64,000 nt of DNA from Spirochaetia bacterium (GCA_963677595.1 OY782041.1:2400001-2464000), one strand, 5' to 3'. Counted from the first letter of the stretch, positions 1-64,000 are shown. Numbers and translations are program-made. Notes: generated by a model not told the origin, from the letters alone.

Positions 1-16
1 GGTCATAGATCACCTG

Positions 17-382
17 ATGGTGGATCTGAATGAACGACTGACGGAAGCAGATTTAGCAGCAGTACAGAACTGGGGGCTCTACCGGGTAGATGATAACCGG
101 GGCGAGTACGACTGTGTGGGAACGGTATCCATGTGGGGCTCGGCGATCGATGAGGATCAACGAATCGGGGAAGTAACGGTGGAGATCAGGCTCCCTTCGG
201 GCAGCGATGCCCAGATGGACCAGTACCAGGATCTGCTGATTGAGAGCCTCGATGCTGGTGGGACCTTCACTGATGCCTTTACGGAAACCTCGGTAACAGG
301 GGAAGAGAAGTGGCCGAGTGGGCCGCAGGTACATGCTGCTGTGATGGTGCAGCTGCAGGTACGGATGAACAGACTCTATTAA
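17..382 (+). CDS. Phage protein, probable tail terminator/completion protein
   Basis: 121 aa, acidic, directly upstream of the tail tube gene; call is positional. Confidence 0.5.
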   Translation: MVDLNERLTEADLAAVQNWGLYRVDDNRGEYDCVGTVSMWGSAIDEDQRIGEVTVEIRLPSGSDAQMDQYQDLLIESLDAGGTFTDAFTETSVTGEEKWPSGPQVHAAVMVQLQVRMNRLY

Positions 383-394
383 AAAGGAGAGATT

Positions 395-1045
395 ATGTCG
401 AAAGAACGACCTGCCGGTAAAGACGGCAAGCATTACTATTTTAAACCCGGAGCACAGATCTCCGGTGACTCCATCTTAAAGCTCACAGCAGGCTGGTACC
501 TGGTGGCGGCAAAGCATGTAAGTGCCAGTACCCTCCCAGCAGGGAAGAAGGTTGGAACGATCTTCCATACCGAAACTGACCTGATTACCCCGGCTGAGGG
601 CGATAACGTGATTCCTCTCGAAGCTTCAGTGATCGAGTGGGCGACTGACGGTGAAGTATCGGCAAGCAGAGGGGTGGTGGAAGATACCGTCCAGGGAGAT
701 TTTGCTGCTCACTTCCAGGATGAAGGTTACCCGAACAGTACCTACTCCTTGAGCGGGTACAACCGAATTGGCGACGAGCTGCAGAAGGAACTCAAGAACC
801 GGACTGGTACCCTGAGTATCGATGACGGTGCAGGCTCGATCACGGTCACCGAACCGAAGGGAGATGAGATCATCTTCGGTGTCTGTGCCTATGAGTCGGC
901 AGTAAGCGGGGAGAGTGAGGAGTGGACGATCCTATCAGGACTGATCACCTCAGTGACCTTGAATAAACCTCTGAAGGGTAACCAGGATTTCTCCCTGCAG
1001 CTGCAGCTGAACTACCGGGATACCTATCTCAAGACCGTAGCGTAG
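395..1045 (+). CDS. Probable major tail (tube) protein
   Basis: RBS AAGGAG; 216 aa; beta-rich C-terminus (LITSVTLN...DFSLQLQL); lies upstream of the G/GT chaperone and tape measure. Confidence 0.7.
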   Translation: MSKERPAGKDGKHYYFKPGAQISGDSILKLTAGWYLVAAKHVSASTLPAGKKVGTIFHTETDLITPAEGDNVIPLEASVIEWATDGEVSASRGVVEDTVQGDFAAHFQDEGYPNSTYSLSGYNRIGDELQKELKNRTGTLSIDDGAGSITVTEPKGDEIIFGVCAYESAVSGESEEWTILSGLITSVTLNKPLKGNQDFSLQLQLNYRDTYLKTVA

Positions 1046-1055
1046 GGGTAAGTAG

Positions 1056-1259
1056 ATGGAACTGAGAATTAAGAGAATCAGACCGGGAGACTTCTCCATC
1101 CATACAGAGAACGGAGAAGATATCTCCAACGCGGAGCATAAAGAAACCCGGTATCTGGGAGAAGAGGTGATCACCACGATCACCATCCGTACCCTGGCAA
1201 AGCATACCGGGAAATTCGTGAGAGCGAAAAAGGTGCAGGAGGAAAAGAGTGGAGATTAG
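1056..1259 (+). CDS. Small hypothetical phage protein
   Basis: 67 aa ORF filling the gap between tube and chaperone genes; overlaps the next start. Confidence 0.5.
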   Translation: MELRIKRIRPGDFSIHTENGEDISNAEHKETRYLGEEVITTITIRTLAKHTGKFVRAKKVQEEKSGD

Positions 1260-1596
1260 TGCAGTACTGCATGAGCGGTTTATACCGAGACTGTGGGGGA
1301 ATGAGCAGAGACCTGCAACTGAGCAGATTGTCATCGAGCTTGAGCACCTCACTGCCCGGGAGATGGCCGAGTTTGAGTACACCCTCAACGATAACGGGGT
1401 CTACCGGAAGATGTACGACTACAACCGGATCGCAAAAAAGATCTTCTCGATTACTAACTTCATGGTAGGTAAAGAGGCGATCGATACCGCTGAGAAGCTT
1501 CTTGCAGCAAAGAGCCGGAAGGCTTCCGAGCTCCTGAAGGAGATCATCTACCACCTCTTCTATGAGGAACCGGATGAGATTGAAACAAAAAACTGA
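1249..1596 (+). CDS. Tail assembly chaperone (gpG-like)
   Basis: GTG start after AGGAGG; ends in slippery A-AAA-AAC (1587-1593) immediately before TGA; sits between tube and tape measure. Confidence 0.8.
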   Translation: MEISAVLHERFIPRLWGNEQRPATEQIVIELEHLTAREMAEFEYTLNDNGVYRKMYDYNRIAKKIFSITNFMVGKEAIDTAEKLLAAKSRKASELLKEIIYHLFYEEPDEIETKN

Positions 1597-1934
1597 TTGC
1601 TGCGTTCCAGCTCTCCTATCTGGGCTGGTTCGCAGCTGAATGGATTGAAGGGCGAGACCCTCCGAGGATTCCGGTCCCGGAGCCGGAGGGCTATATCGAG
1701 GGGAAGATGATTGCAGGCTTACGAACTTCTTTGTTCGTCAGTCTGTATGGGATATGGCATGACTATCATGTCCTCCAGGTCCTTCCCCACGGGAAAGGGA
1801 CTCTCGATGAGAGACCGGTAGTGATCCGATGGATCAAACGATTTGAAGCAGAACTTGCCTCGGTGCAGAGGTGGGAGAGACAAAGAGAAAAGGAGAAGCT
1901 GCCGGTATGCCGAGCGGAGCCAAGATACAGTTAG
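1593..1934 (+). CDS. Tail assembly chaperone frameshift extension (gpT part of gpGT, about 228 aa fusion)
   Basis: The -1 frame is open from 1593 (LIAAFQLSYLGW...) into the ORF 1707..1934. Confidence 0.75.
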   Translation: MIAAFQLSYLGWFAAEWIEGRDPPRIPVPEPEGYIEGKMIAGLRTSLFVSLYGIWHDYHVLQVLPHGKGTLDERPVVIRWIKRFEAELASVQRWERQREKEKLPVCRAEPRYS

Positions 1935-4900
1935 TCATCGATGCTGACAGCAAACGCGCTGAAGCCAACCTGAAAGCATTTCAGGCCGAGGCGAAATCAG
2001 CAGGAGCTTCTGTATCCAAACTTGACCAGGTTGCCAGTGCAAGACATCTCGAAAAATTTGAGGAACGACTCTCACGCAATGCAAAAGCGGCAAAGTACTT
2101 CGGCGGGGAGACTGCTGCCCTTGAAAAAGAGCAGCAGCTCCTTCGTCGTGAAATCGAACGGCTTATCAGGCAGGGGATGGACCCGCTGGACTCTACGGTC
2201 ACAAGGCTGAAGAGCCGGTATGACAGCAACTCGGTATCACTGCAGAAACTTACCTCAGCAAATAGAGCCTACTCAGCGACGATGAAGACTGCTTCAGCAG
2301 TAACGGGAACCTTCATGCGGACCGTGCTCCCATTCGTGGGCGTGACTGCTGCAATCAGTTCTGCGGTCTCCATGATCAGGGACTCGGGGGCAGCTTTCGA
2401 GGAATCGGAAGCAAGAGCCCAGAAATTTGCGATCACCTATGAGGGGATCACGGATCTTGCAACCGAGCGGGTGAAGAAGCTTGCAGATACTTTCAACTAC
2501 GCTGACAGCACCATGATGGGTATCCTCGCAGAGACCGGGGACCTGCTGACCGGTTTCGGCTTGGCAGGAGTTGAAGCACTGAATCTCACTGAGAAGGCTG
2601 CCTATCTTGGGGCAGCACTGGCGAAGATGAACCCGAATATCGGGGACGCTGCAGCTGCGACTTCAGACCTCACCAAGCTCATGAGCGGTGAAGGTGAGTC
2701 AATGAAGAAGTGGGGTGTCATTGTCAGGGACTCGGCTGTCCAGGCAAAGCTCCTCGAGCAGGGGCTGACCAGGCTTACCGGGGAAGCACTCCTTCAGGCC
2801 CAGGCACAGGCACGTCTCGAGATCGCCTACAGCCAGAGCAAGAATGCCCTCGCGAATGTCTCCTCTGAAACCGTCCTCGCTCTTGATGTTGCCAGGCGCT
2901 ATGATGAGGCCTGGAAGGAACGAAAGGAGATTATCGGGGAAGCGACTACCAATTTCTTCACCCCGATCAAGCTGAAGATCGCCGAGCAGATCGAAGCCTG
3001 GAATGACGCGACCCAGGCAAAGAAGAACTATGATGCTGCCCTCGCCGGAGATCCCACTGCAGACCTGACAGCAGCCATTGCCAGGCAGCAGGAGAAGGTT
3101 GATGAACTCTATCAGGATCTTGAGAGCTATGCGAATCCCGACAATCTTGCCAAGAAATGGTTCTATGGCGGAGCTGACTGGATTCGGGAAGCCGTCGGCG
3201 GGGATACGATTGTCGAGAGTGTCCTGGAGAAGATCAAGGCAGAAGAAGGGAAACTCCAGCAGCTTAAAGATCAGCTGGCTGAGCAGACAGCGGAGCGGAG
3301 TACCGCTTCCACCATTGAAAGCAGCATTGCCAAGTACCAGGCGAGCCATGAAGCTCTTGAGAAGACGAATGCAGCAATCGAATCCCAGTTCTCGGCAATC
3401 GACCGACTCTCTGAAGCGAATGAGAAGGCAGGAGTCACCTTTGATTCTTTCACCGAAAAACAGCTTGCTGCCAGGAAGGCTTTGACTGAGTTAGTTTCCG
3501 GTGGAGTGATTAACACGGAACATCTCGATGAATTCATCGGTACTTATCGGGAATTCCTCGCTGAGGTGGAGAAGAAGCCTGCAGAGACTCCTACAATTGA
3601 TTTCTCCTCCCTCACTACAGAGCTTGATGCCCAGCTCACTGCAGTTGATCAGCTTCAGGCTGCATACCTCCGAGCAGGTAGTGAGTTTGACGGGTTCACC
3701 AAGAAACAGGCTCAGGTTCAGAAGGGTTTCGAAGCCCTGGCAACCAGCGGAGCTGACACAGAAATCCTTGATGCCTTCATTGCCAAGTACCGAGAGTTTC
3801 TAGCCCTCAGTGAAGGGGAAAACGGGGACCTGCCGCTCACGAGCGGGGAAGCTTTCTCTGCCTACCGGAGTGAACTCGATGCTGAGATCCTCTCTATTGA
3901 TAAGCTCTCAGCTGCCTATAGAAAGGCAGGGATCGAGTTTGATTCCTTCGAGCGGAAACAGCAGGCTGCCCGGAAACTCCTGAATGAAGTAGTCTCTTCC
4001 GGCTCTCTCGATACCGCCGATCTTGATCGATTCATTGGAGCCTACAAGGAATTCCTCGCTGATCTCCCTGAGGGTGGAGCATCCCTCCCTGCGGTCTCTT
4101 TCTCTGATATGAGTTCTGAACTCTCTGACCAGATCACCTCTATCGAACAGATGGCAGCAGCCTATGAACTGGCTGGTGGGGAGTTCGATGCATTCAATGA
4201 GAAACAGGCTGCCGTGAAGAAGACCTTCGAGGAACTTATCCAGGCAGGAACTGATACCGAGTTCCTGAAAGGATTCATTGCCCAGTATAGGGAATTCTTG
4301 GAAGTTGGGGAGAAAACATCAAGTATTGCTGAGGTCCTTTCTTCCGTTGATGAAGCTGCGTTCAACCTGAGAAATCAGTATGCCCGCATGGGGATCGAGC
4401 TTTCTGAAACAGAGAGTAAGACTAAGGTTCTTGAAGAGAAACTGGCAGCACTCGCGGCGACCGGGGAATATACCGAGTGGGAGCTCTATCAGATCGAGCA
4501 GACTCTGAAGGACCTGAAAGCAGCCTCTGATGAGACGGCTTCAGCCTGGGACAGCCTGGCTGATTCTATGACCTCAGCCTTAAGTGGTTTCCTCGAGGAT
4601 GCGATCGGTTCCCTCGGTTCCGGTGAGTTTGATCTCTCGGGTGCAGCAGAGTCTGCGATTGATACGGTGATCGGCGGGGCAGCGGATGCCGCTATGGTTG
4701 CCTTCCCTCAGTTTGCTCCCCTGATCGCTCTCGGTGAAGGTGCCATCAAGGGACTGAACAAGGCGATCTTCGATACGATCTCGGCAACCAGCGAAGCCAA
4801 TGATCTCATTGAGGAACAGCATGCAGCAATCACTGAGTTGTTTGCCGATGTGCTCGACCTGGAGACTGAGCTTGCAGACCAGAGAACAGAAGCGATCTAT

Positions 4901-5521
4901 GAACAGATGGAGCTGCTGGCAACGCAACATGATCTGGAGATGGAGATTCTCCGGGATCGCTGGGAGCATGGGGAGCTTACCGGGGAAGATTATTTCTCCC
5001 AGGCTATGGCTGCTAATATCTCCTATCAGGAGACAGAGGATTCCTATGATAACCAGTCCCAGCTGATCGAAGGTGTGCAGGGAACAATCAGCGATCTCCA
5101 GGACGAGCTGAATGGACTTTCCGGCTGGACGAAGTTCTGGACCCGAGCTGATGAGAAGCTTGAGGCTGAGATTGATAAGTACGAGAAACTCCTCGCAGCG
5201 ATCGCCTCGATGGATGGACTCTCTGATGCTGAAGTAGCTGACCTCGCAGAGACCTACGGGATCACCGTACCCGGTGCTGCCCGGGGAGCTGACTTCATTA
5301 CCTCGGGTCCCATGCTCATGGCAGTAGGGGATAACCCCGGTGGAAAGGAGAGAGTGCAGATCTCACCGATCACCAGCAGCAATATTCATGGACCCCAAGG
5401 GACGGATGGACAAGCGATTCATATCACGATCACCGGGGATGTGTACGGGGTGGATGATCTCTATGCCCGGCTCGATGCTGCCGGAAAGCGGCTGAAGAAA
5501 CTGGGGAGGATTGCCGGATGA
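1907..5521 (+). CDS. Tail tape measure protein
   Basis: About 1200 aa, Ala/Glu/Lys-rich helical; ATG 1907 after AGGAG; C-terminal ARGADFITSGP...VGDNPGGKERV motif typical of tape measure C-termini; internal repeats. Confidence 0.88.
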   Translation: MPSGAKIQLVIDADSKRAEANLKAFQAEAKSAGASVSKLDQVASARHLEKFEERLSRNAKAAKYFGGETAALEKEQQLLRREIERLIRQGMDPLDSTVTRLKSRYDSNSVSLQKLTSANRAYSATMKTASAVTGTFMRTVLPFVGVTAAISSAVSMIRDSGAAFEESEARAQKFAITYEGITDLATERVKKLADTFNYADSTMMGILAETGDLLTGFGLAGVEALNLTEKAAYLGAALAKMNPNIGDAAAATSDLTKLMSGEGESMKKWGVIVRDSAVQAKLLEQGLTRLTGEALLQAQAQARLEIAYSQSKNALANVSSETVLALDVARRYDEAWKERKEIIGEATTNFFTPIKLKIAEQIEAWNDATQAKKNYDAALAGDPTADLTAAIARQQEKVDELYQDLESYANPDNLAKKWFYGGADWIREAVGGDTIVESVLEKIKAEEGKLQQLKDQLAEQTAERSTASTIESSIAKYQASHEALEKTNAAIESQFSAIDRLSEANEKAGVTFDSFTEKQLAARKALTELVSGGVINTEHLDEFIGTYREFLAEVEKKPAETPTIDFSSLTTELDAQLTAVDQLQAAYLRAGSEFDGFTKKQAQVQKGFEALATSGADTEILDAFIAKYREFLALSEGENGDLPLTSGEAFSAYRSELDAEILSIDKLSAAYRKAGIEFDSFERKQQAARKLLNEVVSSGSLDTADLDRFIGAYKEFLADLPEGGASLPAVSFSDMSSELSDQITSIEQMAAAYELAGGEFDAFNEKQAAVKKTFEELIQAGTDTEFLKGFIAQYREFLEVGEKTSSIAEVLSSVDEAAFNLRNQYARMGIELSETESKTKVLEEKLAALAATGEYTEWELYQIEQTLKDLKAASDETASAWDSLADSMTSALSGFLEDAIGSLGSGEFDLSGAAESAIDTVIGGAADAAMVAFPQFAPLIALGEGAIKGLNKAIFDTISATSEANDLIEEQHAAITELFADVLDLETELADQRTEAIYEQMELLATQHDLEMEILRDRWEHGELTGEDYFSQAMAANISYQETEDSYDNQSQLIEGVQGTISDLQDELNGLSGWTKFWTRADEKLEAEIDKYEKLLAAIASMDGLSDAEVADLAETYGITVPGAARGADFITSGPMLMAVGDNPGGKERVQISPITSSNIHGPQGTDGQAIHITITGDVYGVDDLYARLDAAGKRLKKLGRIAG
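3440..4310 (+). repeat. Four 82-84 aa repeats in the tape measure protein
   Basis: FDxF..KQ...D.FI..Y(R/K)EFL motif starts at 3440, 3686, 3938 and 4184 (spacings 246/252/246 nt). Confidence 0.85.
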
Positions 5522-7245
5522 TTCAGTTATTCCTCTACTTCCCTGACCTCACTGCTCCGATGGATATCTCTCACCTGGTGAGAGCAAACAGCTTCTCTAT
5601 GACCCGTAATCTCTACAATGAGAACTGTGAGAGTGTCATCGATACCTGCTCGGTGGAGCTGAAGTATGATCAGCTTCTCGTGGCCCGGATCATGGCTGCA
5701 CCAGCGAATGAGAAAATCCTCTGCAAGGTATACAACACAGATGAGACTCCACTATTTTCTGGGTATATCGCTCCCTCACTGGACCTCAGGAAGACGAAGC
5801 AGGTTGAGACGATCTCCCTGGAGATCCGGGACGATTCCTGGAAACTCGATCTTCCACTCTCCTCAGACTTCCAAAGACCGGCTTCAATTGCTGACCCAGA
5901 GGTAACGGTACGATCAGTCTACGAAGCGCTCCTTCTGGAAGCCGGGTATGACTCGCTCTCTATTGCAGCGGACGGGATTGCTGCAGCTGAGACGATCCAG
6001 ATGGTCAGTGTGGAAGCCGAGAAGTATACCTACCGGCAGCTGCTTGATTCTATCCTCAGGGATCATGGCTATGTGTTCAGCCTGAACAGTGAGGGACAGT
6101 TCTTTCTGTACCAGTGGAACCGTGATACCTATATCCCCTATGCCGTGATCGATCAGCAGCTCTCCACGGTGGATGCCTTTGAGATCTCGAAGGAGGATAC
6201 CTCATCAGACGGGATTAAACTGACTTGGGCAGGGTTGGAAACTCTGGAGGAGGTCCGCCTCTATACAGCAAATCTCCCGGTTGGGACCGATACAGCTTCC
6301 TCAGGAGTGAGCATCCTTCCTGACCGGTACTACCCGGAAGACGGGGATGTGATAGACACCTTCCAGACATTCCAGACCGAGTGGCTCGATGTTGCTTATC
6401 AGTCAAGAAAGACGAGGGTGAAGAATGAGGATATCACTCTCATTACTACAGAGAACCATAGACTCTCTACGCTCTCGGAGGCGGGAGTCTCTGTATTCAA
6501 GCAGAGCTTTGGGAAACACCAGGCACAGATCCTCTTCCAGAACTCTACCGAATCAGCTCAGAAGCTCTATGTCTTTGAGATTTACGGGAGAGCACTCTTC
6601 CGGTCTTCGATCAGGGAGACGGTGATACCTGCAGGAGCAGTGGACCCAGCAGAAGAGAGCAGTGAATTCGTCTTCTCCCAGAACACTGCAGAGAAGCTTG
6701 CAGCAGGACTCTACCGGAACCAGCGGTACGGGAATATCCTGTACCGCTTCACTCTCAGGGAGCAGCTGGTTGCCGTCGGGGATGTGGTATCACTCAGGCA
6801 GAGTGATCCTGCTCTCGATACTTTGGCAGTAATCACCAGTGAGAACTGGACGGACGGAGTGAACAGCTATCGGTATACGGCAAGGGGGGTGTCTTCCTTC
6901 GGGGAGCTTGAAGTGATTACAACCGCCTACCAGGCGGCGAAAGCAGGGAAGGGAGAAAAAGGGGAGGCTGGTGCTGCAGCAGTGAACTTGATTGTGGTCT
7001 CTGACCAGGGAAATATCTTCCGGCCAGCGCTGACCGACACGACCCTCGAGGCGAGAGTCTATCAGGACGGAGAGGAGATCACGGCTTCTTACGAGGCTTC
7101 CCGGTTCCGCTGGACCCGCTCCTCCCTTGATAGCACTGCAGATGCAATCTGGAATTCGGCTCACTACTCGGTGGGTACGAAGACCCTGCATATAACTGAT
7201 GAAGATGTTGAAAGCAGAGCGACATTCTTCTGCGAACTGATATAG
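5518..7245 (+). CDS. Tail tip/hub (Tal-like) protein with a short collagen linker and a C-terminal Ig-like domain
   Basis: Overlaps the tape measure stop (ATGA); GKGEKGEAG; GNIFR..TTLEARVYQDG..FRWTR..KTLHI..ATFFCELI. Confidence 0.7.
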   Translation: MIQLFLYFPDLTAPMDISHLVRANSFSMTRNLYNENCESVIDTCSVELKYDQLLVARIMAAPANEKILCKVYNTDETPLFSGYIAPSLDLRKTKQVETISLEIRDDSWKLDLPLSSDFQRPASIADPEVTVRSVYEALLLEAGYDSLSIAADGIAAAETIQMVSVEAEKYTYRQLLDSILRDHGYVFSLNSEGQFFLYQWNRDTYIPYAVIDQQLSTVDAFEISKEDTSSDGIKLTWAGLETLEEVRLYTANLPVGTDTASSGVSILPDRYYPEDGDVIDTFQTFQTEWLDVAYQSRKTRVKNEDITLITTENHRLSTLSEAGVSVFKQSFGKHQAQILFQNSTESAQKLYVFEIYGRALFRSSIRETVIPAGAVDPAEESSEFVFSQNTAEKLAAGLYRNQRYGNILYRFTLREQLVAVGDVVSLRQSDPALDTLAVITSENWTDGVNSYRYTARGVSSFGELEVITTAYQAAKAGKGEKGEAGAAAVNLIVVSDQGNIFRPALTDTTLEARVYQDGEEITASYEASRFRWTRSSLDSTADAIWNSAHYSVGTKTLHITDEDVESRATFFCELI

Positions 7246-7262
7246 ATAAGGAGAACAATAAT

Positions 7263-8309
7263 ATGGCAGTTTCAGTTGGACAGATTACGATTATGGATTA
7301 TAACGATGCGCTGACCCTTACCGGGTTCATTTCATCGAACTTACCGAAGACTCAGCGGTACTCGGCAGATACCGGAACCTTCACACCGGACTGGGGCAGC
7401 ACCTCTCTGGTACTCACCCCGAGCCTCTTCATTTTGGGAAGCGGTACTGACAAGATCACTGACTCGGCAGTGCAGTCAGTCTCCTGGCAGCGCAAGCCCT
7501 CGGACTCAAGTGTCTTTTCGGCACTCACCTCCGGGGAAGCACTCTCGGGAGCAAAGAGTCATATTCTCACCGTTTCAGCGAACAAGTTGACCGGCAGTAT
7601 CAATGCTATTGAGTACCTGTGTACGATCACCTACCTCGATAGTGCTACCGGACTGAACCTCACCTACAAGATCAGTATCAACCTCTCGAAGGTGATCGAC
7701 GGGAATAATATCGCGGTGGCTGCGGTCCATGCTCCGAGCGGAAATGTGTTCAAGAATTCAGAGCCCACCTCTCTTTCAGCAAAGGCAGAGCTCTACCGGG
7801 GAGCTACTCTCGATACCACTCTCCTTTCTTACCAGTGGTTCAAGTATGTTCCCGGCAATGCTGATGAAGGGGCAGGAGCCGACTGGGATCTCCTGGCAGG
7901 CCAGACCAGCAATACCCTTGCGGTAACTCCTGCGATGGTGGATGGCCTGCAGCAGTTCAAGGTGAAGATCACCGACAATGATGCCTCTTCTCCCACCAAC
8001 GGAGATTCCTTCTATGATGTGATAGCCTTCACCGATATGACCGATCCCGTCCAGGTGGTGATTGAATCAACTGCAGGAACGGTCTTCAAGAATGGGGTAG
8101 GGACTACCGATCTTTCATCCAAGCTCTTCCAGAATGGAGTGGAGATTGATGCTGGAGGGACGGGGTACACCTATACCTGGACGATCACCAACAAGGACGG
8201 GAATGCCCGGACCTTTGCTGATGCCTCTTCCTCGAAGACGGGAAAGACTATCTCGGTGGGAACCAGTGATGTGGATGTGAAATCGACGATCACCTGCTCA
8301 GTGAGCTAA
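7263..8309 (+). CDS. Tail fibre/structural protein with three Ig-like domains
   Basis: RBS AAGGAG; Ser/Thr-rich; repeated GxVFKN...YxW...T(L/I)xV pattern. Confidence 0.7.
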   Translation: MAVSVGQITIMDYNDALTLTGFISSNLPKTQRYSADTGTFTPDWGSTSLVLTPSLFILGSGTDKITDSAVQSVSWQRKPSDSSVFSALTSGEALSGAKSHILTVSANKLTGSINAIEYLCTITYLDSATGLNLTYKISINLSKVIDGNNIAVAAVHAPSGNVFKNSEPTSLSAKAELYRGATLDTTLLSYQWFKYVPGNADEGAGADWDLLAGQTSNTLAVTPAMVDGLQQFKVKITDNDASSPTNGDSFYDVIAFTDMTDPVQVVIESTAGTVFKNGVGTTDLSSKLFQNGVEIDAGGTGYTYTWTITNKDGNARTFADASSSKTGKTISVGTSDVDVKSTITCSVS

Positions 8310-8319
8310 AAGAGGAACC

Positions 8320-10041
8320 ATGAGCCTGATTACCAAGAACCAGATTACGATCGTCAATGTCGATGACGGAGCTCCTGGAAGCCCTGGGGAACCAGGGCCC
8401 GCCGGTCCCCGGGGAGCCTCCTCGGTCGGTCTCGGCCTGAAGATGAATTACTCAACCTTTACTGCCGTGAATCCGGGAGAGATCTATTTGCATGGCTTCA
8501 CTGATGCTGGAGATCCCGCTGATGTGGATGGCTTCATCTACTACCAGGATACCAAGCTCACGGTGGCGAAGAGGATGATCAATCCCAATGCAGTGATTGA
8601 CGGTTTTCTGGTACTAGAGGTTGCTACCGGGTATGCCTATGTAGCAGCCTATGATTACCTCGCGAACCAGTTCAAGCTCAGGGATACTTCCTACGGGAGG
8701 GAAGGGTATGTGATTGATGCTGCCGGTTGGCTCTGTATCGGCAGGATGAAGAATGATGACGTTGAGAATACTTCTTCTGCGATCCTGTATGAAAGGGCAG
8801 TTGATCTTGGTGCAGCACTGCGAACGGTACTGAGCGAAGTAATCTTCCAGAAGGCAGATGTTACCCAGGCAGAATTCGATTCCCTGCTGCAGTATACTCA
8901 GACTCAGTTCTTCAGTCGGTTGGCAGTGAGTAGTCTGTTCGTGAATGACCTGGTGGGAAACACTGCATTCATTGACTCCCTGATCTCAGAGGAAGCATTT
9001 ATCAACGATGCGACGGTGAGGAAGCTGGTGATCGAGGAGACGGTTGACGGGGTAGTGTACACGATCAGGATCGACAAGGATCACGGCATTGAGCTGACAG
9101 TTGACGGGGTGACGAAGTTTCATGCCAGTCCCACCGGTTCTCTCATTGCCAGGGATGCTTCACTGATCAATTCCTCGGTATCGGGGATCTTCACCTCGCC
9201 GGAGTTTTCCACCCAGAAGGCGGGATCAGCCGGGTCCACCAGCTATTCGAAAACCTTGGGGGACATCTACAAGACCATAGGCTACTTCTACACCCTGAGT
9301 GAATACATGCTGAATAATCCTTCAGCATCCGGTCTTTCCGGACAGTTCGGTTCCTACAGCTTTTCAGAAGTTGTCTACTACAATGGCGGGTCCCGGTCTT
9401 TGTATGCACTGGCAGGAGATTTTGTATCGAACGGGACTCTGTATATCATTCGGCAGTGTGAAGCAGATCCGTTTCCACCTCTCATGACGACCGCGGAAGA
9501 CTTGGGAGCAGTCTATGAAACAGTACCAGCCTCCTTTGTCGCCAATGTTGCTGATGACGGAGTGACCCTCTGGAACAACAGTACTGATGCCTTTGTCCAC
9601 TTTCTCTGCAGTGATCTGATCGCTCAGTTTGCAGCACTGCCGGTGGGGACCTCGATGCCGTTCACGGGAAGCTTTGCGATCACCTATGATCCGAGCGCCT
9701 TCTTCAATTACATAAGCGGTCCCACGATGGAGAGTGTCTCGATCACCTCCACAACCTCCTCGAAGTATTCACTCCTACTGAGCAGCACGGCTATAGAGAT
9801 CTATGATCCAAGTGGTGTATTTGTCGTTTCCATCAATGCTGCAACAAGAGCCACCTCCTGCGTGGTGAATATCTCTGTAGAGAGTGTGAAGGAAGGGATC
9901 AAGGTGAAGAACATCATGCCTACCTCTGATAATGCCTACAAGATAGGGGAGACGAACTCCAGGTTCACTGAAGTGCACAGTGTGGAGTTTCATGGAACCG
10001 AGGTATTCGCAACTACGGTACACGGGGCGGTATTCAACTGA
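8320..10041 (+). CDS. Tail fibre / receptor-binding protein
   Basis: Gly-X-Y run GAPGSPGEPGPAGPRG; AFIDSLISEEAFIND shaft-like repeat; Ser/Thr-rich C-terminal half. Confidence 0.7.
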   Translation: MSLITKNQITIVNVDDGAPGSPGEPGPAGPRGASSVGLGLKMNYSTFTAVNPGEIYLHGFTDAGDPADVDGFIYYQDTKLTVAKRMINPNAVIDGFLVLEVATGYAYVAAYDYLANQFKLRDTSYGREGYVIDAAGWLCIGRMKNDDVENTSSAILYERAVDLGAALRTVLSEVIFQKADVTQAEFDSLLQYTQTQFFSRLAVSSLFVNDLVGNTAFIDSLISEEAFINDATVRKLVIEETVDGVVYTIRIDKDHGIELTVDGVTKFHASPTGSLIARDASLINSSVSGIFTSPEFSTQKAGSAGSTSYSKTLGDIYKTIGYFYTLSEYMLNNPSASGLSGQFGSYSFSEVVYYNGGSRSLYALAGDFVSNGTLYIIRQCEADPFPPLMTTAEDLGAVYETVPASFVANVADDGVTLWNNSTDAFVHFLCSDLIAQFAALPVGTSMPFTGSFAITYDPSAFFNYISGPTMESVSITSTTSSKYSLLLSSTAIEIYDPSGVFVVSINAATRATSCVVNISVESVKEGIKVKNIMPTSDNAYKIGETNSRFTEVHSVEFHGTEVFATTVHGAVFN

Positions 10042-10679
10042 TGGCAACGGCAGGAAGCACAATAGGAAAAGCTGGATTCTCAACCGGGGTGGTGTTCTCG
10101 AAGTCCTGGGGGAGCGGGTCTCTCGTTGCCTCGGGCTCTGGGACCTCATACCGGCACGTCTACTTTGTAGCCTCGGTGTTTACCTTTCGAGCCTATATCA
10201 AGGACGTGTGGATCGGGTACGGGCTTAATGCCTATGAGTTGCAGTACTGGGGAGGCTCTTCCTGGGTGACCGAGCACCGGCAGACGAATATCGGGGACAA
10301 GGACTCTTACATGTTCGAGATCAATATCACAACAAGTGAGTCTGCCTCGAATGGGAAATATCGGGCGAACAGTGACAGGGTCTGGTGGAGGATGAGGATC
10401 AACAATACCAATGATTATTACCCTTCTTATAACACGGGGGAACTGAAGATCTATGGGCTGGGAGCTCATCTGGATTATGACAACCGGATCAAGGGGAAGT
10501 ACATCAAAGGGTATCTGAAATCCTCCCAGGGGGTTCCGTATGTGCACAGCAGTTCATCGGTGTATGACGTGTCTGTGACGAATTCCTGGGTGAGTGATCT
10601 GTACAACAATACCAGCCTGAAAGGCACGGTGATATCGGCGGGGGTTCCCGAGTATGCCGTGCTGCCTGATAACTACTAA
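10041..10679 (+). CDS. Hypothetical phage protein (tail-associated)
   Basis: TGATG coupling to the fibre gene; beta/aromatic-rich, 212 aa. Confidence 0.55.
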   Translation: MATAGSTIGKAGFSTGVVFSKSWGSGSLVASGSGTSYRHVYFVASVFTFRAYIKDVWIGYGLNAYELQYWGGSSWVTEHRQTNIGDKDSYMFEINITTSESASNGKYRANSDRVWWRMRINNTNDYYPSYNTGELKIYGLGAHLDYDNRIKGKYIKGYLKSSQGVPYVHSSSSVYDVSVTNSWVSDLYNNTSLKGTVISAGVPEYAVLPDNY

Positions 10680-10691
10680 AGGAGAAAAAGT

Positions 10692-11084
10692 GTGGGAATA
10701 TTAATGGATGTAGATAAGAGTCAGAATGCTCTTTTTCATCAGTTTACTGAAGCCTACTGGGCGATTGAGAATGTAGCATTCGGCTCTGATGGAGCGGACG
10801 GCTCAGTAATGGTCTCTTTCAACTTCTCTGCCTATCCAAGCAGGGAATCAAAGAAGGCGATGGAGCAGCATGTCACACCGGTATCGAACGGAACCTTCGG
10901 AGGACCGGTCATGAATATCGTGGAATCAACTCTCTATCGGTGGAGCGGAATGTTCCGTGCTTCTGATATCTTTGCAGTGGGTATCCCGGTGCTGAAGGAA
11001 GAGCAGCTGGAGATCCTCTATCCCTTTGTGAAGACCTATCTGAACCTCACCGAAGCGGTAGATGTCCTGGAGGAGATAGAGTGA
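10692..11084 (+). CDS. Hypothetical phage protein (possible fibre accessory)
   Basis: RBS AAGGAG, GTG start, 130 aa. Confidence 0.55.
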   Translation: MGILMDVDKSQNALFHQFTEAYWAIENVAFGSDGADGSVMVSFNFSAYPSRESKKAMEQHVTPVSNGTFGGPVMNIVESTLYRWSGMFRASDIFAVGIPVLKEEQLEILYPFVKTYLNLTEAVDVLEEIE

Positions 11085-11473
11085 CTGACCCGATTGTAAA
11101 TGAAAAGAATGTGCTGCAGGTAGTCCAGGCGATGTATGAGAACGTGAAGTCAAACCAGCACCGCCTTGATACTACTGAACCGATCCTCAGGAAGATGAGT
11201 GAGCAGGTGAACCGACTCAATACTCTCCTTGTCGATAACGGGTATGCGAAGGCCGTAGAAGACTCAGCCCAGGAGATCAAGAAGCTGCGGAGTGAATTCA
11301 CTGTCTACAGTTTAACCCGGGAAGATTCCTGCCCGACGATGAAAAGGATTCAGGAACAGCGGCTACTGGATAGAGAAAAGAAGCATTGGAGTGTGGCTGT
11401 TATCAAGGTAATAGCTGCCGGGATCGGGGCAGTTTCCACCCTGATCATCATCTTTGAGAAAGTTGCAGTGTAG
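11081..11473 (+). CDS. Coiled-coil protein with a C-terminal TM helix (lysis-cassette associated)
   Basis: Hydrophobic WSVAVIKVIAAGIGAVSTLIIIF at the C-terminus; precedes the holin. Confidence 0.55.
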   Translation: MTDPIVNEKNVLQVVQAMYENVKSNQHRLDTTEPILRKMSEQVNRLNTLLVDNGYAKAVEDSAQEIKKLRSEFTVYSLTREDSCPTMKRIQEQRLLDREKKHWSVAVIKVIAAGIGAVSTLIIIFEKVAV

Positions 11474-11481
11474 GGGGAAGC

Positions 11482-11943
11482 ATGAGTTGGTTAGGAAAAA
11501 TATTTGGAGCGAAGGAAACTGCAGAAGCTGCAGGAACCGTAGTTGAATCGGTAAGTAACGGGATCACCAACCTTGCAACTGGTATCAGGTCGGCGATCAC
11601 CGGAGAGATGAGTCCAGATAAGAAAGCGGAGCTTGAAAAGATTGCCCTGGAAGCAGAGAATCTGCAGAAGCATACCCAGCTCGAGATCAACCTGGCAGAA
11701 GCTCGGCACCAGTCAGCCTTTGTGGCTGGCTGGAGACCGTTTATCGGGTGGGTCTGCGGGCTCTCCCTTGCAAACAACTATATCCTCAGACCCTGGGCGA
11801 TCGCTGTTTTATCGGCTTCTGGGAAAGTCTTCGAGTTCCCGGTAATTGATCTCTCACTGATGATCCCGATCATGACCGGGATGTTGGGACTGGCAGGTAT
11901 GCGAACTTATGAGAAGAAGCAGGGAGTGACGGGGAATCATTGA
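11482..11943 (+). CDS. 3TM-type holin (GTA_holin_3TM-like)
   Basis: WRPFIGWVCG and MLGLAGMRTYEK motifs characteristic of this family. Confidence 0.85.
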   Translation: MSWLGKIFGAKETAEAAGTVVESVSNGITNLATGIRSAITGEMSPDKKAELEKIALEAENLQKHTQLEINLAEARHQSAFVAGWRPFIGWVCGLSLANNYILRPWAIAVLSASGKVFEFPVIDLSLMIPIMTGMLGLAGMRTYEKKQGVTGNH

Positions 11944-12001
11944 TAGTTGTTATAAAAGTAGAGAATGGAAGAAAAAGATTCTCAGGAAGCTTTCTTAAGC
12001 A

Positions 12002-12030
12002 TTGCTAATTTACATGCCAGGGGTGATACT
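12002..12030 (+). promoter_or_regulatory. Putative sigma70 promoter of the first DGC
   Basis: TTGCTA-N17-GATACT, followed by RBS AAGGAGG. Confidence 0.4.
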
Positions 12031-12048
12031 TGACCAAAGGAGGAGGGA

Positions 12049-13293
12049 ATGACACAAAACTCCTATCTGAAAGTAATTGAAGAGAACCTTCAAGAAGGCC
12101 TTTACATAGTTGATTTTGAGGCGAACCTTGTATACGCAAATGGAAGATTAGCTGAAATCTTAGGGTATGCTAGCGAAGAAGAAATTCTTGGTTTGAATGT
12201 CTTGGATTTTGTTAGCAGCGATTACCATGAGCAAATATGTGATTTGTTCGCGGAGACAATAAGCTCGAAGGCTCTCAAAAAAAATATAGTATTTAAAATA
12301 GATAAAAAAAATGGAGACAAAAATTTAATCCAACTAAACTTAGGTGGGATAAATCATCTTGGAATAATTGGTTCTCTAAGGGAGCTTCCAGAAGGGGAAG
12401 AAGCATGCAGCAATACTTCACATAGTGGTGCGCTCTATAAGACGATTGTCGAATTATCACCGGATGCAATCATGATATGTTCATTAGATGTTCAAATTCT
12501 GGACATTAACAACGCAGCTATAAATCTTTATGAATGTAACGATAAATTCGATGCCGTCGGGCACTCGGTATTGGAATTTATTGATCCCGATGAAATCGAG
12601 CATCTTAGAACCGTTTTTGAGGAAACTATTCTTTCTGACTACACTTTGCGGGCAGAAGCAAAATTGGTTACAAAAAGAGGAAAGCCCTTCATTGGCAAGA
12701 TAAGTGCGAAAAGAATCCCTGCAAATAATAAATTTGGATTTGTCATTGTAGTTCTGTCCCGAGATATTACAGAACAAAGACTGAAAGAACATAATCTGGA
12801 AGCTCAGGCAACAATTGATCCACTAACGAACCTGTTGAATCGCAGAGGGTTTCAAAATCTTGCAGATCAAGAAATAAAACATGCACAGAGAAGACGAATG
12901 AATGCAGTTCTCGTATTCATTGATATAGATAAAATGAAATTCATAAATGATTTGTATGGCCATGAATCGGGAGATCAGGCGATCCAAATTGTAGCAACTG
13001 CATTGAAAACCTCCTTCAGAAACTCTGATTTATTAAGTCGGTGGGGTGGTGATGAATTCCTCGTTTTAGCGCTTGATACTGAGGTTGAACATGCTGCAAA
13101 CATGATTGAAAAAATAAATTGGCACCTACAAAAAATTGTTGAAGAAAAGGATATCCCGTATGAGGTGTATGTCTCTGCAGGCTGCTCTCATTGTGATTTG
13201 CAAGGGGGATTCGAACTTCATAAGGCAATCTTGTTAGCAGATATGAATATGTATAAAGAAAAGGTGTTTAAAAAGAAAAGGATTTCAGACTAA
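12049..13293 (+). CDS. PAS-PAS-GGDEF diguanylate cyclase
   Basis: DPLTNLLNRRGF, DIDKMKFINDLYGHESGD, RNSD I-site, RWGGDEF. Confidence 0.93.
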   Translation: MTQNSYLKVIEENLQEGLYIVDFEANLVYANGRLAEILGYASEEEILGLNVLDFVSSDYHEQICDLFAETISSKALKKNIVFKIDKKNGDKNLIQLNLGGINHLGIIGSLRELPEGEEACSNTSHSGALYKTIVELSPDAIMICSLDVQILDINNAAINLYECNDKFDAVGHSVLEFIDPDEIEHLRTVFEETILSDYTLRAEAKLVTKRGKPFIGKISAKRIPANNKFGFVIVVLSRDITEQRLKEHNLEAQATIDPLTNLLNRRGFQNLADQEIKHAQRRRMNAVLVFIDIDKMKFINDLYGHESGDQAIQIVATALKTSFRNSDLLSRWGGDEFLVLALDTEVEHAANMIEKINWHLQKIVEEKDIPYEVYVSAGCSHCDLQGGFELHKAILLADMNMYKEKVFKKKRISD

Positions 13294-15953
13294 TTCGAGC
13301 CTTCTACCCTGTTTTTCCCGTTTTCTTTAGCTTTATAAAGTGCAGTATCAGCATTCTTAAGCGTCTGCTTGACAGGAACTCCTGGATTATGGATTGTAAT
13401 ACCGAAACTACAGCTGAGCGTATCGACCGAATCGAATTGAAACTGCCCGATTTGGCTCCTGAGATGTTCTGCAAGTGTCTGCAGCCCTTCCAAATTCATA
13501 ATCTCAGCAATGATAATGAATTCATCGCCTCCCCATCTGATGATTGCATCTGTACTTCTTATGTGGTTTTTTAAGATATTTGAAACCTGTTTTAAGATTG
13601 TATCTCCTACATCATGTCCGTAGGTATCATTCACATCTTTAAACAGATCTATATCGAGCATGATAATACCTGTTTTATAGTTTTGTTTTTGATGAGACTC
13701 AATAATCTTATGTATATGCTCGTTGAAGAATTCTCTATTATATGAACCAGTAAGAGTATCAATCAAAGAGTTTTGTTTGAATCTAATCTTATCGAAAAAG
13801 TTTTCAGATATATCAGTAAACGTAATGAGGAACATATCATGCTCGTAACTATTTATGTTGACGGTGAATATATGAAGTTCTCTCTCTTTATTCTTTATTG
13901 CAACGACTCGATCACTTTCGTTGAGATGTAAAAGAGAGCTGATCCAATTGTCTTCAGAATCTTTCATTTTTTTTAAATGGAATACATCTTCATTCTCTAT
14001 AAAAAGGTCACAGATACATGAGTATTGTTTTAAAAAGGATTCCAAGTCCTTTATACCGGTAAACTTAAAAAGTGATTTATTGGCAAAAAGGAGTTTTTCC
14101 CCATTTGTAAGAACTACAATATTATCCTGATAATCGAGGAACTTTCTCATTCTACCTAAAGTATCTTTGTGCAATGAAACATCAGAAATGGAGCCCTCAA
14201 GTGTTTTTAATCCTGTTTCATTTACTATTTGCCGACCTATCTCTTCTACATAAATTATTTCATTGCTGGATGTCAGGATACGATAATCAAGTTTGAAGAA
14301 ACTGTTCGAGTCAATTGCTTCCCTGATTTGCTTTTCAACACGTGTTTGATCTTCTGGATGGACAATACTACGCAGCGACTTGCCTTCCTTTATGAATTCA
14401 CTCGCATGATACCCGGTTAACGGGAGGATTGCATCATTGATATAGGTAACTTTGCCTTCTATCCCATCAAGACACGTATAAATAATATCAGGAACCTTAT
14501 TAACAGCAGCTTCCAATTGATCTTTCATATTTTGCAAGGTAATCTCTTTTTCAACCAAATCAGTGACATCTTGAACGGTACCAAGTGATCTGATAGGAGA
14601 GCCAGACTTGTTATACTCGTGATAGGCACTCTCAAACACGTAAAGAACTGTTTCGTCTTGTCGTAATATTCTATGCCTGATACTGTATCCTGTTTTATTT
14701 TCTAGAGATGTCTTATAAGCATTATCCAATAATGTTCTATCATCTGGATGAACATACTCAAAAAATGCCTCGTAAGTCGCTTCGAAACTCTGGGGTTCTA
14801 TTCCAAAAATGATGTAAATTTCATCGCTCCAAATCAGCTTATTCTTTTTTACATCAAACTCCCATGATCCCATTTTCCCGATTCTTTGAACTTGTTCCAG
14901 AGTGTTCGTTTTCTTCTGGAGCCTTCTAGTCCACCTTTCTACGGTAATATAAACGAGAATTAGAAAAAGGAATGCAAAAGCCGTAGATAGAAGAGAGCTC
15001 AGTCTAGCTGTTTCTATGTTTTTTAAGCTCGTTTTGTCAGAGCAGCTTATCAAGTACCCCTCAACAAATCCTTGCATATTGTCTATGGCGTGCACTGAGA
15101 TAATAGCGCCACTTTTTAGTGGAATGGAGAACACTTTTTCTGGGAGTTCTGTGTGCAAATTCTGTTCAAAATATTTAACTATCTTATCAGCTTCATCAGA
15201 AGATATGAAAGAACTTATGTTTCGTTCTATGACAGTATCAGCGCTTATCAGAAAACTATCACTTAAAGGCCATGGTTTATAATTATCAAGTTCTTCTGCA
15301 AATTCTTTTTGTTCAACAATTTCTTTGCTTATTATAAACTGATTATCTAACCCTGTGTTTGTGCTTAAGAGATCTAATATAGTACTGATTGCTATGCTTA
15401 TCTCTATACTTCCAAGGTGTTTCTCATCTTTTTTCAAAGGGTAAACATTTCTAAGTCCATTAAACATGCGTCCTTCTTCGAAGGCTTTAATCGGTTCGTG
15501 TTTTTCGTTTACATAGGTGACAGTGTTACGGATGCCAACAAGGCTATCTCCATACGTTTCAGGTTTATGAAATCTGAGGTAGCTGTTTGACTCTGCATCA
15601 TGAAAATGAAGCTGCTGAAAGTTATTCGATTGTAATCTGTCATATACGGGAAGGAGATATTCATATAACTGCTTACGGAAATAATTCTGTTTTTCCTCAG
15701 TTTCTGCCTGTAATCCATTATTAAATATATCGATCACTTCAGGTTGGTTTATATAGAGATTATAGATCATATCAGCGAAGTTATTATAAGTATCCAGTAT
15801 TGCATTATAGTTAACCTCCAGACCGTATGAATGATCTTCAAGAATATTCTCCTTCATGAGATCAATATTAGTTTCTATCTGCAGATATGACCAAATTAAC
15901 AAGAGAGTGAAAATAATTACTGAACCAATACGAACCAAGCGTTGTCTATTCAT
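13290..15953 (-). CDS. Membrane-bound Cache-PAS-PAS-PAS-GGDEF diguanylate cyclase
   Basis: Two TM helices flanking a dCache-like domain (QLHFH..SYLRFHKP..YGD), VHPDD/VHPED PAS motifs, RSTD I-site, RWGGDEF. Confidence 0.93.
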   Translation of the reverse strand: MNRQRLVRIGSVIIFTLLLIWSYLQIETNIDLMKENILEDHSYGLEVNYNAILDTYNNFADMIYNLYINQPEVIDIFNNGLQAETEEKQNYFRKQLYEYLLPVYDRLQSNNFQQLHFHDAESNSYLRFHKPETYGDSLVGIRNTVTYVNEKHEPIKAFEEGRMFNGLRNVYPLKKDEKHLGSIEISIAISTILDLLSTNTGLDNQFIISKEIVEQKEFAEELDNYKPWPLSDSFLISADTVIERNISSFISSDEADKIVKYFEQNLHTELPEKVFSIPLKSGAIISVHAIDNMQGFVEGYLISCSDKTSLKNIETARLSSLLSTAFAFLFLILVYITVERWTRRLQKKTNTLEQVQRIGKMGSWEFDVKKNKLIWSDEIYIIFGIEPQSFEATYEAFFEYVHPDDRTLLDNAYKTSLENKTGYSIRHRILRQDETVLYVFESAYHEYNKSGSPIRSLGTVQDVTDLVEKEITLQNMKDQLEAAVNKVPDIIYTCLDGIEGKVTYINDAILPLTGYHASEFIKEGKSLRSIVHPEDQTRVEKQIREAIDSNSFFKLDYRILTSSNEIIYVEEIGRQIVNETGLKTLEGSISDVSLHKDTLGRMRKFLDYQDNIVVLTNGEKLLFANKSLFKFTGIKDLESFLKQYSCICDLFIENEDVFHLKKMKDSEDNWISSLLHLNESDRVVAIKNKERELHIFTVNINSYEHDMFLITFTDISENFFDKIRFKQNSLIDTLTGSYNREFFNEHIHKIIESHQKQNYKTGIIMLDIDLFKDVNDTYGHDVGDTILKQVSNILKNHIRSTDAIIRWGGDEFIIIAEIMNLEGLQTLAEHLRSQIGQFQFDSVDTLSCSFGITIHNPGVPVKQTLKNADTALYKAKENGKNRVEGSN

Positions 15954-16038
15954 AAGTTTTTATAGTACCTTTGTTCTAATTTAGTCTAGCATTTAGATAT
16001 TAGCAATTCAATTGGAATGCTATTGTATAACTTCGAGC

Positions 16039-16064
16039 AAAAAAACCGGCAGATCTCTGCCGGT
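16039..16064 (-). terminator. Intrinsic terminator after the xis mini-operon
   Basis: Minus strand ACCGGCAGA-GA-TCTGCCGGT followed by a T run. Confidence 0.85.
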
Positions 16065-16074
16065 CCCATTGCGA

Positions 16075-16227
16075 TCAATCAGGTTTTTCCTTCACGATCT
16101 TCGACTTCTCTATCAGGGCAAGGTGTTTGTCCCGAACCTTCAGGGTGATATGGATCTCTCCATGATCGAGAGTTCCAAGTTCCTTGTGTATCCAAAGGGC
16201 CAGTTTCTGCAGCTGTTCTTTTCCCAT
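16075..16227 (-). CDS. 50-aa small protein, DUF2292/YezD-like (absent from the ORF track)
   Basis: Hand translation MGKEQLQKLALWIHKELGTLDHGEIHITLKVRDKHLALIEKSKIVKEKPD; starts 6 nt after the HTH gene and ends just before the terminator. Confidence 0.6.
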   Translation of the reverse strand: MGKEQLQKLALWIHKELGTLDHGEIHITLKVRDKHLALIEKSKIVKEKPD

Positions 16228-16232
16228 ACCGG

Positions 16233-16409
16233 CTATCTCGAGGAATCCCTGATGAAATCTTCTATCTGGTCAGTAGTGAACCTGACTGACGCTCCGATTT
16301 TCACATATGGAATCCGCTTAGCTGAAACCCACTGCCTGAGCGTCTGGGGTTTCACAGCAAGTATGTCTGCAGCTTCCTGATACGTGAGCAGTGGCTGCAG
16401 GTGGGACAT
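16233..16409 (-). CDS. Excisionase-like HTH DNA-binding protein (HTH_17)
   Basis: LLTYQEAADILAVKPQTLRQWVSAKRIPYVKIGASVRF; RBS AAGGAG; alternative in-frame start at 16445. Confidence 0.85.
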   Translation of the reverse strand: MSHLQPLLTYQEAADILAVKPQTLRQWVSAKRIPYVKIGASVRFTTDQIEDFIRDSSR

Positions 16410-16514
16410 AGAATCCACTCCTTTGGATTTTGGCTTTGTTAACATCTATCGAGTACTCCTTCTCTTGGGACCAACCTGGGGAGCACGGGGCTAAGACCTA
16501 ACAATGTTAGAAGC

Positions 16515-16544
16515 ACTATATCACTACAGGGATAAACTAGTCAA
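16515..16544 (-). promoter_or_regulatory. Putative sigma70 promoter for the xis operon
   Basis: TTGACT-N18-TATAGT with an extended TG. Confidence 0.5.
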
Positions 16545-16567
16545 CAAATGTATAGTAAAAAAATGAA

Positions 16568-17914
16568 TCATGCACTGATGCCTTCTGGACTCATCATCTC
16601 ATTGAATACATCGCTCACCGCCTTCGATACCTGATCCAGGTGAGAGCCCTGAGCATGATCAGCATAATGTGCTGCCATTGCCGGGGTCTTATGACCAGTA
16701 GCCAGCTGAACGGTCCTGAGTTCGATCTTATCGGCCAGGTGGGTGGCATAGAAGTGTCTCCAGGAGTGGAAGCAGATTCCGCGGTCGATCATCGCCTCTC
16801 TGATTTTCTCCTGCTCTTCGACATTACCTCGTTTATCTTCCGTCAGCTTCATGGCGACATAGACGGCGGAGAGACCTTTATTGAGGACATCTATATTCAT
16901 TGGTTTATCCTGTGCTGTTCCGTAGAATATGAACCCCTCATCCCCATAACTGCTGCTTTTGAGAAGATTCAGCAGCTCAGTCTTTATCTGGGGGAGGAGG
17001 GGAACAACACGTTCTTCCCCGTTCTTCGGTGCCTTGAGGCCGTCTGAGAAGCTCCAGCTGTGCCGAACCATGAGTTTATCACCCTGGATATCTTCCTTCC
17101 TGAGAGCGACGACTTCACCGGCTCTGAGGCCGGTGGTCATGGCAAGGAGGTTCCCGACTCTCGAGCGCTCATCATCCCAGGAAGCAGAGAATACCTGCTG
17201 GACCTCTTCTGGATTCAGGATATCACGCTTCTTTGAAGCGCCTGAGAACTTTCTTAAGCCGTTTGCCGGGTTGGTTGTGAGCTCCTCTCGATCTGTTGCC
17301 CATTTGAAGGCGACGGTTCCTGCCGTGAGAATGGAATTGATCGATTTCGGAGCGAGGTTCTTGTCTTTGAGGGTCAGCTGGAAATCCCTGAGATCATCTT
17401 TGGTGACATCGACAAGCCTAGTCTCGGGATCGAAGTAATCTCTCCAGTGGTTGAGTTTTTTCGACTGCTCATAGCAGTGACGCTTCCCGATACTCTGGCC
17501 GTAGGCATGTTTCTCTCTCACATAGGGAGAATTGTCGTAATCCCAGAATTCCTTGAGGAAGGGGAGAAGAAGAGCCTCTGATTTCTGTTCCTTCTTCAGG
17601 GCAACGTTCCCGATGACTCCTTTGTCCTGAAGGACGGAGGTAATCCGTATTGCATCCTGAGAAGATAACTCCAAAGTGTGCAGCACCTCGATAATGGTAT
17701 CTAGTGTGTAGATCTCTTTCAGGGGTTTCTTCTTTGCTTTTGATTTTTTCTGAGGAATTCCGTTCTGCAACCAATCTGAAACGATCATGTAGGCTTCAGA
17801 CTGATCTGTGGTCCCAGTGGATCTGGCTGCCAGGTATTTCCCTGTTTCGGGGTTCTTGATCTGGGCATAGTAAGTATCCTGCCCTTGGCGCTTATAAACA
17901 CAAAACCGGCGCAT
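16568..17914 (-). CDS. Tyrosine recombinase/integrase
   Basis: TTGLRAGE, KAPKNG, HSWRH and GHKTPAMAAHY catalytic motifs; ATG 17914 after AGGAGA. Confidence 0.93.
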   Translation of the reverse strand: MRRFCVYKRQGQDTYYAQIKNPETGKYLAARSTGTTDQSEAYMIVSDWLQNGIPQKKSKAKKKPLKEIYTLDTIIEVLHTLELSSQDAIRITSVLQDKGVIGNVALKKEQKSEALLLPFLKEFWDYDNSPYVREKHAYGQSIGKRHCYEQSKKLNHWRDYFDPETRLVDVTKDDLRDFQLTLKDKNLAPKSINSILTAGTVAFKWATDREELTTNPANGLRKFSGASKKRDILNPEEVQQVFSASWDDERSRVGNLLAMTTGLRAGEVVALRKEDIQGDKLMVRHSWSFSDGLKAPKNGEERVVPLLPQIKTELLNLLKSSSYGDEGFIFYGTAQDKPMNIDVLNKGLSAVYVAMKLTEDKRGNVEEQEKIREAMIDRGICFHSWRHFYATHLADKIELRTVQLATGHKTPAMAAHYADHAQGSHLDQVSKAVSDVFNEMMSPEGISA

Positions 17915-18029
17915 TTTCAATCTCCTGTCAGATGGGCTATCTGTAACTCCATCTGTAAGTTGGATTGAAAGAACGCCGGTTCTTCCGGTGAATCATTCAT
18001 AACTTGTTGTTTTGTAACAACTTGTTTGT

Positions 18030-18102
18030 TAGCAGGGACAGGACTCGAACCTGCGACCTCCGGGTTATGAGCCCGACGAGCTGCCAACTGCTCTACCCTG
18101 CG
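18030..18102 (-). tRNA. tRNA-Met(CAT), initiator type; likely integration site
   Basis: Cloverleaf CGCAGGG...CTCATAA...CCCTGCTA; C1-U72 mismatch and GGG/CCC anticodon stem. Confidence 0.95.
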
Positions 18103-18115
18103 TCGACGTGAATGT

Positions 18116-18144
18116 AATGTATAGATATTCCCAAAAAAGGTCAA
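18116..18144 (-). promoter_or_regulatory. sigma70 promoter of tRNA-fMet
   Basis: TTGACC-N17-TACATT. Confidence 0.65.
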
Positions 18145-18271
18145 TAGGTATTCGAAAATTAAATTCTCCCTATAAAATAACATATAACCCAGAGTGTATG
18201 CCTATTTTAACATGTATTTCTTATAGGATGGGGTAGAAACTGACCAAAATTCTTTTTCGTGTTTGTGAAGA

Positions 18272-18328
18272 TGAGTCAAAAGGACACGCAATATAGGGCA
18301 TTGTGACACAGTGAGTCATTATGACACA
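18272..18328. promoter_or_regulatory. Three palindromic TGWGTCA-N3-TGACWCA-like boxes (putative enhancer-binding-protein sites)
   Basis: Boxes at 18272, 18294 and 18312, about 110-170 bp upstream of a sigma54 promoter. Confidence 0.55.
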
Positions 18329-18438
18329 TGCTGGTAGGTGGCCTAAGAATCTTCGTCCTGTTTCCTTTTGTGATGAGTATATTCCTAACTTATTATATAT
18401 AAAACAAATAAAAATTCTTAATTGTGTTTTCCTAAAAT

Positions 18439-18454
18439 TGGCACGCCCTATGCA
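18439..18454 (+). promoter_or_regulatory. sigma54 (-24/-12) promoter of hsp20
   Basis: TGGCACGCCCTATGCA = GG-N10-GC. Confidence 0.75.
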
Positions 18455-18514
18455 TATAGGTATACGTAACAAGCTGAGAGCTGAACAAGTAACAAATTAA
18501 TACGGAGGTGTATT

Positions 18515-18946
18515 ATGAAATACATAGTTAAGAGAAATCCATCATTGAGCCTTATGAACGACTTCGATCGTATCTTCAACAGTTTCTGGGACTACCCGTC
18601 AGTACAGACCAAGGCACGGAAGCCTTCAGTCGACGTCCGGGAGACCGAGGATGCCTACATCCTGGAAGCAGAGCTTCCCGGGTTCGACGAGAATAACGTC
18701 GAGGTCAACGTGGACAAGCATGTACTGCATATCTCCTCTAAGCAGGAAGAGGAAAAGAGCGAGGAGAAGAAGGAGTACCTGCTCAGGGAGCGGTCATTCT
18801 ACTCCTTCGAGCGAAGCTTCTCACTGCCCGAGCATGTGGATGAGGAGAAGATCTCCGGTGAGTTCAAGCAGGGTGTCCTGACACTGACCATCCCGAAGAG
18901 CGAGAAACAGAAGCCGAAGAGGATCGATGTGAAACTCGCATCATAG
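18515..18946 (+). CDS. Hsp20/alpha-crystallin small heat shock protein
   Basis: PSVDVRET..AELPG, ERSFSLP, GVLTLTIPK. Confidence 0.95.
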   Translation: MKYIVKRNPSLSLMNDFDRIFNSFWDYPSVQTKARKPSVDVRETEDAYILEAELPGFDENNVEVNVDKHVLHISSKQEEEKSEEKKEYLLRERSFYSFERSFSLPEHVDEEKISGEFKQGVLTLTIPKSEKQKPKRIDVKLAS

Positions 18947-18988
18947 TTTTCATACAAAGCAAGAGACAAAGCATTCCTACAATACAAA

Positions 18989-19031
18989 GCAGGCCGTCCG
19001 CATCGTTGATGCGACGGCCTGCACTATTTTT
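18989..19031 (+). terminator. Terminator hairpin between the convergent hsp20 and lipoprotein genes
   Basis: GCAGGCCGTC...GACGGCCTGC stem, then TATTTTT. Confidence 0.7.
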
Positions 19032-19049
19032 CATGAGGTTTGGTAGTCT

Positions 19050-19781
19050 CTACCAAGTGACCGAGTAGTCGATCGGCTCCGCGAGGAGCAGGAAGTCAAT
19101 GATCGGGATGGAGAACTCCACCTGGGTGGGGGAGTGCTTGATACCGTTGGTATGGGAGATGATCGGGGAGTCGGTGTTGATGAAGATCGAGATCGTCGAC
19201 CGTTCGATAGCCCCGGGGCCCTCCTCGCCGAGCAGGTAGCTGATCATGTCGAGGTAGTCAGCCTCTGATACCCCGATGTTCTCCTCAGGCCCGAAGATCG
19301 AGAAGGAGGGGTCCTTCAGCAGCGGGATAAGCTCGGTGAGCTCCCCATAGTTGTCGATATCGAGGTACATCCTGAGAGAGTTGGTTGTGGCCCCCTCCGT
19401 GAAGGTGAAGAGCGACTCGAGCTTCAGGTCGTCATGGACGTCATTGAAGAACCGTTCAGCATCGCCGAACTGGAAAGTACCGATATAGTGGTTCGGCTCT
19501 ATCTCCGTGAAGTCAGCCTCCTGGGCATAGGGAGAGTCATTGATGGACTTCTGGATCTCATCGATGTTCATCTCGGTCACGTTCCGTTCCTCTTCAGGGA
19601 TGAATACGGTGAAGTCCTCGACTACCGCCTTGAAGAACTCCTCGACCTCGATGTCGAAGGAGACGTTCCCGGCGGCATCGGCGTCGATATAGATCTCCTG
19701 TCGGATGGAGCATGAGGTCAGGCTGGTCATCAGTAGCGAGAAGATGACCAGTATGAGGGTATATAGCTTCTTGTGCTGCAT
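19050..19781 (-). CDS. Hypothetical lipoprotein
   Basis: KK + hydrophobic stretch + LTSC lipobox; acidic mature part. Confidence 0.65.
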   Translation of the reverse strand: MQHKKLYTLILVIFSLLMTSLTSCSIRQEIYIDADAAGNVSFDIEVEEFFKAVVEDFTVFIPEEERNVTEMNIDEIQKSINDSPYAQEADFTEIEPNHYIGTFQFGDAERFFNDVHDDLKLESLFTFTEGATTNSLRMYLDIDNYGELTELIPLLKDPSFSIFGPEENIGVSEADYLDMISYLLGEEGPGAIERSTISIFINTDSPIISHTNGIKHSPTQVEFSIPIIDFLLLAEPIDYSVTW

Positions 19782-20000
19782 GTGTATGCGTTCCTTATGA
19801 TTTTCTTCTGTCACCATGTGAAAAAAAAGCATCAGAATGATAAATGGTAACTTTTACAATCGTACCATGTTGTTCTAATATATAGAATATTATAGGATGG
19901 GTAAAGTTACAATCTGCGCGTGGGGAATACAGACATATTAACGAGTCATCTGGCGTGTCCCCATGTAGAAAACCCTCTGTAGGAACCTGGTACCTGTTTG

Positions 20001-22346
20001 ATGAAAGGCAAGAACATATACTTCAATATCGTGAGATTCTCACAACGGCACTCGAAGGTCGTCATCGTCCTGACGGTGCTCATCACCATACTCCTCGCAT
20101 TCTCGATGAAGAACATCAGGGTGAATGCGGACTACAACACCCTGCTCGGCGATGATGAGGAGAGCCGGATCTATGAGGAGCTGAATGCCAATTCGGATGC
20201 CTCGGAAGACATCATCCTCACGATCAAGGGCGACGACCTCTTCAGGCCCGAAGTACTCGGGACCCTCGAGGGGGTGATCGGGGAGATCGAGTCGTTCCCC
20301 AACGTGAGGGCCGGTTCCCACCCATTCTCGATGGTGACGGCCGTGAACAAGAACGGCCGCCTGGCCATCGTGCCGATGAACCCCCACGAGGGTGACGGGC
20401 CGTGGACCGAGGAGGAGGCCGCGATCTTCAAGGAGCGGCTCCTGAATGATGAGCTTGCACGGAACCTGGTAGTCTCACCGTCAGGGAACATGATGCTGAT
20501 CTACTTCCCGATGAAGGGACTCGGGGAGGGGAACAGTGACCAGTACAACGCGATCCTCGGGATCGTCGAGCCGCTGAGGGCCTACGGCAAGGTCGCGATC
20601 AACGGTGCGATCGCAATCACCGACAGTATCTCCCGCTACCTGGTGCGTGACCTCTTCACGCTCCTGAGCATCTCCTTCGTCGTGATCATGTTCGTCTACT
20701 ACTTCAGCTTCAGGGCGAAACGTGCAGTATTTCTGCCCCTATCGGTCGTGGTCCTCGGGGTCGTCTGGTGCCTCGGCATCATGTCCCTGCTCGGGTATGA
20801 CCTGACCATCTTCAATATCGTGACGCCTCCGCTCGTGCTGACCCTTGGCTCCTCCTACAGCATCCACCTGCTGAACGAGTACTACCGTTCGGGGCGGGCT
20901 GCGAAGGGTGATAACGGCAAGGAGTGGATCGCCGGGGCGGTCTACCACATAAACAAGACCATCATCCTCGCCTGCCTGACCTCAGTGGCAGGGTTCCTCT
21001 CCCTGCTCGTCACCGAGATCGACCAGTTCAAGGAGTTCGGGATCTCGACGGCGATCGGTATCACCATCTGTGCCCTGCTGACCCTCTTCTACCTGCCTGC
21101 GACGCTGCACCTGCTCTCGAACCCGAAGGAGACCCAGCTGAAGCTCGTGAGCGAGGGGAGGATGACGAGGATCATCTCCTATGTCGGAGATATCGTCATC
21201 AATCGCTGGAGACTCATCCTGGTAGCCTTCCTCGCCCTCGCAGCCGGCTTCATCATAGCCTTCCCCCGGGTCGAGTTCGAGACCAACTATACCAAGTACT
21301 TCCAGGAGGACGACCCCCTCGTCGTTAACTCCAAGGATTATATAGCCAACATCGGTGGGGTCGACATGGCCCATGTGACCCTGCAGGCGCCTGAAGGGGT
21401 GGATGACTACTTCCTCAACCCCGACGTCCTCAAGTCGGTGCGGGCCTTCGAGGAGTCGACTGCCGCCCTGACCGACGATATCACGCACACGCTCTCCTTC
21501 TCGAGCTATGTGGCCTTCCTTGACGGGGTCATGGAGGGAGATGAGGGGCGGGTCCCCGATTCCCCCGGGCTCATCATGCTGCTCTCCCGGTACCTCGGGC
21601 TCATCACCCAGGTAGAGACCGGCAACAGCGCGATGCAGATGCTCATCTCGGATGACCACAACCAGGTGACCATCATCTTCCGCTACCGTGATACCGCGAA
21701 CATGGCTACGACCGGCTTGGATAACACCCACAATGTGCTTGCAGCCATCGAGGAGAGCACCCAGATGCTCCCCGCCGATGTCGAGGTGATCACCTGGGGC
21801 AACGGGCAGCGGTACATGTCCTTAAGCGACAGGATACAGTCGGACCAGCGCCGGTCGACCCTGGCGTCGATCCTCGTGGTCTTCCTGATCACGTCGATCA
21901 CCTTCAAGTCGCTGGGGTACGGGTTCTTCTCGATCATCCCGATCGCCGTGGGTATCATGGCGAACTATATCTTCATGGTGCTCTTCAACATCCCGTTCGA
22001 CATGATCACCATGGGCTTCTCGAGCGTCACCGTCGGTGTCGGTATCGATGATGCCATCCACTTCATCATCAGGTTCAAGGAGGTCGAGTCGGAGAACCGC
22101 GGCACGCTGCGTGACCACATCAAGGACACGATCATCCAGACGGGCCGGCCGATCACCCTCACGTCGATCTCGATCATCGCGGGGCTGATGGTCTTGAGCT
22201 TCGCCAGCTTCATGCCGGTGCGCTTCTTCGGTATCCTGATCTCGATCGCCCTGCTCAATACCCTGCTTGCGACCCTCTTCATCCTCCCGGCACTGATGTA
22301 CGGCGGGCTCTCCTTCGCCAGGAGGATCCGCTCAGGCAGAGCCTAG
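20001..22346 (+). CDS. MMPL/RND-family transporter
   Basis: Two repeats of periplasmic loop plus TM bundle; GVGIDDAIH motif. Confidence 0.88.
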   Translation: MKGKNIYFNIVRFSQRHSKVVIVLTVLITILLAFSMKNIRVNADYNTLLGDDEESRIYEELNANSDASEDIILTIKGDDLFRPEVLGTLEGVIGEIESFPNVRAGSHPFSMVTAVNKNGRLAIVPMNPHEGDGPWTEEEAAIFKERLLNDELARNLVVSPSGNMMLIYFPMKGLGEGNSDQYNAILGIVEPLRAYGKVAINGAIAITDSISRYLVRDLFTLLSISFVVIMFVYYFSFRAKRAVFLPLSVVVLGVVWCLGIMSLLGYDLTIFNIVTPPLVLTLGSSYSIHLLNEYYRSGRAAKGDNGKEWIAGAVYHINKTIILACLTSVAGFLSLLVTEIDQFKEFGISTAIGITICALLTLFYLPATLHLLSNPKETQLKLVSEGRMTRIISYVGDIVINRWRLILVAFLALAAGFIIAFPRVEFETNYTKYFQEDDPLVVNSKDYIANIGGVDMAHVTLQAPEGVDDYFLNPDVLKSVRAFEESTAALTDDITHTLSFSSYVAFLDGVMEGDEGRVPDSPGLIMLLSRYLGLITQVETGNSAMQMLISDDHNQVTIIFRYRDTANMATTGLDNTHNVLAAIEESTQMLPADVEVITWGNGQRYMSLSDRIQSDQRRSTLASILVVFLITSITFKSLGYGFFSIIPIAVGIMANYIFMVLFNIPFDMITMGFSSVTVGVGIDDAIHFIIRFKEVESENRGTLRDHIKDTIIQTGRPITLTSISIIAGLMVLSFASFMPVRFFGILISIALLNTLLATLFILPALMYGGLSFARRIRSGRA

Positions 22347-23008
22347 CTCCTGCCGTAATACCGGTCCTCGACCTGGGCCCTCCGGTAGAGGGTATGCAGG
22401 TGCTTCCAGCTGATGATGAGCAGGGGGATGATCCCGACCCACAGGATGGTCCCTGACATGAGGAAGAAGTCATACAGCCCATGGATGAGGATCGCTGCCG
22501 CCAAGCCCCTGCCTGCCGAGACTGACTCATCGAATCTCGCCCTCCCGAGGTAATACCCCATGATCCCTGATGCCACCGCATGGAGCGGGACTGCCGTCAC
22601 GCTCCTGATGAGGGCGGTCGAGACCGGGTCACCGATGCTGTAGGTGATATTCTCGAAGAGGGCGAACCCCATGCTGACCGCTATCGTGTAGACGATACCA
22701 TCGGTAGCCTCGTCGAAGGACTTCTCCCTGCTGATGACCTTCCTGATCACCAGGTACTTGAAGCTTTCCTCAGTACCCGCAGCGATGCCGAAACCCGTGA
22801 CCAGCGCATAGCCAAACCATGACATGCCCGAGGTGACCGGGCTGAGCAGGGTCTCGATCAGCGCCACCGGGGCGACGATGATGATCCCGAGGATCATGGT
22901 CTTGAGGATGACCTTCTTCGGCTCCGGGCGGAGCGTGTCCTTCCGGTAGTAGTAATAGAGCAGGGCAGCTGCGGGAGCAGCCGCCAGGAATATCTTCAAA
23001 AACAGCAT
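22343..23008 (-). CDS. PrsW-family intramembrane metalloprotease
   Basis: EESFK, FALFEN, H(AVASG) and HGLYD motifs; RBS GGAGGT. Confidence 0.88.
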   Translation of the reverse strand: MLFLKIFLAAAPAAALLYYYYRKDTLRPEPKKVILKTMILGIIIVAPVALIETLLSPVTSGMSWFGYALVTGFGIAAGTEESFKYLVIRKVISREKSFDEATDGIVYTIAVSMGFALFENITYSIGDPVSTALIRSVTAVPLHAVASGIMGYYLGRARFDESVSAGRGLAAAILIHGLYDFFLMSGTILWVGIIPLLIISWKHLHTLYRRAQVEDRYYGRS

Positions 23009-23112
23009 CGGTAGGCACCTCCACGTTTCCATCATACCGGCATCAGTACCCTCTTGTCGATGGTCCATCCACGTTTGTATCTTGTAGATGGAATGCTTGA
23101 ACGAGGTAGGAC

Positions 23113-25677
23113 ATGAGATTCGACAAGATGACAGTGAAATTGCAGGAAGCGCTGCAGGAGGCGCAGTCACAGGCGCAGGACCTGAACCACGGAACGGTAG
23201 CGAGCGAGCACCTGCTCGCCGTGCTGCTTGCCCAGAAGGAGGGCATCGTCAGCCCGCTCTTCGGTTCGTTGGGCGTAGATGCCCGTATGCTTGCCGAGGA
23301 GGTCGGCAGGCGCATCAGGCAGATGCCGAGGGCTTACGGCTCAGGAGCCATGCAGGTCTCGATGACCGGGGAACTCGCGGCCAGCCTCCAGCAGGCTGAG
23401 AAGGAGGCAGCTTCCCTCCATGACGAATACACCAGTACCGAACACATCATCCTGGCGTGGAGCGGGGGTGTCGGGTCCGTCGCTGAGGTGCTGAAGAAGG
23501 CCGGGGTTACCAGGGATCACCTGCTCACCGCATTGAAGAAGGTGCGGGGGTCCCAGCGGGTCACCGACCAGAACCCCGAAGCCAAGTACCAGGTGCTCGA
23601 CAAGTACTGCAAGGACCTGACCAGGCTTGCACGCCAGGAGAAGCTCGACCCCGTGATCGGCCGGGATGAGGAGATCCGGCGGGTCATGCAGGTACTCTCG
23701 AGGAGGACGAAGAACAACCCCGTCCTCATCGGGGAGCCGGGAGTCGGCAAGACCGCGATCGCGGAAGGACTTGCCCGGAGGATCGTCTCCGGGGACGTCC
23801 CTGAACTCCTGAGATCGAAACGGCTCCTCTCCCTCGACCTCGGAGCCCTCATCGCCGGGGCCAAGTTCCGCGGGGAGTTCGAGGACCGGCTGAAGGCCGT
23901 GATCCAGGAGATAGAGGAGGCTGACGGGCAGATCATCCTCTTCATCGACGAGCTCCATACGGTGGTGGGGGCCGGTGCTGCCGAAGGCTCCACGGATGCC
24001 TCCAACCTCCTGAAGCCGGCACTCGCAAGAGGTGAGCTCAGGGCCATCGGTGCCACGACCCTCGATGAGTACCGGAAGTACATCGAGAAGGATGCCGCCC
24101 TCGAGCGCCGGTTCCAGCCGGTCTACACGAAGGAACCGTCAGTCGAGAGCACGATCGCGATTCTCAGGGGGTTGAAGGAGCGGTATGAGGTGCACCACGG
24201 GGTGCGGATCAAGGACGAGGCGCTCATCGCCGCCGCGACCCTCTCCAACCGGTATATCACATCACGGTTCCTGCCTGACAAGGCGATCGACCTCGTCGAT
24301 GAGGCCGCGAGCCGCATGAAGATGGAGATAGAGAGCCAGCCGGAGGAGCTCGACAAGATCGAGAGACGGATCCTCCAGCTCACCATCGAGAAGCAGGCAC
24401 TGCTCAGGGAGACCGACGAGGCATCTGTGGAGCGCAGGCAGAAGATCGAGAAGGAGCTCTCAGGCCTCCAGACACAGCGGGACAGCATGAAGCTGCAGTG
24501 GCAGAACGAGAAGGTGATCATCGACGGGATCAGGAAGGACAAGGCTGAGCTCGAGCACCTCAAAGGTGAGGAGGCACAGGCTGTACGTGACGGGAACCTG
24601 TCCAGGGCGGCGGAGATCAAGCACGGGAAGGTCCCTGCCCTGACGGAGCAGATAGCGAAGAAGGGGGAAGAGCTGCATGCCGTGCAGGGCGAGCGTCAGC
24701 TGCTGCGGGAGGAGATCGGCGAGGATGATATCGCGCAGGTAGTCTCAGCCTGGACCGGCATACCCATCGCCAAGATGCTCTCCTCGGAGATGGAGAAGTA
24801 CCTCGAGCTCGAGGGGATCCTCTCCAAGCGGGTAGTGGGACAGGAACAGGCGATCACAGCCGTCTCGAATGCCATCCGCCGGAACCGGGCAGGGATCAGC
24901 GATGAGGGGAGGCCCCTGGGGTCCTTCCTCTGCATCGGGCCTACCGGGGTGGGGAAGACCGAGCTTGCCAGGACACTGGCAGACTTCCTCTTCGATGATG
25001 AGCATGCCCTGACGCGGATCGACATGAGCGAGTACATGGAGAAGCATGCCGTCTCCCGGCTCATCGGGGCCCCTCCGGGCTATGTGGGCTACGACCAGGG
25101 CGGGCAGCTTACCGAGGCGGTGAGGAGGAGGCCGTATTCGGTCATCCTCTTCGATGAGGTCGAGAAGGCCCATCCCGATGTCTTCAACGTGCTGCTGCAG
25201 ATCCTCGATGACGGGCGGCTGACTGACGGGCAGGGGCGGGTCGTCGATTTCAAGAACGTCATCATCGTCATGACCAGCAACCTCGGCAGTTCGCTGATCC
25301 TGCAGAGCGATGACCTCGGCAGTATCAGGGATGCCGTCGATGCCATGCTGAAGCAGGTGTTCAAGCCCGAGTTCCTCAACAGGATCGATGAGATCCTCCT
25401 GTTCGAGCGGCTCGGCAGGGATGCGGTGAGGAAGATCGTCGCGATCCAGCTGAAGCGGCTTACCGACCGGCTGGAGGGTCGTGGGATCAGGCTCAGTATT
25501 TCAGAAGAGGTCGTCGACCTCCTCGCAGCGGAGGGGTACGACCCCGCCTATGGGGCACGCCCGGTGAAACGGGCCATCCAGAACCTGGTGGAGAACCCCC
25601 TCGCGCTGTATCTCTTAGAGCACCAGAGGACGGATTTCTCCCTGACGGTACAGGACGGTAAGGTCAGTATCGCCTAA
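23113..25677 (+). CDS. clpB: ATP-dependent chaperone ClpB
   Basis: Two AAA+ domains ([16 protein letters not shown]) and a long coiled-coil M domain. Confidence 0.96.
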
Positions 25678-26246
25678 TGTCCCTGCAGCAGGAGCTTCTG
25701 GTAGGTCTCCGGGGTGTCGATGTCGGTGATGACCGCAGGGTCATCCCAGGGTACCTGCCGGTAGCGGCAGAGGCTGAAGACCTGCTGCATCGAGGAGGTC
25801 ACCGGCTGGGAGAGGATGAGTTCCCGTGCCCGGCCGTTCATGAGCACCGGGTGCCCGGGAACCCCGTCATGGACCGGCTGGATGATGTCGGCTGAGTCCC
25901 GGTAGGCAAGGAGTTCGGAGAAGGTCTGTGAGGTGACCAGGGGAAGGTCTGCATGGAGCACGAAGACGGCATCGCATGCGCTCTCGCGCATGCCGGCCTG
26001 CAGGGATGAGAACATCCCCTGCCGGTACCCGGTGTTGTCCAGGAAGGTGATCTCCTCCTCAAGGCTGCCTATGAACTCATGGAGGGCATCCGAGCGGAAT
26101 CCCGAGACGAGGATGACCCGGTCGGCACCCCTGAGGGCCGCATCGAGTACGTGCCTGATCACCGGTTTGTCCTGATAGGGAAGGAAGAGCTTCCAGGCAC
26201 GCATCCGGGAGGATGTGCCCGCGGCAGGAATGATACATTCAGTCAT
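25674..26246 (-). CDS. MocA/MobA-like nucleotidyltransferase
   Basis: [30 protein letters not shown]. Confidence 0.85.
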
Positions 26247-26302
26247 GTATACGATCATAGCATGATTGCATCTTTTTTCCAATGACCGTATAATCCTGAC
26301 CT

Positions 26303-27046
26303 ATGATAGCAACCTATATAAACTGTCTCACCATCATACTCGGCTCGCTGATCGGACTGCTCACACGGTCGAAGATCAGGTCTGAGATTCGGAGCGTGAT
26401 CTTCGCCAGTGCCGGTCTCATCTCGCTGCTGGTTGGCATCAGCATGGCCCTTGCCACGCAGAGCTACCTGATCATGCTCCTCTCCGTCGCCGCAGGGGGC
26501 ATGCTCGGGTACCTCCTCGATATCGAGGGGGGGATCCTGAAGCTGGGAGGCTTCTTCGAGCGGCTCACCATGCGAAAGCGCCCGGGGCAGCCGGAGGAGT
26601 TCATCCAGGACGAGTCGAAGAACTTCGCCCGGGGCTTCCTGGAAGCCTCGATCCTCTTCTGTGCCGGTGCGATGACGATCGTGGGGGCTATCAACGCGGG
26701 GATCGACGGCAACTACGAGCTGATCCTGATCAAGTCGGTCATGGACGGCTTCATGGCGATCCTCTTTACCGCAGCCTACGGGATCGGCGTCATGTTCTCG
26801 ATCCTCACGATCCTCGTCTACCAGGGCGGCATCACCCTTGCCTCGTCCTGGATCTCCCCGCTGCTCGGGGAAGCCGGCCTCAACGGGATCTCCTCGGTAG
26901 GGGGGATCCTGGTCATGATGATCGGTTTCAACCTGCTGTCAGTGAAGGAGTTCAAGACAGCCAACTTCCTCCCCGCGCTCATCCTGGTCCTGGTGCTCAC
27001 CTGGGTATCCTCGATACTGCCCGATTTCATCTCCATGCTCGCATAA
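26303..27046 (+). CDS. DUF554 family membrane protein
   Basis: GFLEASILFCAGAMTIVG, KSVMDG, ANFLPAL. Confidence 0.85.
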   Translation: MIATYINCLTIILGSLIGLLTRSKIRSEIRSVIFASAGLISLLVGISMALATQSYLIMLLSVAAGGMLGYLLDIEGGILKLGGFFERLTMRKRPGQPEEFIQDESKNFARGFLEASILFCAGAMTIVGAINAGIDGNYELILIKSVMDGFMAILFTAAYGIGVMFSILTILVYQGGITLASSWISPLLGEAGLNGISSVGGILVMMIGFNLLSVKEFKTANFLPALILVLVLTWVSSILPDFISMLA

Positions 27047-27104
27047 ATGAAGAAGGAGACAGATCCCTGTCTCCTTCCCCGGTTGTCACTGCATCGGTAT
27101 GCTG

Positions 27105-29603
27105 TTATGGCCTCTTTGCATCCTCAAGTACCGTCAGCGGGTCGTTCTTCCCATCGATCCTACATGGCGGGACGTCCCAGACCTCGTTCGTGTACTGGCC
27201 GATCGTCCTGTCGGAGGAGAACTTCCCGGACGAGGCGATGTTGAGCACTGCCTTCCTGTTCCAGGCATCCCGGTCCGTATAGAGCTCCAGCATGCTGGTG
27301 TGGGCTGCGTCGTAGGATCCCAGGTCGGCGAAGTGCATGTAGGTATCACCCTCATCGAAGAGCGTCCTCCTGATGGGTTCGAAGATATCGGGTTCGGAGA
27401 AGTTGAAGTACCCGGAGGTAATCAGGTCGATCGCATGCCTGATCTCGTCATTGGCGAAGCAGTACTGGTAGGGATCGTAGGTGGGCCGCAGATCCGCGAC
27501 CTCCTCTGCGGTCTTGCCGAAGATGAAGACGTTCTCACGTCCTGCCTCCTCCATGATCTCTATGTTGGCCCCGTCGAGCGTACCGAGCGTCAGGGCCCCG
27601 TTGCACATGAACTTCATGTTCCCCGTCCCGGAGGCCTCGGTCCCCGCGGTGGATATCTGCTCGGAGATATCGGTGGCGGGGATGATCTTCTCTGCCATCG
27701 ATACCCGGTAGTTCGGCAGGAAGTGGACTTTGAGCAGGTCCCGGGTGCTCCTGTCGTTATTGACCACGTTCGAGATGTTGTTGATCAGCTTGATGATGAG
27801 CTTTGCCATCATGTAGCCGGGGGCGGCCTTCCCGCCGAAGAGGAAGGTGATCGGGTGGAAGTCTGCCGGCCTGTCGTTCTTCAGGCGGTCATAGAGCATC
27901 ACGATATGGATGGCGTTCAGCAGCTGCCGCTTGTACTCATGGATCCGCTTCACCTGGACATCGAAGATGCTGTAGGGGTCGACCGACCAGCCTAACTCCC
28001 TCTTCAGGTAGCTTGCGGCCTCCTTCTTGGCGGAGAGCTTGACGGTATCGAAGGCATCGAGGAAGCCCTTGTCCTCCGCGAAGGGGGCAAGCTCCCGCAT
28101 CTTCGAGAAGTCAGTGATCCAGCCGTCCCCGATCGAGTCGGTGATCAGCTTCGCCAGGGGAGGGTTCGAATTGAGCAGCCAGCGGCGCTGGGTGATCCCG
28201 TTCGTCTTGTTGTTGAACCGTTCAGGGAAGATCGCCGCCATCTCCGGGAACATCCTCTTCTGGAGGAGCTCGGTATGGAGGGCTGCCACCCCGTTGGTGG
28301 AGTGGGAGCCGACGATGCAGAGGTTCCCCATCCTGATGGCCTTGCCCGCTCCCTCCTCGACGATGCTGACCTTCCTGATCGCCTCGTTGTTCCCGGGGTA
28401 GAAGGTGATGGCCTGCTGGAGGAACCGGTGGTTGATCTCATAGATGATCTCCAGATGCCTCGGGAGGTTCTGTTCCATCATCTTCACCGGCCACTTCTCG
28501 ATGGCCTCGGGCATCAGCGTGTGGTTCGTGTAGCCCATCGTGGAGACGGTGATCTTCCAGGCGGTATCCCAGGGGAGATCTTCCTCGTCCACGAGGATCC
28601 TCATCAGCTCCGGTACTGCCAGGGAGGGGTGCGTGTCATTCATCTGTATGGCGGCGAGATCGGGGAAGCTGCTCCAGGGCTTCGAGGACTTCTTGAATCT
28701 CCTGATGATGTCGGCTAGTGAACAGGCGACGAAGAAGTACTGCTGCCGAAGCCGCAGTTCCTTGCCGAGGTAGAGATTGTCATTGGGGTAGAGGACCTGC
28801 GTCAGGTTCTCGGCCATGACCTTCGAGCGGACAGACTCTACATAGTCCCCCTCGTTGAAGTCCTGGAAGCTGAAGTCCTCATGCGCCCGGGCGCTCCACA
28901 GCCGGAGGGTGTTGATCGTATTACCGCCATACCCCACGATCGGGGTATCGTAGGCGATGCCGATCACATTGGTCGTATCAAGCCACTTGTAGTAGGTCCT
29001 GCCGTTCTCGGTGATCGCTTTCGTGTAACCGCCGAAACGGACCGGGACGGTCAGGTCGCTCCGCTCGATCTCCCACGGGTTCCCGTAGCGCAGCCAGTCA
29101 TCAGGCTGCTCATGCTGGTACCCATTCTCGATCTTCTGCCTGAAGATCCCGTAGTTGTACCGCAGTCCATAACCGAACGCCGGCAGGTCCATGGTCGCCA
29201 TCGAGTCAAGGAAGCAGGCTGCCAGCCTCCCCAGGCCGCCGTTCCCAAGCCCGGCATCGACCTCATGGTCGATGATCTCCTCGTAGGAGTAGCCCAGCTC
29301 GGAGAGAGCCTGTTTGAATTCGCCCTCGAGCCCGAGGTTGTTTATGTTGTTGGTCGCAGCCCTCCCCATGAGGAATTCCAGTGAGAGGTAGTATATGCGC
29401 TTGACCTCCCTGTCATGATGCATCTGCTGAGTCTGTATCCATTTGTATATGATGCGGTCCCTGACCGCATAGGCAAGTGCCTTGAATCGGTCCCTGTCCG
29501 TGGCGGTATATCGGTCACAGCCCAAGGTGTACATCAGGTGTTCCGCGAAATCCCATTTGATGGACTCGCTGTCGTTCTCGATTCGGATATGCTTCGTATC
29601 CAT
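27105..29603 (-). CDS. glgP: Glycogen/starch phosphorylase
   Basis: GLGNGGLGRLAACF, KRIHEYKRQ, EASGTGNMK (PLP lysine). Confidence 0.96.
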   Translation of the reverse strand: MDTKHIRIENDSESIKWDFAEHLMYTLGCDRYTATDRDRFKALAYAVRDRIIYKWIQTQQMHHDREVKRIYYLSLEFLMGRAATNNINNLGLEGEFKQALSELGYSYEEIIDHEVDAGLGNGGLGRLAACFLDSMATMDLPAFGYGLRYNYGIFRQKIENGYQHEQPDDWLRYGNPWEIERSDLTVPVRFGGYTKAITENGRTYYKWLDTTNVIGIAYDTPIVGYGGNTINTLRLWSARAHEDFSFQDFNEGDYVESVRSKVMAENLTQVLYPNDNLYLGKELRLRQQYFFVACSLADIIRRFKKSSKPWSSFPDLAAIQMNDTHPSLAVPELMRILVDEEDLPWDTAWKITVSTMGYTNHTLMPEAIEKWPVKMMEQNLPRHLEIIYEINHRFLQQAITFYPGNNEAIRKVSIVEEGAGKAIRMGNLCIVGSHSTNGVAALHTELLQKRMFPEMAAIFPERFNNKTNGITQRRWLLNSNPPLAKLITDSIGDGWITDFSKMRELAPFAEDKGFLDAFDTVKLSAKKEAASYLKRELGWSVDPYSIFDVQVKRIHEYKRQLLNAIHIVMLYDRLKNDRPADFHPITFLFGGKAAPGYMMAKLIIKLINNISNVVNNDRSTRDLLKVHFLPNYRVSMAEKIIPATDISEQISTAGTEASGTGNMKFMCNGALTLGTLDGANIEIMEEAGRENVFIFGKTAEEVADLRPTYDPYQYCFANDEIRHAIDLITSGYFNFSEPDIFEPIRRTLFDEGDTYMHFADLGSYDAAHTSMLELYTDRDAWNRKAVLNIASSGKFSSDRTIGQYTNEVWDVPPCRIDGKNDPLTVLEDAKRP

Positions 29604-29879
29604 GGTCATCCCCCTTAAGATAAACCGGTTTAGCTGGAGATATTCTACTATATATGTCAGCTTTGTTCCATATCCTGCACCGCCGATCGGGGATTCCAAC
29701 CCTTTTTCTGGTGTGTCCCATGAAAACAGTATATACTATGCATGGTTTCCTGGAGTAAGATCGGTCTTCCTATGCGTGAGAACATGGTGAGTTCTTCGTT
29801 ATTACTGGCCGGTTCGGGCTCTTCCGCCGGCAGCGGGAAAAGAAACCGTGATGTTTTGGAAGACTCACTGGAAAATCTC

Positions 29880-29908
29880 TTGACAAAAAGGGATTGCTTT
29901 GGTATTTT
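29880..29908 (+). promoter_or_regulatory. sigma70 promoter of the tRNA-Thr/rpmG operon
   Basis: TTGACA-N17-TATTTT. Confidence 0.6.
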
Positions 29909-29966
29909 TCCACCTACGTGGTTTACTGTCTGCCGTGAGAGCGGCGGGGTCAGTACCAGGTGGCAA

Positions 29967-30039
29967 GCCTCTGTAGCTCAGTCGGTAGAGCACCACCATG
30001 GTAAGGTGGGGGTCACCGGTTCAAGTCCGGTCGGAGGCT
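29967..30039 (+). tRNA. tRNA-Thr(GGT)
   Basis: Cloverleaf; anticodon arm CCACC-ATGGTAA-GGTGG. Confidence 0.95.
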
Positions 30040-30134
30040 CATTCGAAGGCACTGTTACTGTAATAGCCTAACAGGAGTCATTTGCTGAATATGGTGAGGC
30101 CAGAGGGAACGTCCTCGGCCGATTGGAGACGATA

Positions 30135-30311
30135 ATGGCAAGTAAGAAGAAAGGACCTGTTGAGAAGATCGCTCTGCAGTGTACCGAATGTAAACGCAAG
30201 AACTATACGACTTCGAAGAATAGAAGAAACATCCAGGGAAAACTTGAGCTCATGAAGTACTGCAAGTTCGACCGGAAGCATACTCTTCATAAAGAGACGA
30301 AGATCAAATAG
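30135..30311 (+). CDS. rpmG: 50S ribosomal protein L33
   Basis: CTEC..NYTTSKN..LELMKYC. Confidence 0.95.
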
Positions 30312-30325
30312 TAGGAACGAGATAT

Positions 30326-30399
30326 AGGTCAGTAGCTCCAACGGCTAGAGCGCCGGTCTCCAAAACCGGATGTTGAAGGTTCGAATCCTTCCTGACCTG
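30326..30399 (+). tRNA. tRNA-Trp(CCA)
   Basis: Cloverleaf; CCGGT-CTCCAAA-ACCGG. Confidence 0.95.
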
Positions 30400-30427
30400 C
30401 TTTTTTCTTGAATCTATCGGAGATAGT

Positions 30428-30607
30428 ATGAAAAAACTGATTAAATACCTGAAAGAAAGCTACCTTGAGATGAAGAAGGTCGTCTGGCCATCACGCGAGA
30501 CGGTGATATCATCTACCAAGGTCGTGCTTGTCTCTACACTCATCTTCGCTGCTGTCCTTGGTCTTGTCGACTATCTTCTTCTTGAGGGTCTGTATCTTAT
30601 CTTCTAG
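30428..30607 (+). CDS. secE: Preprotein translocase subunit SecE (absent from the ORF track)
   Basis: Hand translation [24 protein letters not shown]... plus a TM helix; between tRNA-Trp and nusG. Confidence 0.92.
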
Positions 30608-30639
30608 TTGCAAGACTGGAACTTTTTTTTGGAGCGATT

Positions 30640-31194
30640 ATGGCGAAGGGCTGGTACGTAGTACATACATATTCCGGATACGAGAACAAGATCGAGAGGA
30701 CCATCAGGAAACTGATGGAAGACCCGAAGTTCGCTGAGGCTGTCTTTGATGTGCGGGTTCCCGCGGAAGACGTCGTCGAGGTGAAGGACGGTAAGCGCAA
30801 GGTCGTCTCGAAGAAGATCCTCCCCGGATATATCCTGCTCGAGATGGATCTTCCCAATCTCGGGTGGAAGTACCCGTGCTCCCTGGTCAAGAGGATACAG
30901 GGAGTGACCGGTTTTGTCGGTTCCCGTGACGGTGCGAAGCCGCAGCCGATCAGCGATGACGAGGCGAAGGGGATCTTCCAGCGGTCGGGCGACATCAAGT
31001 CCGACAAGGCGATCAGGCCGAAGCAGTCCTTCACGGTCGGCGAGAAGGTCAAGATCATCGACGGTCCGTTCGACACCTTCACCGGTACGGTGGAAGAGGT
31101 CAATGACGAGCGGTCGAAGCTCAAGGTCATGGTCGGGATCTTCGGCCGGTCGACCCCGGTCGAGCTTACGTTCCTGCAGGTCGAGAAGGTCTGA
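30640..31194 (+). CDS. nusG: Transcription termination/antitermination factor NusG
   Basis: [11 protein letters not shown]; KOW domain. Confidence 0.97.
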
Positions 31195-31299
31195 CAGGAG
31201 ACACGGTCAGGATTTTACGTCCATGACCTGATATTTGACATATATGGATTTACATATATAGTACCCCTTCCCGAGGGGCTATCGCTGTCTCGGGAAACG

Positions 31300-31333
31300 T
31301 TGGGAGCCTGTCGTTGACAGGCGTTTGAACCAG
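31300..31333 (+). promoter_or_regulatory. Putative L1-binding autoregulatory leader of rplK-rplA
   Basis: GGGAGCC-stem-GGCG...AACC resembles the E. coli L11-operon L1 site. Confidence 0.55.
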
Positions 31334-31372
31334 ACATGGAACGTTTTTTGTTTCATGTTAAGGAGAACTGTT

Positions 31373-31804
31373 ATGGCAAAGAAGAAGGTCACTGCAATCA
31401 TCAAGTTGCAGGTACCAGCCCAGAAGGCTACCCCTGCGCCACCGGTAGGCCCGGCTCTCGGTCCTCACGGAGTGAGCGCACCCCAGTTCGTACAGCAGTT
31501 CAATGACCGATCGAAGAACATCGAGGCAGGATTGACTGTCCCCGTTGTGATCACGGTCTTCGCAGATCGAAGTTTTACGTTCATTCTTAAGACTCCGCCT
31601 GCTGCTGTACTCATCAAGAAGGCTTGCGGGATCACGAGTGGATCCGGGGAGCCGCACAAGAAGAAAGTCGCAAAGATCACCAAGGACCAGCTCCGCGAGA
31701 TCGCTGAATTGAAGATGCCCGACCTGAACGCGAACGACATCGATGCTGCCATCAGCATCATTGCCGGTACCGCTCGGAGCATGGGTGTCGAGGTGGAGGC
31801 ATAA
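31373..31804 (+). CDS. rplK: 50S ribosomal protein L11
   Basis: [12 protein letters not shown]. Confidence 0.97.
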
Positions 31805-31807
31805 CTT

Positions 31808-32488
31808 ATGAGACGTGGTAAGAAATATCAGGAAGCGTTGAAGAAAGTTGACCGTGAATCCCTCTACGGGGTTGACGATGCCCTCGTCCTGCTGAAGGAT
31901 CTCTCCTTCGCGAAGTTCGATGAGACCATCGAACTCTCGATCAAGCTGAACATCAAGCGAAGCCAGTCGGTCCGTGACACCGTCGTGCTCCCGAACCAGT
32001 TCGCAGAGGAGAAGAAGGTCCTCGTCTTCGCGAAGGGTGAGAAGGCTGAAGAGGCGAGAGAGGCAGGGGCCGCATTCGTCGGTGATGTCGACCTCGTCGA
32101 GAAGATCAGGGGCGGATGGCTCGAGTTCGATGTAGCCGTGGCTACGCCGGACATGATGAAGGACGTTGGACGACTCGGTCCCATCCTCGGTCGAAGGGGG
32201 CTCATGCCGAACCCGAAGACCAGGACGGTAACCTTCGACATCAAGGCTGCCCTCGCAGAACTGAAGCAGGGACGTGTCGAGTTCAGGGCTGACAAGACGG
32301 GTGTCGTGCACCTCGCGATCGGGAAGGTCTCCATGGAGTCCCCCCTGGTGGCTGAGAACGTCAAGCTTGTCATCAAGGAGATCTTGAGGAAGAAGCCCGC
32401 CGATGTGAAGGGTGATTTCGTCAAGAGCGTTGCACTCTCTTCTACGATGGGGCCCGGGATCAAGCTTGATGCCAGGGCACTCCAGTAG
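31808..32488 (+). CDS. rplA: 50S ribosomal protein L1
   Basis: FAKFDET, GLMPNPK, STMGPG. Confidence 0.97.
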
Positions 32489-32504
32489 GGTCAGGAGGTA
32501 GAAG

Positions 32505-33035
32505 ATGGCAGAATATGAAGTGAAATTACAGCAGGGCAAGGTCGAGGCAGTCGCCGCGCTCAAGGACGAGTTCAAGGATATCAAGGATTTTATCTTCACT
32601 GATTACCGGGGACTCACTGTTGAGCAGATCACTGCGCTGAGGAACGAACTGAGAAAACATAATGCGACCTATAAGGTCGTCAAGAACCGATTCGCGAAGA
32701 TTGCGCTGAAGGACCTGGAACGCCCGGCAGCCGACGAGTACCTCGTCGGACCTACCGCGGTAGCCCTCCCGTCAGACGATTCCGGTGCTGTGGCCAAGGT
32801 CCTCATCGAGTTCGCGAAGAACGCGCCGATGTCCATCAAGGGCGGGATCCTCGACAACAACGTGTTCGATGCATCACAGGTCGAGGCGTTCAGCAAGCTC
32901 CCGACGAAGGACGAACTGATTGCATCCCTCATGGGTACCATGAAGGCACCGATCCAGAATGTCGTGTATGTGCTTAATGCCGTACCGACCAAACTCGTAC
33001 GAACTCTGCAGGCTGTTGCAGATTCAAAACAATAG
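32505..33035 (+). CDS. rplJ: 50S ribosomal protein L10
   Basis: DYRGLTV, KVVKN. Confidence 0.96.
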   Translation: MAEYEVKLQQGKVEAVAALKDEFKDIKDFIFTDYRGLTVEQITALRNELRKHNATYKVVKNRFAKIALKDLERPAADEYLVGPTAVALPSDDSGAVAKVLIEFAKNAPMSIKGGILDNNVFDASQVEAFSKLPTKDELIASLMGTMKAPIQNVVYVLNAVPTKLVRTLQAVADSKQ

Positions 33036-33104
33036 ACGACATTAGTCTTCACTCGTAGCATGCTACTGTCGTTTAGAAAATATTTATGATAAGGAGAAGA
33101 TAAT

Positions 33105-33488
33105 ATGGCTACCAAAGATGAAATTTTAGAAGCTATCGCTAACATGACCGTACTCGAGATCTCAGAACTCATTTCCGCAATGGAAGAGAAGTTCGGTGTC
33201 ACTGCAGCCGCACCTGTGGCTGTCGCTGCTGCCGGCGCAGCACCTGCTGCCGCTGCTGAAGAGGTCGAGGAACAGACCGAGTTCGACGTCATCCTCAAGG
33301 GTATCGCTGACGGCAAGAAGATCCCCGTGATCAAGGCTGTACGAGCTATCACCGGTCTTGGCCTCAAAGAGGCTAAAGAGGTCGTCGAGGCTGGCGATAA
33401 GGCAGTCAAGGAAGGCGTTTCCAAGGAAGAGGCTGAGTCGATCAAGGGTAAGCTTGAAGAGGCTGGCGCAACTGTTGAAGTTAAATAG
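33105..33488 (+). CDS. rplL: 50S ribosomal protein L7/L12
   Basis: [18 protein letters not shown]. Confidence 0.97.
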
Positions 33489-33760
33489 TATTTCGATACG
33501 AATCATTCTTGAACGCGATGAGTCCAGCTCTGCGGCACCAGCCGCCTAGCTGGACGACAGCCACCGGACGGGTCAGATCGTTCCGGTGGCCTGTTGTGTC
33601 TTCGGATGGAGGCACATTGGTTTCTTTTTAAAACGGTTTGGAGTTCGTGTGGTCCTTAGACTGTGCGGACAGTATTTGCTAAGAGGGTAGGTTGATGAGC
33701 CCCGGGCATGTCCCGTGGGAGGTGAGCTGCTCTCCAGAAGAGATAATCCAGGGGGTAACG

Positions 33761-37255
<3,495 letters not shown>

Positions 37256-37272
37256 GCAGGAGATGACATCGA

Positions 37273-41505
<4,233 letters not shown>

Positions 41506-41635
41506 CACCCGGGTCACCCGGGTGGGAATCGGATTCCTCCATGCTGACTTCAGGTATTGATATACGTAAAGGCGCCCTGCACACAGGTTAGGGCAGTAGA
41601 GTTTAGAAACTGACAAAAGGGAGAGTATCTAAAAG

Positions 41636-42010
41636 ATGCCTACAATAAATCAGCTAGTAAGAAAGGGACGGAAGTCCCAGAAGAAGAAGACTGACTCACC
41701 GGCTCTGGACAGTTGTCCCCAGAAGCGGGGTGTCTGTACCCGTGTCATGACCGTGACACCTAAGAAGCCGAACTCAGCACTCAGGAAGGTTGCCAGGGTC
41801 AGGCTGTCAAACGGGATCGAGGTCACTGCCTACATCCCCGGTATCGGCCATAACCTCCAGGAGCACTCAGTCGTGCTGCTGAGGGGCGGGCGAGTGAAGG
41901 ACCTTCCCGGTGTACGGTACCATATCGTACGAGGAGCCAAGGATACCCTTGGTGTGAACGACCGGAGGAAGTCACGATCGAAATACGGTACCAAGAGACC
42001 GAAGGCATAA
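41636..42010 (+). CDS. rpsL: 30S ribosomal protein S12
   Basis: [10 protein letters not shown]. Confidence 0.98.
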
Positions 42011-42493
<483 letters not shown>

Positions 42494-42508
42494 ATGCCTG
42501 CTGCAGGT

Positions 42509-42546
42509 AGAAATAGCCACCATATATGGTGGCTGTTTCTTTGTTG
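42509..42546 (+). terminator. Intrinsic terminator after rpsG
   Basis: AGAAATAGCCACCA-TATA-TGGTGGCTGTTTCT followed by a T-rich tail. Confidence 0.8.
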
Positions 42547-42589
42547 GGATTATTTTTTGGTTTTTTCAGGTGTTTATTTTATCTTACTC

Positions 42590-42618
42590 TTGACTAAAAC
42601 TGGAATTAATCATATATT
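42590..42618 (+). promoter_or_regulatory. sigma70 promoter of the tuf-S10 operon
   Basis: TTGACT-N17-TATATT with an AT-rich upstream element. Confidence 0.7.
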
Positions 42619-42914
42619 CGTCAAGGCTAGCGCATCACGCCTGCGGTGTTTCCGTGCGTGTGTGTGAGCGGTTTGAACCAAACCCATCATCCGACGTTGC
42701 TCAGATGGTTAGGTGGTTCCAGACGTATGACAGTTATATGCTGTTCTATGTCAGTTTGGAGAGGCTTTCTACCATTCTGACCTCTGGATCCTTCTTAACG
42801 TACCTCTATGCAATCACGACATTAAGATGATGGATCTCGGTTATCGAATGGTATTAAGATAATACTTATATTATTTTATTAACTTAATTGTGATTTAGTC
42901 ACAAGGAGGAACGG

Positions 42915-44105
<1,191 letters not shown>

Positions 44106-44163
44106 ATGATGGTGATGAGTCTCGCTCCGCTTAACCGGAGCGAGACTTGCTGTTGGAGGAATG

Positions 44164-44472
44164 ATGACCAAAGATAGAATTCGAGTACGGTTGAGAGGTT
44201 TCGATGTGGATCTCGTTGAACAGAGTTCAAAAGCAATCGTTCAGACAGTCGTGAGGGCCGGGGCTAAAGTTTCAGGACCCGTGCCTCTTCCTACTCGTAT
44301 CAATAAATTCACGGTGCTCAGATCACCTCATGTCAACAAGAAGTCACGTGAGCAGTTTGAGATGCGAACACATAAGAGACTGATTGACATTCTAGATCCT
44401 ACATCCAAGGTTATGGATGCACTTATGAAGCTTGAGCTTCCTGCAGGTGTGGATGTAGAGATTAAACAGTAA
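44164..44472 (+). CDS. rpsJ: 30S ribosomal protein S10
   Basis: [14 protein letters not shown]. Confidence 0.97.
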
Positions 44473-44491
44473 TAAACAGTTGAGGTAAGAG

Positions 44492-45112
44492 ATGTTAGGG
44501 CTTATCGGCAAAAAAGTCGGAATGACACAAGTGTTTGATGATAGAGGGGTGCTCACCCCGGTTACGGTTATCAAGATTGATGACAATATTGTTGTATCTG
44601 AGAGAACCGAAGAGAAGAACGGTTACAGTGCTTGTGTTATCGGTGCTGTAGACGCGAAGAAGAATCGTGTTACAAAGCCGTATGCTGGACAATTCAAGGA
44701 TGTCTGTGACCCGAAGAAATGGCTGGTGGAGATGAAGGACTATGAAAGGGAAGTCTCTATCGGTGATGTCCTCGGTGTGGATATCTTTCAGGATATAGCA
44801 TTTGTAGATGTGGAAGGGACCTCGAAAGGTAAAGGGTTCCAGGGAGCTATGAAACGGCACAACTTCGCAGGTGGTCGTTCGACTCACGGTTCCAAGTTCC
44901 ACAGGGGCCTTGGTGGTACCAGTATGGCTGCTACCCCGTCACGTGTGTTCAAGGGTACGAAGATGCCTGGGCGTATGGGCGGAGAGAAGACCACGGTTCA
45001 GAATCTGCGAGTAGTGAAAGTTGATGCGGAGAAGAAGGTTCTCATGGTGAAAGGTGCGATCCCTGGTCCACGTCAAAGTGTTGTGATTGTCAAGAAATCA
45101 AAGAAGAAATAG
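44492..45112 (+). CDS. rplC: 50S ribosomal protein L3
   Basis: [16 protein letters not shown]. Confidence 0.97.
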
Positions 45113-45121
45113 AGGCGAGAC

Positions 45122-45751
45122 ATGAAAGCGAAAGTCTTTTCGATACAAGGTGAAGAGGTTAAAGATATCACGCTTGCTGATTCAGTATTTGCTGCAGAAG
45201 TGAGTGATGGTTCGATCTACTACGCCGTGAATAACGAATTAGCTAACCGCCGGGTCGGGACCGCCTGTACTAAGACACGGGGCGAGGTGAACTACAGTAA
45301 CGCCAAGCCTTGGAGACAGAAAGGGACTGGTAACGCACGATCCGGGGACAAGAAATCCCCAGTATGGGTCGGCGGTGGTACCGTCTTTGGACCCAAACCG
45401 CGAGATTACAGCTATAAGCTTCCGAAGAAGATGAAGCGGCTTGCTATGCGATCCCTGCTTTCGATGAAAGTGAAAGAGGAGAGCCTGAAGGTCGTCGAGG
45501 ATTTTTCCATCGAAAGCGGCAAGACGAAGGATCTTGTGAGTATTCTCAAGAACCTCGTAGACGGGGAGCGGACCCTGATCATCCTCAAGGATGATGACGC
45601 GATGCTCAGACGAGCCGGGAAGAACATTCCCTGGGTCAGGATCAATTCTTATAACAGGCTCTCAGCCAAGGAACTGCTGTACGGCAAGAACGTCCTGGTG
45701 CTTGAGACCGCTGCCGGGAATCTGAACGATTTCTACGGAAAAGAAGAGTAA
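45122..45751 (+). CDS. rplD: 50S ribosomal protein L4
   Basis: [12 protein letters not shown]. Confidence 0.97.
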
Positions 45752-45761
45752 GGGGACGATC

Positions 45762-46064
45762 GTGAGAGCAGATCAGATCATTTTAGAACCTGTTTTAACA
45801 GAGAAGTCCAACGAGGCGCGAGAGGGCGAGGCCAAGAAGTATACCTTCAGGGTCGACCCCCGGGCAAACAAGATTCAGGTGATGAGGGCCGTGGAGGAGT
45901 TGTTCTCCGTCAAGGCGCTCGCTTGCAATATCGTACGAGTGAAAGGGAAGCCTAAGTTCACAAGAACTAAGTCGGGCGTTCGTGCAGGGTCTACGACACC
46001 CTGGAAGAAAGCGATCGTCACTGTTGCTAAAGGCGATTCTATCAGCGCTATAGAAGGCGTGTAA
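45762..46064 (+). CDS. rplW: 50S ribosomal protein L23
   Basis: PVLTEKS, WKKAIV. Confidence 0.95.
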   Translation: MRADQIILEPVLTEKSNEAREGEAKKYTFRVDPRANKIQVMRAVEELFSVKALACNIVRVKGKPKFTRTKSGVRAGSTTPWKKAIVTVAKGDSISAIEGV

Positions 46065-46076
46065 GAGAGGGGTATT

Positions 46077-46901
46077 ATGGGTATCAAGAAGTATAATCCG
46101 AGAACCCCGAGTCTTCGATATACAACCACTTTGACCTTTGAAGAGGTTACTGCTTCTACGAGTGAGAAATCGCTGACAAAAGGTATCAGTAAGAACGCCG
46201 GGCGTGGTGCCGGTGGTCGAATCAGTGTAAGAAGACGCGGCGGCGGACATAAGAGAAAATATCGAGAGATCGATTTCAAGAGAAACAAATATGACATCCC
46301 TGGCGTGATCGCCAGTGTCGAGTACGATCCTAACCGATCGTCTAACATCGCCCTGGTCAACTATGCTGACGGGGAGAAGCGATATATCCTGGCACCGAAA
46401 GGTCTCCAGGTGGGTATGAAGGTAGTCAGTGGTGAGAATGCTCCCCTGGAGATCGGTAATGCGATCCCCCTGAAGAACATTCCGCTCGGTATGTCGGTTC
46501 ACAATGTTGAGCTTCAGAAAGGAAAGGGTGGCCAGCTGGTACGTTCAGCCGGGACTGTTGCAACGCTCGTCGCCAAGGATGGCGACTATGCGACCCTCAA
46601 GCTCCCGTCAGGTGAGATGAGGATGGTATTCGGCGAATGCTTCGCCACACTGGGAAGCATCGGGAACGAAGACCATATGAACGTCAGTCTCGGTAAGGCC
46701 GGTAGGTCACGATGGCTTGGAAAGCGGCCTAAGGTCCGAGGTGTTGTCATGAACCCTGTCGATCACCCGCATGGTGGTGGTGAGGGTAAGACTTCCGGTG
46801 GACGTCATCCGGTTTCTCCATGGGGTATGCCTACCAAGGGATACAAGACGAGAAAGAAGAGAAAACCTTCTAGCAAGTTTATCGTGAAGAAGCGGAAGTA
46901 G
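46077..46901 (+). CDS. rplB: 50S ribosomal protein L2
   Basis: [13 protein letters not shown]. Confidence 0.98.
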
Positions 46902-46910
46902 GAGTAGAAA

Positions 46911-47192
46911 GTGGCTAGGTCAATTAAAAAGGGACCTTTTGTAGAGAAGAAGCTCTACAAGAGAGTTCTTGAAGCAAACAAAGCGGGACAGAAACCTATG
47001 GTTAAGACATATTCCCGTACCTCGACTATCATTCCTGAGATGGTGGGTTTCACCGTCTCTGTCTACAACGGAAAGACCTGGGTCCCTGTCTATGTGACAG
47101 AGAACCTCGTCGGTCATAAGCTTGGTGAGTTCTCACCCACCAGATTCTATCGTGGACATGCCGGGTCTGATAAGAAATCGAAGAAGAGATAG
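46911..47192 (+). CDS. rpsS: 30S ribosomal protein S19
   Basis: [11 protein letters not shown]. Confidence 0.97.
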
Positions 47193-47200
47193 GTATCGTG

Positions 47201-47563
47201 ATGGAAGCAAAGAAAGGTTATAAAGCAATCGCTAAGTATGTGATGGTTTCTCCTACCAAGGTGCGCCCCATCGCGAATGTTGTACGGAGGAAGCCGTATA
47301 CCGAAGCTGTGGCTATTCTTGAGGCTATGCCCCAGAAGGGTGCCGGCCTGATCAAGAAGGTCGTGCAGTCCGCTGCAGCCAATGCTCTTTCTCAGAACAA
47401 GCAGCTCGACGAGGAGATGCTGTACATCAAGGAGATCTGTATTGATGAAGGCCCGCGTCTGAAGCGTGTATGGCCGAGATCTCACGGACGAAGGGACATT
47501 CTTCTGAAGCGGGAGAGTCATATTTCTGTCGTTCTAGACGAAAAAGCGAGCATGGGGGATTAA
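47201..47563 (+). CDS. rplV: 50S ribosomal protein L22
   Basis: SAAANA, DEGPRLKR. Confidence 0.96.
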   Translation: MEAKKGYKAIAKYVMVSPTKVRPIANVVRRKPYTEAVAILEAMPQKGAGLIKKVVQSAAANALSQNKQLDEEMLYIKEICIDEGPRLKRVWPRSHGRRDILLKRESHISVVLDEKASMGD

Positions 47564-63611: not shown

Positions 63612-64000
63612 CCCCACACTGTCATTGAAAACTTGAGTAATAGTCCATTTGCATGTCATTTCCCTTGCAGAATACGGACTTTATTGCTATACTGTTATTA
63701 GAAAAGGTTCTAATAACAGGAGCGTCCATGTACATAGGATATGATATCAAGAATGGTATCAAGTATGCAAAGATCTGCACGGGCAAGCGTATCAACGGGA
63801 AGGTGGTAACCTCCCAGAAAAGCTTAGGGCGCGTTCTCGATGAAGCTGCTGGCATATACCAGAGCAGGGAGCGCGGAGTCTTCACCTTCGATGTTGAGAC
63901 TGGTGAATACGGCACCCCTGATGCATCCTTCGTCCCGACTGGCACCAGGAGGAAAAATGCCCAGGAGAAGCTCATCCTGAACTTCGGGGATGCCTTTGTG
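63612..64000 (+). mobile_element. Left end of a probable IS1634-like insertion sequence (truncated by the window)
   Basis: Candidate left end near CCCCACACTGTCATTGAAAA followed by a transposase-like ORF; the partner inverted repeat is not visible. Confidence 0.5.
63728..64000 (+). CDS. Transposase N-terminus, IS1634-like (partial)
   Basis: RBS AGGAG; MYIGYDIKNGIKYAK...LGRVLD...SRERGVFTFD...KLILNFGDAF, recalled as typical of IS1634-like N-termini; open to the window end. Confidence 0.6.
   Translation, partial: MYIGYDIKNGIKYAKICTGKRINGKVVTSQKSLGRVLDEAAGIYQSRERGVFTFDVETGEYGTPDASFVPTGTRRKNAQEKLILNFGDAFV

What the first reader, a model, noticed from the sequence alone, without database searches (positions are those of the whole stretch)
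6982..8370. Split Ig-like domains across three tail genes: a candidate donor-strand-complemented, pilus-like phage fibre
Seen: the complete Ig-like repeats inside gene B (7263-8309) end with strands E, F and then a final strand: ILTVS..IEYLCTITY..LTYKISINLSKVIDG and TLAVT..QQFKVKITD..FYDVIAFTDMTD. The last domain of gene A (5518-7245) stops right after the F-like strand (KTLHI..RATFFCELI*), and so does the last domain of B (KTISV..KSTITCSVS*). The next gene in each case begins with an orphan peptide matching the missing strand: B starts MAVSVGQITIMDYND and gene C (8320) starts MSLITKNQITIVNVDDG, both with CAGATTACGAT at 7281 and 8341. Each gene has its own RBS, and the next ORF is out of frame. 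Known: chaperone-usher pilins polymerise by N-terminal donor-strand complementation of an incomplete Ig fold. Inference: A (acceptor only, on the tail tip) is the anchor, C (donor only) is the tip adhesin, and B (donor plus acceptor) is a spacer that could homopolymerise. That would give an A-(B)n-C filament of tunable length with a swappable tip. I know of no description of this for a spirochaete phage.
Basis: partly seen in the sequence, partly recalled or inferred. Interest (0 to 1): 0.88.

Follow-up and report, generated by a model that had tools for sequence, protein, structure and literature searches.

The report
Split-Ig joints chain phage tail proteins
Three tail genes of a prophage are cut inside a small immunoglobulin-like fold, so that the first two proteins end one strand short and the next protein begins with that strand; the proteins likely clip together end to end as pilus subunits do, and the middle one may repeat to lengthen the fibre, though neither has been shown by experiment.

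Summary
Observation confirmed. A (hub-like tail-tip protein) and B (phrog_3267, three Ig-like domains) each end after strand F; B and C each begin with the missing G strand. AlphaFold2 leaves B's N-terminus unpaired and domain 3 without G. In a natural B-C fusion the same peptide folds as strand G (pLDDT 92) and completes the Ig. Natural A-B, B-C and A-B-C fusions place the peptide right after F (13 of 14 internal domains). The layout holds in about 150 related loci from spirochaete and Firmicutes phages. Phage DT1's single Tal protein equals phage 7201's A and C joined, so B is an optional insert. Whether B polymerises is open (about 0.42). For: self-compatible ends, phiL47's 280-nm fibre, Tsamsa gp222 among six virion bands. 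Against: single-chain fusions, and null coevolution and codon tests. It is not spirochaete-specific. A phage precedent for cross-protein Ig completion exists (Tuc2009 BppU-BppA, by a C-terminal hairpin), and this scan noted similar joints in other genomes.

The parts
1871..5521 (+). Tape measure protein (context; overlaps the start of A)
   Evidence: PHROG tape-measure matches, weak (E 2e-4, 5e-4); length and position
5518..7245 (+). Gene A, 575 aa: likely Tal/baseplate-hub-like tail-tip protein with a C-terminal acceptor domain
   Evidence: Directly follows the tape measure gene; residues 1-475 resemble Prophage_tail / Sipho_Gp37 clusters by language-model features (score 0.93, a lead only); no solved relative by sequence
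6952..6978 (+). Three Gly-X-Y triplets just before A's acceptor domain (collagen-like linker)
   Evidence: Sequence
6982..7242 (+). A acceptor: Ig-like domain, strands A-F, stops before G (residues 489-575)
   Evidence: Matches B's domain 3 profile (E 7e-15) and the C-termini of several PHROG tail families; 62% identical over 95 aa to the end of an otherwise unrelated hub in a second prophage. Not modelled itself
7248..7253 (+). Shine-Dalgarno-like site AAGGAG of B
7263..8309 (+). Gene B, 348 aa: donor strand + two complete Ig-like domains + acceptor domain (phrog_3267)
   Evidence: phrog_3267 E 1e-95; model; Ig folds by Foldseek and VIA-align
7266..7307 (+). B donor strand (residues 2-15, AVSVGQITIMDYND), predicted G strand for the preceding acceptor
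   Evidence: Unpaired in the monomer model; follows strand F in A-B fusions P0229, P0251, P0141, P0176
7311..7700 (+). B domain 1, complete Ig-like (residues 17-146)
   Evidence: F-G hairpin recovered by coevolution
7710..8039 (+). B domain 2, complete Ig-like (residues 150-259)
   Evidence: best Z 9.8, rmsd 2.4, 84 aligned
8046..8306 (+). B domain 3, acceptor, strands A-F only (residues 262-348)
   Evidence: completed by a cis donor strand in the B-C fusion model
8310..8315 (+). Shine-Dalgarno-like site AAGAGG of C
8320..10041 (+). Gene C, 573 aa: donor strand + collagen-like linker + variable body; likely trimeric distal (receptor-binding) part
   Evidence: No family match; only the first 39 residues are shared with the C of the second prophage, whose linker is Pfam Collagen
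8323..8367 (+). C donor strand (residues 2-16, SLITKNQITIVNVDD)
   Evidence: Same motif follows strand F in B-C fusions phiNIT1 orf1237/P0126, Bp8p-C gp109, P0128, P0256
8368..8421 (+). Six Gly-X-Y triplets after C's donor strand
   Evidence: Sequence
11482..11943 (+). Holin (context; end of the prophage late module)
   Evidence: Pfam GTA_holin_3TM E 6e-14; phrog_3427

Best explanation
A and B each end in an Ig-like domain that lacks its last strand, B and C each begin with that strand, and the separately translated proteins likely join end to end by inserting the N-terminal strand of the next protein into the groove of the previous one, giving a hub-extender-tip tail fibre. Shown: the split at the F-G turn, the identity of the peptide as strand G (natural fusions and the fused model), separate genes, and that B is an optional cassette. 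Inferred: A is a trimeric hub at the tail tip offering three sockets; C is a trimer (collagen-like linker) offering three plugs; B adds about 13 nm per copy (three Ig domains at about 4-4.5 nm, general knowledge); assembly is spontaneous in the cytoplasm, with no dedicated chaperone or usher in this locus. The joint lets hub, extender and tip be exchanged as genes. The number of B copies per strand is the open step: I put one copy and several copies at about even odds (see the first two rivals, which are sub-cases of this explanation).
For: (1) Monomer model: N-terminus unpaired, domain 3 stops at F. (2) Model of natural B-C fusion P0256: the fused peptide forms strand E342-353 at pLDDT 92 although only 2 of 87 alignment rows cover it, while the same protein's free N-terminal peptide stays below 50 (coverage). 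Domain 3 plus peptide then aligns over whole Ig domains (e.g. 6k7o 2-95, Z 8.4, rmsd 2.5, 83 aligned), whereas no top-50 row matched domain 3 alone in the window's B. (3) 13 of 14 strong internal acceptor-type domains, in 10 of 149 representative proteins, are followed within 32 residues by the donor motif; random 32-mers 2.8%. They include A-B, B-C and A-B-C fusions. (4) 147 of 152 upstream genes end in the acceptor and 142 of 150 downstream genes start with a donor; 22 of 24 and 17 of 22 after dereplication at 80%; background 3 of 214. (5) DT1 Tal = 7201 orf35 (1-503, 89%) + orf38 (494-914, 52%), so acceptor-B-donor is an insert in a Tal gene. Phage 1706 has A followed directly by a C that starts with the B-type donor. 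(6) Second prophage in the same genome: unrelated hub and tip, same joints. (7) Precedent: a BppU hairpin completes a BppA Ig in the Tuc2009 crystal structure (PMC4742702 passages).
Against: Coevolution in 301 B sequences (effective about 115) found the cis F-G hairpins but no donor-to-domain-3 signal (mean z -0.37 at the predicted register); this bears only on B-B pairing and has low power. The acceptor profile and donor pattern were built from family members, so the survey counts are partly circular (the neighbours themselves were not selected by similarity). A's acceptor was not modelled, and its hub assignment rests on position and a language-model lead. An AlphaFold model of a fusion shows the cis geometry, not the trans complex.
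Confidence: 0.87

Rival explanations
1. Sub-case 1, fixed chain: the joints are selective, or expression is balanced, so each strand is A-B-C with one B. The fibre is a defined three-part, probably three-stranded structure equivalent to a single long Tal protein.
For: Single-chain A-B-C fusions (P0141, P0176, P0268, P0166) and B-C fusions (phiNIT1, Bp8p-C, P0128, P0256) exist and cannot polymerise B. No direct B-B tandem among 149 representatives (P0166 has two domain-1 copies, separated by other domains). No donor-domain 3 coevolution. No codon or RBS sign of high copy number: B above A in 25 of 45 loci and above C in 23 of 45, while the guessed major tail gene exceeds A in 20 of 28. In the window-type phage the B and C donors share only 4 of 11 core residues and differ at the first inward position (G vs N, L005). 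A trimeric tip needs three strands of matching length (inference).
Against: In many loci the B and C donors are nearly the same (7-8 of 11 in 7 of 20 loci), so B's socket could hardly exclude B's own plug. See also the literature hints under sub-case 2.
Confidence: 0.45
2. Sub-case 2, the first reader's model: B homopolymerises, A anchors and C caps, giving an A-(B)n-C pilus-like filament whose length follows the B:C supply.
For: B carries both ends and stays a separate gene in most of the family (88 of 149 representatives have donor and acceptor). A B-type domain 3 is followed in cis by a B-type donor in P0199, and phage 1706 shows donors are interchangeable. phiL47 has a 280-nm, under-10-nm fibre that distinguishes it from phage 949 (PMC3888941 passages); phiL47 carries acceptor, B and C, while 949's homologous protein lacks the acceptor and there is no B gene. 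One copy each would add only about 700 residues over 949's 1908-aa protein (my arithmetic). The B homologue gp222 is one of six allocated virion bands of Tsamsa, whereas the larger A and C homologues are not listed (PMC3903500 passages; locus).
Against: phiL47's B is deposited in two pieces (7 single-base insertions within about 100 nt against WRP3, most in short base runs; sequencing error is my inference), and its three major gel bands are 31.4 kDa or smaller. gp222 is named only in that paper's discussion. A thin extended fibre also occurs in S. thermophilus phage 7573, which has no B gene in its tail region. Null coevolution and codon tests. No data for this phage.
Confidence: 0.42
3. No complementation in trans: the chains are fused at the protein level by readthrough or frameshifting, or the six-stranded terminal domains are stable as they are and the N-terminal peptides are relics of gene fission.
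For: Fused versions are common. B-C gaps are multiples of three in 16 of 22 dereplicated loci, which readthrough would need. No direct binding evidence.
Against: A-B gaps fall in all frames (9, 5, 8 of 22) and range 2-426 nt; B-C gaps range -1 to 702 nt, and a small gene lies between B and C in Sfi11, 7201, CHPC971, LfeInf and EF1. Both window junctions are out of frame. Each gene has its own SD-like site. The donor is kept at the N-terminus of otherwise unrelated C proteins, which relic sequence would not be. gp222 was identified as its own virion band.
Confidence: 0.1

Closest known systems
Donor-strand complementation/exchange in chaperone-usher pili (FimA, PapA, Caf1; recalled, established knowledge)
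   Same: Ig-like domain lacking strand G, completed by the N-terminal strand of the next subunit; acceptor-only, donor-only and two-ended subunits.
   Different: Cytoplasmic phage proteins without signal peptide; no chaperone or usher in the locus; subunit has three tandem Ig domains that resemble cell-adhesion Ig/Hoc domains, not pilins; the capping tip here is the donor-only protein; polymer not shown.
Lactococcus phage Tuc2009 BppU-BppA joint (crystal structure, PMC4742702, passages read)
   Same: One phage tail-tip protein completes the titin-like beta-sandwich of another, attaching an accessory module.
   Different: There the donor is a 25-residue C-terminal hairpin of the upstream protein; here it is a single N-terminal strand of the downstream protein, and a two-ended middle subunit allows chaining.
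PHROG 3267 'tail protein' (Sfi11 gp373, 7201 orf36, bIL286 orf55, Tsamsa gp222, N-terminal part of phiNIT1 orf1237)
   Same: B is a full-length member (E 1e-95); same gene order and termini.
   Different: Annotated only as tail or hypothetical protein; an Ig-like domain was noted for bIL286 orf55 (PMC3888941); I found no description of the split or the joint.
Extended Tal proteins of S. thermophilus and lactococcal P335 type I phages (DT1 orf18, BK5-T; AlphaFold2 studies PMC9437275, PMC9692632, passages)
   Same: Hub, then an Ig-like domain, then collagen-like linkers and binding modules as a trimer; DT1 Tal is 7201's A and C in one chain.
   Different: One continuous chain with strand G in cis; no B.

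Membership tests
Chaperone-usher pilus | Ig-like subunit lacking strand G | tested here: met
   Model of B ends at F; Ig fold. Predicted, not solved.
Chaperone-usher pilus | N-terminal extension that is the missing strand | tested here: met
   Fusions; fused model.
Chaperone-usher pilus | Extension binds the neighbouring subunit in trans | not testable with these tools
Chaperone-usher pilus | Signal peptide, periplasmic chaperone and usher genes | tested here: not met
   B and C start directly with the donor strand; none of the ten prophage proteins scanned matched a chaperone or usher family.
Chaperone-usher pilus | Homopolymer of the major subunit | tested here: inconclusive
   Indirect tests null or mixed.
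PHROG 3267 tail protein | Full-length profile match | tested here: met
   Residues 1-348 against 3-367 of 369, E 1e-95.
Tuc2009 BppU-BppA-type joint | C-terminal beta-hairpin donor completing the partner's sandwich | tested here: not met
   The donor is a single N-terminal strand.
Tal / gp27-like baseplate hub (gene A) | Hub fold in the gene after the tape measure or Dit gene | tested here: inconclusive
   Position fits; language-model score 0.93 to Prophage_tail clusters with 133-161 shared features; no Pfam, PHROG or PDB match for residues 1-475; not folded.

The most novel reading that the evidence does not exclude
A widespread family of tailed phages of spirochaetes and Firmicutes builds a chaperone-free, pilus-like tail filament A-(B)n-C by donor-strand complementation, with length set by the supply of B and a tip exchanged as a gene cassette. 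This would explain very long thin fibres such as phiL47's 280-nm fibre and give a self-assembling, genetically modular phage filament.
Probability: 0.42. Interest if true: 0.86.

Novelty: new variant of a known kind. Interest (0 to 1): 0.64.

Why it matters
Phage fibre parts are normally joined by trimer interfaces or made as one chain. A standard strand-swap joint between separately encoded hub, extender and tip would explain how unrelated hubs and receptor-binding tips are mixed (seen here twice in one genome), give a function to a large unannotated family (2559 representatives at 50% identity match B's profile at E up to 0.001), and correct models that treat these proteins one at a time. 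Cultured pairs with and without B (7201/DT1, CHPC971/1706, phiL47/949) make it directly testable. If B polymerises, it is a phage-built pilus-like filament.

Tried and rejected
Complex prediction (B domain 3 with B 1-146) was not available: queue full; no verdict. Mean-field coevolution on 301 B sequences: no trans signal, low power. Codon-bias and RBS-strength test for high copy number: null. Sequence search of solved structures: none for B; one chance-level hit for A's profile. Fold searches gave generic Ig matches, and no pilin or solved phage-fibre subunit appeared among the rows shown; this does not exclude such a relative. Paper searches for donor-strand or strand complementation with phage tail terms and for the named phages and adhesion devices returned no description of this joint; the library lacks most subscription journals, and the Basilisk virion paper (Grose 2014) was not held. 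No supplements were read; virion proteomics tables there could bear on B's copy number. Passages of PMC11406892, PMC5371800, PMC6541646, PMC9128512, PMC6145125, PMC5515857 and PMC3952083 gave no fibre morphology for B-bearing phages. phiEF24C gp31 and phage 949 ORF128 did not match the acceptor profile, so they are not counted as fusions. Alignment A2 misplaced the C proteins and was replaced by A4 without them. Rejected: the 11-nt repeat as a regulatory or recombinase site (it only covers the QITI codons); programmed recoding in this locus; spirochaete specificity.
Full report
Observation. They lie in the late module of a prophage: putative tape measure gene (1871-5521), A, B, C, three small genes and a holin, followed by host genes such as GGDEF proteins and RNA polymerase subunits. 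The nearest relative of B (99%) is in a record titled Sphaerochaetaceae, consistent with a spirochaete host. The A-B and B-C gaps are 17 and 10 nt, both out of frame.

What B is. B is a full-length member of phrog_3267. One search found 931 homologues, 210 phage records match it, and 2559 representatives at 50% identity match its profile. The AlphaFold2 model (113 sequences, mean pLDDT 91.9) has three beta-sandwiches. Domains 1 and 2 end in a long final strand; domain 3 stops at the F-equivalent strand; residues 1-18 form no strand. Fold searches give generic Ig matches (LAG3, Dscam, RB49 Hoc; best Z 9.8, rmsd 2.4, 84 aligned, for domain 2), and no top-50 row covers domain 3 alone.

The peptide is strand G. 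Among 149 of the 150 listed representatives (one, P0020, was left out by my id filter), 14 strong acceptor-type domains lie inside a chain; 13 are followed within 32 residues by the donor motif, against 2.8% of random windows. They include A-B fusions (P0229, P0251), B-C fusions (P0126, P0128, P0256) and A-B-C fusions (P0141, P0176, P0268, P0166). In phiNIT1 orf1237 the junction reads KATFLCET-SA-AVGQFTVYD. I folded P0256: the fused peptide forms strand 342-353 at pLDDT 92 with almost no alignment support, the free N-terminal peptide of the same chain stays below 50, and domain 3 plus peptide now aligns over whole Ig domains. This is a prediction of the cis form; the trans complex could not be run.

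The layout is conserved and modular. I examined the window and 174 loci (the best 80 of 406 viral and 79 distinct loci from 95 genomic candidates, plus 15 named phages). Of these, 161 had a B match from its N-terminus and 152 had complete neighbours. In those 152, 147 upstream genes end in the acceptor, 150 B proteins end in it (the two exceptions are B-C fusions), and 142 of 150 next genes begin with a donor by a strict pattern; five of the eight misses look donor-like by eye. After dereplication at 80% the counts are 22 of 24, 22 of 24 and 17 of 22, with 3 of 214 background ORFs. The profile and pattern came from the family, so the counts are partly circular. Gap lengths and frames vary, although B-C gaps are multiples of three in 16 of 22. 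Three natural experiments: DT1's Tal is 7201's orf35 and orf38 in one chain; phage 1706 has no B and its C starts with the same donor as CHPC971's B; and a second prophage in this genome has a close B homologue between a hub that shares only the last 95 residues with A and a tip that shares only the first 39 with C.

How it most likely works. Inferred: A is a trimeric hub (position; language-model lead) ending in three sockets. C has six Gly-X-Y triplets after its donor (Pfam Collagen in the second prophage), so it is probably a trimer with three plugs. B bridges them. Published AlphaFold2 models of the unsplit Tal proteins show a trimer with an Ig domain followed by collagen-like linkers (PMC9437275, PMC9692632; passages, and one section), which fits. 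I put trans complementation at 0.87.

Does B polymerise? For: 88 of 149 representatives keep both ends as a separate gene; B and C donors share 7-8 of 11 core residues in 7 of 20 loci; P0199 completes a B-type domain 3 with a B-type donor; phiL47 (acceptor, B, C) has a 280-nm thin fibre that its authors list as a difference from 949 (no acceptor, no B) (PMC3888941 passages); Tsamsa gp222 is one of six allocated virion bands (PMC3903500 passages). For scale, phiEF24C's 1825-aa gp31 belongs to a 79-nm fibre (PMC3201976 passages) and BK5-T's Tal is modelled at 140 nm. Against: single-chain and B-C fusions cannot polymerise; no B-B tandem was found; coevolution recovered cis hairpins (mean z 2.66 and 1.33) but not donor-domain 3 (-0.37); codon and RBS indices do not set B apart; the window-type B and C donors differ more than most (4 of 11); phiL47's B is deposited broken and no 40-kDa major band is described; phage 7573 has a thin extended fibre without B (PMC5601072 passages). 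I put several copies at 0.42 and one copy at 0.45.

Comparison with what is known. It works like donor-strand complementation in chaperone-usher pili (recalled knowledge) but fails membership: no signal peptide, chaperone or usher. The closest phage precedent is the Tuc2009 baseplate, where a C-terminal BppU hairpin completes a BppA Ig domain (PMC4742702 passages; the lead came from this scan's earlier notes). Ten paper searches found no description of this N-terminal single-strand joint in phage fibres; subscription journals and supplements were not covered. The scan has noted similar split-Ig joints on other genomes (eight notes shown; none by sequence); those are unchecked notes, not evidence.

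Verdict. A real, widespread feature and probably a real assembly mechanism: a new variant of a known kind. Interest 0.64; 0.86 if the polymer is shown.

Noticed in passing
G000:C1 about 530600-535400, minus strand (L177, L179, L181): A second prophage in the same genome carries a close B homologue and the same joints on an unrelated tail-tube, tape-measure, hub and tip set; its holin starts with the same residues as the window's holin.
   Followed up: yes
L085:8113-8286, L086:8113-8286, L090:9422-9595, L091:10410-10583, L004:9104-9256, L095:7129-7302: A 50-57 aa gene sits between B and C in lactic-acid-bacteria phages (Sfi11 orf57 and relatives); absent in the window. It could be a chaperone or length regulator.
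   Followed up: no
L095:6001-7129 (phiL47 orf163/162): The B gene is deposited in two pieces, with 7 single-base insertions within about 100 nt against WRP3; the C gene is also in pieces. Possibly sequencing error.
   Followed up: partly
dereplicated loci: B-C gaps are multiples of three in 16 of 22 loci (many of 9 or 12 nt), A-B gaps are not; this may reflect easy fusion and fission at that joint, or shared ancestry.
   Followed up: no
P0170, P0200, P0213, P0215, P0218, P0238, P0243, P0259; L003:7962-9731; L094:8989-10392: Longer B variants (467-1041 aa) keep the donor and acceptor ends and insert extra domains in the middle.
   Followed up: no
P0141, P0199: Some fused chains end in yet another acceptor domain, implying chains with more than three parts.
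   Followed up: no
L004:7139-7975 (Enterococcus phage EF1): An additional short protein upstream of B starts with a strand-like peptide and ends in an acceptor, while the gene before it holds an internal complete domain: possibly a four-gene chain.
   Followed up: no
window 10041-11943: After C come a 212-aa gene, two 130-aa genes and a holin; no endolysin was recognised next to the holin, and host GGDEF genes follow at 12049.
   Followed up: no
BFVD hits: Structural relatives of B occur in crAss-like and other uncultured phages (for example A0A8S5TKG6, A0A8S5TIZ7) at 11-18% identity; their termini were not examined.
   Followed up: no
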